From Chloroflexota bacterium (lineage in GTDB: Bacteria > Chloroflexota > Dehalococcoidia > Bin125): a stretch of DNA of 64,000 bases. A model generated the notes under the pieces. That model did not search any database, was not told where the DNA came from, and saw only the letters and a list, made by a program, of their open reading frames with translations. Of this stretch, positions 1 to 64,000 are shown piece after piece (the stretch's first letter is position 1; every line of letters starts with the position of its first letter). Location of the stretch: contig QGNQ01000008.1 of assembly GCA_003228175.2 (NCBI GenBank), positions 1,354 through 65,353 of the forward strand, read 5' to 3'. The position numbers and the translations under genes are program-made.

Positions 1-679
1 GCGCCCGCTCGGCCCGCAGCGCCGTGCTCGTCGGCGCATGATCGACGGCGGCGAGTACCGCGACCGTGGCCGCATCATCGTCACGCACTTGCAGCGCGAT
101 CACCCCCTGTCCCGGTGAGGGCAGCATGAGATCGATGGGCAGGGATTCAGCCACGAGCTCGGCGCGGCCGAGCCGCTCTAGGCCGGCTGCCGCAAGGATG
201 ACCGCGTCGTAATCCCCATCGCTGAGCTTGCGCAGGCGCGTATCCACGTTGCCGCGAATCTCGGCCGGGACCACGTCGGGCCGGGCCGCGAGCAGCTGCG
301 CCACCCGACGGCGGCTGCCCGTCCCCACCCGCGCGCCCGGCGCAAGCCCGGCCAGGCTCGATCCGACCAGCACGTCCCGCACGTCCGCGCGCGGCAGCGT
401 GGCGCCGACCGTCGTGCCGGGCAGCAGCTCGCCGGGCATATCCTTCGCGCTGTGTACGGCCACGTCGACGCGACCTTCGACCAACGCCTGCTCGATCTCG
501 CGCACGAAGACGCCCTGGCCACCGATCTCAAGTAGCGACGCCGAGAGGTTACGATCCCCGGTGGTGTGAATCACGAGCGGTTCGGAATCGACCCCCGCGG
601 CCGACAGCGCCTCGGCGACGAGCTCCGTCTGGCGGCGGGCGAGCGCGCTGCCACGCGTACCCAAGCGCAGCGGCGGCAC
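1..679 (-). CDS. hemC: Porphobilinogen deaminase (hydroxymethylbilane synthase), 3' end cut by window edge
   Basis: Own translation of minus strand from GTG at 679: VPPLRLGTRGSALARRQTELV..HTTGDRN..GGQGVFVREIEQALVEGRVDVAVHSAKDMP..GNVDTRLRKL. Absent from ORF track because no stop lies in the window. Start abuts the hemA stop (681). Confidence 0.85.
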   Translation of the reverse strand, partial: MPPLRLGTRGSALARRQTELVAEALSAAGVDSEPLVIHTTGDRNLSASLLEIGGQGVFVREIEQALVEGRVDVAVHSAKDMPGELLPGTTVGATLPRADVRDVLVGSSLAGLAPGARVGTGSRRRVAQLLAARPDVVPAEIRGNVDTRLRKLSDGDYDAVILAAAGLERLGRAELVAESLPIDLMLPSPGQGVIALQVRDDDAATVAVLAAVDHAPTSTALRAERA

Positions 680-680
680 C

Positions 681-1931
681 TCAGTCGTCCTCGACGCCGA
701 AGACACGCCGCATCAGTTCGCTGGCGGACTCTGCATCGTCGGCGTCGCGTAGGTAGAGGAGGGGCTCGTGCAGCAGCTTCTTGACGATCGCGGCGCTCAT
801 CTTGTCGAGCTTCTCACGGCCCGCCGCATCCAGCCGCAGATCGCGGGCGGTTCGCTCGACCTCCAGCTGCCGGACATCGGCGGCGCGCTCCACGATGGCC
901 TTGATCGTCGGCGCGGCGCGACGGCCGTCCAACCAGGCGTCGTATGCCAGCGCGGCGCCCGACACGATCGCGCCTACATCCCCGGTGGCCTGCTGCCGCC
1001 GCTCCAGATTCGCGGCCGAGAGGCCCTGCAGATCGTCGAGATCGAAGACCCGAACGTCGTCACATTCGCTCACCCGCGGGTCGACGTCGCGCGGCACCGC
1101 GACGTCGATGAAGGTGCGGGGCGCGATCCGGATCGCGCGGGCCTGTTCCAAAAGCTCCGGCCCGATCAGGAAGCCCGGCGCGCTGCTCGACGTGACGATC
1201 AAGTCCGCTGCCGCCACCGCCGACGCCAGTTGCTCGAAGGGGACGGGGCAAGCGCCCAGGTACTCGGCCAGACCCTCGGCGCGCTCGCGCGTGCGGCTGG
1301 TGACCGTGATCTGCTGGACACCACGGTCGCGCAGCGCCCGAGCGGCGAGCACCCCGGCCGCGCCCGCACCAACCACCAGCGCACGGCAGTCCGGCAGCGA
1401 CGGAACATGCTCGCGCGCCAGATCCACCGCGGCGCTGCTGACCGACACGGCGTACCGGCCGATCGGCGTCTCGCTACGCGCGCGCTTGCCCGTGCGCAGC
1501 GCCTCATGGAGCAGCCGCGAGAGCGCCGCGTCGAGCGACTTCGCTTCCGCGGCAATACTGAGGGCCTCGCGGACCTGACCCAGGATTTGCCCCTCGCCCA
1601 GGATCATCGAGTCGACTCCCGACGCCACGCTGAACAGGTGCTGTGGAACCTGCGAACCTTCCAGGCAGTAGAAGTCCGGCACGTCCTCCGGAAAGGTCAG
1701 ACCCTTGAACGCCGCCAACTCTCGCACCAACTCTTGGGCCGGAACTTCTGCGGCCCTATGGCCGGTGTGGACGTAGACCTCGGTCCGATTGCAGGTCGCC
1801 AGGACCACCCCATTGCCGTACAACGCCCGGTACCGCGCCAGCAGGGCCGGCACCTCGTCGCGCCGCAGGGCGACACGCTCCCGATCATCGAGACGCGCCG
1901 TGCGATGGCTCACACCAGCGGCGATCAGCAT
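681..1931 (-). CDS. hemA: Glutamyl-tRNA reductase
   Basis: 416-aa ORF; N-terminal VVLATCNRTEVYV motif, NADPH-binding LVVGAGAAG, typical HemA length and hem-operon context. Confidence 0.93.
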   Translation of the reverse strand: MLIAAGVSHRTARLDDRERVALRRDEVPALLARYRALYGNGVVLATCNRTEVYVHTGHRAAEVPAQELVRELAAFKGLTFPEDVPDFYCLEGSQVPQHLFSVASGVDSMILGEGQILGQVREALSIAAEAKSLDAALSRLLHEALRTGKRARSETPIGRYAVSVSSAAVDLAREHVPSLPDCRALVVGAGAAGVLAARALRDRGVQQITVTSRTRERAEGLAEYLGACPVPFEQLASAVAAADLIVTSSSAPGFLIGPELLEQARAIRIAPRTFIDVAVPRDVDPRVSECDDVRVFDLDDLQGLSAANLERRQQATGDVGAIVSGAALAYDAWLDGRRAAPTIKAIVERAADVRQLEVERTARDLRLDAAGREKLDKMSAAIVKKLLHEPLLYLRDADDAESASELMRRVFGVEDD

Positions 1932-2644
1932 CCCCCAGAACCCCCTCCGGCGGCGGCGCCCTCACGCGCCTGGCTCGCCGCGAAGTCCGCCGGCGGCTGC
2001 GCCGCCAGCGGCGCCCCCAGCCGCGCCAGCAGCAGCGCCTTGGCTTGACCGATGCGTCGCTGCGCCAGCAGGGCGCGCAGATTGCCGTCAATCGCGCGCT
2101 GCCACGTCTCCTGGCTGATCTGCGGCAGCACGCCCTTGGCCCGAAGCTCCGCCCGCACCTCCGCGAGCAACTCGGCCAGCGGAATAAAATCTTCGCTGAA
2201 GTAGTCCGTCAACTCCTCGCGCACCCGCCGCGCCATGGCCGGGCTGCCGCCGCCGGTGGAGATCGCGATCGTGATCGGCCCCTGCCGCACGACGCTGGGC
2301 AGGATGTAGTCGCAATTCGCGGGGTCGTCCGCCGCGTTCACCCAGATGCCCCGCCGCTTGCCCTCTGCGCGGATACTCGCGTTGGCGCTGCGGTCATCCG
2401 TCGCGATAAAGACCATCTCGAAGCCCACCATGTCGCCCTCGGCGTAGGCGCGACGAATGTGCGCGATCCGACCGGCGTCGGCAGCCGCCTGCAGGTCGGC
2501 GACCAGCTCTGGGCTAATCACGGTCAGCTGCGACGCCTCCGCCGCCAGCAGGACGGTCGTCTTCTCCAGCCCCACGTTGCCACCACCGATGACCAGGATC
2601 GGCCGCTGCTGCACGTCGACGAAGATCGGGAAATACGGCCCCAT
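1925..2644 (-). CDS. Precorrin-2 dehydrogenase / sirohydrochlorin ferrochelatase (siroheme synthase N-terminal-domain type, SirC/Met8-like)
   Basis: 239 aa; PILVIGGGNVGLEK Rossmann motif, ..VFIATDD..WVNAADDP..CDYILPSVV..ITIAISTGGGSPAMARRVREEL; overlaps hemA start by 7 nt. Confidence 0.8.
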   Translation of the reverse strand: MGPYFPIFVDVQQRPILVIGGGNVGLEKTTVLLAAEASQLTVISPELVADLQAAADAGRIAHIRRAYAEGDMVGFEMVFIATDDRSANASIRAEGKRRGIWVNAADDPANCDYILPSVVRQGPITIAISTGGGSPAMARRVREELTDYFSEDFIPLAELLAEVRAELRAKGVLPQISQETWQRAIDGNLRALLAQRRIGQAKALLLARLGAPLAAQPPADFAASQAREGAAAGGGSGGC

Positions 2645-3363
2645 TACTCGCGAGCCCCCGTCACGGCGTCGGTTGGTTCGTAGGCATCCAGTGCAGCAGC
2701 CTCCAGTGCAGAAGCGCCCAGTTCAGAAGCGCCCGGTTCATACGCAGACGTGAGACCCACCAGCAACTGATCCTCCAGCACCGCGACGCGCTCCCACAGC
2801 CCAGAGGTCGCCGCGGCGCTGAGCCCGTGGCTGCCGCTGTACGCGCGCACGGCCTCATCCATGCCGCGCCGGAAATAGGCGAACGCCGAGACCGCGTCCG
2901 AGAGGCGGATACCCTCTCGCCGAAGCACGGCCGCGTATCGAGCGCCCAGCGCTCCGGCCGCCTCTTCAAGCGCCTCACCATCCGCACCCTGGCCCAGGTA
3001 TCGCTCCACCAGCCCCACCGTCTGGCGTCCCAGCTGCGCGAGCTGCGCCCGGCCGCCATCGGAGATCTTGTCGAGCCAGCGGCGCTGCGCCCCGTCCGCC
3101 TCTCGCAGCCGCGCGCGGATACGCTCCAACGCCTGCCCGTCAAACGCGGGGCCGTCGACCAAGTCCTCACCGGCTGCGTCGATAATCCGGCGCAGGTCCG
3201 CGGCCGCGAACCGCCGATGCCCGCCCGGCGTGCGGAACGTCTGCACCAGACCCGCGTCCGCCCAGCGACGCAGGGTGGACTCGTTCACGCCCAGCACACG
3301 GCTGGCCTCGCCCAGGCCAAGCCATTCGGAGTCGGTGCGTCGCTGGGTGTGAAAAGTCGCCAC
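2644..3363 (-). CDS. HTH DNA-binding protein (MerR/excisionase-type helix-turn-helix) with C-terminal helical sensor-like domain
   Basis: LGLGEASRVLGVNESTLRRWADAGLVQTFRTPGGHRRF at N-terminus. Stop TAA overlaps the start of the downstream sirC-like gene (TAATG at 2642-2646). Confidence 0.6.
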   Translation of the reverse strand: MATFHTQRRTDSEWLGLGEASRVLGVNESTLRRWADAGLVQTFRTPGGHRRFAAADLRRIIDAAGEDLVDGPAFDGQALERIRARLREADGAQRRWLDKISDGGRAQLAQLGRQTVGLVERYLGQGADGEALEEAAGALGARYAAVLRREGIRLSDAVSAFAYFRRGMDEAVRAYSGSHGLSAAATSGLWERVAVLEDQLLVGLTSAYEPGASELGASALEAAALDAYEPTDAVTGARE

Positions 3364-3397
3364 GGGCTCGAACCTCGCCGACCGGTCCGCGCGGACT

Positions 3398-3416
3398 CAA
3401 ATCTGTGCAAATCTGT
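3398..3416. repeat. Tandem direct repeat CAAATCTGT-g-CAAATCTGT in leader of the HTH/hem operon
   Basis: Read directly: 3398-3406 and 3408-3416 identical, in a locally AT-rich intergenic region. Confidence 0.8.
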
Positions 3417-3438
3417 CTAAAGCTGCGCGAACATGGCG

Positions 3439-3467
3439 ATTCTATGCAAGTCGCCCGATTCGGACAA
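3439..3467 (-). promoter_or_regulatory. Candidate sigma70-type promoter for the HTH-sirC-hemA-hemC operon (TTGTCC-N17-TAGAAT on minus strand)
   Basis: Plus-strand ggacaa 3462-3467 (-35) and attcta 3439-3444 (-10), with a 17-nt spacer; about 75 nt upstream of the start at 3363. Confidence 0.35.
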
Positions 3468-3520
3468 TGCCCTAGTTGGACAATCACCGGCTCGACGCTC
3501 ACACTCCGCACGGTGAAAGA

Positions 3521-3540
3521 GCGCACGGCGAAAAGTGCGC
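3521..3540 (-). terminator. Candidate hairpin terminator after ribH
   Basis: GCGCAC-8 nt-GTGCGC stem-loop 10 nt downstream of the ribH stop, followed on the minus strand by TCTTTC; short stem, weak U tract. Confidence 0.3.
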
Positions 3541-3549
3541 GGCGACCTC

Positions 3550-4041
3550 TCAGCCGCCGCGAATCTCGACCAGCGTGCGTGCGACCTGGATGGCGGCTTC
3601 GGCCGCTTCTTCCCCTTTGTTGCCCGCGGAGCCGCCGGCGCGGGCCTGAGCCAGCTCCAAGGTCGGCGTCGCAAGCACCTCGAAAATGCAGGGCACGCCC
3701 GTCTGCAGCGACACATCGGCGATACCGCGCGCCGCCTCCTCGGCAACGAGCTGGTAGTGGTCGGTCTCGCCGCGAATCACGGCGCCCAGGCAGATCACGG
3801 CGTCGAAGCGGTCGGTTTCGGCGCAAGTCTGCGCGATCAGGGGAATCTCGAACGCGCCGGGCGCCCAGTACACGTCCACATCGGCGGCGGCCGCCCCGTG
3901 TGCAATCAGCGTGCGCTCTGCACCCGCAAGCAGGACCTCGGTGATGTCCTGATTGAAGCGCGCGACGACGATCGCGAAGCGCAGCCCGGCCGCGTCGCTT
4001 TCGGACCCGGGCTCGGTCGGGCGGGGAGCAGGGCCGGCCAT
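3550..4041 (-). CDS. ribH: 6,7-dimethyl-8-ribityllumazine synthase
   Basis: 163 aa; FAIVVARFNQDITEVLLAGA..VYWAPGAFEIP..DAVICLGAVIRGETDHY..VPCIFEVLAT. Confidence 0.93.
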   Translation of the reverse strand: MAGPAPRPTEPGSESDAAGLRFAIVVARFNQDITEVLLAGAERTLIAHGAAAADVDVYWAPGAFEIPLIAQTCAETDRFDAVICLGAVIRGETDHYQLVAEEAARGIADVSLQTGVPCIFEVLATPTLELAQARAGGSAGNKGEEAAEAAIQVARTLVEIRGG

Positions 4042-4042
4042 C

Positions 4043-5596
4043 TCAGGCGCCCTTGCGCCCGCGCGGGGCCGCCCGCTCTGCGGAACGCTTCGCCTTCGCG
4101 GCGCCCGCCTGCGTCCGCGGCGAGTCGCCGTTATCGTCCGTGAGCAGGTGCCCCATCTTTTCCTGTTTCGTGGCCAGATATTCCACGTTGTACGGGTTCA
4201 CCGGCGCGATCACCGGGACCCGCTCCACCACCTCCAGACCATAGGCGGAGAGCCCATGGCGCTTGGACGGATTGTTGGTCAGCAGTCGAATCTGGCTGAT
4301 TCCAAGGTCGCGCAGAATCTGCATCCCCACCCCGTAGTCGCGCCGGTCGGCGGCGAAGCCCAGGGCAAGATTCGCCTCCACCGTGTCCAGCCCCTTGTCC
4401 TGCAACGCATACGCGCGCAGCTTGTTGTGCAAGCCGATGCCGCGCCCCTCCTGCTGCATGTAGACGAACGCGCCTCGACCCTCACGGCCGATCTGCTCCA
4501 GGGCAATGTCCATCTGCGCGCCGCAGTCGCAGCGCAGCGAGGAGAAGACATCGCCCGTGACGCATTGCGAGTGCACCCGGACCAGCGCCGGCTCCGCCGA
4601 CGCGACATCGCCCATGACCAACGCAACGTGCTCTTCGTCCTGCCCCGGCACTTTGTAGCCAATAATCCGAAACGTCCCGAAGCGCGTCGGCAGGTTCGCT
4701 TCCGTGATCCGCTCGACCAACTGCTCCGTGCGCAGTCGGTAGCGAATGATCTGCTCGACGCTGATCATCGGAATGTCGTGCCGCTTGCCGAACCGAGTCA
4801 GCTCCCGCAGCCGCGCCATGGTGCCGTCGGCCTTCATGATCTCGCAAATCACCGCGCCGGGCAGCAACCCCGACAGCCGGCACAGGTCCACGCTCGCCTC
4901 CGTCTGCCCGGCCCGCACCAGCACGCCACCGTCGCGCGCGCGCAGCGGGAACATATGGCCCGGCGAGACGAGATCCGCCGATGTGCTCTCCGGATCGATC
5001 AGCACGTGCACCGTGCGCGCCCGGTCCCCCGCCGAGATCCCCGTGCTCACACCGGAGCGCGCCTCCACCGACACGGTGAACGCCGTCCCCAGCGGAGCCG
5101 TGTTGCGATTGACCATCATGGGCAAGCTCAACCGATCGACGCGCTGGCTGGAAAGCGCCGTGCAGATCAGCCCGCGTCCGTACTTGGCCATGAAGTTAAT
5201 GTCGTCCGGCGTCGTGAACTGCGCCGGCAGGCAGAGATCGCCCTCGTTCTCGCGATCCTCATCGTCGGTGATGATCACGCAGCGACCGGCCTGAAACTTA
5301 GCGATCGCTCGCTCCACCGTGGCGAAGGGGCTCTTCTGCGCCGGACCCGACGCGCGCGACTTGGACGCCTTCTTCCTCGTAGCCCCCGCCCTTTTGGCGG
5401 CGCCTGGCTTCTTGGCGGCGCCTGGCTTCTTGGCGGCGCCTGGCTTCTTGGCGGCGCCTGGCTTCTTGGCGGCGACAGCCTTTTTGGCGGCGGCGGCTCG
5501 CTTCTTGGCGGCGGGAGCCGGCTTCTTCGCAGCGGCGACCCGGCTCGGCTTCTTCGTCGTGCTGGCCACAGGTCCTGCTTTCCGTTGGACGCTCAT
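4043..5596 (-). CDS. ribBA: Bifunctional 3,4-dihydroxy-2-butanone-4-phosphate synthase / GTP cyclohydrolase II with a Lys/Ala/Pro-rich N-terminal extension of about 95 aa
   Basis: [11 protein letters not shown] (DHBP synthase) and ..[26 protein letters not shown] (GCH II). The ATG overlaps the ribE stop (ATGA at 5593-5596), which supports the long form. Confidence 0.9.
5394..5474. repeat. Perfect 18-bp tandem repeat x4 plus a partial copy, inside the ribBA 5' region; encodes (KKPGAA)n
   Basis: ttggcggcgcctggcttc at 5394, 5412, 5430 and 5448 (identical), partial copy to 5474. Confidence 0.9.
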
Positions 5597-6189
5597 GTTG
5601 CCGCACTCTCCGACCGAGCGGCGAGCAACTCATCGACATAGCGAGCCAGGATGTCCGTCTCCAGGTTGATCTCGTCACCGGGCGCGCGCTCGGTGAGATT
5701 CGTGTGCTCCTGCGTGTATTGCACCAGCGACACCGCGAAGCTCGTCGCGTCCTTGTCGACGATCGTCAGGCTGGCGCCATCGATCGCAATCGGCCCCTTC
5801 ACCACCATGAAGCGCAGCAACTCCGGCGGCGTCGTATAGCGGGCGATGATCGCATCCGCCTCCGCGGTCAGCGAATGCAACCGGCCCGTGCCCTCCACGA
5901 CGCCCCGCACAATATGGCCGCTGAGGCGATCGCTGGGCCGCACCGAGCGCTCCAAGTTGACGCGATCCCCCGCCACCAGATTGCGCAGGTTGCTGCGCCG
6001 GTAGGTCTCCGGCATGACGTTGGCGAAGAACGATCCAGCGTCCATCTGCGCGACCGTCAGATCGACGCCGTTGATGGCGATGCTGTCCCCCAACTGCGCG
6101 TCTTCCAGCACGATCTGCGCCTGAATGCGCAGAATGCCCTCGCCCGCCTCTTGGACCGCGCCGACTTCTTCAATGATGCCCGTAAACAC
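5593..6189 (-). CDS. ribE: Riboflavin synthase alpha chain
   Basis: [23 protein letters not shown]..; 198 aa; internal duplication typical of RibE. Confidence 0.93.
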
Positions 6190-6226
6190 CCGGACCTCTT
6201 CTCTGCACTTCCTGACCGTACGGGCG

Positions 6227-7942
6227 CTAGTCGCGCCGTGTCAGATCGTCCCGGCTCGTCACCTCTTTGATCAGCACCACGGTCTCGATCAGCGGCCCCG
6301 TCGACACACCGCTGTGTCCACCGCCGCCCCCGGCGAGGCTGGGGAGCAAGCTCCCACGTCGATAGTACCGATACCCGCGCGACGCCCAATCGGCGCGTGT
6401 CCACCCTTGTGTTTCCGTCTCCGAGCGCAGGGGCGCGATCGCCCAGCGCCGCCCGCTCCCGGCCACGGAGGCCTCGGCGGTATCCAGCAGGCGTTCCGCC
6501 AGGCCGTGGTCGCGCCAGGGCGGCGCGACCAGCAGGTGATCGAGCTGCGCACGCGAGTCTTCCGCACCCGCGCCAAACGTGGCCCAAGCCCCACCTTCGG
6601 TATCCAGGCTGGCGCTCACCCCACCGACAATCGCCCCCGCCGCGACCGCGACCCAGGCCGCGCCCCCAGTGCTAGACCCGGCGGTCGCCGCGAACGACGC
6701 CGCGATCATCTCCCGCGCTGCTGCGTTCTCAGCCAGCGCCGCCAGCGCGGACGCGTCCGCAGGGGTCGCCCGGCGCACGCTTGCCGGGTCGATCGGAGCG
6801 GGCGGCGCCGGCCGACCGCTGACCAGCAGGTCCCGGCCCAGCCACGCAACCCGCACGTCGCGCAGGCGCGTCGCGTCGGCCATGCGGGTCGCGCCCGCGC
6901 CTGCGACCGCGTTCGCCGCCGCACCGCCGATCACGCTCGGCGCGACCACCGCGTACACCTGCTGCACGAGCTGCGCATCGAAGAACGCCCCGTGCACACG
7001 ACCGCCCCCCTCGACGATCAGCGAAACGACGCCCTCCTGCCCCAACCAGTCCAGCATCGCCCCCAGGTCGACGCGGCCTGCCGTATCGGCTGCTACCTCC
7101 GCGACGCGCGCACCGCGCGCCTCAATCGCAGCGCGCCAAGAGTCCGCCGAGTCCGCCGTGCAGCAGATCACCGTTCGCGCGACGTCTTGATCGTCCAGCA
7201 CCCGCGCCGACGGAGGGGTACGGCCATGGCTGTCCAGGACGACGCGCAGCGGCTGGCGAAGATCGGCGCCCGCCCCTTCCAGCCGCGCTGTCAGTTGGGG
7301 ATCGTCCAGCAGCACGGTCTCCACCCCCACCAGGATGGCGTCGTGCTGAACGCGCAACCGGTGCGACCAGGCGCGCGCCTCGGGACCGCTCACCCAGCGC
7401 GCATCGCCGCTGGTCGCAGCGATCTTGCCGTCCAGCGAGGCCGCCCACTTCGCGATGACCAACGGGCGACCGCTGCGCCGATGCTGAGCGTACGCCCGGT
7501 AGTGTTCTGCGGCCGCCGCCGATCCGTCGCCGCCGCGCACTTCCACGCCGGCCGCGCGAAGCTGCGCCAGGCCACTGCCATCGACCCGCGGGTCTGGGTC
7601 ACCGAACGCGACCACCACCTCGCTCACCCCGGCCGCCAGGATCGCATCGGTGCAGGGCGGCGTGCGGCCATAGATGGAGCACGGCTCCAGCGTCACGAAC
7701 AGCGTCGCACCGCGCGCCGCGTCCCCGGCCGCGCGCAACGCCGCCACCTCCGCGTGGGCGCCGCCCGGCGGCGCAGTCGCCCCCTCACCAACCACGCGCC
7801 CGTCCTTCACGAGCACCGCCCCTACGGCCGGATTGGGGCTGGTCCTGCCCAGCGCGCCGCGCGCCAACGCGAGCGCGCGCGCCATGTGTCGCGACAACCC
7901 CTCCTCGCCGGGGCGGCTCGCAGGCAGCGTGGAGTCGCTCAC
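6227..7942 (-). CDS. ribD: Diaminohydroxyphosphoribosylaminopyrimidine deaminase / 5-amino-6-(5-phosphoribosylamino)uracil reductase fused to a C-terminal GNAT-like domain
   Basis: SPNPAVGAVLV..HAEVAAL..TLEPCSIYGRTPPC (deaminase) and KWAASLDGKIA (reductase). The C-terminal 185 aa or so contain HLLVAPPWRDHGLAERLL (GNAT motif A-like). Start chosen at GTG 7942 (GTGA overlap with the dcd stop); ATG 7885 is the alternative. The ORF-track start at 8068 overlaps dcd and is rejected. Confidence 0.85.
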   Translation of the reverse strand: MSDSTLPASRPGEEGLSRHMARALALARGALGRTSPNPAVGAVLVKDGRVVGEGATAPPGGAHAEVAALRAAGDAARGATLFVTLEPCSIYGRTPPCTDAILAAGVSEVVVAFGDPDPRVDGSGLAQLRAAGVEVRGGDGSAAAAEHYRAYAQHRRSGRPLVIAKWAASLDGKIAATSGDARWVSGPEARAWSHRLRVQHDAILVGVETVLLDDPQLTARLEGAGADLRQPLRVVLDSHGRTPPSARVLDDQDVARTVICCTADSADSWRAAIEARGARVAEVAADTAGRVDLGAMLDWLGQEGVVSLIVEGGGRVHGAFFDAQLVQQVYAVVAPSVIGGAAANAVAGAGATRMADATRLRDVRVAWLGRDLLVSGRPAPPAPIDPASVRRATPADASALAALAENAAAREMIAASFAATAGSSTGGAAWVAVAAGAIVGGVSASLDTEGGAWATFGAGAEDSRAQLDHLLVAPPWRDHGLAERLLDTAEASVAGSGRRWAIAPLRSETETQGWTRADWASRGYRYYRRGSLLPSLAGGGGGHSGVSTGPLIETVVLIKEVTSRDDLTRRD

Positions 7943-8517
7943 CAATCGTCCGCCTCCTCCCAGATCCGACTCGTCAGCGCCGCGTCCTGGCCGGCGTACT
8001 TGTCGGTTGGGCCGGTCCCATAAGGGCGCTCGACAGGCGAGCTCAGCGTCTGAAAGGTGAAGGCGCAAACGCGCATGCCGGGATACAGCGCGACGGGCAT
8101 CACGCCCAGGTTGCCCAGCTCCATCGTCGCGTGGCCGTCCCAGCCCGCGTGAAACAGGCTGGCCGTGCTGTGCACGATGATGCCCAGCCGCCCCAGGCTG
8201 CTACGACCCTCCAGCCGCGCGACCAGATCCGTGCCCAGCCGCAACCGTTCCAGGGTCGTCGCAAGCACCAGCTCCTGCGGGTGCACGATGAAGCGATCGC
8301 CGGGCTCCAAATCGACGCGCCGCGTGGCCTCCTCTGCTGTCACGGGATCGCGCGGATCGATGTACGGCTGCTTGTTGCGCTCGAAGATCAGGAAGCTCGA
8401 CCCCAGACGCAGATCGATCGAGTCAGGCCCAATCCGTGCGTCCAGGCCGTCGTCCGGATCGATGCCGATGCGGCCCTCGGCCAGCGCCGCGCGGATGTCG
8501 CGATCGGAGAGCAGCAC
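7939..8517 (-). CDS. dcd: dCTP deaminase
   Basis: (M)LLSDRDIRAALAEGRIGIDP..IDLRLG..ATTLERL..LEGRSSLGRLGIIVH; start set at GTG 8517, giving the canonical N-terminus. Confidence 0.9.
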   Translation of the reverse strand: MLLSDRDIRAALAEGRIGIDPDDGLDARIGPDSIDLRLGSSFLIFERNKQPYIDPRDPVTAEEATRRVDLEPGDRFIVHPQELVLATTLERLRLGTDLVARLEGRSSLGRLGIIVHSTASLFHAGWDGHATMELGNLGVMPVALYPGMRVCAFTFQTLSSPVERPYGTGPTDKYAGQDAALTSRIWEEADDW

Positions 8518-8665
8518 GCAAGGCCTCCTGTGGCACGACCGGGCCAGGCGCGGTGCGCCTCTGACCGGACGACCATGCACTGATCATGGCACGCGCAGGG
8601 CCCGCCGCGAGCTACCCGGGTGGGCGACCTTCGCAAACCGGAGCACGACGACACAGGCAACAGGA

Positions 8666-10354
8666 CTAAATGGCGCTCCGTCGCCGGAACCAGATCGCGG
8701 CGCCCAGGCCAAGCGCGACCAGCAAACCCAGCGCGATCTCCACTGCCAGCAATGAACTGGAGCCCCCGTCCTCACCCAGCGCGGCATCCAGCTCCAGCCG
8801 TTCGCCGTCCCTCTCGGCCGCCAGCCCCGCCGCGACACCGCCGGGCTCCCGTCCCTCATCCTTGCCCGCCGCGGCCTCCCGATCAGCGGGCGATTCGCCT
8901 TCGGCTCGATCGCCGGCTGTTTCGCCCTCAACCCGCTCGACAGGCCGGGAACCCTCCGAATCGTCCGAGCCGCGGTCGCTCGTGGCGTCGTCACCGCGGG
9001 ACCCGGGCGAGCGGTCGCCACGCGCCGGTCCATCATCCTCCGCCCGCGCCGGCGGATCCTCCGCGACCGTGTCCTCGGCATCGGCGCTGGGCTCGTTGCC
9101 CCGGCTCGGTCGCGACTCCGCCTCCGCGGTCTCTTCAACTGCCTCGTCGGCACTCGCATCCGTAGCATCATCGGCAGCCTCGTCCGACACCTCCGGCGCG
9201 CCCTCCGGCGGCGCGACGGACTGGGCTTGCTCCGTCTCTGCCTCCGGCGGGCTATCCGCGGAGTCCTCGCCGGCGGCGCTGTCCTCGGCCGCCTCATCGA
9301 CGGACTGCGCGCTCTCGGTGTCGGCGGGCGGATCGCTCTGCTCAGCGGCGGACTCGTCGGTCGTCGTGGCGTCGGGGTCGGCGTCAGGGTCGTCGGTAGT
9401 CGCTTCGGCCTCAGCGGCGGCCGGCGCCGACGCTTGGTCCGTCGCCGCGGGCGCCTCTGCCGATTCGTCCTCTGGCGTATCCGCGACGGCCTCCGCCTCT
9501 GCCGCGGTCTCCGCGCTCTGCTCCGCCGCAACAGGAGCGCTCTGCTCCGCAGCCTCGGCCTCGTCGGGCTCCGGCGATTCAGTCACCGTCTCATCCGACT
9601 GCTCGGCGGCGACCGCGGGCGGCGCCTCCGCTGCGGCCGGCGCGCTCTCCGACTCGGGCTCCTCTTCGGCGGCCTGCGCCGCCGCCGTCTGCGGCGCCTC
9701 CGACTCTTGGCTGGTCTCCGCCGCCTCGTCGGGATCGTCCGCGGCGGCCACTGCCGGCGGCACTGCCGGCGACACCTCCGGCGCCTCATTCGCGGGCGCG
9801 GCCGACGCATCGGCCGACTGCTCGGTCGCCGACTCCGCCTGCGCGCTGCTCTGCGCATCGACCGTGTCGGCCTGCTCCAGCGCCGCGACGGTGACGCCCT
9901 CGTCGTCAGCGCTCTGCACGGCCCCGTCCTCGACTACCGCGGCCGTGCTGCGTGCGTCGCGCAGCGGCGAAACGCCGTCGTCCTGTGTGAGATCCACCAC
10001 AACAACAGCGACCAGGGCGGCGGCGGCCAAAGCCGTCGCGGCGCTGGCCAAGCGCATCGCCCGCAGCCCCCGTCCGGCCCCGGTCACGGCGCCGCCCATC
10101 ACGCCACGGGCTGCGCCGGACATCGCGTGGGCGTCGCGCGCGGAGATCGTGTAATCACGACGCGGCTGCGGCGCGGGCATCGCCGCCAGCATGGACTTCA
10201 TCTCCCGCAGGTCGTCCACGTAGTCGCGCATCGCGGCGTCGGTCTTGAGCAGGGGCGCGAAGGCATCCGCCTCGCGCGCGGACAGTTGCCCATCCACGAA
10301 GGCGGAGGCCTGCTCTTGGGGGTCGCGCTGACGCCGGAAACGGCCGCCGATCAC
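8666..10354 (-). CDS. Anti-sigma factor: N-terminal anti-sigma domain, TM helix, acidic low-complexity region of about 400 aa, second C-terminal TM helix
   Basis: GTG 10354 overlaps the sigma-gene stop (GTGA). ..FVDGQLSAREADAFAPLLKTDAAMRDYVDDLREMKSML.. then TM ASAATALAAAALVAVVVV. Tail GGSSSLLAVEIALGLLVALGLGAAIWFRRRSAI. Confidence 0.75.
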   Translation of the reverse strand: MIGGRFRRQRDPQEQASAFVDGQLSAREADAFAPLLKTDAAMRDYVDDLREMKSMLAAMPAPQPRRDYTISARDAHAMSGAARGVMGGAVTGAGRGLRAMRLASAATALAAAALVAVVVVDLTQDDGVSPLRDARSTAAVVEDGAVQSADDEGVTVAALEQADTVDAQSSAQAESATEQSADASAAPANEAPEVSPAVPPAVAAADDPDEAAETSQESEAPQTAAAQAAEEEPESESAPAAAEAPPAVAAEQSDETVTESPEPDEAEAAEQSAPVAAEQSAETAAEAEAVADTPEDESAEAPAATDQASAPAAAEAEATTDDPDADPDATTTDESAAEQSDPPADTESAQSVDEAAEDSAAGEDSADSPPEAETEQAQSVAPPEGAPEVSDEAADDATDASADEAVEETAEAESRPSRGNEPSADAEDTVAEDPPARAEDDGPARGDRSPGSRGDDATSDRGSDDSEGSRPVERVEGETAGDRAEGESPADREAAAGKDEGREPGGVAAGLAAERDGERLELDAALGEDGGSSSLLAVEIALGLLVALGLGAAIWFRRRSAI

Positions 10355-11019
10355 GAGGGACTCCTTGCTGACGAGGACGCACCGGCCTCGTGATCTGCAT
10401 GACGCGTGCGCCCGCCGGGCAGTTCCCCGCGTTCGCTCAGGAAGTCCCTTAATCGGGCGCGCCCACGACTGATCCGCGACTTGACGGTGCCTACCGACGT
10501 CCCCATCGACTCCGCAATCTCCTCGTATGCCAGGCCGTGTACATCCGAAAGGAGTACCGCTTGTCGTTGCTCTTCTGGGAGCAACTGCAGGCCCTCCTGG
10601 ATCACGCCCACCGTTTCCACCCCCTGGGCATGCCCCTCCGGCGATCGTTCGCGCGAAGGCGGTGCGACGCTGTCGCCGCCGTCCTCCAGCAGCGAATCCA
10701 GCGAATCCGCGGGACGGCGCTTGCGCTTGCGCAGTTCGTCGCGGCACTGATTGCCGGCGATGCGCAGGATCCAAGCTTGGAATGAGCCGCCTCGGTAGCC
10801 GCCAATGCCCCGCCAAGCCGAGATGAACGTGTCCTGCGAGGCGTCTTCAGCGGCAGCGGGCGACGAGAGCATGCGCACGCAAAGCCCAAACACCGGCCGC
10901 TGATACCGACCCACGAGCGCATTGAACGCGTCCAACTCGCCCTGCTTCGCGCGTTCGGCGAGATCATCATCGGTGGGGGCGTCTGGGGGGATCGGGGTCG
11001 GCATGGGTCGGCCCGTCAA
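10351..11019 (-). CDS. ECF-type RNA polymerase sigma-70 family factor
   Basis: ..AFNALVGRYQRPVFGLCVRML..AEDASQDTFISAW (region 2) and ..LSDVHGLAYEEIAESMGTSVGTVKSRISRGRARL (region 4). Confidence 0.9.
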   Translation of the reverse strand: MTGRPMPTPIPPDAPTDDDLAERAKQGELDAFNALVGRYQRPVFGLCVRMLSSPAAAEDASQDTFISAWRGIGGYRGGSFQAWILRIAGNQCRDELRKRKRRPADSLDSLLEDGGDSVAPPSRERSPEGHAQGVETVGVIQEGLQLLPEEQRQAVLLSDVHGLAYEEIAESMGTSVGTVKSRISRGRARLRDFLSERGELPGGRTRHADHEAGASSSARSPS

Positions 11020-11276
11020 CTCCTTGTGCGCCGCCCGTCCGGCGCCCGCCTGCGCGGGTCGCCGAGCGGCTTCGGCCGGTCCACTGGCGCGGGCATGCCG
11101 GAAGTTCGTGGATTGTACCAGCGGTCTGCGTCCGCCCCACCGTCAGTGTTCACGCCATGATCGGCGATCCCATACCCCGATAGCCCGCGTCCGACCCCGG
11201 CCCTAGGCTAGATCAGGCGCGGCGGTTCGGACAGCCAGCGCCACCGCTCGCCGGTCGCGCGCTGGGCAAGGCAGCT

Positions 11277-12014
11277 ATGCAACGACTTCGCTACGGCGCC
11301 ACCCGCGACGTCCTCGAGACTGTGCTGCTGGCCCTGATCGTCTTCCTGCTGGCGCGGGAAGTCGTGCAGAACTTCCAGGTGGAGGGCTCCAGCATGAGCC
11401 CCACCCTGCACGACTCCGACTTCGTACTCGTCAACAAGTTCGCCTACAAGCAGGTCGATATGGGCCCCTTCGACTTCCTGCTCCCCGGGCGCAGCAACGG
11501 CGAATTCCTCTTCGGCGGCCCCTCCCGCGGCGACGTCGTGGTCTTCCACTCCCCGGCCGATCCCACGCGCGACTTCGTCAAGCGCGTCATCGGCGAGCCC
11601 GGCGACCGCATTCAGATCAGCAACGGCGAAGTGCGCATCAACGGCCAGCAACTCGACGAATCGCAGTACATCCTCTCCGATCCCGCCTATCGCTATCCCC
11701 AGCCGGGGATGCCGGCCGTCGTGCCCCCGGAGCACTACTTCGTCCTGGGCGACAACCGCAACGCGAGCCAGGATTCGCACGTCTTCGGCCCCATCCATCA
11801 GCGCCTCTTCGTAGGCGAGGTCATCTTCCGCTGGCTCCCCCTGGACGCGATCGGCGGCGGCGGCAGCCGAGATCTGATCGCGATCGACGGCAGCGTGATC
11901 CACGACCCTGACGAGACCGATGTGATCGAAGTGCGCCGACCAAGCCCGGACCGGGAAGAGGTGGATGTGCCAACGCTGATGCTGGGAGCCGTCCTCGCAG
12001 GAACGACAACATGA
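11277..12014 (+). CDS. lepB: Signal peptidase I
   Basis: VEGSSMSPTL (catalytic Ser box), GDVVVF..DFVKRVIGEPGD, FVLGDNRNASQDS. Confidence 0.9.
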   Translation: MQRLRYGATRDVLETVLLALIVFLLAREVVQNFQVEGSSMSPTLHDSDFVLVNKFAYKQVDMGPFDFLLPGRSNGEFLFGGPSRGDVVVFHSPADPTRDFVKRVIGEPGDRIQISNGEVRINGQQLDESQYILSDPAYRYPQPGMPAVVPPEHYFVLGDNRNASQDSHVFGPIHQRLFVGEVIFRWLPLDAIGGGGSRDLIAIDGSVIHDPDETDVIEVRRPSPDREEVDVPTLMLGAVLAGTTT

Positions 12015-12577
12015 GCGACGCCGGCGACGCCCTGGACTTGCTCCGACAAGCCGGCGCGGTTCTGGACGGACACTTCCGCTACGCCTCCGGGCGGCACGGC
12101 CCCATGTACGTCGAGAAGTTCCGCCTGCTGGAGGACCCCGTCGCCACCAGCGAGCTCTGCAAGACGCTCGCGGCCGAGCTGCGCTCCCACGACGTCGAGC
12201 TGGTCGTGGGACCAACGACCGGCGGCGTCATCGTGGGCTATGAGATGGCGCGACAGTTGGGCCTGCACTCCTACATCGCCGAGCGCGACGGCGACGGCGA
12301 CGAGCGCGCGTTGCTGCGTGGCTTCGTCGTCAAGCCCGGCCAGCGCACCTTGATCGTCGACGACGTCCTCACCACCGGCGGCTCCGTGCGACAGACCATT
12401 GCCGCCGTCGAACGGGCCGGCGGCCTGCCCGTCGCCGTGGGCGTGCTGATCGACCGCAGCGGCGGCCGCACTCACTTCGGTCTCCCCTTCGGCGCGGGCA
12501 TGACCCTGGACGTCGCTTCGTTCGCGAGCGAGGACTGCGCGCAGTGCGCCGCCGCTGAGCCGCTCATCGAGACCTAA
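12011..12577 (+). CDS. pyrE: Orotate phosphoribosyltransferase
   Basis: GHFRYASGRHGPMYVEK.., PRPP-binding loop TLIVDDVLTTGGS; ATGA overlap with lepB. Confidence 0.8.
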   Translation: MSDAGDALDLLRQAGAVLDGHFRYASGRHGPMYVEKFRLLEDPVATSELCKTLAAELRSHDVELVVGPTTGGVIVGYEMARQLGLHSYIAERDGDGDERALLRGFVVKPGQRTLIVDDVLTTGGSVRQTIAAVERAGGLPVAVGVLIDRSGGRTHFGLPFGAGMTLDVASFASEDCAQCAAAEPLIET

Positions 12578-12600
12578 CCCGGCCTCTCACCCGATCGGCG

Positions 12601-13334
12601 CTAGACGTAGACCGACAGGTCCGCCGCGCGAACGAAGAACCCCGGCGCGATGCCGGCTGCGTCGGCCAGCACCGACATCACGACGACGAACAGACTGAAG
12701 CCCACCAGATTCGCCACCAGCACCTCCCGGCGGGAGGCCTCCGGCACCGACGCGTCGATCGCCGCGTTGCTCGACGCGAACCAGGCCAGCACCGTCAGCA
12801 GCCCCACCGCGAAGCCCAGCGCCGGCACCACCATGAACACCGCCCTCGCCACCGGGAAGGCGCCGTAGCCCATCGTCCGTAGCAGGCGCGTCCCGGGCGC
12901 GTGCCGCCCAAAGACCGACTGCAACATCACATGCACGCCGACCACCCAAACGCCCCAGACGGCCAGAGCGAAGATCAAGCCCAGCGCCACTTCCCGCACC
13001 AGGATGCGACCGGTGGACAGCCCCTCGCTCTCCACGATCAGCCACAGCCATCCCCCCAGGGCAGCCAGCAGCAACGCGACGCCAGCACAACGAGACCCGC
13101 GCCGAGCGTCTGGCTGGCGTCGTCTCGGACTTCGCGGAAGACGGCCGGATCGAGCCGCGCCAGTCGCCGCACGCGACCCAGGATCAGCCACAGGTCGATG
13201 ACCTGATCGGTGCGCGAATCGTCGGAGCCGCCGGGCAACCGCGCATGTCGCGGCCCATCGGCACGCTCGGCGTCCGCTTGCTCCGGCATCGAGGGACGAG
13301 AGATTGGGCGGGGACCGCCCACAGAGAAGGCCAT
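12601..13334 (-). pseudogene. Yip1-family multi-pass membrane protein, apparently split by a frameshift near 13075-13088
   Basis: N-terminal part in ORF 13038..13334 (..LARLDPAVFREVRDDASQTLGAGLVVLA). It continues in another frame, the ORF 12601..13668 frame (VALLLAALGGWLWLIVESEGL.. plus 4 more TM helices). Confidence 0.45.
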
Positions 13335-13493
13335 GCGATCGCTCAGTCCGATCGCCCCGCGGTCGCCAAAACCGATCTCTAGTATACCGCCCGACCGTCA
13401 CACAAACGACGGCTACGTATACTCGGCCCACCCGTCCCGGCCGATCGCCGATCGCCGATCGCCGCGATACGGCCCAGCGACCAGGAGGAGCGC

Positions 13494-14390
13494 ATGAACG
13501 ACGCACCAATCTCCGCGCAGGACCCCTACACCCGCAAGCGCATCGCCGTCCTGGACAGCGAAATCGCCTACATCGATGCGGCCCAAGTGGGCGCACGCAG
13601 TGGCGACAGCATCGTCTTCCTGCACGGCAACCCGACCTCCTCGTACTTGTGGCGCAACGTGATCCCACACTGCACCTCGCTGGGCCGCTGCCTGGCCCCG
13701 GACCTGATCGGGATGGGCGAGTCGGGCAAGAACCCGGCCGGCTCCTACCGCTTCGTCGATCACGCCCGCTACCTCGACGCTTGGCTCGACGCCGTCGACG
13801 TGGGCGATGCCGTGACGCTCGTGATCCACGACTGGGGATCAGCGCTGGGCTTCCACTGGGCGAACCGGCATCGCGACCGCGTTAAAGGCATCGTCTTCAT
13901 GGAGGCGATCGTGCGACCGATGACCTGGGACGAGTGGCCCCAGGCCGCGCGCCGGGTTTTCGAGGGCTTCCGCTCTGAGGCGGGCGAGGACATGGTGCTG
14001 GAGAAGAACATCTTCATCGAGCGTGTCCTGCCCGGCAGCGTCATCCACGCGCTCACCGATGAGGAGATGGCGGTCTATCGCCGGCCCTTCGCGCAGGCAG
14101 GCGAGTCCCGCCGCCCAACCCTCACGTGGCCGCGCGAGATCCCGATCGATGGAGAGCCCGCGGACGTCACCGAGATCGTGCAGGCCTACGCCAATTGGCT
14201 CAGCGCCAGCGACCTGCCCAAGCTCCTGATCAACGCCGAGCCCGGCGCGATCCTCAACGGCCCCCAACTGGACTTCGCACGGGCCTGGCCCAACACCACG
14301 GAGGTCACCGTGCCGGGCGCCCACTTCATCCAGGAAGACTCCCCGGACGCGATCGGCCGCGCCATCGCCAACTGGCACGCGGCGCAGTAG
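13494..14390 (+). CDS. Haloalkane dehalogenase (HLD-II, DhaA/LinB-like)
   Basis: [14 protein letters not shown], nucleophile elbow [26 protein letters not shown]; 298 aa; SD-like aggagg upstream. Confidence 0.9.
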
Positions 14391-14401
14391 CCCAACCAGC
14401 G

Positions 14402-15190
14402 CTACTCACCCCGGAAGTTCGGCGCCCGCTTCTCCAGGAACGCCTGGATGCCCTCGCGACCGTCGGCCGTGGCGGACATCTTCGCGATCGCCTGGGTCTC
14501 CAGCTCCATCTGCGTCTCCAACGTCTCCACCAGGCCGCTGTGCAGCAGGCGTCGGGCTTCGCCCATCGCGAGAGTCGGCCCGGCGGCGATCTGCTCTGCC
14601 AGCTGCGTCGCTTCGGCAAGCAGCTGATCGTCGGGCACGACCCGCCCCACAATGCCGTATTCCTGCGCCTGCGCCGCGCTCAGCACCGTGTTCGTCAGCG
14701 TCAGATCCAACGCCCGACGCAGCCCCACCTTGCGCGGCAGGAAATACGTCGACGACCCGTCAGGGGTAAGGCCGGCCTTCGTGTAGGCCATCGTGAACAC
14801 CGCCGACTCCGCCGCCACCGCCAGGTCGCAGCTACAGACCAGACTCATGCCGGCCCCTGCCGCCGTACCGTTGACCGCCGCGACCAGCGGCGCGTCGCCG
14901 CGCGTGAATCGCGAGACGGCGGCGTGCAAGTACGTCGTGACCTCCTTCATGTGCGACGGCAGATCGTCGCCCTGGGCCGCGAACGATTTCAGATCGCCGC
15001 CGGCGCAGAAGAAGCGCCCCGCGCCCGTGATCAAAATCGCGCGCACGGCCGGGTCCGCGTCCGTCTGCAACGACGCATCCATCAAGTCGCGCCCCAGTTG
15101 GAGATTGAGTGCGTTCGCCGCATCGGGCCGGTTGAGCGTGATATGCGCCACGTGGTTGCGCACGTCGTAGGTCAAAGTGTCGTAGGCCAC
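14402..15190 (-). CDS. Enoyl-CoA hydratase/isomerase family protein
   Basis: ITLNRPDAANALN..ILITGAGRFFCAGGDLK..AAVNGTAAGAGMSL. Confidence 0.85.
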   Translation of the reverse strand: MAYDTLTYDVRNHVAHITLNRPDAANALNLQLGRDLMDASLQTDADPAVRAILITGAGRFFCAGGDLKSFAAQGDDLPSHMKEVTTYLHAAVSRFTRGDAPLVAAVNGTAAGAGMSLVCSCDLAVAAESAVFTMAYTKAGLTPDGSSTYFLPRKVGLRRALDLTLTNTVLSAAQAQEYGIVGRVVPDDQLLAEATQLAEQIAAGPTLAMGEARRLLHSGLVETLETQMELETQAIAKMSATADGREGIQAFLEKRAPNFRGE

Positions 15191-15385
15191 AGCATCGCCT
15201 TTCGGGGCGAAACGCCCCCAGTCGGTGGGACGCCGGTGGGTGGCGCCGCGGCAATACTCGCGGCGCGCCCCCGATCAGACAACCGCGACAACTGCGCCCG
15301 GCGCCCGGCGCGGGACTATGCTCGAAAGAACAATCGGCGCCGCGCGGGTAAGCCCGTCGCGAGCCGCAGCGATCGGGGATCATCA

Positions 15386-16690
15386 ATGTCGATTGTGCAG
15401 CGTTCACGCGGCCTCAAAGTGCCCCTGCTGGGGGATTCGGCCAAGGAGCTGATCAAGCCCGTCGTAATCAAGGGCCTGCTGCTCAAGGAGCGCGTGCAGT
15501 CCGGCTCGGTCTACGCACCGCTCGACGACGGCTTCCAACAAGATCCCTACCCGGCCTATCGAGCGCTCCGCGCCAAGGATCCCGTGCACTGGAGCGAGCT
15601 GTCGCGCGGCTGGGTCTTCTCCCGCTTCGAGCACGTCGACGCCATCCTGCGCGACCACGAACGCTTCGGCTCGGACGAACGTCGCGCCGGCGGCGCCGCC
15701 CCTGAGTACAAGCCGCCCTTCCCTGAGGGCCGCAGCATCCTGGTCATGGATCCGCCGGACCACACACGTCTGCGCGGCCTCGTCGCGCGCGCGTTCACAC
15801 CGCGCGCGATCGCGGAGATGGAGCCGCGCATCAAGCAGATCGTCGATGACGTGCTCGCCGACGTGCCCGACAACGAGTCGTTCGACATCATGGAGAAGCT
15901 CGCCTACCCGCTGCCGGTCCGTGTGATCGCGGAGATGCTGGGCGTGCCCGCCGAGGATCAGGACCGCTTCAAGGACTGGTCGGACCGGGTGGCGCGCATC
16001 CTGGAGCCCACCATCACCTCGGGCGAAATGTCCGGCGCCGTCGCCGCCGCCGAGGAGCTCAGCGACTACTTCCGCGGCATCATCGACCTGCGCCGTGCCG
16101 CCCCGCAGGACGACCTGATCAGCCGCCTCATCGCCGCCGAAGAGGATGGCGAAAAGCTCTCGATGGACGAGATGCTGGCAATGCTGCGGCTGCTCCTCGC
16201 CGCCGGCAACGAGACGACCACCAACCTCATCGGCAACGGCTTGCTGGCCCTCCTGCGACACCCGGATCAACTGCGCCGCCTGCAGAGCGACCCGTCGCTC
16301 ATGGACGGCGCAATCGAGGAGTTGCTGCGCTACGACGGTCCCGTCCAGACCGACGGACGCACCGTCCTGGAAGACATGGAGCTCGAAGGCAAGCAACTCA
16401 AGCGAGGCCAGCGCGCCGTGCTGCTGATCGGTTCCGCCAACCGCGACGCCCGGGTCTTCGAGCGGCCCAACGCGCTCGACATCACCCGAGAGGGCCCGGC
16501 CCACGTCGCCTTCGGACGCGGCATTCACCACTGCATTGGCGCGCCGCTGGCGCGGATGGAAGGGCGCATCGCCTTCACGGCGCTGGTCGAGCACTTCCGC
16601 GAGATCCGGCTCGTCAGCGCCAAGCCGCGCTTCAAGAACAGCGTCGTGCTGCGCGGACTGCGGTCCTTGCCGGTCACCGTCGAACGCTAA
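15386..16690 (+). CDS. Cytochrome P450
   Basis: Heme-binding FGRGIHHCIGAPLAR, I-helix LLLAAGNETT, EELLRY (ExxR). Start set at ATG 15386; the 854-aa track ORF is an upstream over-extension. Confidence 0.9.
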   Translation: MSIVQRSRGLKVPLLGDSAKELIKPVVIKGLLLKERVQSGSVYAPLDDGFQQDPYPAYRALRAKDPVHWSELSRGWVFSRFEHVDAILRDHERFGSDERRAGGAAPEYKPPFPEGRSILVMDPPDHTRLRGLVARAFTPRAIAEMEPRIKQIVDDVLADVPDNESFDIMEKLAYPLPVRVIAEMLGVPAEDQDRFKDWSDRVARILEPTITSGEMSGAVAAAEELSDYFRGIIDLRRAAPQDDLISRLIAAEEDGEKLSMDEMLAMLRLLLAAGNETTTNLIGNGLLALLRHPDQLRRLQSDPSLMDGAIEELLRYDGPVQTDGRTVLEDMELEGKQLKRGQRAVLLIGSANRDARVFERPNALDITREGPAHVAFGRGIHHCIGAPLARMEGRIAFTALVEHFREIRLVSAKPRFKNSVVLRGLRSLPVTVER

Positions 16691-16712
16691 GCGCCCAACC
16701 TCACGCCCCCCG

Positions 16713-18374
16713 CTAGCGCGCCCCGGAGGCCGGCTGCAGCCAGACGACCGCCGCGCTGAGCTGGATCCACACGCCCTCGCCATGGTTCAGCACGCTGGCG
16801 GTATTCAGTGCTGCCGGTGCGCCTGGGCGGAAAATCTCGAAACGCTGGCTGAGTGGGTCGTACCGGTAGATCGCCACCACCGCCGGGCCGAGTGCCTGCG
16901 CGATCTCGCCGATCGAGACGGAGTCTGGCCCCGTCCAGCCGGCCAGGTTGAAGCCAGCCACCAGCGACACCGCCCGCGCCGTATCGACCCCCGGCATGCG
17001 CCAGATCTCGGGCTGGCCGGCGAACACCCAGATGCCCTGTCCCGGCGCGAACGTGAGCAGCGTATTCAGCGACGGCGGAGCGCCGCGGACGAAGGCTCGG
17101 AACTGCTGCGCCGCCCCATCCCAAACGAACACCCGGCTGATCGCCGGCGTCCCGGCGATCGCCAGCGCCACCGGCGTCTCCTCGCCCGTCCAGGCAATCA
17201 AGCTCCAGCCCGCCACCAGTGCCACGCCCCGGTCCGGCGGCGGCGGCGGCGTAAAGCGCTCCGCCGACCCTGCCGCGAGCGGTCCCGTGCCGCCCCCGAT
17301 CACGACGCGCCCGTCCGGCAGCCGTGTGGCGCTGTGGAAGCTCCGCGCCACCACCACGCGATCGAGCAAGGTGCTGGACCCGGCCACGGCCGGGTCGTAC
17401 AGCTCGGCCCCGTCCGCGGCCAATGCGGGCGCGTCGAGCCCGCCCAGGATCAGCACCCGCCCATCGATCAATAACGTCGCGGAGTGACCCTGCCGGGCGC
17501 GCAGCAAAGACGCCACCACATGGAAGCCGCCCGTCGTCGGGTCGAACACTTCCACCACGGAGAGCGTCCGGAACGACGCGTCACGACCGCCACTGATCAG
17601 CACACGCCCGTCCCGTAGCGCGACGCTGGTGTGATCGACGCGCGGCACGACCATCGCTGGGGCATCGCTGAAGCTGCCGCTGACCGGGTCGTAGAACTCG
17701 GACGGGACGGGCGCACCTGTGGGCCCCGCGCCACCCACGATCAGCACCCGCCCGTCGGGCAGCAGCGTGGCCGTGTGCTGGGCGCGCGCGGCCGAAAGCG
17801 CACCGGTCGCGGAGAATCGGTCCGCGATCGGGTCGTAAATCTCAGCGGCGGCCAGCTCCGACCCGGCCCCGCCGCTGATCCCGCCGACGATCAACACCCG
17901 CCCGTCGTCGAGCAGCGTCGCCGTGTGCAGGGCGCGCGGTCCCGCCAATGTCGCGGCGGTCACGAAACCCCCGCTCGCCGCGTCGAAGCGCTCGGCGCTC
18001 GCCACGGGCTCGAAGGGCAGGCTGTTGCCGCCCGCCAGCAGCACGTCGCCGTTCTGCAGCAACGTGGCCGAGTGGCCGTTGCGGGGCAGGCTCATCAAAC
18101 CCGCGTCGACGAAACGGCCCTCGTCGGGAAGGAAAACCTCCGCAGAGGGAGTGTTGAGCGGCGATCCGCCCAGGAAGCCGCCTGTCAGCAGCACCCGGCC
18201 ATCGGCCAGGGCCGTCGCCCCATGGAACGCGCGCGGCGTGACGAGGTCCGGCAACCCCTCGAACGACGCGGGCGACTGGCCACCCGCCGGTCGCGCCGTA
18301 AGCAGCGCGCCAACGATCAGAATCGCGCAGGCAACCAGCGCAACAATGGAGCTAAACCGGCGTCGTAATCGCAC
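16713..18374 (-). CDS. Secreted or membrane-anchored Kelch-repeat beta-propeller protein with two C-terminal copies of an unnamed domain of about 80 aa
   Basis: Seven repeats of the type PR..H(S/T)ATLL.DGRVLIVGG. N-terminal hydrophobic anchor SSIVALVACAILIVGALL. Start uncertain (GTG 18374 chosen; track start is 18569). Confidence 0.75.
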   Translation of the reverse strand: MRLRRRFSSIVALVACAILIVGALLTARPAGGQSPASFEGLPDLVTPRAFHGATALADGRVLLTGGFLGGSPLNTPSAEVFLPDEGRFVDAGLMSLPRNGHSATLLQNGDVLLAGGNSLPFEPVASAERFDAASGGFVTAATLAGPRALHTATLLDDGRVLIVGGISGGAGSELAAAEIYDPIADRFSATGALSAARAQHTATLLPDGRVLIVGGAGPTGAPVPSEFYDPVSGSFSDAPAMVVPRVDHTSVALRDGRVLISGGRDASFRTLSVVEVFDPTTGGFHVVASLLRARQGHSATLLIDGRVLILGGLDAPALAADGAELYDPAVAGSSTLLDRVVVARSFHSATRLPDGRVVIGGGTGPLAAGSAERFTPPPPPDRGVALVAGWSLIAWTGEETPVALAIAGTPAISRVFVWDGAAQQFRAFVRGAPPSLNTLLTFAPGQGIWVFAGQPEIWRMPGVDTARAVSLVAGFNLAGWTGPDSVSIGEIAQALGPAVVAIYRYDPLSQRFEIFRPGAPAALNTASVLNHGEGVWIQLSAAVVWLQPASGAR

Positions 18375-18674
18375 CGCGCCTCCGCCGCCGCCAACCGCAA
18401 CGACCGTACACCGCGGCGACCGCAGTCCGATAGAGGCCCGCCTGATCGATCTGCCCTGACACCACGTCCGCCAGCGCAAACGCCGGACACAACAAACCCC
18501 ACGACGATGTCGTGGGGCTGTTGCCGCTCGCGGGGTCATGCAAGCGAAACGAGGGACCTCATGAATCATGCCGCGAGGCGGAATGCCGAGCTATGCGGCG
18601 ATGTCGCAAAGGGACCGAAATCTGCTCCACGTCCTCACGGCCAGACCGCCCCCAGGAACGAGCGCCCTGGTCGG

Positions 18675-19514
18675 TCAGGCGTCCGATCGTTCGGTCTGCT
18701 CGCCGCTCGCGAGTGACTCCGCGACGACGCGTCGGAACGCCTCCGGCTGCTCCAGATGCGCGGCATGCCCGGCCTGCGCGATACGGGCCGCTCGCCCACC
18801 CGGCGCCCGCGCCGCCATCGCCGACGCATGATCGCAATATCGTGCGTCCAACGCCCCCGCGATGAACAGCGCCGGGCAGGCCAGATCGACCAGCGCCTCC
18901 AGCACCGGCGCATCGACGCCCGCCCCCGCCTCGCGCAAGCTCCGGGCCAGCCCGGCCGGGTCGTTGGCCAAGCGTTGCACCCGCAGCGACGCCTGCACCT
19001 GGGCCGGAAGGGCCTGCTGACTCCGCCAAAGCGAGAGCGACTGCCAATGATCGACGAAGGCCGCGATCCCGTCGCGCTCCAGCCGATCGGCCAGCGCCCT
19101 GTCCGCGGCGACCCGATCCCGGCGGGCCGCAGCGTCGGCGATACCCGGCGAAGCGCTCTCCACGATCAGCGCGCTGATCCGCTCCGGCGCCTGCAGCGCC
19201 AGTCGCAGCGCGATGCGCCCGCCCATCGAGTAGCCCAGCAGCGCCACCCGAGCCAGCCCACGCGCGTCGAGCAACGCCAGCAACGCCTCGACCGTCGCCG
19301 GGATCGTCGCGGGCACATCCAGCGACCGCCCGTGCCCGGGCAGGTCCGGCGCGAGCAGGCGCATCCCCGGCCAGGCGTCCCGAAACGGTCGCCAGCTCTC
19401 GCAACTGCCGGTGAAGCCGTGCAGCGCCAGCAACGGCTCGCCGTCGCCCCACTCCGCAACGTGCAGCCCGCCATTGCTCGCCGCGCCGCCCGCCGCGAGA
19501 GACCCAGCGCTCAC
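18675..19514 (-). CDS. menH: 2-succinyl-6-hydroxy-2,4-cyclohexadiene-1-carboxylate synthase (alpha/beta hydrolase)
   Basis: LLALHGFTGS..LLGYSMGGRIAL..GHAAHLEQPEAF; GTGA overlap with the menD stop; men cluster context. Confidence 0.8.
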   Translation of the reverse strand: MSAGSLAAGGAASNGGLHVAEWGDGEPLLALHGFTGSCESWRPFRDAWPGMRLLAPDLPGHGRSLDVPATIPATVEALLALLDARGLARVALLGYSMGGRIALRLALQAPERISALIVESASPGIADAAARRDRVAADRALADRLERDGIAAFVDHWQSLSLWRSQQALPAQVQASLRVQRLANDPAGLARSLREAGAGVDAPVLEALVDLACPALFIAGALDARYCDHASAMAARAPGGRAARIAQAGHAAHLEQPEAFRRVVAESLASGEQTERSDA

Positions 19515-21262
19515 GCCAGCGCCTCACCCACCCGACGCGAGATCTCGACATGCAGCGCCGCATTCTCCACGCGATCCGTCGTGACCTCGATCAGCTGCGT
19601 CCCCGGCCTCCGCAACGACTGGGCCAGCGCTTCGCGGTATTCCTCCGCCGTCGCCGCGTGCACGTAGTCCAGGCCGTACTGCGCCGCCGCGTGCTCGAAC
19701 GTCATCCCGTGCGGCGTCCCAAACAGCGACTCGAACTCCGGCACCTGCGTCGCCTGCGGCAGCAGCGAGAAGATGCCGCCGCCGTCGTTGTTCAGCACCA
19801 CAATCGTCGCGTCCAGACCGAAGCGGCCCGCGGCCAGCAGCCCGTTCATGTCGTGGTAGAGCGACAGATCGCCCAGCACCAGCGCCAGCGTCGATTCGGG
19901 CCGGGCCGCCCCGGCGCCGAACGCCGTCGAAACGACGCCATCGATCCCGCTCACCCCACGATTGGCGTACACGTGCAGCGCATCCGGGCCGGCGCGGAGC
20001 ATCGTGTCGACATCGCGAATCGGCATGCTGTTCCCGGCGACCAGCGTCGCTCCGGGCGGCAACGCATCGATCAGGGCAGCGATCGTGGCGGGCTCGCTCA
20101 GCCCCTCAACGATCCCCTCATCAACCGCGACAGCCGCCGCCGCGTCGCGCTCGCGCCAGGCCCGCAGCCATCCCCCATCCACAGCCCCATCACCAGCCTC
20201 ACCACCACCGAGTGCCTCACGCAGGCGGCGGCAGACCGCCGTGGGGTCCGCATCCAGCGATCGACGGGCCACGAGGTCCGGGTCGTTCCAGCCGCCCGGC
20301 TCCGCGATGACCACCTGCTCCGCCCGCTTCAGCCCAGCCAGATACTGCCCCAGCGTCTTCGACGTCGGCGTTCCGCCCACACGCAGGACGACCTCCGGCT
20401 CCATGTCCGGGTGGGGGACCCGCAGCATCGCGTCGTAGCTCGCGATCACATGGCTGCGATCGTGCGGTCCGCGTCGTAGCTGCGACAGCGGATCAGCCAA
20501 GATCGGATAGCCCAGCCTGGCGGCCAGACCGGTGATCGCCTGCACGATGTCCGGCGACTGCTGCGGCCCCGCGACGATCAGGCCGCGCGGCAGCGCGCGC
20601 AGCTGCCCCGCCAGCGATGCGATCTCGCCCGGCGCGGGCTCCACGCGTGGCGGCGGCCCCGGCCGCTGAGCGCTCATCACCTCAGGCGCGGGTAGCGCCG
20701 GAATCAGCGGCTCGCGAAACGGCAGGTTCAGCTGCACGGGACCCATCGGAGCCGCCATCGCGATGCCGGGCGCGCGCTGCCCCCAGTGCCGCGCAGCGCC
20801 CGTACCGGGAGCGTCCGCACTCGGCACGGGCAGCTCCGCGAAGGCCTTCGCGTGGCTGCCGAACAGTCGGGTCTGGTCCAGGGTCTGATTCGCGCCCACG
20901 CCGCGAAGCTCGGGCGGTCGGTCGGCGCTCAGCACGACCAGCGGCACACCACTCTGCGCCGCCTCCGCCACCGCCGGCGCGAAGTTCACCACCGCCGTGC
21001 CGGACGTGCAGAGCAGCGCCACCGGACGCTGCTGCGCCCGTGCCAGACCCAGCGCGAAGTAGCCACAGGAGCGCTCATCGAGATGCATCCAGGTGCGCAG
21101 CGACGGATGCCGTTCGACCGCGATCGCGACCGGCGTCGAGCGGGAGCCCGGGCAAAGACAGACCTCGCGCACACCGCCCGCGACGAGGCCGTCGGCCAGC
21201 GCGCCAACGAACGAGCCCAGCGCGCTCGCCACCGGGCTCGGGTCAGCCCCGCGCGCCGGCAT
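19511..21262 (-). CDS. menD: 2-succinyl-5-enolpyruvyl-6-hydroxy-3-cyclohexene-1-carboxylate synthase
   Basis: Start at ATG 21262 (MPARGADPSPV..). VCLCPGSRSTPVAIA..DERSCGYFALGLA..LCTSGTAVVNFAPAVAEA; ThDP motif GDLSLYHDMNGL..NNDGGGIF. Confidence 0.88.
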   Translation of the reverse strand: MPARGADPSPVASALGSFVGALADGLVAGGVREVCLCPGSRSTPVAIAVERHPSLRTWMHLDERSCGYFALGLARAQQRPVALLCTSGTAVVNFAPAVAEAAQSGVPLVVLSADRPPELRGVGANQTLDQTRLFGSHAKAFAELPVPSADAPGTGAARHWGQRAPGIAMAAPMGPVQLNLPFREPLIPALPAPEVMSAQRPGPPPRVEPAPGEIASLAGQLRALPRGLIVAGPQQSPDIVQAITGLAARLGYPILADPLSQLRRGPHDRSHVIASYDAMLRVPHPDMEPEVVLRVGGTPTSKTLGQYLAGLKRAEQVVIAEPGGWNDPDLVARRSLDADPTAVCRRLREALGGGEAGDGAVDGGWLRAWRERDAAAAVAVDEGIVEGLSEPATIAALIDALPPGATLVAGNSMPIRDVDTMLRAGPDALHVYANRGVSGIDGVVSTAFGAGAARPESTLALVLGDLSLYHDMNGLLAAGRFGLDATIVVLNNDGGGIFSLLPQATQVPEFESLFGTPHGMTFEHAAAQYGLDYVHAATAEEYREALAQSLRRPGTQLIEVTTDRVENAALHVEISRRVGEALA

Positions 21263-22637
21263 CGCGATCGGCCGGCACGCCCAGCGCGCCCAGCACCGCC
21301 TCCATCTTGAGCCGCGCCTCGCGCCACTCGATCTCCGGGTCGCTCCCCGGCACGATGCCGCAGCCCGCGTACAGCGCCGCGTGATTCTCCCAGACCAGCG
21401 CCGAGCGCAGCGCGACGACGGCGTCGCCCTCGCCGCCGCTGTCCCCCCGCGCCCAGCCCACGGGACCCGCGTACCAGCCGCGGTCGAAGGGCTCCAACTC
21501 CCGGCTGCGGTCGGCCGCACGCGGGACCGCACCCACGGCCGGCGTCGGGTGCAGCGACTCCACCAGCGACAGCAAGCCGCGCGGCTGCAAGAGCTCCCCG
21601 CTGACCGGCGTGTACAGGTGCGACAGATCGGGCAGCGTCATCAGCTGCGGCACGCCCGGCGCATCCAAGCGCCCGCAGATCGGGGCCAGCCGCTCCCGCA
21701 GCGCCTCAACGACAAAGGCGTGCTCGCTGCGCTCCTTCGGATCGTCCAGCAACCAGCGCCCGTCACCCGTCCCGCGCGAGGTGCCGGCCAAGGCCGCCGC
21801 CTCGATCGCGGTACCCCGCAAGCCAACGAGCTCCTCCGGCGACGCGCCCAGGAACGTCGCCCCGCCGCGTCGCACGGCGAAAATCGTCGCGCTGGGGAAG
21901 CGGCTGCGCAGCGCCCGCAGCACCTGCGCCGGATCGATCGATGCTTCCGCCTGCGCGCAGACCCGACGCGCCAGCACCTGCTTGCGCAAGTCGCCCGCCG
22001 CGATCGCCTCCAGCACGCTGCGCAAGCTGTCGTCCCACCACGTGTGCCCCGGATCGTCGCGCAGGCTGATCCCAGGCGGCGCAGTGGCAGCGCGGGACGG
22101 TTGCGCACGCAGCGCGGCGTCGGCGAGCGCCTGCACGCTGTCCATCGCTTCCGCCTCGCAGACCTGTAGCTGCACAGCCGACATCGCCCCGCGCCGCTCC
22201 AGCACAACAGCCGGCGCAACCCAGGCGCCGCGCGGCCAGGCGGACCAGACGCCGTCCGCGACCTCGGGAGATTCGGCGAACGCGAAGCCACCCGCCGCAA
22301 ACGGCGTCGCGGACGGGGTCGCCAAAGAGGCGCGCTCAACGATCTCGCGCCACCACGATGCCGCCTCCGCGAAGCGCCCCGGGCCGGCCACCTCGATCGA
22401 CGCCGTGGCGCCCAGCGCCAGCAGCCCGAACTCCTGCGCGGGCTGCTCCCAATAGAACGCGTCATCCGTCGTCGCGGCGAACGCGTCGATCAGATCCGGC
22501 AGCGGCACTGCCTGCGCGGCAGTCGCCAGGGCGCCAGTGCCCAGGGCGCCGTGGGAGCGGGCGGCAGCGACGGCCGTCGCGAGTGGTTCGCGCAACGCGT
22601 CCGTGGGAGATCCTGCGGTCGTCGGGCTGGCTGGCAT
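21243..22637 (-). CDS. menF: Isochorismate synthase
   Basis: ..FLGASPEELV..ERSEHAFVVEAL..LHPTPAVGAVP..DRGWYAGPVGW..GCGIVPGSDPEIEWRE. Confidence 0.88.
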   Translation of the reverse strand: MPASPTTAGSPTDALREPLATAVAAARSHGALGTGALATAAQAVPLPDLIDAFAATTDDAFYWEQPAQEFGLLALGATASIEVAGPGRFAEAASWWREIVERASLATPSATPFAAGGFAFAESPEVADGVWSAWPRGAWVAPAVVLERRGAMSAVQLQVCEAEAMDSVQALADAALRAQPSRAATAPPGISLRDDPGHTWWDDSLRSVLEAIAAGDLRKQVLARRVCAQAEASIDPAQVLRALRSRFPSATIFAVRRGGATFLGASPEELVGLRGTAIEAAALAGTSRGTGDGRWLLDDPKERSEHAFVVEALRERLAPICGRLDAPGVPQLMTLPDLSHLYTPVSGELLQPRGLLSLVESLHPTPAVGAVPRAADRSRELEPFDRGWYAGPVGWARGDSGGEGDAVVALRSALVWENHAALYAGCGIVPGSDPEIEWREARLKMEAVLGALGVPADRDAGARG

Positions 22638-22724
22638 CGTCGCTCCGCCCCGCCAAAACCGACTGGCGGGTCGGTTTTCATGCTACGTCCTGGACGCGAC
22701 GGGTGGAAGTCTTTCGGGTGTCGC

Positions 22725-23924
22725 TCAATCGGCGTCCGGCAGCCCCAGGATCGCGCCTCGGTGCCGCCGCGCCAGCAGAATGCCCCCGATCGCGACGGCC
22801 ATTCCCACCACGAAGGACGCGATCAACCCAGCATCCTCATGCAGCGCGTCGAGCAGCACCACGGTCGAGACCACCTCCGCCAGCGCCAGCAGACCGACGA
22901 AGCCGATCAGCCGGCGCTCGTGCAAGATATGCACCACCCAAGTGCCAAGCGGCGCCCCCCAGACGACGACCGGCACCGCCGCCAGCCAAAGCCCGGTCAG
23001 GTCGTAACGACTGCCATCGAGCGGCCCCACGCTCGTGCCGCCCACCGCCACCACATCAGCCGCCGCATTGAGATCGATATCGAGCTGGCCATCGGCGATC
23101 CCCAGGGTGAGCAGCCCAATGATCGAGATCAGCGCCATCGTGATCACACTCGTGGGCACGCCGACGCGCGGATGCAGCCCCACCATCACCACCATGAACA
23201 GGAACAGCATCACGTTCGCGCCCGTGCCCACCCAGGCCGTGATCCCACCCCCCACGAACGCCGCCAGCGCCAGCCCCAGCACGAGGCGCGGGTTCCATCG
23301 GCGTACCCCTGCCATCTCCGACGCGGGCGCGCGCAGCATCACGAACATCATGAACGACATCGCCGCCAGCACGATCGTAAACGTGACCTTCACAACCCCC
23401 GACGAGAGGTCGCTGGGCCAGAACGGCGCGCCCTCGTCCCCAAGCAGGAACAGCGAGGCGATGAAGCCCAGCCCGCCCACCGGCGCGCAGACCACGATCG
23501 CCCGCAACTCGATGGGACGACGGGCGAGCAGGATGATCAGCGACGCCATCGTCATGCCGACGGCCTGAATCGAAAGGGAGAACGTTCGCGCCACCGGCGC
23601 CGGCACGTCCAGCACTTTGGTGAAGATCGGGAAGGCGACGGCCCCACCCCCCCCTGGCGAGGAGCCACCCAGGAACGACCCGAACACCATCGTGATCGAC
23701 GATTCCCAATGCGCGCTGATCCGATCGAGTTCCCCTGCGGCGAGCACGTAGATCAGCCAGACCAGCGTCGCGGTGGCAGGCAGCGCGTAGAGCGCGATGC
23801 GTCGCGGGTTGAGGTGAGAAAACCGGCCGGCGTGGTCGTGCCCCCCGCGGCCCAATGCGCTGTCAGCCACGCAGGGGGACTTCCAGGCGCTCGGCCCAGA
23901 CGAGCAGCCGCTCGTCCTCGCCAA
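22725..23924 (-). CDS. TauE/SafE-family (DUF81) anion-exporter-like membrane protein
   Basis: Multi-TM; FGSFLGGSSPGGGGAVAFPIF and a second half-repeat. Start uncertain (GTG 23870 would reduce the overlap with the upstream amidase). Confidence 0.65.
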   Translation of the reverse strand: MARTSGCSSGPSAWKSPCVADSALGRGGHDHAGRFSHLNPRRIALYALPATATLVWLIYVLAAGELDRISAHWESSITMVFGSFLGGSSPGGGGAVAFPIFTKVLDVPAPVARTFSLSIQAVGMTMASLIILLARRPIELRAIVVCAPVGGLGFIASLFLLGDEGAPFWPSDLSSGVVKVTFTIVLAAMSFMMFVMLRAPASEMAGVRRWNPRLVLGLALAAFVGGGITAWVGTGANVMLFLFMVVMVGLHPRVGVPTSVITMALISIIGLLTLGIADGQLDIDLNAAADVVAVGGTSVGPLDGSRYDLTGLWLAAVPVVVWGAPLGTWVVHILHERRLIGFVGLLALAEVVSTVVLLDALHEDAGLIASFVVGMAVAIGGILLARRHRGAILGLPDAD

Positions 23925-25149
23925 AGCGCGCAGCCGCCTGGACCCCCACCGGCATCCCGTCGACCGATCCGGCCGGCAGCGCGATCGCGGGCAGGCCGGC
24001 GTGCGTCCAGGGCAGGTTCATCGCGGTCACCCCCGTCGTGTCGAGGCCCAGCGGGGCCGGACCCGGCGCCGCTGGCGCGACCCACGCATCAATCCCACCC
24101 ACGTCCATCAGTCGCGTCAGTTCCTCCCGCAGCCGCCCGCGGCCCTCGCGCCCCACCCGAACCAACTCCGCACTGACCACCCGTCCTCGATCGAACAGCG
24201 CCGCGCTGCCGCCCCGGTACAGCGCCCCCCACTGCGCGAACCAGTCGCGATGCACCATCGCGAACTCCGCCGCGTTGAGCGCGTTGTGGCGCGCGTTGAT
24301 CGCCTCGACATCCGGCAACGCATCCACGCGAACGATCTCGAACCCTGCCTGCGCCAGCCGCGCCAGCGCGCCCTCGAAAGCGGCCCGACCGTCCGGCTGC
24401 GTCTGCTCGAGGTAGCGGCCATCGGGCACACCAAGCACGGGCCGCGGCCCGGGTTGCGGTGGGGCCCAATCGTCGATCAGCACAGCCGCCACCAGCGCCG
24501 CCCCGGCGACATCCTGCGTGAACGTGCCCACCGTGTCGACCGAGGGCGAGTACGGGATCACCCCGTCGATCGGGATGCGCCCGTACGTTGGCTTGAAGCC
24601 CACCACCCCGCAGAACGCCGCCGGTCGCAGCACCGACCCCACGGTCTGCGAACCCAGCGCCAGCGGCACGATTCCCGCCGCCACCGCCGCCGCCGAGCCG
24701 GAGCTGGAGCCTCCTGGCGTGCGCGTCTGGTCGTGTGGGTTGGCCGTCGCACCGGCCTCCATGAACGCGAACTCTGTCGTCACGGTCTTGCCGAGCACGA
24801 GAGCGCCCGCCTCGAGCAAGCGCCGCACCGCCGCCGACTCCGGCATCGCGAAGGCCTCGGCCGGCAGCGCGCTGCCCGCCCGCATCGGCAGGCCATCGAT
24901 GGCGAAGATGTCCTTCACGCCCACCAGCGCGCCGAACAGCGGCGGGCGCGACGCCGAATCAGCCAGCGCCCGCGCCGCCGCGCGAACCCGCTCGGCCCGC
25001 CCCGCCTCCGGGACGAACGCGCGCAACCTGGGCTCCAGCGATTCGAGTCGCTCCAGCGCCGCATCGACGTGGCCGGCGAGGTCCAGCCCACCGTCGCGTA
25101 GGTCGGCCAGGGTCGGGGCGAGCGGCAGCGAATGCGCGAGCGAAACCAT
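23863..25149 (-). CDS. Amidase-signature family amidase (GatA-like)
   Basis: GVKDIF..GKTVTTEFA..TPGGSSSGSAAAVAAG..LGSQTVGSVLRPAAFCGVVGFKPTYGR. Confidence 0.8.
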   Translation of the reverse strand: MVSLAHSLPLAPTLADLRDGGLDLAGHVDAALERLESLEPRLRAFVPEAGRAERVRAAARALADSASRPPLFGALVGVKDIFAIDGLPMRAGSALPAEAFAMPESAAVRRLLEAGALVLGKTVTTEFAFMEAGATANPHDQTRTPGGSSSGSAAAVAAGIVPLALGSQTVGSVLRPAAFCGVVGFKPTYGRIPIDGVIPYSPSVDTVGTFTQDVAGAALVAAVLIDDWAPPQPGPRPVLGVPDGRYLEQTQPDGRAAFEGALARLAQAGFEIVRVDALPDVEAINARHNALNAAEFAMVHRDWFAQWGALYRGGSAALFDRGRVVSAELVRVGREGRGRLREELTRLMDVGGIDAWVAPAAPGPAPLGLDTTGVTAMNLPWTHAGLPAIALPAGSVDGMPVGVQAAARFGEDERLLVWAERLEVPLRG

Positions 25150-25158
25150 GCGCGAAGA

Positions 25159-25845
25159 CTAAGGGCCCCGCGCCTCCGAGAGCAGCGTCGCGACGCCCGC
25201 CAGGTCGTCCGCCGTGTGCGTCCCGCCGCCCTCCAACATCTCCTCCGCCGACCGCAGTCCCGTGATGCCGATCACCGCCCGGGTCTTGGCCGCCCGGCCG
25301 CCGCCCATGTCGGCGGACGAGTCCCCCACGAAGGCCGTCTCGTCCGGCCCCGCCCCCACGACCCCCAGGGCATGCAGGATCCCGTCCGGCGCGGGCTTCC
25401 CCGCCCCGGCCGTGTCCATCCCCACCACCACCCGGAACAGCGAGGTCCAGCCCATCGCCTCCACCAACACCTTGCCGCCAAACTCGTTCTTGTTGGTCAC
25501 CACCGCCATCGCAACGTCGCGGGCGCGCAGCGACGCCAGTAGTTCCACCGCGCCCGGCAAGGGCTGCGTCTGAGGCACGAAGCGACTGTTATAGCGACGC
25601 TGATACTCCTCGTAGATCGTCTGCGCCTCATCCGGGCCAATCGGCAACATCTGCTGCAGCATGATCGGCATCGGCGGGCCGATGCGCGGAATCACATCCC
25701 CGCTAGAGAGCTCGTAGCCGAACGCCGCGGCGCTCTCCGACACCGCCTGTGCGATCAGCGGCTCGGAGTCGGCCAAGGTGCCGTCCAAGTCGAATAGCAC
25801 GGCGCGCAGACCGGCGATCGGAGTCAGCGGGGATTCGTCGGTCAC
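25159..25845 (-). CDS. HAD-superfamily phosphatase (phosphoglycolate phosphatase-like)
   Basis: AVLFDLDGTLADSE, VVTNK, GAGKPAPD, FVGDSSADMGGG; start set at GTG 25845. Confidence 0.8.
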   Translation of the reverse strand: MTDESPLTPIAGLRAVLFDLDGTLADSEPLIAQAVSESAAAFGYELSSGDVIPRIGPPMPIMLQQMLPIGPDEAQTIYEEYQRRYNSRFVPQTQPLPGAVELLASLRARDVAMAVVTNKNEFGGKVLVEAMGWTSLFRVVVGMDTAGAGKPAPDGILHALGVVGAGPDETAFVGDSSADMGGGRAAKTRAVIGITGLRSAEEMLEGGGTHTADDLAGVATLLSEARGP

Positions 25846-25849
25846 GGGC

Positions 25850-26095
25850 TCAGGCGGGAAGCAGCAGATGCCAGTCGTCGGTGCGCTCCGACTCCCGCAC
25901 CGCCTGGAACGTCTGGCCGCCCAGCTCGATCTCCACATCGATCGCCGGCAGCGGCAGCACGCAACGATCGGCGCTGGGCTTCTCCGCCTTGCGAGCCGCA
26001 GCGGCGATGAGTTCCTCAATCTGCGCGAGGTCGTGCTGCAACGACACGGCGGCATCGGCCAGAGGGACAGCGGTGAGGGCGTGATTCGTTGTCAT
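25850..26095 (-). CDS. Hypothetical small protein (81 aa)
   Basis: ORF with host-like high third-position GC, ending 2 nt before the HAD gene start; no family recognised. Confidence 0.35.
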   Translation of the reverse strand: MTTNHALTAVPLADAAVSLQHDLAQIEELIAAAARKAEKPSADRCVLPLPAIDVEIELGGQTFQAVRESERTDDWHLLLPA

Positions 26096-26150
26096 GTCCG
26101 CAGTGTACCGGGCCCCTGCACCCGGATCACCAGGGCCCCAATCGGCCCTC

Positions 26151-26189
26151 GGGATCAGCCCGCGGGATCAGCCCGCGAGATCAGGCCTC
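26151..26189. repeat. 13-bp tandem repeat GGGATCAGCCCGC x2 plus a degenerate third copy
   Basis: 26151-26163 and 26164-26176 are identical; 26177-26189 is gagatcaggcctc. Spans the stop (26181) of the membrane-protein gene. Confidence 0.8.
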
Positions 26190-26939
26190 GGGGCCCGCCG
26201 CTGACTCCTCGGACACGCGCCGCTCCGCCTCTCGATGGATCGCGCGCCAAACCAGGTAATAGGAGATCGCGAAGAGCCCGATGTTCAAGGGCCACGTCGC
26301 CACTCGGCTCCAGAGGATGTAGCTGTCCGTGCTCAGCGAGTCCAGCAGGATCAGTCGGATCACGGCCGTGACCACATTCTGCACCGCCCAGGCCAGGCTC
26401 AGCGTGATGAAGACCTGGTGTCGCTCCGAGATCCAGTCCTTCACGCCCGGAAACATTTCCCGCACGAAGACGCCCATCAGCGGTCGACCGATCACCACGC
26501 TGCCCAGGAACGCGCCCGTCCACAGGAAGTCGCCGATCGCGTCGCTCGCGAAGAACGCCTTGTCGCTGTCGAGGATGATCCCCACCAGCGCCGATCCGCC
26601 CACGATCACAATCCCGCCCACCGCCAAGTAGCCAATCACGCCGCTGTGCCGCGTGCGCAAGAAGACGATCACCGCCGCCGCAAACCCCGCCCCAATCGCG
26701 ACGCGCGTGTCCGCCACTCGATCGACAAGCAAGAAGGCCGCGATCGGCAGAATGCTGAGCCAAATCTCGCCGTTGATCTGACTCGACGCCATCACATCAC
26801 GAGGCGGCGTCAGCCGCCGCCGCCGCCGCCGTCGCTCGGCAGTGGATTCGCCGTCCGCTTCCGGCCCATCCTTGCTGGGGGCGTCCAGGGGGTCGTGTTC
26901 ACCGGGCATGACGACAGAATACCGGTCCAGCCGGCCCAC
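26181..26939 (-). CDS. Integral membrane protein, family not recognised
   Basis: 252-aa ORF with 5-6 predicted TM helices after a charged N-terminus (ERRRRRRRL); good codon bias. Confidence 0.6.
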   Translation of the reverse strand: MGRLDRYSVVMPGEHDPLDAPSKDGPEADGESTAERRRRRRRLTPPRDVMASSQINGEIWLSILPIAAFLLVDRVADTRVAIGAGFAAAVIVFLRTRHSGVIGYLAVGGIVIVGGSALVGIILDSDKAFFASDAIGDFLWTGAFLGSVVIGRPLMGVFVREMFPGVKDWISERHQVFITLSLAWAVQNVVTAVIRLILLDSLSTDSYILWSRVATWPLNIGLFAISYYLVWRAIHREAERRVSEESAAGPEA

Positions 26940-27000
26940 GACGCCCCCTCCAGACGCGTGCCCGATGCGAGCTTGCCGCTCCTGCCTCTACCATCGCGTC

Positions 27001-27495
27001 ATGGCGATCACACTCGGCCCGGCGGCCCTCACCGCGGCGCTGTTAGGGCTCTTCGCGACCAACGCGATCGACTACACCGGCGACGACGGCGACCCTCGGC
27101 TGATCGCCTGGCTGCCGTTCGTCCTGGTGCTCATCCTGGTCCTGCGCGACGCCGTCTTCGAGGGCAGCTTCCGCGACGGGCCCCGCAACCGGCTCCCCGG
27201 TGTCGATCTGCGCGACGGACAAGTCCACCTGCGCATCTTCGACTTCGAACCCGTCGCCACCACGCTGGCCATCATCACCGGCCTGCTCGCCTCCGGCGCG
27301 ATCGACTTCCACGACGGCAACGGTGGCGGGAGCGCCTGGGCCTGGACCGTCTTCGCCCTGGCGCTCTTCCTCAGCATCGGCGGACGCCTGAGCCGGCGCC
27401 CCCGCTCGCGGCGCCAGAAGCAGGAGCGCGACGAGCGCACCGCGCGGTTCTGGGAAGACACGATGCGCGGATTCTTCGAGCGCGGCCGCCGCTAG
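27001..27495 (+). CDS. Hypothetical membrane protein
   Basis: MAITLGPAALTAALLGLFA.. with 4 hydrophobic segments and a basic C-terminal tail. ATG 27001 chosen because the track start at 26842 overlaps the divergent gene. Confidence 0.5.
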   Translation: MAITLGPAALTAALLGLFATNAIDYTGDDGDPRLIAWLPFVLVLILVLRDAVFEGSFRDGPRNRLPGVDLRDGQVHLRIFDFEPVATTLAIITGLLASGAIDFHDGNGGGSAWAWTVFALALFLSIGGRLSRRPRSRRQKQERDERTARFWEDTMRGFFERGRR

Positions 27496-27573
27496 GCCGC
27501 CCCGCCCACCCCCAAGCCCCGAGAACGACGCCGCCGGAGGGCCGCGACCCCGGCTGCGAGCGGCCCAGCCCGC

Positions 27574-29109
27574 TCAGGGTGCGAACGGGTCCCCGTCGTC
27601 GAACGGATCCGTGAAATCGCGTCCGGCGGCGCTGAGGTCGCTCCGGGTCAGATCCTCGCCTTCGGGCCGTTCCCCCTCTGTCACCCAGCGCACCAGGTCG
27701 AAGAACGCACGCAGCCCCTCCTCCACCTCGCTGAAACGGCAGTGGCCCGCGCGTCGCACCGCGCGCTGCACCAGGTTCGCGCCGTTCCCCGCCCCGATCA
27801 CCCGACGCGCATACGACCGATCGAGCGACAGCGGCGTCCACAGGTCGCCCGTCGTCTTCACGGTCAGCAGCGGCACATCCAGACGACCACTGGCAACGCC
27901 GAGCGCGGGGTCGGTTCGTAGCGCCGCCGGCGCGCGGAAGCGCATCAGCTCCGCATTCAGCCGCTCCAGATCGATACCCGCATCCGGCCGGGCCCCATAC
28001 ACGACAGCGCGCGTGTCGAACGCCATCAGGGCCCCATCGTGCGCGATAATCGCGCCGGGCCCGGGCGGCCCAGCCGACAGGATCGTCGGCCAGTAAGCCG
28101 CGCCCAACGCGAAGTTCACCTGCCACTGCTGCGCCAATCCCTCGCGAAATCCCCAGCGCGGACCGCCGCTGAGGTCCTCGATCAGCGCAGCGAACTGCTC
28201 GCCCCGCGCCGTCAGCGTCAGCACGTCCTCATCCACACGGCCCAGCGCGCCCGCCCAGGCCAGCAACCCGGCCGCGTCGGCAGAGGCGGGCGCATCCCCG
28301 ATCAGCCAATGCGCCAGCGCGTGCCAGCCCACCAAGTAGTCCACCACCTCCGCGTTCGACAACGCGCCGCAGAGCGCCAGCGCCCCGTCGATCTCGTCGG
28401 GGAACTCCTGCGCCATGATCTGCGCCGTCGCGCCGCCCATCGACGCGCCCATACAGTACGTCCGCTCGGGCGGCCCAACCTCCGCCGTGACGATCTCCTT
28501 GGCCCTCAGCAGGTCATCCACGCCGCGCGCCGGGACGTAGCCCGTCGCGGCATAGGTGCTCGCCGCCCAGCCGACCCCCAACGGCACCAGCACCCCGCGG
28601 CCCGGTGGGAAGCCGCCAAAGCCCAAGTGCGACTCGAAGTCCGTGCTCGCGTCGTTGAGGCCGCCGAAGCCGCGGCCCCAGAGAATCAGCGTGCCGTTCC
28701 AGTTATCCGGGATCTCGATCCGGTATGCCGCCCCGTCCGCCACGCCGGAGAACGCGCGCGCGCCGCCCAGCGCTTCGAAGGCCGGATCCTCCAGCGTGCA
28801 GTCGTCGCAAACCCGATCGGGCATCAGCAAGCGTCGGCTGGTAGCGGTCGGCTCCGCTTGGACCTGCGCCGCTTGCGACTGCTCTGCCAACTGCGACTGC
28901 GCCGTGGCGCTCTCCACCGCCGACGACGACCCCGCCGCCCTATCGTCGTCATCCCCGCAGCCGACCAGCGCCAGCCCCGCCGCACCCACCGCGACCGCGC
29001 CGCCACGCCGCAGCAGCGTCCGCCGATCGATCCGCCGGTCGATCCGACGATCAATCCGACGGGCGCCTTCCCGGCCGGCGCGGCCACGGTCAACACGTGA
29101 TGGAATCAT
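27574..29109 (-). CDS. Tat-signal lipoprotein, alpha/beta hydrolase-like
   Basis: RRTLLRRGGAVAVGAAGLALVGC (twin-Arg plus lipobox) preceded by (IDRR)x3-4; nucleophile elbow CMGASMGGATA. Confidence 0.65.
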   Translation of the reverse strand: MIPSRVDRGRAGREGARRIDRRIDRRIDRRTLLRRGGAVAVGAAGLALVGCGDDDDRAAGSSSAVESATAQSQLAEQSQAAQVQAEPTATSRRLLMPDRVCDDCTLEDPAFEALGGARAFSGVADGAAYRIEIPDNWNGTLILWGRGFGGLNDASTDFESHLGFGGFPPGRGVLVPLGVGWAASTYAATGYVPARGVDDLLRAKEIVTAEVGPPERTYCMGASMGGATAQIMAQEFPDEIDGALALCGALSNAEVVDYLVGWHALAHWLIGDAPASADAAGLLAWAGALGRVDEDVLTLTARGEQFAALIEDLSGGPRWGFREGLAQQWQVNFALGAAYWPTILSAGPPGPGAIIAHDGALMAFDTRAVVYGARPDAGIDLERLNAELMRFRAPAALRTDPALGVASGRLDVPLLTVKTTGDLWTPLSLDRSYARRVIGAGNGANLVQRAVRRAGHCRFSEVEEGLRAFFDLVRWVTEGERPEGEDLTRSDLSAAGRDFTDPFDDGDPFAP

Positions 29110-29194
29110 GGCGTTCCGTTTCGCGCCCGGGATCGGGCTGGCGTCGCACCCCAACGGAGTATCCCACGCCCAGTCATCCCGCCCTCCCGATCAG

Positions 29195-29223
29195 TTGTTG
29201 CTAGATCAGCCCACCGGTATTGT
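29195..29223 (+). promoter_or_regulatory. Candidate promoter for sucCD (TTGTTG-N17-TATTGT)
   Basis: Hexamers at 29195-29200 and 29218-29223; GAGGAG SD precedes ATG 29286. Confidence 0.3.
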
Positions 29224-29285
29224 CCGAAGGGCTCAACGAGCCCCCATCCGATCCGGAAATCACCGGCTGAGGAGTCGCTTCAGTC

Positions 29286-30542
29286 ATGAAAATCCACGAG
29301 TATCAGGCCAAAGACCTCCTCGCGACGCACGGCGTGCCCGTGCCGCGCGGCGTCGCCGTCACCACCGCCCGGGAGGCCAAGCGCGCCGCCAATGACCTGG
29401 GCGGCAAGGTCGTCGTCAAAGCGCAGATTCACGCCGGGGGGCGCGGCAAAGGCCGCCTCGTCGCCAAGCAGGCGCAGACCGCCGCCATGTACGCCAAGCT
29501 GGAAGCCAGCCCCGCCACCATGGAGGGGGCCGTCAAAGGCAGCCGCGTCGGTGGCGTCCGGCTGGTCGGCAGCGCCGACCGCGCCCAGGCCGAAGCGAAA
29601 AAGATCCTCGGCAACTTCCTCGTCACCCATCAGACCGGCCCCGCCGGCAAGAAGGTGCAACGACTCCTGATCGAGGAGCAGTTCGCCATCGCCGACGAGT
29701 ACTACGCCGCCGTCCTCATCGACGGCGCGCTGGGCACGCCCGTCATGATCGTCTCGCGTGAGGGCGGCCAAGCCATCGAAGAGGTCGCCGCCCGCGACCC
29801 CAAGGCCATCCTGCGCGTCCCCATCGACCCCAGCGAAGGCTTCCCGGCCTACCGCGGCCGACAGCTCGCCAAGCAGCTCAAGATGCCGCACGCCACGATC
29901 TTCCAGGCCGGCGCCCTCTTTGCCGGGCTCTACCGCGCCTTCCTCGCCAGCGACGCCTCCATGGCCGAAATCAACCCCTTCGTCGTCACCGCCGACAACC
30001 GCGTCCTGGCCGTCGACGCCAAGGTCACCATCGACGACAACGCCGCCTTCCGGCAGCCCGTCGCCACCCTGCGCGACAAGTCGGAAGAAGAGCCCATGGA
30101 GATCATGGCCGAAGAGGCCGGGATCGGCTCCTACATCAAGCTGGACGGCAACATTGGCTGCATGGTCAACGGCGCCGGCCTGGCCATGGCCACAATGGAC
30201 ACCATCAAGCTGGCCGGCGGCGAACCGGCCAACTTCCTCGACATCGGCACCGTCAACCGGGTCGAACTCGTCGTCGAAGCCACCCACATCATCAACCTGG
30301 ACCCCAACGTCAAAGCGATCCTCGTCAACATCTTCGGCGGCATGGCCCGCGTCGACGTCGTCGCCGAGGGGCTCGTCGCCGCCATCAAGAAGTACCGCAT
30401 CAAGCATCCCATCATCGCCCGCCTCAACGGCTCCAACGTTGAGGAAGGGCGCCGCATCATCGAGGCCTCGGGCTTGGACTTCATCCTCGCCGATGACCTC
30501 GGCGAGGCCGCCCGCAAGGCCGTCAAGGCCGCCCGCGCGTGA
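29286..30542 (+). CDS. sucC: Succinyl-CoA synthetase beta subunit (with an insert of about 31 aa after the GRGK loop)
   Basis: MKIHEYQAKDLL..KAQIHAGGRGKG..; NIGCMVNGAGLAMATMD; 418 aa versus about 388 typical. Confidence 0.93.
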   Translation: MKIHEYQAKDLLATHGVPVPRGVAVTTAREAKRAANDLGGKVVVKAQIHAGGRGKGRLVAKQAQTAAMYAKLEASPATMEGAVKGSRVGGVRLVGSADRAQAEAKKILGNFLVTHQTGPAGKKVQRLLIEEQFAIADEYYAAVLIDGALGTPVMIVSREGGQAIEEVAARDPKAILRVPIDPSEGFPAYRGRQLAKQLKMPHATIFQAGALFAGLYRAFLASDASMAEINPFVVTADNRVLAVDAKVTIDDNAAFRQPVATLRDKSEEEPMEIMAEEAGIGSYIKLDGNIGCMVNGAGLAMATMDTIKLAGGEPANFLDIGTVNRVELVVEATHIINLDPNVKAILVNIFGGMARVDVVAEGLVAAIKKYRIKHPIIARLNGSNVEEGRRIIEASGLDFILADDLGEAARKAVKAARA

Positions 30543-30626
30543 TCGCCCCATTCAGAAACCCCGCCAGAATCATGCCCCAGGCAGAACTGCAGCGCTGAAA
30601 CTGCCGCAGGTGAGTGAGGAACCGCA

Positions 30627-31520
30627 ATGAGCGTGCTCGTAGGCCGGTCCACGCGCGTCTTGATCCAGGGACTGGGCGGCGAAGGCCAGAACCAGATCCG
30701 CCGCTCCCTTGACTACGGCACCAACGTCGTCGCCGGCGTGCACCCGTCCTTCCGTGGCGGCACGAAGTTCGAGAGCTTCCCCGTCTTCAACACCGCCGAA
30801 GAGGCCGTCGCCAAGACCAAGCCCAACGTCTCCATCATCTTCGTGCCCGCGCCCGGCGCCGCCGACGCCATTTTCGAGAACATCGCCGCAGAGATCCCAC
30901 TGATCATCTGCATCACCGAGGGCGTGCCCGTCCAGGACATGGTCGCCGTGCGCGCCGCCCTGGCCCAAAGCAAGAGCCGCCTGATCGGCCCCAACTGCCC
31001 CGGCCTCATCACCCCCTCCGCCAAATGCCGCGTGGGCATCATGCCGCCCGCCGTCTTCAAGCCCGGCCGCGTCGGCGTCGTCTCGCGCTCCGGCACCCTC
31101 GTCTACGAAGCCGTCGACCAACTCACCCGGCTGGGCATCGGCCAGTCCAGCTGCGTTGGCGTCGGCGGCGACCCCATCATCGGCACCTCCCAGGCCGAAG
31201 CGCTGGAGATGTTCAACAACGACAAAGCGACCGACGCCGTCGTCCTCATCGGTGAGATCGGCGGCACCGCCGAGCAGGCCTCCGCCGCCTACATCAAACG
31301 CCACATGCAGAAGCCCGTCGTCGCCTTCGTCGCCGGCGCCACCGCCCCTCCCGGCCGACGCATGGGCCACGCCGGCGCCATCATCGAAGGCGCAAGCGGC
31401 ATCGCCGCCGCCAAGATCAAGGCCCTCTCCGCGGCCGGCGCCGTGATCAGCAAGAGCCCCGCCCGCATCGGCGTCACCATGCAGAAAGTCCTCCGCGAAA
31501 AGAAGCTCCTCAAGGACTAA
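30627..31520 (+). CDS. sucD: Succinyl-CoA synthetase alpha subunit
   Basis: [37 protein letters not shown]. Confidence 0.93.
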
Positions 31521-32170
31521 CGATCGCCCGTCGGCGCGAGGGGCTTTGGGCGCCTCTCCCCCAGGCGAGCAAGCCCGGGAATATGGCGGACAACTCGCCT
31601 CCACGCCGACTCATCCGGTGTCGCAATCTCGAGCAGGCTGCTTGCCATTGAATCCAGCAGCCGGTTCATTTCCTGCATGTCGGCGACCAAGTTGTCGTAG
31701 CTCTCGAACCGCCGCTGGAGTCCCACTGGGTCCTCGCCCGCGTTCGATGGTTGCGCAATCTCATGCTCGTACCAGTGCCTGAACCGGGCCTGCCAACGCG
31801 TCAGGTGTCCGCGAATCACGTCGTTCTGCACCCGAAGTACCAAGTTTGCCAAATCCGGATCGGGCTCTCGGGGAGGGATTGAGTCAAGCAGTGACCGAAT
31901 CCGCGGAAATAACTCGTAGAGCGAATCGTAGACTTCGACGATGAGGTCATGTTCAGGATCGAACGGGAGCGCCGCTTTGCGGGTCCGAAGCTCCACATAC
32001 AAGGCCCATGCGACGTTCCGCTCCGGCCGGCTCGCCTCGAACGTGAAGTTCGCGAGGCCCGGAATCGAGAGTGTCGCTGACGAAAGCGCCAACCTGTTCA
32101 CGGCCAGCAGAAACAAGAAGAAGGCCGTCGTGACCACGACAGCTAGTAAAGCAAACGCCCACCCGGGCAT
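31517..32170 (-). CDS. Hypothetical single-pass membrane protein (217 aa), partner of the TIR-like gene
   Basis: N-terminal [23 protein letters not shown], then a helical W/R/H-rich domain with no recognised family. Low-GC DNA. Starts 9 nt after the TIR-like stop; its stop overlaps the sucD stop (CTAA). Confidence 0.6.
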
Positions 32171-32179
32171 CCCGCAGCC

Positions 32180-32599
32180 CTAGCGGGCGCGGGTTGCGGC
32201 GGGTCGATTCTGAGCAGCCCACTCGATCCAACCCGCGAAGTTATCGGGCTCCCATCCGCCAACCGCGTTCGACGGAATGCCCTCCGGAACACGACCAGCC
32301 GTCCCCTTGAGCCTGATCCCCAGGATGCCCTTGCCTTGGCGTCGACTCTCAGCGATCTCCCATTTCACCCACTTGCTGTCGGCGGTCTTATCGCCGATCA
32401 GCACGATCGTGACGGAGGCAGACGTCAGGTACTCATCCCTGATCACTCTCTGCACGTACGGATCGTCCGTGGATTGGATTCGTCGATCGAGTTTGTGGTT
32501 GTAGAACTCGAAGCCGTCCAGGATGTTCCGCAACCCGAGAAACCCGTTCACCTGCTGCGTGTCGTCGTGGCTGAAACTAATGAAGATTCGGCGCTTCAT
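32180..32599 (-). CDS. TIR-like domain protein (DUF1863 / ThsB-like)
   Basis: MKRRIFISFSHDD.., ..VTIVLIGDKTADSKWVKWEIAES..GKGILGIRL; start set at ATG 32599 (track start is 32665). Confidence 0.65.
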   Translation of the reverse strand: MKRRIFISFSHDDTQQVNGFLGLRNILDGFEFYNHKLDRRIQSTDDPYVQRVIRDEYLTSASVTIVLIGDKTADSKWVKWEIAESRRQGKGILGIRLKGTAGRVPEGIPSNAVGGWEPDNFAGWIEWAAQNRPAATRAR

Positions 32600-32758
32600 T
32601 GATCGGCTCGCTTTCGCGCCCACACTAGCACAGGCGTTCTTGCCCAGTCCGTCACGGACCCCCACTACTGCCCCAACGCGAAGTCGACGAACTCCTCGAT
32701 CACCGCCACGATCTCCTGCTACCTCAAGCTGGCGGGCCTACCATCGGTTCCTCTCCCG

Positions 32759-33220
32759 CTACTCCCCCTCCCCCTCCACCCCGACCTTCAACCGCTCCAG
32801 CACGACCGCCACCTGCCGGCTACCCCCGCGACGCAACGCGAACGCCAACGGCCAAAACAGCCGCAAGATCGGACCGATGCGAATGTGGAACGCCAGCTCC
32901 ACCCGCGTGGCCCCTGCCTCGGCATCGCTGAACCGGTACTCCACCCGCACTGCCGGTCCCTGCTCGCCCGACGGCTGCGAGAAGTAGACGAAGCGCTCCC
33001 CCAGCTCGACCTCCGCCACCTCCAGCCTGTAGTCCACCAGACCGCCGCCCTCCCGGATCGACTGCGCGTACGTCGATCCGGGCTGCCCGCGCGCGCCGCT
33101 CAGGCGTCGCACCTCCGCCACGCTCAACAGCCAGCTCGACTGCCGCTCAAGGTCGGCCGTGAAGCGGAAGACATCCTCCCGCGGTCGCCCAATCGTCGTC
33201 TTGGCGCGGAAGGCGGGCAT
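32759..33220 (-). CDS. SRPBCC (START/polyketide-cyclase-like) family protein
   Basis: 153 aa; ..IGRPREDVFRFTADLERQSSW.. pattern; start overlaps the stop of the upstream hydrolase. Confidence 0.6.
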   Translation of the reverse strand: MPAFRAKTTIGRPREDVFRFTADLERQSSWLLSVAEVRRLSGARGQPGSTYAQSIREGGGLVDYRLEVAEVELGERFVYFSQPSGEQGPAVRVEYRFSDAEAGATRVELAFHIRIGPILRLFWPLAFALRRGGSRQVAVVLERLKVGVEGEGE

Positions 33221-34437
33221 CAGGGCGGCGGGAAGAGGATCTGTTCATCGCTGAGCAGATCCGACGCCGCCAGATCGTTGCCGTGCAACGCCGTCTCCAG
33301 GATCTGAACCGCCTGCTTCCCGCCCAGCGCGCCGGCCAGCGCCTGCGCGTCCGCGGCGGCGCTGCCGTCCGCGTCGCCCGCGAAAAAGAGCGCGTCCTGC
33401 ATGACGCCGGGGGCCGCTGACAAGGCGTCGATCCCGGCGAATACGGCCGGGGCCGAAATGATCACCAACTGCGTGATCCGCGTCTCATCCACCGCCGCCA
33501 CCAGCAAGCTCGTCCCGCCCATACTGGCCCCGATCGCGACGATCGACGTCGCCCCCTCCGCGATCGCGAAATCGATCGCGGCTTCCCAGTCCAGCACGAT
33601 GTCGCCCGCCGATCCGCCGTCGGAAGCGCCGAAGCCGCGGAAGTCCCAGGCCAGCACAGAGAAACCGTTCGCCTCAGCCGCCCGCCCGGGCAGGCCTGCC
33701 CAGGCGCCGCGATCGCGTCCGTTCTGATGCGCGAACAGATACCACGTATTCGATCCCCGCCAGAGGTCGGCGGCCAGCGTCACCCCGTCCGCGGCCGTAA
33801 AGCGGATCTGCTCCAGCACCGGCGGCGCAGCCTCGGGAAGGGGCAGCGGCGCGATCGTCGCGACGCCGGCAGCGTCGCGCAAGACCCAGATGCCATCGCC
33901 CCCGGCGACCTCGTCCAGCTGCGCGATGAACGACGGCGCGGCCGCATCCCAACGACCGAAGGCCTGCGCGTCGGCGTCCCAACGAATGATCGTCCGCGCG
34001 CCCAGAATCGTGCCGGCCTCCGCCGCCGGCGCCGACGCCGCCGTCCAGCCGATCAGGTTCCAGCCGCCCACCAGAGAGACCTGCTGATCCCCCAAGAACA
34101 CGACCTGTACGAAGGAGTCGTCGGCGCTCGTAAAGACCCAGACGGCTTGGCCGTCGGCGATCGTCTGCAGCGAGTTCAGACCCGGCGGCAAGCCGCGCCG
34201 CCAGCTCGTGAAGGCCTGATCTTGGGCCGCCCAGCCAAAGACCGACTGCGTGAACTCGCCCCCAAAGACCTCCTCCACCGGCCCGCCCTGGTTGACCGCG
34301 ACCAAGCTCCACCCCGCGGGCAGCGGCTGCGCGAACGCCTGCGCCGACACCGCGCCCGGGCTGGCGACGCCCACCCCCATCACGATTAGCAGACCGGTCA
34401 GAAACGCCGTCATGGCCGCGCGCCGGTAGATTCGCAT
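33220..34437 (-). CDS. Secreted protein: signal peptide, two copies of an unnamed domain of about 80 aa, C-terminal alpha/beta hydrolase
   Basis: MRIYRRAAMTAFLTGLLIVMGVGVASPGAVSAQA; ..AWDFRGFGASDG..AIGASMGGTSLL..ILETALHGN. Confidence 0.75.
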   Translation of the reverse strand: MRIYRRAAMTAFLTGLLIVMGVGVASPGAVSAQAFAQPLPAGWSLVAVNQGGPVEEVFGGEFTQSVFGWAAQDQAFTSWRRGLPPGLNSLQTIADGQAVWVFTSADDSFVQVVFLGDQQVSLVGGWNLIGWTAASAPAAEAGTILGARTIIRWDADAQAFGRWDAAAPSFIAQLDEVAGGDGIWVLRDAAGVATIAPLPLPEAAPPVLEQIRFTAADGVTLAADLWRGSNTWYLFAHQNGRDRGAWAGLPGRAAEANGFSVLAWDFRGFGASDGGSAGDIVLDWEAAIDFAIAEGATSIVAIGASMGGTSLLVAAVDETRITQLVIISAPAVFAGIDALSAAPGVMQDALFFAGDADGSAAADAQALAGALGGKQAVQILETALHGNDLAASDLLSDEQILFPPP

Positions 34438-34490
34438 ACACGCCCCTCCGCTCGTTCGCCGTCGCAGGCTAGCGCAGACGCAGCAGCGCG

Positions 34491-34532
34491 CCCCAGCCGA
34501 TCAGCCCCAGCCGATCACCCCCAGCCGATCAC
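34491..34532. repeat. 14-bp tandem repeat CCCCAGCCGATCA(N) x3
   Basis: Units at 34491, 34505 and 34519; the last overlaps the stop codon (34529-34531) of the lipoprotein hydrolase gene. Confidence 0.85.
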
Positions 34533-36511
34533 GAAGCGCTGATAAACGGCGACCACTCCGCGCAGCAGCCCGGGCCGATCGTGAACACCTCGCCCGTCGC
34601 CGCATCGATCACCAGCACCCCCACCGAGCGATCGACACGGCTGAGCGAACTGAACGAGATGAACCGCGAATCCGGCGACCACTGCAGATCGAAAAAGATC
34701 AGGTCGGAGTCCTGCACCAGCAGTCGCGTCGCCTCGCTCTGGATATCGCTGATGAAGATCCCGTTTGCGCCCTCCGGCGGGCCCGACGTGACCCAGGCGA
34801 TCTGGTCGCCACCCGGCGAGACGGATGCATCGAAGGGCACACCCGGCAGCGTCAGCCACTCCACCAGCGCCTCCTGCTCCGGCGAGCCAATGTAGAGCTT
34901 GTTCGTGTAGCGCACCCAGAACGCGTTGTTGCTCGAGTTCGCGAACCAGTCGTACTCGTCGGGGAAGATCGTCGAGTACTCCAGCGGCACGCATTCCCCG
35001 CCCACGCAGACCGTGGGCGGCTCATCGATCTCCGGCGCCGCGAAGACGAACCCGGGTGCCAACGTCGTGGGCAGCAGCAGCAGAACCTCGCCAACCTCCC
35101 GACTCAGCAGCAGCGTGTCGTCAGGCGATTGCAGCCCCGTCGTGGTCGGGCTGTCGCTGAGCACGCCCGCGTACGGGGCCAGCAGCGTCGGTCCCAGCAG
35201 GTTGACCACCGCGGGCGTCGCCGGCGCCTGCGCGACGCCCTCCGGTACGACCGAGAACGACAGCACGATGCCATCGTTGGAGAACTGCATGTCGAAGAAC
35301 TGGGGCGCGATGCCGTCCGGCAGGAAGTCGAACGGGATACGCACCTCCCCGGGGGGTTCCGTCGTCAGGTCCAGCAGGATCAAGGCGCCGCCCGTGCCGC
35401 CGCCGCCCGTGCCGACGCCAACCGTGGGGCTGCTGGGCAGCCAGATCACCTCCTCCACATCGCCCTCGAACTGCCGCGTGATCACGAACTCGTCGCTCTG
35501 GAACGGATCGACAATCACGACCTGGTCGCCCCCATCACCGGGCGCGATCAGCGCCAGCGCGTAGCCAGACAGCGGCGCGCCAGCGGGCCGATTGCCGTCC
35601 TCGGACGCAACCGGTTGCTCGTCCTCGGCCTGCTCCGCTTCCACCGCGTCCGACTCCTCATCGGCGGCCTCCGCCTGCGCCGCCGACTCCAGGTTGTTGA
35701 CCTCCCCCGCCGCGATGTATCCGTCCGGATCCTCGGCGAACGCGTACAGCATCGGCTGCACGATTGGCCCCCACACGGGGTCCTGCGCCAGCGTGTTGCC
35801 GTGCAAAGCCGTCTCCAGGATGTCGAGCCGGGCGGGCCCCGTGGCCATGTCGAAGTACCGCTGCGAGAAGTCGGGCGCGGCCATGTCGTCCGCCCCCACG
35901 ATGAACAGCTTGGGCACCGTCACGCGGTCGTAATTCTCCAGCGCATCCAGCCCCTGAAAGCGGTTCGGGCTGGAGATCGCGAAGATCGTCGTGATGTCGT
36001 CCCGGTCCGCCGCGACCTGGATCAGACTCGTACCACCCATGCTGGCGCCGCCGGCGTGAATCACCGTCGCGCCGTTCGCCTTCGCGTAGTCCAGCGCCGC
36101 CAGCCACTCCCGCCAGATCTCCTTGGTCGCGTCACGCTTCGAATTGTTCACCGTGTTGCAGCCCGACTCGCCGTGGCAGCGGAAGTCCCAGGTCAGCACC
36201 GTGTAGCCGCGTGCCGAAAATCCCTCCACCATCTGGTCCCAGTCCCGGCGATTGCCCGTGAACTGGTGCCCCATCAGCACCCACTGATCGCCGCCGCGCC
36301 GTACCTCCGCCTCGATCTCAACGCCGTCGCTCGACTGCCACGTAAACACCGTCGCGTCCGGACGACGCTCGCCACTCCGGTCGCCCGTCCCATCACCAGA
36401 CGCGGCATCCCCCCCGTCGTCCCCACCGCAGGCCGCGACCAGCAGCATGAGCGACAGCAGCAGAGTCATGCCCCCCCGGCGCGCCGGGGACCGTCCAAAT
36501 CGTCGCCGCAT
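34529..36511 (-). CDS. Lipoprotein: N-terminal alpha/beta hydrolase (paralog of 33220..34437), acidic linker, C-terminal beta-propeller-like region
   Basis: Start ATG 36511: MRRRFGRSPARRGGMTLLLSLMLLVAACGG (lipobox). TWDFRCHGESG..GGASMGGTSLI..ILETALHGN. C-terminus ..DQIAWVTSG..FDLQWSPDSRFISFSS (TolB/WD40-like). The track ORF to 36811 overlaps the tRNA and is rejected. Confidence 0.75.
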   Translation of the reverse strand: MRRRFGRSPARRGGMTLLLSLMLLVAACGGDDGGDAASGDGTGDRSGERRPDATVFTWQSSDGVEIEAEVRRGGDQWVLMGHQFTGNRRDWDQMVEGFSARGYTVLTWDFRCHGESGCNTVNNSKRDATKEIWREWLAALDYAKANGATVIHAGGASMGGTSLIQVAADRDDITTIFAISSPNRFQGLDALENYDRVTVPKLFIVGADDMAAPDFSQRYFDMATGPARLDILETALHGNTLAQDPVWGPIVQPMLYAFAEDPDGYIAAGEVNNLESAAQAEAADEESDAVEAEQAEDEQPVASEDGNRPAGAPLSGYALALIAPGDGGDQVVIVDPFQSDEFVITRQFEGDVEEVIWLPSSPTVGVGTGGGGTGGALILLDLTTEPPGEVRIPFDFLPDGIAPQFFDMQFSNDGIVLSFSVVPEGVAQAPATPAVVNLLGPTLLAPYAGVLSDSPTTTGLQSPDDTLLLSREVGEVLLLLPTTLAPGFVFAAPEIDEPPTVCVGGECVPLEYSTIFPDEYDWFANSSNNAFWVRYTNKLYIGSPEQEALVEWLTLPGVPFDASVSPGGDQIAWVTSGPPEGANGIFISDIQSEATRLLVQDSDLIFFDLQWSPDSRFISFSSLSRVDRSVGVLVIDAATGEVFTIGPGCCAEWSPFISAS

Positions 36512-36685
36512 CTCGCTCCTCCTCCTGCACCGCACGTCGCGCCCCATGGTAGGGCGAGCGCCCACTGTCGCGCCCCGGCGACCCCCAAGCCCCACCCACA
36601 TCGCGCCGCCAAGGCGTATACGCCGCCCGTCCCCTGCGGGCTCTCCCCATCGCCGCGGCCTGGAGCGGCTGGTAACATCCGCGAC

Positions 36686-36775
36686 GGAGGGTTCGCATAG
36701 TGGCCTAGTGCGCCCGCCTGCTAAGCGGGTTTCGGGGAGACTCGATCGAGGGTTCGAATCCCTCACCCTCCGCCA
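36686..36775 (+). tRNA. tRNA-Ser (anticodon GCU), long variable arm, encoded CCA
   Basis: GGAGGGT acceptor stem pairs with ACCCTCC; anticodon loop CU-GCU-AA; variable arm TTCGGGGAGACTCGATC; T-arm GAGGGTTCGAATCCCTC; then G-CCA. Confidence 0.9.
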
Positions 36776-36825
36776 CTCGGCACTCCAACGCGCCCAACGG
36801 CCAGTTCCCAACGGGGCCCAACCCG

Positions 36826-38226
36826 ATGAAGACCTACCACATCTGGACCGTCGGCTGTCAGGTGAACGTCGCCGACAGCGCCAAACTCGGCGCCGGCCTG
36901 CGACGCCTCGGCTGGCAGCCCACCGACCGCCCCCAGGACGCCGACTTCATCGTCGTCAACACCTGCGCCGTGCGACAGAACGCCGAGGACCGCGCGGCCG
37001 GCAAGCTCGCCAACTTGCGGCCGCTCAAACAACACAACCCAGACCTCAAGATCGCCGTCATGGGCTGCATGGTCGGCCCCAAGCACGACGCCCTGCGCGA
37101 GCGCTTCCCCTACGTCGACGCCTTCGCCCAGCCGCAGCACTTCGACGATGTCATCAGCGTCCTCGATCTGCCGCATGGGGCCGATCTCGGCGGCGAGTTC
37201 TGGCCCGCGATCGACCCGGAGAGCCCCGCCTCGGTCACCGCCTACGTGCCGGTCATTGAGGGCTGCGACAAGTTCTGCACCTACTGCATCGTCCCCCTCC
37301 GACGCGGGCGCGAACGCAGCCGCCCCATCGCCGAGGTCGTGCGCGAGGTGGAGGCGCACGTCGCGCGCGGAATCCGCGAAGTCACCTTGCTCGGCCAGAC
37401 CGTCGAGGCCTACGGCAAAGATCAGCCCGCCGTCGACTCGGCCACCGCGCACGCCGACCTCTCCGACCTCATGCGCGCGATCCACGGCATCCCCGATCTG
37501 CATCGGATTCGCGCCCTGACCTCCTACCCGCCCGACATGACGGACCGCATCCTGCAAGGCATGGCGGAGCTCCCCAAAGTCTGCGAGTTCTTCTCCCTGC
37601 CCGTGCAGTCCGGCGACGACGGCGTCCTCGACGCCATGCGCCGCGGCTACCCCACCGCCCTGTTCGAGGAGCGCGTCGCCAAGGTGCGCGCGCTCATGCC
37701 CCAGGTGGGCATCAGCACGGACGTCATCGTCGGCTTCCCCGGCGAGTCCAACGCCGCCTTCCACAAAACGCTCGACCTGCTCAAGCGTCTGCGCTTCGAC
37801 AAGGTCCACGTCGCGGCCTACAGCCCCCGCGCCGGCACCTACGCCGACCGCAAGCAGCCGGACGGCGTGCCGGACGACCTCAAGAAAGAACGCTTGCACG
37901 CCGTCGAGGAGATCCAGCGCGGCATCAGCCTGGAGATCAACGGCGCCCACTGGGCCCGCACCGTGGAAGTGCTCGTCGAGTCGCGCAAGCCCGGCGACGA
38001 CCCAGCCCCAGGCGGCACGACAACCGAGCGCCTCACCGGCCGCACCCGCAGCAACAAGCTCGTCCACTTCGACGCCCCCGCCGCACGCGTTCCCACCGGC
38101 GCCCTCGTCGATGTCCACATCACCCGCACCGGCGCCTGGTCTTTACAAGGCGAGTCCCTCCAAGGCGACCTGCTCGACGAAACGCAGCGCGCCCGTCAGA
38201 TCCCCGTCGTCGCGATGGACCGCTGA
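36826..38226 (+). CDS. miaB: tRNA-2-methylthio-N6-dimethylallyladenosine synthase
   Basis: TVGCQVNVADS..VVNTCAVR; radical-SAM CDKFCTYCIVP; C-terminal TRAM region. Confidence 0.88.
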   Translation: MKTYHIWTVGCQVNVADSAKLGAGLRRLGWQPTDRPQDADFIVVNTCAVRQNAEDRAAGKLANLRPLKQHNPDLKIAVMGCMVGPKHDALRERFPYVDAFAQPQHFDDVISVLDLPHGADLGGEFWPAIDPESPASVTAYVPVIEGCDKFCTYCIVPLRRGRERSRPIAEVVREVEAHVARGIREVTLLGQTVEAYGKDQPAVDSATAHADLSDLMRAIHGIPDLHRIRALTSYPPDMTDRILQGMAELPKVCEFFSLPVQSGDDGVLDAMRRGYPTALFEERVAKVRALMPQVGISTDVIVGFPGESNAAFHKTLDLLKRLRFDKVHVAAYSPRAGTYADRKQPDGVPDDLKKERLHAVEEIQRGISLEINGAHWARTVEVLVESRKPGDDPAPGGTTTERLTGRTRSNKLVHFDAPAARVPTGALVDVHITRTGAWSLQGESLQGDLLDETQRARQIPVVAMDR

Positions 38227-38229
38227 GTC

Positions 38230-38883
38230 GTGCCGCCGGACGGCCCCCCGCCCGACGTCGCCGTGCTGGTCGTGATCCTCACCGTCGTCGAGGGGGAGCT
38301 GCGCGTGCTCCTGATCCAGCGCTCCGCCCCGCCCGACGAAGGCGCCTGGGCCATCCCCGGCGGTGCCCTCATCACCAACGAATCCCTCGACGCCGCCGCC
38401 ACACGCAAACTGGCCGAGGAGACCGGCGTCCGCGACGTCTTCTTGGAGCAGCTCTACACCTTCTCCGACCTGGACGACTTCGCCCCCGCGGGGGCGGTCG
38501 CCGTGACCTACTTCGCGCTCGTCCGGCACGACGGCGTGCGCCTCGCCGAGCGCTCGGCCTGGGCGCCCGGCTGGTTCGCCGTCAACGCCCTGCCCGTCCT
38601 GGCATTCCACAACGAACGCGTGCTGGACCTCGCCCGGGTCCGGCTCACCAGCAAGCTTGAGTACACCAACGCCGCCTACAGCCTGCTGCCCGAGTTCTTC
38701 ACCATGAGCCAGTTGCAGGAGACCTACGAATCCATCATGGGGCGCAAACTGGACAAGCGGAACTTCCGCCGACGAGTACTCGCCTCCGACCTGTTGGTCG
38801 TCACACAGCAAACGGCCAAGGCAGGCCGGCACCGCCCGGCGCGGCTCTATCGCTTCGCCAGCCGCACCCCCGTCGAGCTCTAG
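38230..38883 (+). CDS. nrtR: Nudix-related transcriptional regulator (NrtR family: Nudix domain plus C-terminal winged HTH)
   Basis: WAIPGGALITNESLDAAATRKLAEETGV (Nudix box-like). C-terminal ..MGRKLDKRNFRRRVL..RPARLYRF (wHTH typical of NrtR). nadABC lies 1.5 kb downstream. Confidence 0.7.
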   Translation: MPPDGPPPDVAVLVVILTVVEGELRVLLIQRSAPPDEGAWAIPGGALITNESLDAAATRKLAEETGVRDVFLEQLYTFSDLDDFAPAGAVAVTYFALVRHDGVRLAERSAWAPGWFAVNALPVLAFHNERVLDLARVRLTSKLEYTNAAYSLLPEFFTMSQLQETYESIMGRKLDKRNFRRRVLASDLLVVTQQTAKAGRHRPARLYRFASRTPVEL

Positions 38884-39389
38884 GGGCCGAAATACGGGAC
38901 GGCCCGAGTGGGGTTGTCGTCGGCGCCCGGGGTCGGCCGGGTGGTGTTCACAACAATATCGCCGTCGGCCTCGACCTTCAGCGCGAAACTGTCTAGCGAG
39001 CGTGGGGCTGGCCCGAACACTCGTACTCCCGCCTTCGTGTAGGTCTCGCCGTGGCAGGGATTGCGAAACCAGCCACGCTCCCCTTCGAAGAAGAAGTCGG
39101 CACGCCAGACAACGGTGCAGCCGCGATGCGGGTCGCGCCATGACAGCGCCAGCAATCCCCCCTCACCCCCGATCCCGTGGAACTCGTGCGTCCCCTCCTC
39201 GGGCCACAAATGCACAAGGAAAAAGCGCCCCTCCGCCACGCGTACCGGATCATCACCGGCAGCCGGCACATCCTCTGCCGCAATCGTGATCAAGACGGGT
39301 TTGGGCGCAGCCTCCACGCTCGGCCAGGCGAACACCAGCAGCGCCCCGACCACTGACATGAGCCCCAGTCCCACCATCCCGAAGAACAT
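38880..39389 (-). CDS. Membrane-anchored Rieske-fold protein with both Cys cluster ligands substituted
   Basis: TM MFFGMVGLGLMSVVGALLVFAW; DPHRGC..(20 aa)..NPCHGETYTKAGVRVFGPAPRSL versus the canonical CxHxGC..CxCHG. Confidence 0.6.
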   Translation of the reverse strand: MFFGMVGLGLMSVVGALLVFAWPSVEAAPKPVLITIAAEDVPAAGDDPVRVAEGRFFLVHLWPEEGTHEFHGIGGEGGLLALSWRDPHRGCTVVWRADFFFEGERGWFRNPCHGETYTKAGVRVFGPAPRSLDSFALKVEADGDIVVNTTRPTPGADDNPTRAVPYFGP

Positions 39390-39566
39390 CGCGCGGCATC
39401 GCCCGCCGCCAGGATCGGCGTCTCCGTCGGCGCTGCGGAATCGCGCGAATGACCATGCGCTGATCATACGACAATGAAGCAAGCCGCACCTCCGCCGGCA
39501 TCGCCCGACGCCCGCATGACCCGATACCCTGGCGCAATCCAGCTATCAGCCCCTGAGGGAGAACCA

Positions 39567-40196
39567 ATGCCCGACCCGTCGACGACCAAAGCCGTCATCT
39601 TCGACGTCGGCGGCGTGCTCATCCACATGGACTGGAAGGCGTACGACCGCTTCGGCGTCGAGCACGGCCTGCCCCAGCGCGAATGGCTGCGCATCCTGCA
39701 CCAGACCGACGCCTTCGACGCCTGGCAGACCGGCGCCGGGACCGAAGCGGATTGGCACGCCTCCATCCTCAGCGGTCTGCGCGCCCACCTCGGCGATGGG
39801 GCGGAGGCCTTCCTGGACGCCTGGTGGCAACGACCGCCCGGCCGCCACGACCCCAATATCGATATGGCGCAGGCCCTCATCGACGCGGGCCACACCGTCG
39901 CCGTGCTCAGCAACGCCGGCCCCGACCTGCGCGCCCACATCGACAAAAACTTGGGCCGCAAGGTCGCCTGGCACGACATCATCGTCTCGGCCGAGGTCGG
40001 CCTGGCCAAGCCCGACCCGGCCATCTACCACCTCGTCATGGAGCGGCTCTCGCTCAGCCCTGAGCAGTGCTTCTTCATCGACGACATCCGGGTCAACGTC
40101 GCCGCCGCGCAAGAGGTCGGCTGGACCGCGCATCGCTTCAAGGGCGACTACGCCGCCCTCCAGGCCGACCTCCGTGCCCACGGCTACGACTGGTAG
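39567..40196 (+). CDS. HAD-superfamily hydrolase
   Basis: AVIFDVGGVL, VLSNAG, GLAKPDPAIY, FFIDDIRVNV; start at ATG 39567 with a GAGGGAG SD. Confidence 0.8.
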   Translation: MPDPSTTKAVIFDVGGVLIHMDWKAYDRFGVEHGLPQREWLRILHQTDAFDAWQTGAGTEADWHASILSGLRAHLGDGAEAFLDAWWQRPPGRHDPNIDMAQALIDAGHTVAVLSNAGPDLRAHIDKNLGRKVAWHDIIVSAEVGLAKPDPAIYHLVMERLSLSPEQCFFIDDIRVNVAAAQEVGWTAHRFKGDYAALQADLRAHGYDW

Positions 40197-40203
40197 CGCC
40201 AGA

Positions 40204-40283
40204 CCATCCACATTTGAACCCATCCACGAATCAGCCCGTCCACAAACGGGCGCATCCACAGGTGAGCCCATCCACAGATCAGT
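40204..40283. repeat. Five phased 16-bp units with a conserved 9-mer C(C/G)(A/G)TCCAC(A/G) and a variable 7-mer
   Basis: 9-mers start at 40204, 40220, 40236, 40252 and 40268 (exact 16-bp period): CCATCCACA, CCATCCACG, CCGTCCACA, GCATCCACA, CCATCCACA. Confidence 0.9.
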
Positions 40284-40305
40284 AAGTGTCACCTTGACAC
40301 TTACT
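40281..40305. promoter_or_regulatory. Perfect palindrome AGTAAGTGTCA-CCT-TGACACTTACT (candidate NrtR operator 1, overlaps the -35)
   Basis: 11-bp arms are exact reverse complements; core is GTGTCA-N3-TGACAC. Confidence 0.6.
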
Positions 40306-40323
40306 CAGGCCATCCCTGATAAT
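40294..40323 (+). promoter_or_regulatory. Candidate nadABC promoter TTGACA-N18-GATAAT
   Basis: TTGACA at 40294-40299 and GATAAT at 40318-40323; about 110 nt upstream of the nadA ATG. Confidence 0.5.
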
Positions 40324-40332
40324 GGCCATGCT

Positions 40333-40359
40333 GACTTCGTGTCATGATGACACGAAGTC
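40333..40359. promoter_or_regulatory. Perfect palindrome GACTTCGTGTCAT-G-ATGACACGAAGTC (candidate NrtR operator 2, just downstream of the -10)
   Basis: 13-bp arms are exact reverse complements; same GTGTCA-N3-TGACAC core as operator 1. Confidence 0.6.
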
Positions 40360-40431
40360 CGATCGGCCCTCCGTGACTGCGTACCCGTTGGCTGATCTCC
40401 GATAGCCACTCTCTTCCCGATCGGGGCCCTC

Positions 40432-41682
40432 ATGTCCTCTCTGCACCTCCCTCGCACGCCAGAATCCGCCGCCGCTCCACCGGTCGCGACGGAATACGTC
40501 GCGCCACGCCTGCCTGAAGACCTCCCCGACGCCTACTGCGAAGGCGACATCGCCACCATCCCCCTCGTGCAGGAGCCGCATCGCGCCTCCTGGCAGACCG
40601 AAATCCCCGAACGCTACCTCGCCATGGACGCCGACGAACTCGCCGACCGCATCCGCGGCGTCAAGGCCGCCCTCGGCGAGCGACTCCTCATCCTGGGCCA
40701 TCACTACCAGCGCGACGACGTGATCCGCTTCGCGGACTTCCGCGGCGACTCCTTCAAGCTCGCCCGCCAGGCCGCCGATCACTCCCAGGCCGACTTCATC
40801 CTCTTCTGTGGTGTGCACTTCATGGCCGAGAGCGCGGACATCCTCACCCGCCCCGATCAGGCCGTGATGCTGCCCAACCTCGCCGCCGGTTGCTCCATGG
40901 CTGACATGGCCCAGCCGCAGGATGTCTACGCCTCCTGGGACGAGCTCACCTCCGTCGTGCCCGCCGAGCGCACGATCCCGGTCACCTACATGAACTCCGA
41001 CGCCAAACTGAAGGCCTTCGTCGGTCGCAACGGCGGCGCCGTCTGCACCTCCTCCAACGCGACGGCCGTGCTGCAGTGGGCCTTCCAGCGCGGTGACCGC
41101 GTGCTCTTCTTCCCCGACCAGCACCTGGGCCGCAACACCGGCAAAAAGCTGGGCATCGACCCGCGTGACGCGATGGCTCTCTGGAACCCCGCCCAGCGCA
41201 TGGGCGGCCTCACCGCCGAGCAAATCGAGCGCAGCAAGATCCTGCTCTGGCAGGGCCACTGCTCCGTGCACGTGCGCTTCAAGGTCGATCAGATCGACAA
41301 GGCGCGGGCCCAACACCCCGGCTGCAAGGTCGTCGTCCACCCGGAGTGCACGGAGGCCGTCGTCGACGCCGCCGACGCCGACGGCTCCACGGAGTTCATC
41401 ATCAACTACGTCAAGAACGGACCGCCCGGCGTCTACGCCGTCGGCACCGAGATCAACCTCGTCCACCGCCTGCACGAAGAGGTCAAGGACCAGGGCAAGA
41501 CCGTCTTCTGCCTGGACCCCATCATCTGCCCCTGCGCCACGATGTACCGCATCCACCCCGCCTACCAAGCCTGGGTGCTGGAGGAGTTGGTCGCCGGCCG
41601 AATCGTCAACCAGATCCGCGTCGACGACGACACCCGCGAATGGGCCAACCTGGCCCTGCAGCGCATGCTGGAAATCGTCTAG
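40432..41682 (+). CDS. nadA: Quinolinate synthase (long form)
   Basis: ..LLILGHHYQRDDVI..FCGVHFMAESADIL..VHPEC..CPCATMYRI; 416 aa. Confidence 0.9.
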   Translation: MSSLHLPRTPESAAAPPVATEYVAPRLPEDLPDAYCEGDIATIPLVQEPHRASWQTEIPERYLAMDADELADRIRGVKAALGERLLILGHHYQRDDVIRFADFRGDSFKLARQAADHSQADFILFCGVHFMAESADILTRPDQAVMLPNLAAGCSMADMAQPQDVYASWDELTSVVPAERTIPVTYMNSDAKLKAFVGRNGGAVCTSSNATAVLQWAFQRGDRVLFFPDQHLGRNTGKKLGIDPRDAMALWNPAQRMGGLTAEQIERSKILLWQGHCSVHVRFKVDQIDKARAQHPGCKVVVHPECTEAVVDAADADGSTEFIINYVKNGPPGVYAVGTEINLVHRLHEEVKDQGKTVFCLDPIICPCATMYRIHPAYQAWVLEELVAGRIVNQIRVDDDTREWANLALQRMLEIV

Positions 41683-41704
41683 CCCCCATCGAGACCCCCG
41701 CCGC

Positions 41705-43234
41705 ATGAACTACGACTACCTCATCCTGGGCTCCGGCATCGCCGGGCTCTACGCCGCCCTGCTGGCCGCTCAACACGGTCGCACCGCCGTCGTCACCAAG
41801 GGCCCCATCGAAGAGTCCAACACCAAGTACGCCCAGGGCGGCATCGCCGCCGCCGTCGGACCGGGCGACAGCGTCACTGCCCACCGCAACGACACCCTCG
41901 CCGCCGGCGCCGGCCTCTGCGACCCCGCAGCCGTCGACGTACTCGTCCGCGAAGCCCCGGACCGCATTCGCCGCCTGACCGAGCTCGGCGTCCCCTTCGA
42001 CAGCGAAGAGGGTCAGGTCGCGCTCGGCCGCGAGGGCGCCCACTCGCGTGCCCGCATCCTGCACGCCGGCGGCGACCGCACCGGCGACGCCATCGAGACC
42101 GTCATGGTCCGTCGCGTCCGTGAGGCCGGCGTCGAGGTCTTCGACCGTCACGCCGTGACCGAGCTCCGCACCCGCGACGGTCGCGTCACCGGCGTCGAGG
42201 CGCTGGACCCCACCGGCCGGCCGGTCCTCTTCCAGGCCACTCGCACCATCCTCGCGACAGGCGGCGCCGGCCAGCTCTACACCCTGACCACCAACCCCAG
42301 CGTCGCCACCGGCGATGGCGTCGCGCTGGCCTGGCGGGCGGGCGCCGTCGTGCGCGACATGGAGTTCGTCCAGTTCCACCCCACCGCGCTGGCCCTGCCG
42401 GGTGTGCCCACCTTCCTGCTCACCGAGGCCCTCCGGGGCGAAGGTGCGATCCTGCGCACGCCTGCCGGCGCTGGTGGAGGCGGGCGCGCCTTCATGCCCA
42501 ACTACCACCCCCTGGGCGACCTCGCCCCGCGCGATGTCGTCGCCCGCGCGATCGCGACAGAGATGCGGCGCAGCGGCAGCGATCACGTGCTCCTAGATAT
42601 CACCCACGCCGATCCGGACTTCATCGCGGCCCGCTTCCCGGGCGTTCATCAGCACTGCCTGCGCTACGAGCTCGACATCACGCGCGCCCCCGCCCCAGTC
42701 GCTCCCGCCGCCCACTACTTCATGGGCGGCGTCTACACCGACCACTGGGGCCGCACCACCCTGCCCGGCCTCTACGCCTGCGGTGAGGTCGCCAGCACCG
42801 GCGTCCACGGCGCAAACCGGCTCGCGAGTAACTCGCTGCTGGAAACGGTCGTCTTCGCGCAGCGCGCCGTGGAAGCGTCGCAACGCGGCGACGCGCCCGC
42901 TGCGCCCCCCCCCGACACCACCCCCCTGGCCCTGCCGCGACTCACCGCCGCGCCGGACCGTGCCACGCTGCAATCCCTGCTCTGGTCGCAGGCCGGCATC
43001 GTCCGCGACCCCCAAGGCCTCGCCGACGCCGCCGCCACGATCGACGCCTGGGGGGCGCCCAGCGCCGGTGTCGAGGGCGCAACCCTCGCCAACATGGCCC
43101 TCGTCGGCCGGCTCATCGTCCAGGCCGCCTCGCGACGCACCGAGAGCCGCGGCGCGCACTACCGCAGCGACGCCCCCGAGTCCGACCCGAACTGGCGGCG
43201 ACACCTCAGCTTCGTCCGCCCCGATCCGCAGTGA
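41705..43234 (+). CDS. nadB: L-aspartate oxidase
   Basis: MNYDYLILGSGIAGLYAAL..YAQGGIAA..; ..VHGANRLASNSLLE..ESRGAHYR. Start at ATG 41705; the track ORF from 41093 is an over-extension. Confidence 0.9.
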   Translation: MNYDYLILGSGIAGLYAALLAAQHGRTAVVTKGPIEESNTKYAQGGIAAAVGPGDSVTAHRNDTLAAGAGLCDPAAVDVLVREAPDRIRRLTELGVPFDSEEGQVALGREGAHSRARILHAGGDRTGDAIETVMVRRVREAGVEVFDRHAVTELRTRDGRVTGVEALDPTGRPVLFQATRTILATGGAGQLYTLTTNPSVATGDGVALAWRAGAVVRDMEFVQFHPTALALPGVPTFLLTEALRGEGAILRTPAGAGGGGRAFMPNYHPLGDLAPRDVVARAIATEMRRSGSDHVLLDITHADPDFIAARFPGVHQHCLRYELDITRAPAPVAPAAHYFMGGVYTDHWGRTTLPGLYACGEVASTGVHGANRLASNSLLETVVFAQRAVEASQRGDAPAAPPPDTTPLALPRLTAAPDRATLQSLLWSQAGIVRDPQGLADAAATIDAWGAPSAGVEGATLANMALVGRLIVQAASRRTESRGAHYRSDAPESDPNWRRHLSFVRPDPQ

Positions 43235-44136
43235 CGCCACCGGCCATGGACCCCATCGCCCCGGCCCCGCTCGACCGCCTCACCATCCGCGGCCTCGTCC
43301 AGGCCGCCCTGGCGGAGGACGGCGCCGAGCAGGACCTGACCAGCAACGCGCTCGTCCCCGTGGACCAACAGGGACGGGGCGTCGTCGTTGCCAAATCGGA
43401 CGGCGTCGTCTGCGGACTGCAATTCGCGCTGGAGACCTTCTACGCCGTGGAGCCACGTGTGCGCTGGATGCCCGCCGTCAGTGAGGGATTGCGAGTCGCC
43501 TCCGGCGCCACCCTCGCGCATATCGACGGGCCCCTCCACGCCATCCTGCGCGGCGAGCGGGTCGCGCTCAACTACCTGCAGCGACTCTCCGGCATCGCCA
43601 CCCAGACCGCCGACTGCGTTCGCGCCACCGCCGGGACACACTGCCGCATCCTCGATACACGCAAGACCACCCCTGGGCTGCGCCCCGCGGAGCGCTACGC
43701 CGTCCGCGTTGGCGGCGGATACAACCATCGCAATGACCTGCGATCCGCGATCCTCGTCAAGGACAACCACATCGCTGCCGTGCGCGCCCGCGGCGGCAGC
43801 CTGGCCGAGGCCGTGCGGCTCGCGCACGACGCCGCCGGACCCGCCACGGCCGTGGAGGTGGAAGTGACATCGCTGCAGGAACTGCGCGAGGCGATCGCCG
43901 CCGGGGCCCGCGCCCTCTTGCTCGACAACTTCACGCCCCCCGCGCTCCACCCCGCAGTCGCCGAGGCGCAGCAGCACAGCGTCATCACCGAAGCCAGCGG
44001 CGGCATCACGCCGGACACCATCGCCGACTACGCCGCCAGCGGCGTGGATTTCATCTCGATCGGCGCACTCACCCACACCGTCACGCCCATGGACATCTCA
44101 CTGCAAGTCGTGCCGGAGCCACTCAGCTCCATCTAG
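43231..44136 (+). CDS. nadC: Nicotinate-nucleotide pyrophosphorylase (carboxylating)
   Basis: ..ERVALNYLQRLSGIAT..ILDTRKTTPGLR..YAVRVGGGYNHR..LLDNF; GTGA overlap with nadB. Confidence 0.9.
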   Translation: MTPPAMDPIAPAPLDRLTIRGLVQAALAEDGAEQDLTSNALVPVDQQGRGVVVAKSDGVVCGLQFALETFYAVEPRVRWMPAVSEGLRVASGATLAHIDGPLHAILRGERVALNYLQRLSGIATQTADCVRATAGTHCRILDTRKTTPGLRPAERYAVRVGGGYNHRNDLRSAILVKDNHIAAVRARGGSLAEAVRLAHDAAGPATAVEVEVTSLQELREAIAAGARALLLDNFTPPALHPAVAEAQQHSVITEASGGITPDTIADYAASGVDFISIGALTHTVTPMDISLQVVPEPLSSI

Positions 44137-44197
44137 CCCAGCACACGCCGCACGAGTCGCACAGACTCCGGCGTCGGCGGCCCCGTCCGGGCCCCGG

Positions 44198-44668
44198 CTA
44201 ACGCCCGCCCCGACGCCCGCGCTCCAGATCGGCCGAATCGATCACCAGCGTGACGGGCCCATCGTTGACCAGCTCCACCTCCATATGCGCGCCAAAGCGG
44301 CCACCCTCCACCGGCAGACCGGCCGCCCCCAACCGATCGGCGAATCGCTGCACCAGCGGCTCCGCCACCTCGGGCCGCGCCGCCCCCACGAACGACGGTC
44401 GCCGTCCCTTGCGCACGTCGGCGATCAGCGTGAACTGGCTCACGACCAGCACCGCGCCACCCACATCGGCCAGGGCCAGATTGAACTTGCCGTCCGCGTC
44501 CGAGAAGACCCGCAGCCCCGCAACCTTCGCCGCCATCGCATCGATCGTGGCTTCGTCATCGCCGTCGGCGATGCCTGTCAGCGCCAGGAAGCCGCCCCCA
44601 ATCGCGCCGACGATCTCCTCGTCAACACGCACCGAGGCGCGCTGGACGCGTTGCAGAACCACCCGCAT
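44198..44668 (-). CDS. dtd: D-aminoacyl-tRNA deacylase
   Basis: [37 protein letters not shown]. Confidence 0.9.
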
Positions 44669-44707
44669 GCGCTGCTCACTGCCTCAACTCACCGCCGCAA
44701 GAGGCGA

Positions 44708-45064
44708 TCAGTCCTCCGACTTTGACTTCGACTTCGCTTTCGACTTGGCGGCCTGCTTGCCGCTGCCGGAGTCGCCGGAATCAGAATCGGACCCCGAATC
44801 GGATCCGGAATCCGAATCGGACCCGGACTCGCCCGCGTCCTCGCCCTGCTGGAGCGAGTCCGCGCCCTCGCGCAGACTGCGACGATTGTCCGTCGAATAC
44901 CACCCGGATCCCTTGAAGACGATCGCCGGCGACGCCGGCATCCGCTGCGAAACCGCCCGGCACTTGGGACACCGCTGCCTGGGCTTCGCGTCCCAACCCT
45001 CAAGCTTCTCGTAACTGTGCGCGCACTTCGTGCACTCGTAGACGTAACGGGGCAACGCTCGCAC
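44708..45064 (-). CDS. FmdB-family zinc-ribbon protein with Ser/Asp and Lys/Ser low-complexity tail
   Basis: YVYECTKCAHSYE..CPKC..FKGSGWY, then GSDSDSGSDSGSDSDSG..KSKAKSKSKS. Confidence 0.75.
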   Translation of the reverse strand: MRALPRYVYECTKCAHSYEKLEGWDAKPRQRCPKCRAVSQRMPASPAIVFKGSGWYSTDNRRSLREGADSLQQGEDAGESGSDSDSGSDSGSDSDSGDSGSGKQAAKSKAKSKSKSED

Positions 45065-45304
45065 TCCGATCGAATCTCACTCGCCCAACGCCCCAGCAGC
45101 CAGGGGCCGTCGAAGAACCGCGAATGACGGAACCACGGATAGAGCCTCAGAATAGCAGTCCAGCGCCGCAACGGACCCCTGCGCGACCGCTGCCGCCCAC
45201 CTGTGTGTCGCCGCCGCTGTCGTCCCTCCCGGCCAGGCGCGTATACTGCCTCCCGTCCTACAACCCGTGGCGCTAGCTCGCGGCATCGGCGTCGATGCCC
45301 CGAA

Positions 45305-45331
45305 TGACTGACAGGGTTCGCCCCTGTCAGT
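45305..45331 (+). promoter_or_regulatory. 11-bp perfect stem-loop in the rpsB 5' leader
   Basis: GACTGACAGGG-ttcgc-CCCTGTCAGTC, 63 nt upstream of the rpsB ATG; a TATACT -10-like hexamer lies about 60 nt further upstream. Confidence 0.35.
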
Positions 45332-45393
45332 CGCCAGCACCAGAGAGCATTCGATGTCCCCGCGACGCCGCCCAGGACATCAACCGGAGCAGC

Positions 45394-46191
45394 ATGGCCA
45401 CCGAAGTCACAATGAAAGAGCTGCTGGAGGCCGGAGTCCACTTCGGCCACCAGACACGACGCTGGAACCCGAAGATGGCGCCGTTCATCTTCGCCCCCCG
45501 CAACGGGATTCACATCCTTGATCTCGGGCAGACGGTGGACCGTCTGGAAGTCGCCGCCGCCTTCGTGCGCGAAACCACCGCCAACGGCGGCGAGATCCTC
45601 TTCGTCGGCACCAAAAAGCAGGCCCAAGACGTCGTCCAGTCCGAGGCCCAGCGCGCCGAGATGCCATTCGTCATCAATCGCTGGCTCGGCGGCACGCTCA
45701 CCAACTGGCAGACCATCAGCGCGCGCATTGAGTACATGCTGCGCCTGGAACATCAAGAAGAGGTCGGCGACTGGGACGCCCTGCCCAAGAAGGAGGGGCT
45801 GCGCCACCGCGATCAGCTGACCAAGCTCCATCGCTATGTCGGCGGCCTGCGCGACATGAACGGCCTGCCCGCCGCCATGTTCATCGTCGATGTGCCCAAA
45901 GAGGCCATCGCCGTCAAGGAAGCGCAGCGCCTCAACATCCCCATCGTCGCCATGTGCGACACCAACTGCGACCCCAGCGGCATCCCCTACCCGATCCCCT
46001 CCAACGACGATGCGATTCGCGCCATTCGCCTGATCGCCGGCCGCATCGCGACCGCCGCCGCTGAGGGCATGGCCGTACGCGAGAGCCTGCGCGTCGAGGC
46101 GCGGGCACAAGCCGGCGAGCCCCCGCAAGCACCCCCGCCGGCGCCCATCGTTGAGGCAAGCGCCACTCCCCCGGCCCCGGTTCAGGCCTAG
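45394..46191 (+). CDS. rpsB: 30S ribosomal protein S2
   Basis: MKELLEAGVHFGHQTRRWNPKM..ILFVGTKKQA..NRWLGGTLTN; start at ATG 45394 after a GGAG. Confidence 0.95.
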   Translation: MATEVTMKELLEAGVHFGHQTRRWNPKMAPFIFAPRNGIHILDLGQTVDRLEVAAAFVRETTANGGEILFVGTKKQAQDVVQSEAQRAEMPFVINRWLGGTLTNWQTISARIEYMLRLEHQEEVGDWDALPKKEGLRHRDQLTKLHRYVGGLRDMNGLPAAMFIVDVPKEAIAVKEAQRLNIPIVAMCDTNCDPSGIPYPIPSNDDAIRAIRLIAGRIATAAAEGMAVRESLRVEARAQAGEPPQAPPPAPIVEASATPPAPVQA

Positions 46192-46256
46192 CCGATCCGG
46201 CGAGCCCCCTCCCCGGCCCCACGCTGGCACGCGCGGCCGGCCCGAAAGGATCCCCC

Positions 46257-46757
46257 GTGACCGCCACCGTCGACGACATCAAGGCCCTGCGCGAAGCCAC
46301 CGGCGCCGGCGTCATGGACTGCCGCACCGCCCTCGACGAAGCGGGCGGCGATATCGACAAAGCCCGCGAACTCCTGCGTGAAAAGGGCCTCCAGACCGCC
46401 GCCAAACGCGCCGACCGCGACGCCGCCGAGGGCGTCGTCGCGTCCTACCTGCACGGCGGCCGCATCGGCGCCATGCTGGAACTCAACTGCGAAACGGACT
46501 TCGTCGCCCGCACCGATATCTTCAAAACCCTCGCGCACGACATTGCCATGCAGATCGCCTCCATGGCCCCGCAGGTCATCCAGGCCGCAGACCTGCCCGC
46601 GGACGACCAAGGTAGCCCCGCCGAGCTCGCACTGCTCGCCCAGCCCTTCATCAAAGACCCCAGCAAAACCATCCAAGATCTCATCAACGAAGCGGTCTCC
46701 AGTACCGGCGAGAAGATCGCCGTACGCCGCTTCTCCCGCTTCGAGCTAGGCGCATAG
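46257..46757 (+). CDS. tsf: Elongation factor Ts (short form, 166 aa)
   Basis: IKALREATGAGVMDCRTALDEAGGDIDKA..LREKG..AAEG..ELNCETDFVAR. Confidence 0.9.
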   Translation: MTATVDDIKALREATGAGVMDCRTALDEAGGDIDKARELLREKGLQTAAKRADRDAAEGVVASYLHGGRIGAMLELNCETDFVARTDIFKTLAHDIAMQIASMAPQVIQAADLPADDQGSPAELALLAQPFIKDPSKTIQDLINEAVSSTGEKIAVRRFSRFELGA

Positions 46758-46790
46758 GCGGCCTCAGCACCGCGCGAAGGAGGAAACGTC

Positions 46791-47531
46791 ACGGGTGAGC
46801 GCGTCCTGATCAAGATCAGCGGCGAAGCCCTCCTCGGTGGGCGTTCCTTCGGCATGGATCCCGACACCCTGCGTGATATCGCCAAGCAAGTCGGCCGCCT
46901 GCGCGCCCAAGGCGTGGAAGTCGCCCTCGTCATCGGCGGCGGCAACCTCTTCCGCGGACGCACCGCCGCCGAAGCGGGCATGGACCGCGCCACCGCCGAC
47001 TACGCCGGCATGCTCGCCACCGTCATCAACGGCCTCGCCCTGCAAGACGCCCTGGAGCGCGAAGGCCTGGAAGTGCGGACCATGTCCGCCGTCGCCCTCG
47101 CGGAAGTGGCTGAGCCCTACATCCGGCGTCGCGCCATCCGCCACCTGGAGAAGGGCCGCGTCGTCCTCTTCGTCGCCGGCACCGGCAACCCCTACGTCAC
47201 CACAGACACCGCCGCCGCCCTGCGAGGCGTGGAGATCGACGCCGCCCGCCTGCTCATGGCCAAAAACGGCGTCAACGGCGTCTACACCGCGGACCCCGCC
47301 CTCGATCCGCAGGCCAAGCGCTACGCCACCATCTCCTACCGCGACGCCATCGCCCAAAACCTCGGCGTCGTCATGGACACCGCCGCCCTCTCGCTCTGTG
47401 AAGAGAACGACCTGCCCATCTTGGTCTTTGATATCGCCCCCGCGGACGCTATCGTGCAGGCCGTCATGGGCGGCTCCGTTGGTACGCTCGTTGGGCCGGA
47501 GGCCACGCGCCTCGCCGGCGCCGCCGAGTAA
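46791..47531 (+). CDS. pyrH: UMP kinase (start codon unresolved)
   Basis: Conserved N-terminus ERVLIKISGEALLG is encoded at 46797-46838, upstream of the first in-frame ATG (46854). No ATG/GTG/TTG lies in frame between the TAG at 46755 and 46854. GGAGGA SD at 46779-46784. Confidence 0.85.
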   Translation, partial: TGERVLIKISGEALLGGRSFGMDPDTLRDIAKQVGRLRAQGVEVALVIGGGNLFRGRTAAEAGMDRATADYAGMLATVINGLALQDALEREGLEVRTMSAVALAEVAEPYIRRRAIRHLEKGRVVLFVAGTGNPYVTTDTAAALRGVEIDAARLLMAKNGVNGVYTADPALDPQAKRYATISYRDAIAQNLGVVMDTAALSLCEENDLPILVFDIAPADAIVQAVMGGSVGTLVGPEATRLAGAAE

Positions 47532-47563
47532 CCGCCAGCCGGCGGGCAAAGGACCGCAGCATC

Positions 47564-48136
47564 ATGCCCGACGACGACCTCACACAACTCGCGCTCGACG
47601 AAGCCCGCACGCGCATGCAAAAGACGATCACCTCCCACCGGCGCGACCTGGACTCCGTGCGCACCGGCCGCGCCCAGCCCTCACTCGTGGATGCCCTACC
47701 CATCAACTACTACGGCGCCCCCACCCCGCTCAACCAACTCGCCTCCATCAGCGCGCCGGAGGCGCGCCTGCTCGTCATCCAGCCCTGGGACAAAAACGCC
47801 TTCGACCCGATCGCCAAATCCATCCAGCTGTCCGACCTGGGCCTCAACCCGCAGAGCGACGGCATCGTGATCCGCCTCGTGATCCCAGAGTTGACCGAAG
47901 ATCGACGCAAGCAACTCGTCAAGCAGGTCGCCCAAAAGAACGAAGCCGCCCGCGTCGCGCTGCGCAACATCCGGCGCGACACCCAAGACGAGCTGCGCAC
48001 CATGGTCAAAGACAAGGACATCTCGCAGGACGAAGAGCGCCGCGCACACGACCAACTGGACAAAATCGCGCACGGCTTCAGCAGCAAGATCGACGAGGAA
48101 GGCGCTGCCAAGGAGCGCGAGCTCTTGGAGGTCTGA
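47564..48136 (+). CDS. frr: Ribosome recycling factor
   Basis: ..LDSVRTGRAQPSLVD..ISAPEARLLVIQPWD..LGLNPQSDG..IP.LTEDRRK. Confidence 0.93.
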   Translation: MPDDDLTQLALDEARTRMQKTITSHRRDLDSVRTGRAQPSLVDALPINYYGAPTPLNQLASISAPEARLLVIQPWDKNAFDPIAKSIQLSDLGLNPQSDGIVIRLVIPELTEDRRKQLVKQVAQKNEAARVALRNIRRDTQDELRTMVKDKDISQDEERRAHDQLDKIAHGFSSKIDEEGAAKERELLEV

Positions 48137-48138
48137 GC

Positions 48139-48897
48139 GTGGTCGTCGCCCCGGACCGCCGGACTGAAAACGTACCCCGGCACGTCGCCGTGATCATGGA
48201 CGCCAACGGCCGCTGGGCGGAGGATCGCGGCCTCCCGCGCCTTGAAGGCCACACCGCCGGCACCGAAAACATCCGCGAGATCATCCGCCTCTTCGGCGAA
48301 CGCGGCGTACACGTGCTCACGCTCTACGCCTTCTCCACAGAGAACTGGCGCCGCCCCCCGGACGAGGTCAGCGGCCTCATGCACATCCTCTCCCAGGTCA
48401 TTGAGCGGGAACTGCAACCCCTGCACGAAGCAGGCGTCCAACTGCGCTACATCGGCCAACTGGAAGTACTGGAGCCGGAACTGCGCACGCAGATCGAAGG
48501 CGCCGTCGCCCGCACCGCCGCCAATACGGAAATGACCGTCTGCGTCGCCTTCAACTACGGCGGCCGCTCTGAGGTCGTCGATGCGATCCGCGCCATCGTC
48601 GACTCCGGCGTCCCCGCCGACGCCATCGACGAGGATCTCGTCGCACGCCACCTCTACACCCATGGCCTGCCCGACCCAGACCTGATCATCCGCACCGGCG
48701 GACAGCAGCGGCTCTCCAATTTCCTCATCTGGCAGGCCGCCTACGCGGAGTACTACTTCACCGACACTTACTGGCCCGACTTCCGCGAGGCCGACGTTGA
48801 CGAAGCGCTGGAGGCCTACGCCCAGCGCATACGCAAGTTCGGCGGCCTGGAATCGCGCGCCCGCACCGGTGAAACCGCCGGCGGACAGATCGGCTAG
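48139..48897 (+). CDS. uppS: Di-trans,poly-cis-undecaprenyl-diphosphate synthase
   Basis: PRHVAVIMDANGRWA..GH..G..LTLYAFSTENWRRP..IRTGGQQRLSNFLIWQ; GTG 48139 lies 2 nt after the frr stop. Confidence 0.9.
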   Translation: MVVAPDRRTENVPRHVAVIMDANGRWAEDRGLPRLEGHTAGTENIREIIRLFGERGVHVLTLYAFSTENWRRPPDEVSGLMHILSQVIERELQPLHEAGVQLRYIGQLEVLEPELRTQIEGAVARTAANTEMTVCVAFNYGGRSEVVDAIRAIVDSGVPADAIDEDLVARHLYTHGLPDPDLIIRTGGQQRLSNFLIWQAAYAEYYFTDTYWPDFREADVDEALEAYAQRIRKFGGLESRARTGETAGGQIG

Positions 48898-48898
48898 C

Positions 48899-49831
48899 GT
48901 GAGCCCGCCCCCCGCCCCCCCATCGGAACCCACCCCGTCCAACAGCCCCACCCTCGCGGCCCAACTCTCGCCTCGAGCGCTACGGCACAACCCCCTCGCC
49001 CAGCGCATCCTCAGCGGCGTCGTCGTCCTGCCCATCATCATCGTCCTCATCATCGAAGGCGGCCCCGGGCTGGCGGCGCTCGTCTCCCTCGTGCTCGCCG
49101 TCGCCGTGCTGGAGTTTGGCCTCGGCATGCGACTCACCCGAGACGACCCCGTGCTCTGGCTCGCCCTGGCCGGCGCCGTCGCGATGACCGCCGCCACCCT
49201 CACCAACGACATCCCCACGCATTGGCCCCTCACCGCCGCCATCGCCGCCATCGTCGCGACCCCCGTGCTGCAGCAATTCGTCCGCGAGTGGGGCCAGCCC
49301 CCCAACGACGGCTCCGACCCCATTCCCTTCGCCGCGCTCTATGAGCGCACCGCCGCGGGCCTCGTCGCGCTCACCTACGTCGGCTGGCTGGGCAGCTTCT
49401 TCCTGCTCCTTCGCCAACTCCCCCAGGGCGAAGAGTGGCTCCTGCTCGCCGTCTTCGCCGGCATGGCCACCGACACCGGCGCATTCGTCGTCGGCAAGCT
49501 CATCGGCCGCCGCCCCATGGCGCCCCGGATCAGCCCGCGAAAAACCGTCGAGGGGGGGATCGGCGGGCTCGTCGCCGGCTTCGCCGCCGTGCTCCTCATC
49601 AACCTTCTGCCGGACCTGGAAGTCGCCGTTTGGAAGATGGTCCTGCTCGGCATCGCCGTGCCGCTCATGGCCACCGCCGGCGATCTCAGCGAGTCCGTAA
49701 TCAAGCGCGCCTTGGACGTCAAGGACTTCTCGAAGCTCGTGCCCGGACACGGCGGCGTGCTCGACCGACTCGACAGCCTGCTCTTCGTCGTCCCGACCGT
49801 ATACTTCTTCGTGCGATGGATCGTCCTCTGA
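48899..49831 (+). CDS. cdsA: Phosphatidate cytidylyltransferase
   Basis: ..SPRKTVEGGIGG..AGDLSESVIKRALDVKDFSKLVPGHGGVLDRLDS; GTG 48899 directly after the uppS stop. Confidence 0.88.
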   Translation: MSPPPAPPSEPTPSNSPTLAAQLSPRALRHNPLAQRILSGVVVLPIIIVLIIEGGPGLAALVSLVLAVAVLEFGLGMRLTRDDPVLWLALAGAVAMTAATLTNDIPTHWPLTAAIAAIVATPVLQQFVREWGQPPNDGSDPIPFAALYERTAAGLVALTYVGWLGSFFLLLRQLPQGEEWLLLAVFAGMATDTGAFVVGKLIGRRPMAPRISPRKTVEGGIGGLVAGFAAVLLINLLPDLEVAVWKMVLLGIAVPLMATAGDLSESVIKRALDVKDFSKLVPGHGGVLDRLDSLLFVVPTVYFFVRWIVL

Positions 49832-51006
49832 CCCCTCCCGCCGCGAACGCCGACCCGCCGATCCGGCTCGTCCTCCTGGGCAGCACCGGCAGCGTCGGCA
49901 CGCAGACCATCGACGTCATCCAGGCCATGCCGGATCGCTTCCAAGTCCTGGGCCTGGCCGCCGGGCGCAACCTTGACCTCCTGGCCCAGCAATCGGCCGC
50001 GCTGCGACCCCAAATGATCTGGGCCCACGAGGGGCCGTCAGAGCGGCTCCGCCAGATCGCCGACGCCTGCGGCGCCGAAATCGTCCCCATGGACCAGATG
50101 GCCGCACACCCCACCCTCGACGTCCTCGTCGTCGGCACCGCCGGACGCGCCGGCCTGGAGCCCACCCTGACCGCCTTGCAGCGCGGCCGCGCCGTCGCCC
50201 TCGCCAACAAGGAGGTCGTCGTCATGGCCGGCCACCTGGTGCGCGCCGCCGCCGATCAGGGCGGCGGCCAATTGCGCCCCGTCGACTCGGAGCACAGCGC
50301 CATCTGGCAGTGCCTCTGGGGTGAGGAAGGCAACGAGATCCGTCGAATCTTATTAACAGCGTCGGGTGGCGCACTTCGCGACCTCCCAACCGACGCGCTC
50401 GCCGCCGTCACGCCGGCCCAGGCGCTTCGCCATCCCACCTGGAACATGGGGGCCAAGATCACGATCGACAGTGCCTCGCTCGTCAACAAGGGCATGGAGA
50501 CCATCGAAGCCCGATGGCTCTTCGACGTCCCCTACGAGCGCGTCGAAGTCGTGCAGCACCCCGAGTCCATTGTCCACTCACTCGTCGAAATGGGCGACGG
50601 CTCCGTCAAAGCGCAGCTCGGCAACCCAGACATGCGACTGCCCATCCAGTGCGCCCTGACCTATCCCAAGCGCTTGCAGCCAACCGTCGCGCCGCTCGAT
50701 CTCGCCGCGCTCGGCGCGCTCCATTTCTCCACACCCGACCTCGATCGATACCCCGGCCTGCGCCTCTGCCAAGAGGCGGGCCGTCGCGGCGGCACGTATC
50801 CCTGCGTCATGGCCGCCGCCGATGAACTCGCCGTGGCCGCCTTCATGCAGGACCACATCCCCTTCACCGCCATCCCAGAGGTGATTGAGGCCGCCCTCAC
50901 CGCCCACCGCGGCGCCGACAACCCCGACCTCGAAACGATCGACGCGGCCGACGCCTGGGCGCGCAGCTTCACCCAGCGGCACATCACAGAGCGGATGCTC
51001 GTCTAA
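49816..51006 (+). CDS. dxr: 1-deoxy-D-xylulose 5-phosphate reductoisomerase
   Basis: LVLLGSTGSVGTQT..LANKEVVV..PVDSEHSAIWQCL..LTASGGALRD..HPTWNMGAKITIDSA. Confidence 0.93.
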   Translation: MDRPLTPPAANADPPIRLVLLGSTGSVGTQTIDVIQAMPDRFQVLGLAAGRNLDLLAQQSAALRPQMIWAHEGPSERLRQIADACGAEIVPMDQMAAHPTLDVLVVGTAGRAGLEPTLTALQRGRAVALANKEVVVMAGHLVRAAADQGGGQLRPVDSEHSAIWQCLWGEEGNEIRRILLTASGGALRDLPTDALAAVTPAQALRHPTWNMGAKITIDSASLVNKGMETIEARWLFDVPYERVEVVQHPESIVHSLVEMGDGSVKAQLGNPDMRLPIQCALTYPKRLQPTVAPLDLAALGALHFSTPDLDRYPGLRLCQEAGRRGGTYPCVMAAADELAVAAFMQDHIPFTAIPEVIEAALTAHRGADNPDLETIDAADAWARSFTQRHITERMLV

Positions 51007-52730
51007 TGCTCCTCCTTGACACGGTCCTCCCCTTCGTCGGCGTGCTCGTGGGCCTGATCCTGATCCATGAGGCGGGGCACTACGTCACCGCCAAGCTGGC
51101 CGGCGTTCGCGTCGAGGAGTTCGGCGTCGGCTTCCCACCCCGCGCCAAGGGCAAGCGCATCGGCGAGACCATCTACTCGATCAACTGGCTCCCCCTGGGC
51201 GGCTTCGTCAAGCTCACCGGCGAGGAGAGCTCCCGCGTCTTCATCGCTGACATCAACCGCCACGGCGCCGCCGACGCCGCCGGCCTGCGCGCGCGCGATG
51301 TCATCACCGCCGTCGCCGGCGAGCCCGTCCACAACGAGACCGAACTCGCCGCCGTGCTCGCCGCTGAGGCCCACAGCGGCGTCATCACACTCACCATCGA
51401 GCGCGAAGTCACCACCGGAAACGGGATCGCGCTGGAAGCCTTCGAGTACGACCTAGAGGTCGTGCCCGGCCGCAGCGAAGCGGAGGCCGCTGACGCCGAC
51501 GCCGACGACCGCGCCGACGCCGACGCCCCGGAATCAGCGCAGGCCACCATTGGCCGCATCGCCGGTGTGCAGGTGGGCGCAGACCCGCGTTCATTCGGCT
51601 CCCGCGCGCCCCTCACCCGCATCGGCATCCTCGCCGCCGGAGCCCTCGTCAACCTGGCGCTGCCAATCCTGCTCTTCGCGATCGCCGCCATCATCCCGCA
51701 GGACCGGGCCGCGGGACCCGCCGTCGTCACCTCCGTCGTGCGCGGCGGTCCCGCCGACATGGCCGGATTCGAGGCCGGCGACCGCGTCCTCAGCGTGGAT
51801 GGCGTCGAAACGGAGAACCGTGGCGACGTGGGTCTCCAGATCCGCCTCAACCTCAACGAGAACATCGAAGTCGTGCTGGAGCGCGACACGGTGGCGGAGA
51901 GCACTACCCAACAGCCCGCCGTCGCCAGCACTGAGACCATCGTCACGCACCTCAAACCGCGCCTCGCTCCGCCCACGCTCCTGCACACCGTGCAGGAAGG
52001 CGAGACCGTCCATGACGTCGGGGAGATCCTGGGCGTCAACGCCAGCCAAGTACTGGATGGCGCCGGCTTCGGCGGCGGAGTCGAGCTCGACGAGGGCCTC
52101 GTCCTGGCCCTGCCCGGCGAGACCTATGTCGTCCAGGAGGGGGACACGGCCTTCTCCGTCGCGCGCGACTTCGGCCTGCGCCAGCAGACCGTGCTCGACG
52201 CCGCCAGCATCGACCTGATCAATCTGGAGCCCGGCCTGCGAGTCGCCGTCCCGCAGGGCCCCACCGGCATCACCATCGCCAATGGCAGCTTCACCGTCGT
52301 CAAAGACGGCGAGGGCGTCTTCGGCGCCTTCAGCACCGGCTTCGAGCGCACGCGTGACACCTTCATCCTCTCCTACAACGCGATTCGCAGCTGGCTCGCC
52401 GGCGGCGAGGAATTGCAAGTCAACGGCCCCATTGGACTGGCACAGGGCACGGGCGAAGTCGTTCGCGACGCCGGCTGGATCCGCCTGATTGAGCTCGCCG
52501 CCCTGATCAGCATCAGCCTGGGCATCATGAACCTGCTGCCCATCCCCGGCCTCGACGGCGGCCGCATCGTCTTCGTCCTGATCGAAATCCTGCGACGCGG
52601 CAAGCGCATCTCGCCCGAGAAAGAAGGCCTGGTGCACCTCACCGGCTTCGCCCTCCTGATCACCGCCGCCATCGTCATCGGCTACTTCGACGTCGTCCGC
52701 GTGATCGACGGCGAATCCGTCCTCCGCTAG
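51006..52730 (+). CDS. rseP: RseP/RIP-type site-2 metalloprotease (M50) with PDZ regions and two LysM-like inserts
   Basis: HEAGHYVTAK (HExxH), ..NLLPIPGLDGG (second metal/NPDG-like motif); 574 aa versus about 350-450 typical. Confidence 0.85.
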   Translation: MLLLDTVLPFVGVLVGLILIHEAGHYVTAKLAGVRVEEFGVGFPPRAKGKRIGETIYSINWLPLGGFVKLTGEESSRVFIADINRHGAADAAGLRARDVITAVAGEPVHNETELAAVLAAEAHSGVITLTIEREVTTGNGIALEAFEYDLEVVPGRSEAEAADADADDRADADAPESAQATIGRIAGVQVGADPRSFGSRAPLTRIGILAAGALVNLALPILLFAIAAIIPQDRAAGPAVVTSVVRGGPADMAGFEAGDRVLSVDGVETENRGDVGLQIRLNLNENIEVVLERDTVAESTTQQPAVASTETIVTHLKPRLAPPTLLHTVQEGETVHDVGEILGVNASQVLDGAGFGGGVELDEGLVLALPGETYVVQEGDTAFSVARDFGLRQQTVLDAASIDLINLEPGLRVAVPQGPTGITIANGSFTVVKDGEGVFGAFSTGFERTRDTFILSYNAIRSWLAGGEELQVNGPIGLAQGTGEVVRDAGWIRLIELAALISISLGIMNLLPIPGLDGGRIVFVLIEILRRGKRISPEKEGLVHLTGFALLITAAIVIGYFDVVRVIDGESVLR

Positions 52731-52740
52731 TCGGCCTGCT

Positions 52741-52798
52741 TCATTCGGCCGATTTCATTAATCCGATCGCGCCCGCAAGCAACGCGCGAGATGCCGGT
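52741..52798. repeat. Left copy of a 58-bp imperfect direct repeat (53/58 identical to 54095..54152)
   Basis: tcattcggccgatttcattaatccgatcgcgcccgcaagcaacgcgcgagatgccggt aligned by eye to the right copy. Confidence 0.85.
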
Positions 52799-52817
52799 AG
52801 ACTCTGTACCAGTAGGG

Positions 52818-52856
52818 TTGACAATCCGCCGTCCGTGGTACATACCATGTACCACA
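52818..52856 (+). promoter_or_regulatory. TTGACA hexamer followed by the palindrome GTGGTACAT-ACC-ATGTACCAC upstream of ORF 52879
   Basis: TTGACA at 52818-52823; 9-bp exact inverted arms at 52836-52844 and 52848-52856. Confidence 0.4.
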
Positions 52857-52878
52857 GGGTCCAGAGCAAAAGGGCACG

Positions 52879-53199
52879 ATGTTCTACGTGAAGTTCCTGG
52901 TCCCGGTCACCGACAAGGCCGGTCAGGCCGTGCGCTCCGAGGCCTGGGATCGCCTGGCCGGGCGCATCCTGGACGTGGTGGGGGGCTTCCAGCAGACCCG
53001 CGTCGTGGCCGGGGCCTGGCGCTCCGACTCGGGGCAGGTCTTCCACGAGGAATCCCGCGAGTACGTGATGGCGCTGGACTCCATGCGGCAGGTGGCGGAC
53101 TTCCTGGCCCTGGTCGATTGGGCGGCGGCCGCGTTCGCGCAGGCGGCGATGTTCGTGGAGGTCGCCGGAATCCCCGAAGTGCTCGCCCCGCCCGGCTAG
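52879..53199 (+). CDS. Hypothetical protein (106 aa), first gene of the repeat-bounded cassette
   Basis: MFYVKFLVPVTDKAGQAV..; coding-like composition; no family recognised. Confidence 0.5.
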   Translation: MFYVKFLVPVTDKAGQAVRSEAWDRLAGRILDVVGGFQQTRVVAGAWRSDSGQVFHEESREYVMALDSMRQVADFLALVDWAAAAFAQAAMFVEVAGIPEVLAPPG

Positions 53200-53258
53200 G
53201 GCGCGGCCGCTACTCTGAACGTGTTGGTACTGATTAAGTTGACTGATCGGACAAGACG

Positions 53259-53822
53259 ATGACGACGACCGCGACCCAGACTGCGCGCACCTACACGCTT
53301 TGCGACGGCGCGGTGCTCGACCTGCAGGGGCTCGACGACGAACAGCGCGCGTACCTCGAGGCCGCGTACCGGCGGGCTTGGCCGGCCATCAACGAAGAGG
53401 ACGCCGGGAAGAGCCGGCGGCGGTGCGAGTGGGGCGACTTCTTCAACGATGTCGTCGGCTCCAAGGGGAGCAATCCCCTGCTGCGCGCGACGCAGGGATT
53501 CGTGACGCGGGAGATCTACGACCACCCCTTCTTCCAAGCGCTCTCCGACCTCGCGACTCGGCTGGGGATGCGGCAGGGGCTGCTGAAGCGGCCGCGCGGG
53601 AAGCGCTGGCTGGTGGACCCGTTCGCCGACGAGTTCGCGCCGGTCTCCGAGATCGCGAGCCGGAAGTCGGTGACGGTGAAGGCCGTCCACAAGGCGATCG
53701 ACCGGGGGGACCTGGTGACGGTGACGGGCGTCCTTGATGGGGCCGGGCCGAAGTCGGGTCTCCTGGTCAGCGCGCGAAGCGCGAAGGCCTGGGCGCCGAA
53801 GCGGGTGAAGGCCGCGAGCTGA
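53259..53822 (+). CDS. Hypothetical protein (187 aa) with a possible C-terminal HTH
   Basis: ..PVSEIASRKSVTVKAVHKAIDRGDL.. resembles an excisionase/MerR-type HTH; otherwise unassigned. Confidence 0.5.
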   Translation: MTTTATQTARTYTLCDGAVLDLQGLDDEQRAYLEAAYRRAWPAINEEDAGKSRRRCEWGDFFNDVVGSKGSNPLLRATQGFVTREIYDHPFFQALSDLATRLGMRQGLLKRPRGKRWLVDPFADEFAPVSEIASRKSVTVKAVHKAIDRGDLVTVTGVLDGAGPKSGLLVSARSAKAWAPKRVKAAS

Positions 53823-54115
53823 TGGGCGTTGGGGATTGCCCGGTGCGTCGGTGCAAGTGGTGCAATGGGAGGCTCGGGAACGGCGAGCGGGTGGCGGTCG
53901 AGGGTGAGACGGTCTGGTACCGAGCCGCCTGCCAGGACTGTAGCCGCCGGACGTCGGTGCAAGCCAGCGAGCTTGAGGATGCGAGCCAGGTACCGACAGG
54001 GCAGCCGTCGCGCTCCGCAAGCTGGAGGCGGAAGCCGCGCCGAAGCTGCTCTAGGCGCGTGTCGCGCTGGTGGTGGGGGCGGTCGTGGGCCGCTTCATTA
54101 GGCCGATTTCATTAA
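53822..54115 (+). CDS. Hypothetical zinc-ribbon-like protein; 3' part doubtful
   Basis: CPVRRCKWCNG..(24 aa)..CQDCSRR. ATGA overlap with the preceding ORF. The Arg/Trp-rich tail after about residue 55 looks non-coding. Confidence 0.3.
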   Translation: MGVGDCPVRRCKWCNGRLGNGERVAVEGETVWYRAACQDCSRRTSVQASELEDASQVPTGQPSRSASWRRKPRRSCSRRVSRWWWGRSWAASLGRFH

Positions 54116-54152
54116 GCCGATCGTGCCCGCAAGCGACGCGCGAGATGCAGGT
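54095..54152. repeat. Right copy of the 58-bp direct repeat
   Basis: tcattaggccgatttcattaagccgatcgtgcccgcaagcgacgcgcgagatgcaggt; covers the last 13 codons or so, plus the stop, of the higA-like remnant. Confidence 0.85.
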
Positions 54153-54300
54153 CGTATTCCGTCTGCCGCCCGAGCCAGATCCGTGCGTCGACCCCCAGCG
54201 CCTGCGCAAGCTGGAGCGCCGTCTCCGCGGTGATCCGCTTCTTCCCGCGGAACAGCCGCCGAGAGGATCGTTGCCGCGATCGAAAAGGAACCCGTCCTAG
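54112..54300 (-). pseudogene. Remnant of a HigA/VapI-type (XRE HTH) antitoxin gene, C-terminal half only
   Basis: Own translation: ..SRRLFRGKKRITAETALQLAQALGVDARIWLGRQTEYDLHLARRLRARSA*. It resembles E. coli HigA ..[38 protein letters not shown]. No in-frame start; the upstream frame is broken. Confidence 0.45.
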
Positions 54301-54336
54301 TCTGATCGAGCCAATCCCGCCACCGTCACGAGATCG

Positions 54337-54368
54337 GAGAAGCCCGCCCGGTTCGGGGCGGGCTTCTC
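54337..54368. terminator. 13-bp perfect GC-rich hairpin, likely terminator of the metzincin gene
   Basis: GAGAAGCCCGCCC-ggttcg-GGGCGGGCTTCTC, 50 nt downstream of the stop at 54418; weak U tract. Confidence 0.55.
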
Positions 54369-54417
54369 TTGTACCCGGTCGGTCTCAAGTCCGGCGACGC
54401 GGGAGCGCCGCCCAGCC

Positions 54418-55764
54418 TCAGTTCGCGGCCGCCGGCTGGAACAGAATGTGACCGGCCAGGAAGTTGCCCTGGTCCTCGGACATGCCCGTGTTGTCGGTGT
54501 CGTGGAACATGAAGTTCCCACCGTCCGTGCACTCCGTCTGGTCCACCGTCCCGTCGGCGTCCGCGTCGTTGCTGAGGTCGCACTGGAACGTGTCGGGCAC
54601 CCAGTCGAAGAAGTCACCGCTGGACTCCGTCGTGTGGTTCAGCCCCAACAGGTGTCCGGCCTCGTGCCAGACCGTCGTCGCGTTGCCGGCCAGCGTCACG
54701 CCGCCGGCGTTCGCCGTCACCACCACGCAGGACGTGCGCGAGTTGGCGATCAACGTCGCGCCCGGAATCCCAGCCGCGTTGCCAAGCGTCACGCCTTCGC
54801 TTTCAGGATCGTTGACGCTGTCGACCAGCACGAAGTTCAACGTGTGGTCCTGACCGAACTGCTGCGACATCGCGTCACACAGCGCGCGCTGCGTCGTGTC
54901 GTTGCCGGTGCTCGGCAGCGGCAGGTCCGCGAACTGGTCGATGATGTTCTGCGGCGCATCGACGAACTCGATCGTGCCGATCTGCAGGTTGGCGCTACCG
55001 AAGATCGCGTCGCCACGCTCCCGGAAGACTTGCTCAGTGGTCGCCCGGCTGGCGGCGTCTGCCACCTCGTCACTGGATGTCGCCACCCAGAACCTGGCGT
55101 TCAACACCTGCGCGGCGCCGTTCGTGTCCTGCTTGAGGATCACCCCAACCGTCGTCGCCACATCGGAGACCACCGACACCGAGTAGGTGCCCGCCGTCAG
55201 CGGCGTCGCGTCCGTCAGCGGCACCAGAATCGCAGCGTCGCCACTGCCCTGGCGGCCGTCCGGAATCAGATCCGCCGTGATCGACGCGCCATCGGGGCCC
55301 GTCACATCCGTAATCGTGATCAGATCGTCGATACCGGGGCCCTGCGCGTAGAACAGGAACGAGCCTTCGCCCGCCTCGACGTCCACGGTCACCACGCCGC
55401 CGCCGGCCGGCACCGCGCCCAGATCGACGATCCTCAGGTCGTCCAGCGAGTCGACCGGTGTCGGTCCGGGGTCGGGGTCACCACCATCGTCGGGGTCGCC
55501 CCCATCGTCGGGGTCACCACCGCTAGCGTCGGGATCGGAAGTCCAATCGAACGACTCCGTAGCGTTGGTGAACATGCCCGCGCCGGGCGCAAGTTCCACA
55601 CTGTTGCGCAGCGGCGCCGGCAGCAGCTTGGAGTCCGAATCGAAGCTGTTCGACTCCGGATCGAAGGCCCACAACGTCTGGAGCGCCGGGAAGGTCTCGA
55701 AGACGCCATCGGAGTCGGCGCCCTCGGGATCGCACACGGCCAGAATGTTCAGCCCATCGTTCAA
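54418..55764 (-). CDS. Metzincin-type zinc metalloprotease, distal segment (in frame with 55771..56130 across a single TAG)
   Basis: VWHEAGHLLGLNH (HExxHxxGxxH). No signal peptide of its own. Begins with a second copy of the unnamed domain of about 80 aa. The track start is a TTG. Confidence 0.75.
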   Translation of the reverse strand: MNDGLNILAVCDPEGADSDGVFETFPALQTLWAFDPESNSFDSDSKLLPAPLRNSVELAPGAGMFTNATESFDWTSDPDASGGDPDDGGDPDDGGDPDPGPTPVDSLDDLRIVDLGAVPAGGGVVTVDVEAGEGSFLFYAQGPGIDDLITITDVTGPDGASITADLIPDGRQGSGDAAILVPLTDATPLTAGTYSVSVVSDVATTVGVILKQDTNGAAQVLNARFWVATSSDEVADAASRATTEQVFRERGDAIFGSANLQIGTIEFVDAPQNIIDQFADLPLPSTGNDTTQRALCDAMSQQFGQDHTLNFVLVDSVNDPESEGVTLGNAAGIPGATLIANSRTSCVVVTANAGGVTLAGNATTVWHEAGHLLGLNHTTESSGDFFDWVPDTFQCDLSNDADADGTVDQTECTDGGNFMFHDTDNTGMSEDQGNFLAGHILFQPAAAN

Positions 55765-55770
55765 GCTGAG

Positions 55771-56130
55771 CTAGAACTCGACCAGATCAAACTCCAGATC
55801 GAACGCCTCCGTCGAGCGGACGAAGAAGCCCAATCCTGTAGGAATATCGAGATCGTTGCGCAACGGGGTGGGCAGCGCCTCGGCGTCCGAGTCGTAGCCA
55901 TTCGTCTCGTTGTTGAACAGCCAGATCGTGTCGATCGGCGACTCGTCAATCAAGAGGCCGGTCGACGACTCCTCGCCGCACCAACCCAGCAGGCTGATGC
56001 CCTCCGGGACCTCCACCAACGACGTCTGCGCCTGCACCGGGTTCACCGCCCCGGACGCCAGTCCAAAGCCGATCACCGCCGCCAGCCGGTACGGCCGCCA
56101 GCCGGTACGGCCGCCAGCCGGTACGGCCAA
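55771..56130 (-). CDS. Signal peptide plus first domain copy of the metzincin gene, proximal segment ending at an in-frame TAG
   Basis: ..YRLAAVIGFGLASGAVNPVQAQ (signal peptide), then LVEVPEGISLLGWCGEE..IWLFNNETNGYDSD..PTPLRND.. Confidence 0.6.
   Translation of the reverse strand: MAVPAGGRTGWRPYRLAAVIGFGLASGAVNPVQAQTSLVEVPEGISLLGWCGEESSTGLLIDESPIDTIWLFNNETNGYDSDAEALPTPLRNDLDIPTGLGFFVRSTEAFDLEFDLVEF
56081..56128. repeat. Perfect 16-bp tandem repeat GCCAGCCGGTACGGCC x3 at the 5' end of the metzincin gene
   Basis: Units at 56081, 56097 and 56113 are identical. The unit length is not a multiple of 3. Confidence 0.9.
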
Positions 56131-56216
56131 CGCATGGATTCACGAATCATCATCAATCCCCATTCCCTTTCCTGTCTGAACCACTTTCGAATTCCACCCA
56201 GCACGCGAACCACCCG

Positions 56217-56240
56217 CCGGCTTCGTATGTGTGAAGCCGG
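56217..56240 (-). terminator. Candidate hairpin downstream of ispG
   Basis: CCGGCTTC-8 nt-GAAGCCGG about 40 nt after the ispG stop; no clear U tract. Confidence 0.3.
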
Positions 56241-56280
56241 GATGTGAAAGCGCCTGTCAATCACAACCGCAATGAACCCC

Positions 56281-57444
56281 TCAATGGACCCCCGTCGCGT
56301 GAGGCGCTCGCCCCGCGATCAGCGCGTCCACCTCAACCTTCAGCCGGCCCAGGATCTCGTCGTAGCTGTACTGCCCCAGGGGCTCCGGCCCCTTCTTGAG
56401 ATTGACGGCCGTAGGCCCGCACCACAGGCCCAGATCGGCGTCGTCCGTCTCGCCGGGGCCGTTCACCCGGCAGCCCATCACCGCGATCGTGATGTCGTGC
56501 TCCTTGGCGTAGGCCGTCATCGTCTTCACATCCTGCGCCAGCTCAATGAAGCGCTCGTTCTCCACCCGCGAGCACGACGGGCAACTGATGATGTTCAGGC
56601 CCTCGTCCATCCCCGGCGGCACCGATCGAAAACGACCCACGGCGATGTCGCGCAGAATCTCCCGCGCCACGGTCACCTCCTGGCCCTTGTCGTCGAAGGG
56701 CACCGTCAGCGAGACCCGCACCGTGTCGCCAATCCCCTCCGCGATCAATTGCTCAAACGCGACCCGCGTCTTGATGATCCCGTCCGGCGGCATCCCCGCC
56801 TCGGTCACACCCAAGTGCAGCGGCACATCGGGCCGCTCCTGGGCGAAGGCCCGGTTCACCGCCACTACCTTCTTCCAGTCCGAGTCCTTCAACGAGACCA
56901 CATAGCGACTGAAGCCCATCGCATCCAGCAGCGCGCAGTGCTCCAGCGCGCTGGCCACAATCGCCGTGGCGTGGTCCCCGTCGTATCGCTCCATCATGCG
57001 CGGGTCCACGGAGCCGCAATTCACCCCGATCCGTAGCGCGCAATCGTGCCGCTCCGCCGTCTCCGCGATAAACGCCACCTTCTGCGCGATCGTTTTCTCT
57101 TTCTCATGGTGATGCAGATGGCCGGGGTTGTAGCGCATCTTGTCGACATGCGGCGCAACCTCGCTGGCCAGCCGGTAGTTCTCCTGCAGATCGACGGACA
57201 GAGTCGCGCCGGTCCGCTCGCGCACCGTCGCCAGCGCCTCAACATCCTTCGACGAGTCCACCGCGATCCGCACCAGATCGGCCCCGGCGGCCATAATCAG
57301 CTCCACCTGGCGAACCGTCGCCTCGATGTCCTGCGTGCGCGTGGCCGCCATCGACTGCACCGCGATCGGTGCGCCCGCGCCCATCTGGATCCCGCCCACG
57401 CGCACGGCCCGGGTCGGATTACGTTGCGACGCAGTCTGAGACAT
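56281..57444 (-). CDS. ispG: 4-hydroxy-3-methylbut-2-en-1-yl diphosphate synthase
   Basis: ..[58 protein letters not shown]. Confidence 0.93.
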
Positions 57445-57549
57445 CGAAACTCCTCGTCGGGCGCCGCGCTTGGGCGGGCCCAGGCGGGTGCATCGCTGGT
57501 CGGAGAATCATCGCAGACCAGCGCGGCAACCGCCACGTACCCTGGCCCC

Positions 57550-57972
57550 GTGCTCTTCGACGCCATCTTCCTCACGCTCTTCTTCCTCACCTGGCTGCTG
57601 CTCGGCGCGACCGCCTGGATCGCGCTCAGCATCCGCCGCCAAGCCCACGGCGCCCTCTGGGCCCTGCCCTTCGCCCTGCTGGGCGGCGCCGGCGGTGGCG
57701 TCTTCGTCCCCCTCCTCGGCCTCGACGACGGCTGGGGACTGGCCATCAGCATGCCCGCCGCCGGCCTCGGCGGCGGCCTGCTCGCCTGGGCCGCCTTTCG
57801 CGTCTGGGACGACCGCGACCTGGGCGCCCGCTTCGCCCGCTGGGCCACCCCCGGCACAGCCCCCCTCCCCAAGTCCAGCAAGGCGTCGCCCCTTGATAGC
57901 GAGCAGCCGGGCGCGACGCTAGATTCGGATCAGCGCACCCCGGCCGACCAGCCCCACCCCGAAAGCGACTAG
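57550..57972 (+). CDS. Small membrane protein, possibly GlsB/YeaQ/YmgE-like
   Basis: GTG 57550; three Gly-rich TM segments (LLGGAGGGVFVPLLG, AAGLGGGLLAWAAF) and a polar tail. Confidence 0.45.
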   Translation: MLFDAIFLTLFFLTWLLLGATAWIALSIRRQAHGALWALPFALLGGAGGGVFVPLLGLDDGWGLAISMPAAGLGGGLLAWAAFRVWDDRDLGARFARWATPGTAPLPKSSKASPLDSEQPGATLDSDQRTPADQPHPESD

Positions 57973-57978
57973 CGTCCC

Positions 57979-59739
57979 ATGGCGACACGGATGAGCGGCC
58001 TCTTTGGCCGCACCCTGCGAGAGGCCCCCGCGGAGGCCGAAACCGCGAACCACCAACTCCTGCTGCGCGCCGGCCTCGTCGTCCAGCTCGCCGCCGGGGT
58101 CTACTCGTACATGCCGCTGGCCTGGCGCTCGCTACGCAAGATCGAAACCATCATCCGCGACGAGATGGACCGCGCCGGCGCCCAGGAACTCCTCATGCCC
58201 GCCATCCAGCCCGTCGAGCTCTGGCAGGAATCCGGCCGCCTGGACGCCTTCGGCGAGACCATGTTCCGCTTCCGCGACCGCCGCGACCGCGAGCAACTGC
58301 TCGCCCCCACCCATGAGGAGGCCGTCACGGACCTCTTCCGCAACACGGTCCAGTCCTATCGCGACCTGCCCCAGCGCGTCTACCAAATTCAGAACAAGTT
58401 CCGCGACGAAGCCCGCCCCCGCGGCGGCCTCATCCGCGTCCGCCAGTTCCTCATGAAAGACGCCTACTCCTTCGACGCCGACGAGCCCGCCTTCCAGGAC
58501 TCCTACGACGCCATGGCCCAGGCCTACGTCAACGTCTTCCAGCGTGCCGGCGTGCCCATCACCCGCGTCCAGGCGGACTCCGGCGCGATCGGCGGAAAAT
58601 CCTCCCACGAGTTCATGTTCCTCACCGCCATCGGCGAGGACACCATCGCCCTCTGCCGAAACTGCGACTACGCGGCCAACCAGGAGCGCGCCGAGTTCGG
58701 ACGCGGCCTCGCGCCGGTCGAGGAACCGGCAGCCCTCGAGCCCGTCGAAACCCCCGGCCTCACCACCATCGACGCCCTCGCCCACTTCCTGGAGATCCCC
58801 GCCTCGCGCACCGCCAAAGCCGGCATGTTCCTGGCCGACGGCCGTCCCGTCTTCGCCGTCATCCGTGGCGACCTGGACTTCAACGAGCTCAAGATCGCCA
58901 ACACCGTCGACGCCCACGAAATCCGCGCCATGACCAACGACGAGATCAGCGCCCAGGGCTGGGTCGCCGGCTACGCCTCACCCATCGGCCTCGACGCAAA
59001 GCTGACCGACGCCACCGTCGTCGCCGACATCTCCATCCCCAACGCCCCCAACCTCGTCGCTGGCGGCAACCGCACCGATCTGCACCTCCGCCACACCAAC
59101 TACGGTCGCGACTGGCAAGCCGCCCACGTCGCCGACATCGGCCTCGCGCGGGACGGCGACCCCTGTCCCACTCAGCCAGACGGAACCCCCTGCCCCGGCG
59201 CCATCGCCCTCGACCGCGGCATTGAGCTGGGCCACATCTTCCGCCTCGGCACCGTCTTCTCCGAGCCCCTCTCCGCCCACTTCACGGACGCCGACGGCGA
59301 ACAGCAGCTACCCATCATGGGCAGCTACGGAATCGGCGTCGAGCGCCTCCTGGCCGCCGTGATCGAGCAGAACCACGACGACCAGGGCATCATATGGCCC
59401 GCCGCCGTCGCGCCCTACGACGTGCACATCGTCGTCATCGGCTTCGACAAGCCGGAGATCGCCGCCGCCGTCGCCCAAACCGAAGCCGCCCTGGAGGCGG
59501 CCGGCCTCAGCGTCCTCACCGACGACCGCGACGAGCGCCCCGGCGTCAAGTTCAACGACGCCGACTTGCTCGGCATGCCCGTGCGGCTCACGCTCAGCCC
59601 GCGCAACCTCAAAGCAGACGTCGTGGAACTCAAGGCCCGCACCGCCGCCGAGGCCGACACCGTCGCCACCGCCGGCCTCCTCGCACGCCTCGCAGACATC
59701 CTCCACACGCCCCAGCCCAGCGATGCGCCCGCCTCATAA
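57979..59739 (+). CDS. proS: Prolyl-tRNA synthetase (bacterial type with editing domain)
   Basis: ..AGVYSYMPLAWR..LLAPTHEE..IQNKFRDEARPRGGLIRVRQFLMKDAYSF..; 586 aa. Confidence 0.93.
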   Translation: MATRMSGLFGRTLREAPAEAETANHQLLLRAGLVVQLAAGVYSYMPLAWRSLRKIETIIRDEMDRAGAQELLMPAIQPVELWQESGRLDAFGETMFRFRDRRDREQLLAPTHEEAVTDLFRNTVQSYRDLPQRVYQIQNKFRDEARPRGGLIRVRQFLMKDAYSFDADEPAFQDSYDAMAQAYVNVFQRAGVPITRVQADSGAIGGKSSHEFMFLTAIGEDTIALCRNCDYAANQERAEFGRGLAPVEEPAALEPVETPGLTTIDALAHFLEIPASRTAKAGMFLADGRPVFAVIRGDLDFNELKIANTVDAHEIRAMTNDEISAQGWVAGYASPIGLDAKLTDATVVADISIPNAPNLVAGGNRTDLHLRHTNYGRDWQAAHVADIGLARDGDPCPTQPDGTPCPGAIALDRGIELGHIFRLGTVFSEPLSAHFTDADGEQQLPIMGSYGIGVERLLAAVIEQNHDDQGIIWPAAVAPYDVHIVVIGFDKPEIAAAVAQTEAALEAAGLSVLTDDRDERPGVKFNDADLLGMPVRLTLSPRNLKADVVELKARTAAEADTVATAGLLARLADILHTPQPSDAPAS

Positions 59740-59813
59740 CACCCGTGGCGCACTCGCCACCCCCGCGATGGCCGCCGCTTGCTATACTCGGGACAACACA
59801 GATGCTGAACGCT

Positions 59814-59837
59814 GAAGGTGGGCTTACGCCCACCTTC
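59814..59837 (+). promoter_or_regulatory. 10-bp perfect hairpin in the nusA leader (possible attenuator)
   Basis: GAAGGTGGGC-ttac-GCCCACCTTC followed by TTT, 17 nt before the nusA ATG; TATACT -10-like hexamer at 59783-59788. Confidence 0.4.
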
Positions 59838-59854
59838 TTTCGTAAACAGGCCAC

Positions 59855-61318
59855 ATGAAGACCGACTTCCTCCTCGCAATTACGCAACTCACGGCTGAAA
59901 AGAATCTCGCTGAAGACGTCGTCTTTGACGCCGTCGAGTCCGCCCTCGCCGCCGCCTACAAGCGGGAGCACGACATCATCGGCCAAGTGCACGTCAAGAT
60001 CAATCGCATCGACGGCGACATGAAGGTCTGGTCCGAGCGCGAGATCGTTGAGGTCGAAGAAGATATCGCCGACGAGGACGAGCAGATCGATCTCGAAGCG
60101 GCGCAGAAGTTCAGCGCGGAGGCTGCGATCGGCAGCACCCTGGTCCTCAACCACGAAGTCACCGAGGCCGCCGGCCGCATCGCCGCCCAGACCGCCAAGC
60201 AGGTCGTCCTGCAACGACTCCGCGAGGCCGAGCGCGAAGCCGTCTTCGACGAGTTCTCCGGCCAAGAGGGCGAAGTCGTCTCCGGCGTCATCCAGCGCGT
60301 CGAGCCCCGCCAGGTCATTCTGGACCTGGGCCGTGCCGAAGCCATCTTGCCCGCCTCTGAGCAGGTCCGCATGGAGCACTACCGCTCCGGCCAGCGCCTG
60401 CGCGTCTACGTGATCGAAGTCATGAAGGCCAACAAAGGCCCCCAGGTCGTCGTCTCACGCACCCACAAAGAACTGGTCCGCCGCCTCTTCGAACTGGAGG
60501 TCCCCGAGATCTTCAAAGGCAGCGTCGAAATCAAAGCCATCGCGCGTGAGCCCGGCCACCGCACCAAGATCGCCGTCCACAGCCGCCAGGAAGGCCTCGA
60601 CCCCGTCGGCGCCTGCGTTGGCATGCGCGGCGTACGCATTCAGAACATCGTCAACGAACTCCAGGGCGAACGCCTCGACGTCATTCAATGGGACGCCGAC
60701 CCGCGCAAATTCGTCGGCAACGCCCTCAGCCCCGCGCAGGTCACCGCCACCCGCATCGACCCGGAGACCAACACCGCGGAAATCGCCGTTCCCGACCAGC
60801 AACTCTCGCTCGCCATCGGCAAAGAGGGCCAGAACGCCCGCCTCGCCGCTCGACTCACCCGCTTCCGCATCGACATCAAAGCCCAGAGCCTGGCCGAGAA
60901 ACTCTTCGAGGACGACGCCACCGGCCCCTACGCCCCGCAACCGGAGCTCGCGCCCATCGCTGAGCCGGAGCCAGTACCCGCGCCCGCAGTCGTCGCCGCC
61001 GCCAAGGCCGCAGCCGAAGATCCCGACGCCGCCGCCGCGGCCCTCCTGGAAACCACCCCGGACGGTCGCAAAACGCGGCCCGACGACGCCCAGCCAGAAA
61101 CCACCGACGAGCCCGAACGCGAGCCCGTCTTCGCTGCCGTCGAAGTCGCCCCAGGACCCGCCGAGCCCGGCAAGATCCGCTTCGCGGAGGAAGTCTTGCG
61201 CCGCAGGCCCGACCAGGACGACAAAGGCCGCGGCAAGAAAAAGCGCCGCCAGCGCTACGTCGAGACCGAAGAAGGCCTTGAGGAAGACCCCTACGCGGAC
61301 TACCAGGACGAGTTCTAG
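59855..61318 (+). CDS. nusA: Transcription termination/antitermination factor NusA with a charged C-terminal extension
   Basis: ..AAQTAKQVVLQRLREAER..GEVVSGVIQRVE (S1)..VSRTH..LFELEVPEI..DPVGACVGMRGVRIQNIVNEL (KH). Confidence 0.93.
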   Translation: MKTDFLLAITQLTAEKNLAEDVVFDAVESALAAAYKREHDIIGQVHVKINRIDGDMKVWSEREIVEVEEDIADEDEQIDLEAAQKFSAEAAIGSTLVLNHEVTEAAGRIAAQTAKQVVLQRLREAEREAVFDEFSGQEGEVVSGVIQRVEPRQVILDLGRAEAILPASEQVRMEHYRSGQRLRVYVIEVMKANKGPQVVVSRTHKELVRRLFELEVPEIFKGSVEIKAIAREPGHRTKIAVHSRQEGLDPVGACVGMRGVRIQNIVNELQGERLDVIQWDADPRKFVGNALSPAQVTATRIDPETNTAEIAVPDQQLSLAIGKEGQNARLAARLTRFRIDIKAQSLAEKLFEDDATGPYAPQPELAPIAEPEPVPAPAVVAAAKAAAEDPDAAAAALLETTPDGRKTRPDDAQPETTDEPEREPVFAAVEVAPGPAEPGKIRFAEEVLRRRPDQDDKGRGKKKRRQRYVETEEGLEEDPYADYQDEF

Positions 61319-61402
61319 CTCCCCGCGATTCGCCACCACGCCGCCGCCCCCCCGGGGACGGTCGCTCTGGGCCGGCGAGCGAGGCGCAGGGAGCGGCAGA
61401 CC

Positions 61403-61717
61403 ATGCCACAGCCACCCCCACACCAGCCTGAGCGCAGCTGTGTTGCCTGCCGCCACAAGCGACCCAAGCGCGACCTTCTGCGCATCGCCCTCGGCACTGA
61501 CGGGCGACTCACCATCGATCTCCGCCGTCGCGCACCGGGCCGGGGCGCATACCTTTGCCCATCGGCCGCCTGCTGGGAACGCGCCGCCGCAGGACAACAA
61601 CTCAGCGCCGCCCTGCGCACGGACCTCAACGACGCCGACCGCAGCCTGCTCCAAGCCGGGCCGCCCCTGCCCGCAACTACACCCACGACATCGGAGGCCG
61701 GCGCCCGCGCGCGCTAA
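61403..61717 (+). CDS. ylxR: YlxR/RnpM (DUF448) family RNA-binding protein
   Basis: ERSCVACRHKRPKRDLLRI.....GRGAYLC; canonical position between nusA and infB. Confidence 0.8.
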   Translation: MPQPPPHQPERSCVACRHKRPKRDLLRIALGTDGRLTIDLRRRAPGRGAYLCPSAACWERAAAGQQLSAALRTDLNDADRSLLQAGPPLPATTPTTSEAGARAR

Positions 61718-61740
61718 CCTATCGCTGGAAAGATGACCCT

Positions 61741-63555
<1,815 letters not shown>

Positions 63556-63634
63556 CCGGCATCGTTGAGGAAGCCCCCCCCACGGTCGCACCTGACCGCA
63601 GGCGTCCCGGGCGAGGCGTAGCGAAGCGAGACCC

Positions 63635-64000
63635 ATGGCCCGACGCCTCGACCGCGTGAACGACCTGATGCGGGAGGTCGTCGCCGAAATCATCGCGCGA
63701 GAACTCAAAGATCCGCGCCTGCAGGCGGACCTGATCTCCGTCACGGAAGTGCATACCTCCGCCGACTTGCAGCACGCGCGAGTCTGGGTCTCCGTCATGG
63801 GCACGGAAGACCAGCGCCTGGCCGTCGTCACCGCGCTCAATCACTCCAGCCGCTTCATCCAGCGACAGCTGCGTCCGCATCTGAACCTCAAATCCATCCC
63901 CCAGCTCCGATTCGAACGCGACGACCGCATCGAGCAAGACCGCCGCATCCTTGACCTGCTCAACCGCATCCGCCGCGACGGCATGCCCGAAATCGCCGAC
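63635..64000 (+). CDS. rbfA: Ribosome-binding factor A, 3' end beyond the window
   Basis: Own translation from ATG 63635: MARRLDRVNDLMREVVAEIIARELKDPRL..ISVTEVHTSADLQHARVWVSV; no stop before 64000. Confidence 0.85.
   Translation, partial: MARRLDRVNDLMREVVAEIIARELKDPRLQADLISVTEVHTSADLQHARVWVSVMGTEDQRLAVVTALNHSSRFIQRQLRPHLNLKSIPQLRFERDDRIEQDRRILDLLNRIRRDGMPEIAD

Follow-up and report, generated by a model that had tools for sequence, protein, structure and literature searches.

Two adjacent genes that abut sucD in a Chloroflexi MAG very probably constitute a type VI Thoeris anti-phage system, made up of thsB and a gene for a small membrane effector. They are found within a 64,000 nt stretch of contig QGNQ01000008.1, which is referred to here as the window and whose first letter is position 1. 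The first gene (gene 1) encodes a ThsB-type TIR protein and the second (gene 2), judged by sequence comparison, is a homologue of the type VI effector ThsG. Because gene 2 is homologous to a verified ThsG, the pair is assigned to type VI Thoeris. The original prediction, made from the letters of the window, had proposed an undescribed pair of TIR sensor and membrane effector. The division into sensor and effector holds, but the pair is not undescribed. We establish here the classification of both proteins, their arrangement as an operon, their co-conservation and the retention of their catalytic and invariant residues. What is new is the divergent ThsB, the Chloroflexi host and the replacement of alleles at a fixed site, and not a new kind of system.

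Both ORFs are located on the minus strand in the same orientation and adjoin the convergent sucD gene. The thsB gene (32180 to 32599, minus strand) codes for 139 aa when read from its ATG, with MKRRIFISFSHDD as the start of the protein, and its product is the putative signal synthase and phage sensor. A spacer of 9 nt, read from the sequence (32171 to 32179, minus strand), forms the operon junction between the thsB stop and the start of the thsG-like effector gene (31517 to 32170, minus strand), which encodes 217 aa and was characterized by BLASTP, HMM and hhalign comparisons and by an AF2 model. Read on the complement, 31517-31519 gives the TAG stop of gene 2, which has 2 nt in common with the TAA of sucD (31518-31520). 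The two ORFs, the gap between them and the overlapping stops were thus correctly described in the original prediction. In the ORF list thsB is extended to an in-frame GTG at 32665, which would give a protein of 161 aa; a related Chloroflexi contig, L004, conserves the 139 aa form. Upstream of the operon, the motif AAGAACGCCTGTGCTAGTGTG (32621 to 32641, minus strand) contains a candidate extended -10 promoter (TGcTAGTGT). About 19 of the 21 nt of this motif, all but the 5'-most bases, are common to L004, and the rest of the intergenic region is poorly conserved. A consensus sigma-70 scan found no promoter upstream of thsB.

The assignment of gene 2 relies on a recent survey of Thoeris systems by Yirmiya et al. 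(bioRxiv 10.64898/2025.12.03.692087; preprint, December 2025), which describes 11 verified types. Type VI is there defined as ThsB together with ThsG, a protein labelled DUF6650 in which N-terminal TM helices can be present or absent; 255 type VI operons are counted and 29 effector categories are distinguished. One of the verified type VI systems, listed in Table S2 of the preprint, is carried by scaffold Ga0209396_1000232 (“Gammaproteobacteria scaffold”, our L095). The gene after ThsB on this scaffold encodes a 214 aa single-TM protein, the ThsG, which proved to be an ordinary member of the gene 2 family (family HMM 4e-76). BLASTP aligns it to gene 2 of the window with 35% identity over 136 aa (E 8e-30). 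The ThsB of the Ga0209396_1000232 system, in turn, shares 57-85% identity with several TIR proteins encoded beside gene 2 homologues. A second connection was found in E. coli, where following up the type VI ThsB of the preprint led to a P2-like prophage of strain A14 (L093) that carries the same operon. The 243 aa TM partner of this ThsB matched the gene 2 family profile with an hhalign probability of 98.1%. With a 23-sequence alignment of the E. coli ThsG family the probability was 98.6% (E 8e-16) over 148 columns, and the conserved motifs of the two families were in register. An HMM built for the E. coli-type ThsG matched 72 of 74 gene 2 relatives, as well as the window protein itself (4.4e-10), against 0 of 74 reversed controls.

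None of this could be read from the standard libraries. Gene 2 and its 74 relatives, when scanned against Pfam, PADLOC v2 and NCBIfam, gave nothing beyond scattered chance matches. The earlier statement that gene 2 cannot be placed in any family is therefore right as regards a name from these libraries and wrong as regards its homology, given the BLASTP match to ThsG. Using hmmscan, PF20355 (DUF6650) was matched neither by gene 2 nor by the 74 relatives, and hmmscan was equally blank for the verified ThsG of Ga0209396_1000232 and for proteins with a precomputed PF20355.5 match. The precomputed annotation of PF20355 is likewise absent from all 77 gene 2 homologues. Because the match is lacking even for a verified ThsG, a missing Pfam match is uninformative and does not speak against membership of gene 2 in the family.

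The single N-terminal TM helix that had been proposed for gene 2 is borne out by both hydropathy and structure prediction. The sole hydrophobic stretch comprises residues ~4-24 (32099 to 32161, minus strand), the only Kyte-Doolittle peak above 1.6, and AF2 places a helix at residues 3-27. The AF2 monomer, modelled with the 74-sequence alignment, has a pLDDT of 89.5 and a pTM of 0.75. Following the TM helix, the model predicts a beta-hairpin (residues 31-45) and four long helices (48-63, 77-96, 107-139 and 158-183). The conserved cytoplasmic domain, predicted from the 74-sequence alignment, the AF2 model and the alignment to verified ThsG proteins, spans residues ~46-185 (31616 to 32035, minus strand). 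Nine residues are invariant across the 74 sequences of the family (A54, R64, D75, R92, N116, R120, L123, W133 and Q152 in window numbering) and every one of them is kept in the window protein; the cytoplasmic domain carries these and the candidate signal-binding residues. Most members of the family stop near residue 185-190. The window protein continues into a C-terminal tail, residues 186-217 (31520 to 31615, minus strand), which runs up to the sucD stop, is lineage-specific, being found in L004 and L174, and has a pLDDT of 70-79. When the AF2 model was compared by Foldseek with the PDB and BFVD, no match reached E <0.1, and the predicted fold is one without a solved relative in these two collections. 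The top Foldseek matches, such as PA28 and Vsp, were set aside as generic helical bundles above that threshold, and a profile search of PDB sequences with gene 2 gave only coiled-coil noise.

Gene 1 matches the Pfam family ThsB_TIR (PF08937) with an E-value of 1.5e-21 and 77 bits (cutoff 21.2), and the PADLOC models ThsB1 (3.7e-17) and PDC-M50B (3.2e-17). Its relatives in the PDB are 8fz9, which is the best, 8wcf, and the BcThsB (Bacillus cereus ThsB) entries 6lhy and 9b7d. In the alignment, WVKWEIAES of the window ThsB is matched by WVRYEIMKS in BcThsB (6lhy/9b7d), WVKYEIERA in 8wcf and VDWEISAG in the verified type VI ThsB. The glutamate of this WEI/YEI motif, which we take to be the catalytic residue (E85 in BcThsB), is Glu81 in the window protein; its codon (GAG, 32357 to 32359, minus strand) was read from the sequence and corresponds to the glutamate that is catalytic in TIR NADases and cyclases. 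The concurrence of PF08937, PADLOC and the aligned PDB relatives confirms that gene 1 is a ThsB-type TIR with its catalytic Glu81 kept, so that both the TIR fold and the ThsB/DUF1863-type assignment of the original prediction are upheld. Within this class the protein is divergent. Its identity is 34% to the Ga0209396_1000232 ThsB and, L004 excepted, at most 38% to the closest TIRs associated with ThsG.

The gene 2 family consists of proteins of ~215 aa and is widely distributed. An exhaustive search, with E up to 1e-3, yielded no fewer than 594 clusters at 50% identity. A motif-seeded scan located relatives in 287 species-representative genomes. The phyla represented include Pseudomonadota, Bacteroidota, Saccharibacteria, Melainabacteria, Spirochaetota and Thermotogota, along with one Heimdallarchaeota MAG. 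Pairing with ThsB was counted by running HMMs of the TIR and of the gene 2 family against six-frame ORFs at 80 species-representative loci with 5-kb flanks. A ThsB-type TIR was present in the flanks at 73 of the 80 loci, mostly within 125 bp of the gene 2 homologue, and the reciprocal count from the TIR side found a ThsG-family ORF within 600 bp in 56 of 80. The two genes are therefore co-conserved, and no housekeeping role appears among the gene 2 homologues. Both gene orders occur, usually on the same strand and sometimes with a second ThsB in between, and some loci hold 2-4 ThsB genes. In other genomes the family is met in surroundings that look like defence loci. On a plasmid-like contig of Sagittula the neighbours of the gene 2 homologue are a second TIR gene and a restriction-modification system of the Eco57I/XhoI kind, another locus of the family adjoins a type III restriction-modification system, and on an Aureispira plasmid four TIR genes are followed by a gene 2 homologue.

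Many bacterial TIRs are NADase effectors, and the roles in the window pair could in principle be reversed, with the TIR depleting NAD+ and the membrane protein acting as its sensor, anchor or regulator; such a pair would not signal and would not be a true Thoeris. We consider this improbable. The preprint still allows for it in configurations that have not been verified. However, it also reports that in verified type VI members cells with only the TIR make 2'cADPR on infection, and that added 2'cADPR arrests the growth of cells bearing a type VI system whose TM-type ThsG belongs to the gene 2 family. The several loci in which multiple ThsB genes accompany a single ThsG follow the Thoeris pattern, and the Pfam scan reveals no additional sensor or regulatory domain in the 139 aa ThsB of the window, both of which argue against a TIR effector.

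The composition of the cassette is foreign to its surroundings. Its overall GC content is 60.9%, versus a mean of 69.0% for the window (sd 2.5%, in segments of 1150 bp), and only 2 of 629 such segments are as GC-poor as the cassette; the minimum, 60.3%, begins at 31601 and lies inside it. The GC3 of the cassette is 0.73-0.76 versus 0.85-0.92 in the adjoining genes. The hand-counted GC values of the original prediction were reproduced, with 53.3% for 31621-31680, 51.7% for 32461-32520 and 70.0% for 30901-30960 in sucD, and these are local values for stretches of 60 nt.

Comparison with L004, which carries a ThsB/ThsG pair at the same chromosomal place, indicates how such a segment may have arrived. 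The flanking proteins SucC, SucD and a 405 aa hydrolase are 95.6-98.8% identical between the two contigs, with dS of 0.10-0.17, whereas ThsB is 79% and ThsG 66% identical, with dS of ~2. Nucleotide identity falls from ~95% to ~63% at 31515-31517, at the sucD stop, which is exactly where the cassette had been said to be inserted. A second breakpoint is at ~33220, the stop of the hydrolase gene. The variable segment (31517 to 33220, unstranded) therefore extends from the sucD stop to the stop of the convergent 405 aa alpha/beta hydrolase, and it includes thsG, thsB and an SRPBCC gene (32759-33220) that is absent from L004. It looks as if entire alleles of the cassette have been exchanged at one fixed site, where two genes converge with their ends. 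Such a pattern supports horizontal acquisition, as the foreign composition does and as the original prediction had concluded, and not a simple one-off insertion followed by vertical descent. The window allele is present in a second metagenome, and a protein identical to that of the window is on record as DK306_000827 from a Chloroflexi MAG. Exact-protein matches of SucD and SucC, through which an empty site was looked for, led to nothing or to the same allele.

At the borders of the cassette no flanking repeats, integrase or IS were found, and the nearest tRNA is ~4 kb off. PADLOC recognized no defence gene among ten neighbouring ORFs (~10 kb), and for this reason the locus is not regarded as a defence island. 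The lack of other defence genes within ~10 kb and of mobile-element hallmarks would suit a passenger without a defence role, be it a membrane-signalling module with a housekeeping function or a relic, no longer active, left between sucD and the hydrolase gene. Such a passenger is very improbable, since both ORFs are intact, their catalytic and invariant residues are kept, and comparison of the two alleles gives a dN/dS of 0.07 (thsB) and 0.11 (thsG), although dS is saturated. Both genes are under purifying selection. Moreover, elsewhere members of the family are carried by plasmids, lie in a prophage hotspot or adjoin restriction-modification systems, and its verified relatives defend against phage according to the preprint.

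We propose that the system would work in three steps. ThsB, through its TIR domain and Glu81, would sense phage infection and convert NAD+ to a cyclic ADP-ribose isomer, most likely 2'cADPR, which is the signal of type VI in the preprint. This signal would bind the cytoplasmic helical domain of ThsG, probably in basic pockets between the protomers of a ring oligomer, where the Arg, Lys, His, Asn and Gln residues that are invariant in the family would form the lining; conservation, together with the AF3 hexamer models of ThsG in the preprint, points in this direction. The N-terminal TM helix of ThsG may then compromise the membrane, resulting in growth arrest or abortive infection.

The weakest link in this proposal, and one that is not secure, is which signal the window ThsB makes, because this protein has so little identity to the verified ThsB and to other ThsG-linked TIRs, because several separate ThsB clades are found as partners of genes of the ThsG family, and because 2'cADPR was not detectable in 2 of the 5 type VI systems tested in the preprint. 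The architecture could accordingly be the same while the divergent ThsB clade makes another cADPR isomer or an ADPR derivative, to which the window ThsG would be tuned. This we hold to be unlikely, if clearly less so than a reversal of roles or a passenger. It would fit with one TIR cluster being able to serve different effectors, as described in the preprint, and with the departure of the window ThsG from consensus at two near-universal positions (SLY for SWY and RGH for RPH). However, all residues invariant in the 74 members are kept in the window ThsG, which argues for the same class of ligand, and verified type VI members from distant hosts are reported to have 2'cADPR in common. We therefore retain type VI Thoeris with 2'cADPR as the most likely signal. 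A more speculative reading, which we likewise hold to be unlikely, is that the short divergent ThsB clade and its consensus-deviating ThsG might signal by a molecule other than 2'cADPR, and that the sucD/hydrolase junction might be a recombination hotspot, free of mobile elements, where Chloroflexi with nearly identical genomes exchange complete Thoeris alleles.

With these results a membrane protein formerly called unassignable is placed in a named effector family, ThsG, that present-day scans with Pfam, PADLOC v2 and NCBIfam fail to detect. Many genomes probably carry type VI Thoeris systems that are not annotated, considering the number of clusters and species representatives found here relative to the operons counted in the preprint. 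The known range of type VI Thoeris now takes in a Chloroflexi MAG and a divergent ThsB clade, and the locus shows clearly, in a natural setting, how one defence allele can take the place of another while the chromosomal site stays fixed.

Among known systems, type I Thoeris is set aside, as no SIR2 or SLOG match for ThsA was found in gene 2 and the ten neighbouring ORFs had no PADLOC match; the pair is indeed not canonical Thoeris, as first stated. The PADLOC candidate PDC-M50 resembles the cassette in that the window ThsB matches its PDC-M50B model. It differs in its partner, since no PADLOC v2 model, PDC-M50A included, was matched by gene 2 or the 74 relatives other than in single chance matches. 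Searches for literature on PDC-M50 and on Thoeris types above XI found nothing relevant. Type II Thoeris (ThsB and a Macro-TM effector, responding to His-ADPR) resembles the cassette in that its signal is made by a TIR protein and acted on by a small membrane effector, with cell death or arrest as the outcome, yet that effector is from another family, and neither gene 2 nor its relatives contain a Macro domain. In type VII Thoeris (ThsB and SLATT, with canonical cADPR) a membrane effector is again the partner of ThsB, and 8fz9, the best PDB relative of the window ThsB, resembles a type VII ThsB sequence in Table S1 of the preprint. The SLATT or type VII reading to which 8fz9 pointed was dropped in view of the ThsG-like effector: gene 2 encodes a single TM helix, its cytoplasmic domain is a different one, and no match to the SLATT family was found in it or in any of the 74 relatives.

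The type VI systems are closer. In those of E. coli P2-like prophages (ACN001/S1-type, represented here by A14) the effector adjoins ThsB and is homologous to gene 2 over a cytoplasmic domain of ~145 residues. It differs in its length of 243 aa, in having two N-terminal hydrophobic segments, in an identity of only ~21-23% and in its location in a prophage hotspot. The closest counterpart is the system of Ga0209396_1000232, of the ‘DUF6650 and TM’ variant. Relative to it, the window ThsB is shorter (139 versus 186 aa), the window ThsG lacks a segment of ~20 residues before the TM helix and has the 32-residue C-terminal tail, and the host is a Chloroflexi MAG with the locus situated among housekeeping genes. 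Nevertheless, both are two-gene operons of a ThsB-type TIR and a ~215 aa protein with one TM helix and the same helical domain, and the two ThsG proteins have the motifs TRK..LxFD, EVYxS.Y, LTxWQxxxRxWY and Q..Y in common.

The variable segment between sucD and the gene for a 405-aa hydrolase spans window positions 31517–33220, its limits being exactly the stop codons of these two convergent genes. Against L004, a closely related Chloroflexi contig with a ThsB/ThsG pair at the same place, the flanks of the segment are 95–99% identical (dS 0.10–0.17), but thsB (32180–32599, minus strand) and thsG (31517–32170, minus strand) are only 79% and 66% identical to their counterparts, with dS of about 2. 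Because near-identical flanks enclose such diverged genes, the sequence comparison suggests that alleles have been replaced here at one fixed site, with hallmarks of mobile elements absent. The segment also holds an SRPBCC/polyketide-cyclase-like gene (32759–33220, minus strand, 153 aa; PF10604, E = 4.5e-11), which is native-like in composition (GC3 0.90) and is lacking from the otherwise syntenic L004.

Upstream of thsB, the motif AAGAACGCCTGTGCTAGTGTG (32621–32641, minus strand) is kept almost in full in L004, and the surrounding spacer is poorly conserved. The motif is a possible extended -10 promoter; a sigma-70 consensus scan returned no promoter. The sole tRNA within the 64 kb, tRNA-Ser (gct) at 36686–36775 on the plus strand, overlaps the 5' portion of a mechanically listed ORF (34529–36811, minus strand), and the upstream start of that ORF is therefore probably over-extended.

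The Pfam hmmscan used here never reported PF20355 (DUF6650); it missed the family both in a verified ThsG and in proteins whose precomputed annotation includes PF20355.5 (P0251, P0290, P0310, P0312; L095:3513-4154), and DUF6650 negatives in the present analysis thus carry no weight.

Across 80 loci of ThsG-family genes in species-representative genomes, the HMM found no ThsB-type TIR within the 5-kb flanks at seven (L031, L035, L069, L070, L080, L081 and L087). For some of these the contig ends close by; others may have partner TIRs missed by the HMM or may be orphan effectors. Two layouts combine several ThsB genes with one ThsG-family gene: on the Aureispira plasmid NZ_CP133672.1 (L090) four consecutive TIR genes precede it, and at L159 a type III-restriction-like helicase is followed by ThsB-ThsB-ThsG. 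The type VI Thoeris pair of E. coli A14 (L093, NZ_CP028760.1 1667025-1673543) is carried by a P2-like prophage, in which small hypothetical genes and a gene of the DinI family precede the pair and the portal and terminase genes follow directly; among 5426 complete genomes of E. coli, 42 have this thsB.

Follow-up and report, generated by a model that had tools for sequence, protein, structure and literature searches.

Between the convergent core genes rseP and ispG of a Chloroflexota bacterium (Dehalococcoidia; Bin125), a few small co-oriented genes are bracketed by direct repeats that reproduce the 3' end of a higA-like gene. This layout raises two questions: how did these genes arrive, and what do they do? 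We examined them in a 64,000-nucleotide stretch of contig QGNQ01000008.1 (assembly GCA_003228175.2), hereafter the window. A preliminary description had interpreted the region as a three-gene cassette of 1.35 kb, arranged as if produced by site-specific integration and carrying no assignable gene. The features concerned are the following, in window coordinates.

52731..56280, no strand: lineage-specific block of 3.55 kb, flanked by the convergent core genes rseP and ispG
52733..52798, no strand: left repeat copy, 66 nt: higA 3' end with its downstream flank, present as an orphan duplicate
52818..52823, plus strand: TTGACA, a -35-like hexamer, read directly from the sequence
52835..52855, no strand: perfect 9+3+9 palindrome GTGGTACAT-ACC-ATGTACCAC, a putative operator overlapping the -10 region
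52879..53199, plus strand: ORF1, 106 aa, SAM-lyase superfamily member with a PII-like (GlnB-like) alpha/beta structure; E57 and Q88 are the predicted catalytic residues
53259..53822, plus strand: ORF2, 187 aa; N-terminal domain novel (residues ~10-105), followed by a winged HTH of excisionase type at the C-terminus (~126-177)
53822..54115, plus strand: ORF3, 97 aa as read, with a Cys4 zinc-ribbon N-terminal part (~50 codons), then non-coding-like; it ends inside the right repeat
54087..54152, no strand: right repeat copy, 66 nt, contiguous with the higA fragment
54115..54279, minus strand: 5'-truncated HigA-family antitoxin pseudogene, C-terminal half only, with neither start codon nor higB
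54337..54368, no strand: hairpin with a perfect 13-bp stem (inverted repeat, 100% complementary) and terminator-like matches
54418..55764, minus strand: M12/reprolysin-like zinc metalloprotease, 448 aa (Reprolysin_5, E 2.1e-6; GC3 0.87)
55771..56130, minus strand: 119-aa ORF within the lineage-specific block, a domain paralogous to the metalloprotease N-terminus

The repeats are as initially reported, the 58-mers at 52741-52798 and 54095-54152 sharing 53 of 58 positions. Their match extends 8 nt further to the left, giving copies at 52733-52798 and 54087-54152 with 59/66 identical positions (89%); the mismatches (11% divergence) are scattered along the repeat and the longest identical run is 15 nt. 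A 30-nt repeat core, searched with up to three mismatches, occurs only at these two sites in the 64 kb, and 0 of 100 shuffled sequences matched. The internal doublet already pointed out is also present, as a 14-nt tandem with TTCATTnnnCCGAT twice per copy (52740-52767 on the left, 54094-54121 on the right), four sites against zero expected by chance. The left 58-nt copy begins 10 nt past the rseP stop, as had been noted, and the extended copy 2 nt past it. Read on the minus strand, the left and right copies give HLARCLRARSD and HLARRLRARSA, respectively, each followed by two stops. The right copy does correspond to the 3' end of higA on the minus strand, comprising its last 12-13 codons and the TAA-TGA stops (54109-54114) of a sequence that matches TIGR02607. 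Within the metagenome collection the doublet motif was found on the same contig only, and it is absent from the viral collection; the idea that the repeat is the end of a widespread element was therefore rejected. The search for additional repeat copies, extended to the window, other metagenome contigs and the viral collection, returned none.

The higA sequence itself is incomplete. It matches TIGR02607 (antidote_HigA) with an E-value of 1.2e-10 but only over profile positions 38-79 of 81, and therefore lacks its 5' half; its 41.1 bits fall below the cut-off of 47.7. HTH_3 matches likewise in part (E 2.3e-4, positions 28-53 of 55), and GC content by codon position is 0.73/0.56/0.80. Neither a full-length XRE-type HTH nor a start codon or an upstream higB was found at this place, and the minus-strand HigA-family sequence is a pseudogene fragment.

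Comparison with relatives confirmed that the region is an insertion and enlarged it. In the window, the rseP stop ends at 52730 and the ispG stop begins at 56281. In 7/7 related Dehalococcoidia MAGs (L009-L015; RseP 53-75% and IspG 79-89% identical), convergent ispG directly follows rseP, with a stop-to-stop distance of 8-43 nt, and none of the block genes is present in this interval, the metalloprotease gene included. All 3.55 kb are therefore lineage-specific, not the 1.35-kb cassette alone, which had been taken as the inserted unit. The empty site expected under that assumption, rseP followed by higA, was found in none of the seven relatives; in them all 3.55 kb are missing, the higA fragment and the 119-aa ORF with the rest. 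Among all ORFs in 52731-56280, family profile scans detected no recombinase, transposase or relaxase, in agreement with the ORF list and with the early remark that no integrase, transposase or relaxase is present. A tRNA as insertion target was rejected, the sole tRNA of the window lying at 36686. The hairpin at 54337..54368 is likely a terminator after the metalloprotease gene, parting it from the higA fragment.

The three ORFs of the cassette are present as described, yet the notion of a three-gene cassette stands only in part, ORF1 and ORF2 being a conserved module and ORF3 a non-conserved and probably frameshifted or decaying sequence, to judge from its codon usage. GC3 is 0.94 in ORF1 and 0.93 in ORF2; the first half of ORF3 has 0.84, and its second half shows no coding-like pattern. 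After codon ~50 the coding-like signal moves to another plus-strand frame, reading GTDRAAVALRKLEAEAAPKLL up to a stop at 54052-54054. The overlap of ORF2 and ORF3, thought to be a coupling by ATGA, is TGATG (1 nt). No family in Pfam, PHROGs, PADLOC or NCBIfam matches ORF3, and neither a homologue of it nor another zinc-ribbon ORF was found downstream of any ORF2 relative; ORF3 is unique to this genome. An antisense ORF at 53196-54020 (274 aa) was discarded as spurious by its codon-position GC.

ORF1, for which no family had been recognized, belongs to a large one. A word-indexed homologue search recovered ORF1 alone, and an exhaustive HMMER search was needed to reveal the family, with 198 clusters matching at E<=1e-3; its size is thus at least 198 clusters. 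Structure prediction and Foldseek comparison, proposed at the outset as the way to place the ORFs, proved informative for both ORF1 and ORF2. The AF2 model of ORF1 (pLDDT 95.7) has a beta-alpha-beta-beta-alpha-beta topology, and its top PDB matches are 6zm9, from the SAM lyase Svi3-3 (E 3e-5, TM 0.70), and 6znb (E 3e-5 to 4e-5 and TMq 0.70-0.71 for the two), followed by CutA1 and PII proteins (E ~3e-3). In BFVD, its best structural matches are phage proteins. The alignment of ORF1 with Svi3-3 by hhalign, whose E-value is only 0.0048, pairs the stretches SGQVFHEES/SGQLVTENS and FAQAAMFVEV/FKQESVIVEI (ORF1/Svi3-3) and thereby equates E57 with E69, S59 with S71 and Q88 with Q104.

SAM lyases are trimers with active sites at subunit interfaces, and convert SAM into MTA and homoserine lactone; in Svi3-3, a Gly-x-Tyr motif (G56/Y58) packs on the ribose and sulfonium, and Glu105 follows the Gln. 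The ORF1 family keeps G45 in 136/136 members, W47 in 134/136, Asp or Glu at position 57 in 135/136 and Q88 in 135/136. Its Trp replaces the catalytic-site Tyr of Svi3-3, at a position outside the hhalign-aligned stretch. ORF1 itself departs from its family at K13 (Asn in 48/50 relatives) and at A89, which aligns with Svi3-3 E105 and is Glu in 31 of 50, or 78 of 136, relatives. Among 136 relatives, E57, S59 and Q88 are 99% conserved. Their equivalents in SAM and SAM-AMP lyases are reported to be essential or conserved in structure, among them, in Svi3-3, the essential Glu that closes the T-loop on its C-terminal side (E69) and the Gln of the B-loop (Q104) (PMC7877911; PMC12255297). ORF1 is thus a SAM-lyase-like protein of PII fold with the hallmark Glu and Gln kept, and a predicted enzyme.

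Family profiles agree only indirectly. Window ORF1 has no match to Pfam S-AdoMet_lyase (PF23780), nor any Pfam match at E<=1, and profile and single-sequence searches of PDB sequences gave nothing significant. PF23780 is matched by 5/136 relatives (1/50 plus 4/86; best E 3.9e-5), none of them among the N-terminally extended ones, and DUF3574 by 7/136 (1/50 plus 6/86). The link of ORF1 to PF23780 is therefore, at the level of profile matches, a transitive one via other family members. The PHROGs family phrog_3543 is matched by 28/50 family members and weakly by ORF1, and this weak match is all that Pfam, PHROGs, PADLOC and NCBIfam scans of the three ORFs yielded of use; against the PADLOC defence models, neither ORF1 nor ORF2 has a match better than E 0.009.

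ORF2 has homologues 51-67% identical over their full length, and is 33-36% identical to the partners of ORF1 relatives at loci L089, L092 and L093; the partners at L097 and L099 match other partners only but co-align with ORF2. The possible HTH suspected in it is an excisionase-type winged helix: its C-terminal part matches BldC and the Pukovnik Xis structure 4j2n (prob 1.0, TMt 0.71), and HTH_17 scores above the Pfam cut-off in the partners at L097 and L099. The statement that none of the genes can be assigned thus no longer applies to ORF1, with its SAM-lyase fold and conserved catalytic residues, or to ORF2.

Besides the window and contigs identical to it, the ORF1-ORF2 pair occurs at seven loci (L007, L008, L089, L092, L093, L097 and L099; L098 repeats the L097 locus and was left out of the count), in contexts unrelated to one another. 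Two pairs reside in prophages, L092 with terminase, portal and Dam genes and L099 with baseplate and tail genes, while at least four (window, L089, L093, L097) lie amid housekeeping genes, with no phage genes in the flanks retrieved. The gap between the genes is 59 nt in the window and 20-86 nt elsewhere, and they never overlap. No flanking repeats were found around the homologous modules at other loci. L096 has an ORF1 relative without partner, and at L006 an unrelated gene of 200 aa lies upstream of an ORF2 relative; a HEPN assignment for this gene was not accepted (E 0.06 only). Among 50,697 phage genomes ORF2 has no match and an ORF1 relative a single weak one, in Brochothrix phage ADU4; ORF1 has no match in the plasmid collection, and in IMG/VR no relative was found for ORF2 (alignment query) or for two ORF1-family members. 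The changes between homologues fall mostly at third codon positions, and in the window the pair is kept intact under purifying selection while its neighbours decay.

The module also carries its own control region. The TTGACA and palindrome noticed upstream of the ORFs are found at 52818-52823 and 52835-52855, the palindrome starting 44 nt upstream of the ORF1 ATG. A strict consensus scan detected no full sigma-70 promoter, so the -10 element is weak or atypical. At L008, the promoter geometry matches that of the window (GACA, 15 nt, TACATA) and the palindrome core AGTACATAcTATGTACT is near-identical and at equal distance from the start codon, in surrounding DNA that differs; the promoter palindrome is conserved between the two in both sequence and position. 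At L092, GTAC-core inverted repeats surround the TTGACA.

Several known systems resemble parts of this module. With SAM lyases (Svi3-3, the T3 SAMase, PF23780, and the SAM-AMP lyases of type III CRISPR loci), ORF1 shares the PII/GlnB-like alpha-beta sandwich, the size (~100-150 aa), the phage association and the placing of its key residues: E57 at the C-terminal end of the T-loop (Svi3-3 E69, SAM-AMP lyase E71), Q88 in the B-loop (Q104 and Q108, respectively) and S59 (Svi3-3 S71). By contrast, it has Trp for Tyr next to the conserved Gly and a shorter T-loop, is encoded in cellular chromosomes as well as prophages, and forms a fixed pair with an HTH_17 protein under its own operator, being neither an early gene of lytic phages nor a CRISPR accessory gene. 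Toxin-first type II toxin-antitoxin operons (HigBA, MqsRA, HicAB) likewise consist of two small co-oriented genes, one of ~100 aa followed by a larger, HTH-bearing one, with a palindromic operator over the promoter. They spread patchily in prophages and genomic islands and can swap the partner gene, as the module seems to do at L006. What we observe, adjacent small genes with a putative autoregulatory operator that recur as a pair at seven other loci, is what is expected of such operons, but family scans show no homology of ORF1 or ORF2 to known toxins or antitoxins, and the genes are spaced apart as given above. We found no precedent for a SAM-lyase toxin in the literature searched. ORF2 shares the winged helix of its C-terminal 50 residues with HTH_17 proteins of the excisionase/MerR superfamily (Pukovnik Xis, BldC, Rv2175c), and differs from them in an extra conserved domain of ~100 residues without detectable relatives and in being coupled to an enzyme gene, not an integrase.

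From these likenesses, a working scheme can be drawn for a role in toxin-antitoxin, defence or anti-restriction functions. ORF1, as a trimer, would cleave S-adenosylmethionine or a close derivative; ORF2 would bind the GTAC-core palindrome over the promoter, holding ORF1 expression low, and its N-terminal domain may also neutralise ORF1. The unit would then be a toxin-antitoxin-like or abortive-infection system in toxin-first, HigBA order, or alternatively a regulated anti-restriction system. In its strongest form, which we put forward tentatively and with more doubt than conviction, this scheme makes the pair a new class of two-gene conflict module, in which a SAM lyase encoded by cells or prophages depletes SAM as a toxin or abortive-infection effector, while the Xis-type winged helix of its partner represses the operon at the palindrome and the novel N-terminal domain senses the trigger or neutralises the enzyme. 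It would be the cellular counterpart of phage anti-restriction SAM lyases. A different view, a real possibility if still on the unlikely side, holds that the pair is a counter-defence moron of prophages, whose lyase, acting on SAM (or SAM-AMP), counters BREX, restriction that depends on SAM, or the signalling of type III CRISPR systems, ORF2 being a regulator only and the window a stranded prophage remnant. The known SAM lyases, as described in the literature consulted, serve phages against restriction or BREX, and an anti-CRISPR role has been proposed for a SAM-AMP lyase from a phage (PMC12255297); the two prophage-borne pairs, the phrog_3543 matches and the phage proteins heading the BFVD comparison point the same way. 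The pairs amid housekeeping genes, the purifying selection on the pair in a decaying neighbourhood and the near absence of relatives from the phage genomes and IMG/VR argue against it.

As to how the cassette arrived, we lean, if only slightly, towards a regulated, phage-derived SAM-lyase-like module having inserted at the 3' end of higA through one crossover, with a duplicated scar left behind. The succession of repeat, cassette and repeat is the product of such a single-crossover (Campbell-type) insertion. The module would have come as, or through, a circular intermediate bearing a diverged copy of the higA 3' end, and one crossover with the resident copy, driven by homology or by a recombinase acting in trans, would have duplicated the target. 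The homologous modules elsewhere have no flanking repeats, and the repeats would therefore be a local scar, not ends carried by a module that itself has no recombinase. Of the site-specific integration first suggested, this keeps the insertion, the duplicated higA 3' end and the missing integrase, and drops the repeats as module ends. Since no intermediate with rseP and higA but without the cassette was found, the case for a crossover is a topological one, and an old duplication would account just as well for two copies that differ by 11%. In that case, unequal crossing-over or replication slippage would have doubled the higA 3' end locally before the module came; the module would have landed between the copies later by illegitimate recombination, so that the repeats would say nothing about its movement. 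The site would be an insertion hot spot that took up several unrelated pieces, namely the ORF1-ORF2 module, higBA and the metalloprotease genes. The interval does hold at least three unrelated acquisitions and a truncated pseudogene, ORF3 and higA are both decaying, and the differences between the copies are spread along the repeat. We nevertheless consider this unlikely, because two independent events are needed to put the cassette exactly between the copies, and its tight bracketing (19 nt from the end of the left copy to the -35 hexamer, 32 nt from the alternative-frame stop of ORF3 to the right copy) is more simply explained by one.

It seems quite improbable that the unit of 1.35 kb constitutes an integrative element, minimal or decayed, with the repeats as attL and attR, a tyrosine or serine recombinase encoded elsewhere mobilising it and the Xis-type domain of ORF2 acting as recombination directionality factor on the 14-nt tandem doublets. 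Like elements integrated at gene 3' ends, the cassette has direct repeats of tens of bases, one of them completing the target gene, and is missing from relatives; each repeat contains tandem direct 14-mers, the type of site bound by Xis proteins, and ORF2 has the excisionase-type fold. Yet the block contains neither integrase nor excisionase-integrase pair, the repeats, 89% identical, have no long identical core, the target gene is itself a truncated pseudogene, and the doublet, which occurs nowhere else in the metagenome or viral collections, is no more than a microduplication of the higA stop region. The modules at the seven other loci have no such ends, and ORF2 is always coupled to ORF1 and the promoter palindrome, which better fits a transcription factor. 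Moreover, all population contigs covering the cassette contain it, with no strain variant lacking it and no empty or circular junction. Finally, instead of being a duplication scar, the repeats could have had a function as structures, serving as attC-like recombination sites of an integron or as a small RNA or terminator present twice. The cassette does lie between two similar elements of 66 nt, and toxin-antitoxin genes are common in integron arrays. This reading is essentially refuted. Both strands of both copies fold no better than shuffled sequence (z -0.12 to +0.87) and no Rfam family matches them, on which grounds attC, small RNA and terminator were all rejected. An integron gene cassette would have an attC hairpin and an integrase, and here the fold z is ~0 and no integron integrase is present; the element has two copies only, with none in any other contig, and the two to three genes of the cassette come with a promoter of their own.

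The window thus holds a distinct, unannotated branch of the SAM-lyase superfamily, which falls between Pfam DUF3574 and S-AdoMet_lyase and counts at least 198 clusters. This branch is fixed in a module of two genes under operator control, with a putative excisionase-type DNA-binding partner, and is found in chromosomes and prophages of uncultured bacterial lineages. If SAM is degraded, the module would be the first SAM-depleting toxin-antitoxin or abortive-infection unit, or a regulated anti-restriction cassette brought by temperate phages into lysogens; either role would be a new kind of link between methyl-donor metabolism and genome conflict, and would offer a testable function for DUF3574-like proteins. 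The layout with flanking repeats is of local interest only, recording the capture of a module at a decayed higBA site that is an insertion hot spot. Within the population, contigs are 99.5-100% identical to the window, and the cassette is 100% identical wherever covered, in at least seven samples. The ORF at 55771..56130 is 118 aa long in other samples against 119 aa in the window, and a 16-nt indel polymorphism at 56078-56093 distinguishes the window from L001 and L103.

The genomes nearest to that of the window are uncultured Dehalococcoidia (Chloroflexota) MAGs, whose RseP and IspG proteins are 53–75% and 79–89% identical to those encoded here. In 7/7 of these relatives rseP is directly followed by the convergent ispG, with stop codons 8–43 nt apart, whereas the two stops are separated by 3,550 nt in the window, which identifies 52731–56280 as a lineage-specific block with the following content:

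52733–52798: left direct repeat, as extended here
52879–53199, plus strand: ORF1, 106 aa
53259–53822, plus strand: ORF2, 187 aa
53822–54115, plus strand: ORF3, 97 aa as read
54087–54152: right direct repeat, as extended here, with the higA fragment
54337–54368: perfect hairpin, after the higA fragment
54418–55764, minus strand: M12/reprolysin-like metalloprotease gene
55771–56130, minus strand: 119-aa ORF

Within 10 kb on either side of the relatives' loci, none of the block genes was found. The block encodes no recombinase, and its GC content and codon-position GC are host-like. Contigs of the same population, from at least 7 samples, are 99.5–100% identical to the window and 100% identical across the cassette (the promoter and three ORFs between the repeats), which is present in every population contig reaching the region. 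These contigs showed neither an empty nor a circular junction, and no intermediate genome carrying rseP–higA without the ORF1–ORF2 module was found.

The value of the finding lies mainly in this module, unannotated and SAM-lyase-like, and not in the repeats. A word-indexed search with ORF1 returned only the self-match; an exhaustive HMMER search retrieved 198 clusters (E ≤ 1e-3), nearly all of 100–115 aa, with the consensus LIPxxDNxG...GGFT...GxW....GxxYxDxS..Y.VAL...FxQEAxY...AGxPEIL. The model predicted from a 50-sequence family alignment (pLDDT 95.7) has a beta-alpha-beta-beta-alpha-beta topology. Its top PDB matches are structures of the phage SAM lyase Svi3-3, MTA-bound (6zm9) and apo (6znb), at E 3e-5 to 4e-5 and TM 0.70, followed by CutA1 and PII proteins at E ~3e-3, and its best matches among viral models are uncharacterised phage proteins. 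The preliminary description, which had assigned this 106-aa protein to no family, is thus superseded by a large family with a predicted SAM-lyase fold.

In Svi3-3, the only strictly conserved residues are Gly56, Glu69 and Gln104, Tyr58 and Glu105 have an assisting role, and the E69Q substitution abolishes activity (PMC7877911); structural conservation between SAM lyase and SAM-AMP lyase is reported to be limited to the Glu of the T-loop and the Gln of the B-loop (PMC12255297). Using the published Svi3-3 sequence, hhalign paired SGQVFHEES and FAQAAMFVEV of ORF1 with SGQLVTENS and FKQESVIVEI of Svi3-3 (E 0.0048), making E57, S59 and Q88 equivalent to E69, S71 and Q104. Among 136 relatives, G45 is invariant and 134 have W47; position 57 is acidic in 135, and 135 have Q88. 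Pfam recognized S-AdoMet_lyase in 5 of these relatives and DUF3574 in 7, with no match for the window ORF1 itself; phrog_3543, a family with no assigned function, was matched by 28/50 relatives. Taken together, the fold, the aligned Glu and Gln, their conservation and the scattered Pfam matches assign the ORF1 family to the SAM-lyase superfamily as a branch so far without annotation, as judged from sequence and predicted structure. Besides the missing Pfam match, caveats are that Trp stands in place of the Svi3-3 Tyr and that the window ORF1 departs from its own family, in which N and E predominate at the positions of its K13 and A89.

Clear homologues of ORF2 are small in number and 51–67% identical over the full length. 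Its predicted model is of moderate quality (pLDDT 73), and the HTH that had been tentatively noticed is borne out in the C-terminal 50 residues, which model as an excisionase/MerR-type winged helix matching Pukovnik Xis (prob 1.0, TMt 0.71) and also BldC. No relatives of the ~100-residue N-terminal domain were detectable. GC3 is 0.94 in ORF1 and 0.93 in ORF2, and differences between both proteins' genes and their homologues pile up at third codon positions. In other genomes, an ORF2-family gene lies 20–86 nt after an ORF1-family gene at the following loci:

L007, metagenome contig: pair, of whose ORF1 the contig covers just the final 31 codons
L008, metagenome contig: pair
L089, chromosomal locus: pair
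L093 (Dehalococcoidia), chromosomal locus: pair
L097, chromosomal locus: pair; L098 is the same locus repeated
L092, prophage: pair beside genes for terminase, portal and Dam, oriented opposite to its neighbours
L099, prophage: pair adjoining baseplate and tail genes

The ORF2-family partners can be aligned over their entire lengths and have in common the motifs NPLL and HP..AL.DL..R.G and the C-terminal HTH, with HTH_17 above the Pfam threshold in L097 and L099. The L097 partner (3125–3943, 272 aa) has a ~110-residue C-terminal extension past HTH_17, implying that the ORF2 family tolerates added modules. Two exceptions to the pairing were found: a phage-like contig (L096) with an ORF1 relative lacking a partner, and L006, where the ORF2 relative is preceded by an unrelated gene instead of an ORF1 relative. 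The latter (9383–9985) encodes a 200-aa protein with a YRHSLELYLK motif and a faint HEPN match (E 0.06), upstream of a 67%-identical ORF2 homologue; this arrangement could be an effector swap, as typical of conflict modules.

The previously described TTGACA and palindrome are present, at 52818–52823 and, as a perfect 9+3+9 palindrome, at 52835–52855. Beginning 44 nt ahead of the ORF1 start codon, the palindrome (GTGGTACAT-ACC-ATGTACCAC) overlaps the -10 region that follows TTGACA; a strict sigma-70 scan called no promoter in this region. In L008, whose ORF1 and ORF2 proteins are 43% and 60% identical to those of the window, the start codon is preceded at an equal distance by AGTACATAcTATGTACT, within otherwise diverged DNA, and L092 has GTAC-core inverted repeats around a TTGACA-N17-TACTAT promoter. 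From this conserved operator beside the gene of an HTH protein, we infer that ORF2 autoregulates via the promoter palindrome. The prophage copy in L092 (5915–6360) has an 11-nt inverted repeat (TGTACAGCATA / TATGCTGTAC) bracketing its promoter, and a related 21-mer recurs between its ORF1 and ORF2 homologues, a sequence pattern that suggests two operator sites. The TGGTAC half-site of the window palindrome also occurs in the ORF1–ORF2 spacer (53230–53245, GTGTTGGTACTGA), where ~20 nt separate it from the start of ORF2, and may be a second candidate regulator site.

The repeats are real, with 53/58 identical positions in the 58-mers originally recognized; extending them leftward by 8 nt gives 66-nt copies identical at 59/66 positions (89%), the left one starting 2 nt past the rseP stop. 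In the 64-kb window their 30-nt core (≤3 mismatches) occurs at these two sites only, and 0/100 shuffles matched. The right copy, on the minus strand, forms the last 12–13 codons and TAA-TGA stops of a HigA-family fragment. The fragment matches NCBIfam TIGR02607 (E 1.2e-10) only over profile positions 38–79 of 81 and has neither a start codon nor an accompanying higB, and is thus a 5'-truncated pseudogene. The left copy is indeed an orphan, reading HLARCLRARSD followed by two stops on the minus strand. Both contain the internal doublet, 14-nt TTCATTnnnCCGAT twice in tandem, and this shared microduplication of the stop region implies common descent from one sequence. Between the left repeat and the -35 hexamer lie 19 nt. 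Structured elements were rejected as an explanation, as the repeats fold no better than shuffles on either strand and have no Rfam match.

We favour, with slightly better than even confidence, a phage-derived, operator-controlled SAM-lyase-like module acquired by single-crossover capture, in which ORF2 would repress ORF1 and possibly also neutralise it. One crossover, either homology-driven or catalysed in trans, would have joined a circular DNA bearing the module and a diverged higA 3' end to the resident higA 3' end of a decayed higBA, the rseP–ispG interval being seen as an insertion hot spot. The layout, repeat-[promoter-ORF1-ORF2-ORF3]-repeat followed by the higA remnant, has the topology expected from such an event. 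The seven mismatches between the 66-nt copies are scattered, with a longest identical run of 15 nt; at the sequence level this would fit diverged-allele recombination and one main structural rival, an unrelated old duplication, equally well. The other, a mini-element mobilised in trans for which ORF2 would serve as the directionality factor, would keep the preliminary view of the repeats as element ends. The preliminary interpretation is supported in part, as regards the insertion relative to relatives, the position of the repeats at the higA 3' end and the missing recombinase, but among 241 million metagenome records the doublet pattern occurred on the same contig only, it is absent from IMG/VR, and no flanking repeats were found around the other ORF1–ORF2 loci. 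The repeats are thus not a property of the module, and we rejected them as ends of a recurrent element.

Functionally, the pair resembles, by analogy, toxin-first type II toxin-antitoxin operons in its order of a small enzyme and a larger HTH protein, its own operator, its scattered occurrence in prophages and islands and the exchange of partner at L006. The papers searched describe no SAM-lyase toxin. The main functional rival to this toxin-antitoxin-like reading would be a moron, under regulation, with an anti-restriction, anti-BREX or anti-CRISPR role.

All three plus-strand ORFs exist as first described, except that ORF2 and ORF3 overlap by TGATG, not ATGA. ORF3 is coding-like over approximately its first 50 codons and not in its second half, the coding signal jumping to another frame that ends at 54052–54054. 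No counterpart was found downstream of any ORF2 relative, and we read ORF3, from its sequence, as a decaying, lineage-specific gene. A 274-aa antisense ORF across ORF2 and ORF3 (53196–54020, minus strand) was rejected as a high-GC artefact (codon-position GC 0.83/0.58/0.65).

The neighbouring RseP/site-2 protease (51006–52730) is unusually long at 574 aa, a length common to close Dehalococcoidia relatives, and contains a LysM domain (E 3e-7) besides two PDZ domains within the M50 fold. The metalloprotease gene and the 119-aa ORF (54418–56130, minus strand), both missing from the relatives' rseP–ispG interval, lie just one stop codon and a few bases apart. A paralogous segment (IWLFNNETNGYDSDAEALPTPLRNDL... 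and LWAFDPESNSFDSDSKLLPAPLRNSV...) is common to the 119-aa ORF and the metalloprotease N-terminus, and the two ORFs may be parts of a single split gene or reflect duplication of a pro-domain. A 16-nt indel at 56078–56093, towards the 5' end of the 119-aa ORF, is polymorphic in the population: relative to the population contigs L001 and L103, in which the ORF encodes 118 aa, 16 bases (tandemly repeating CCGGTACGGCC...) are extra in the window.
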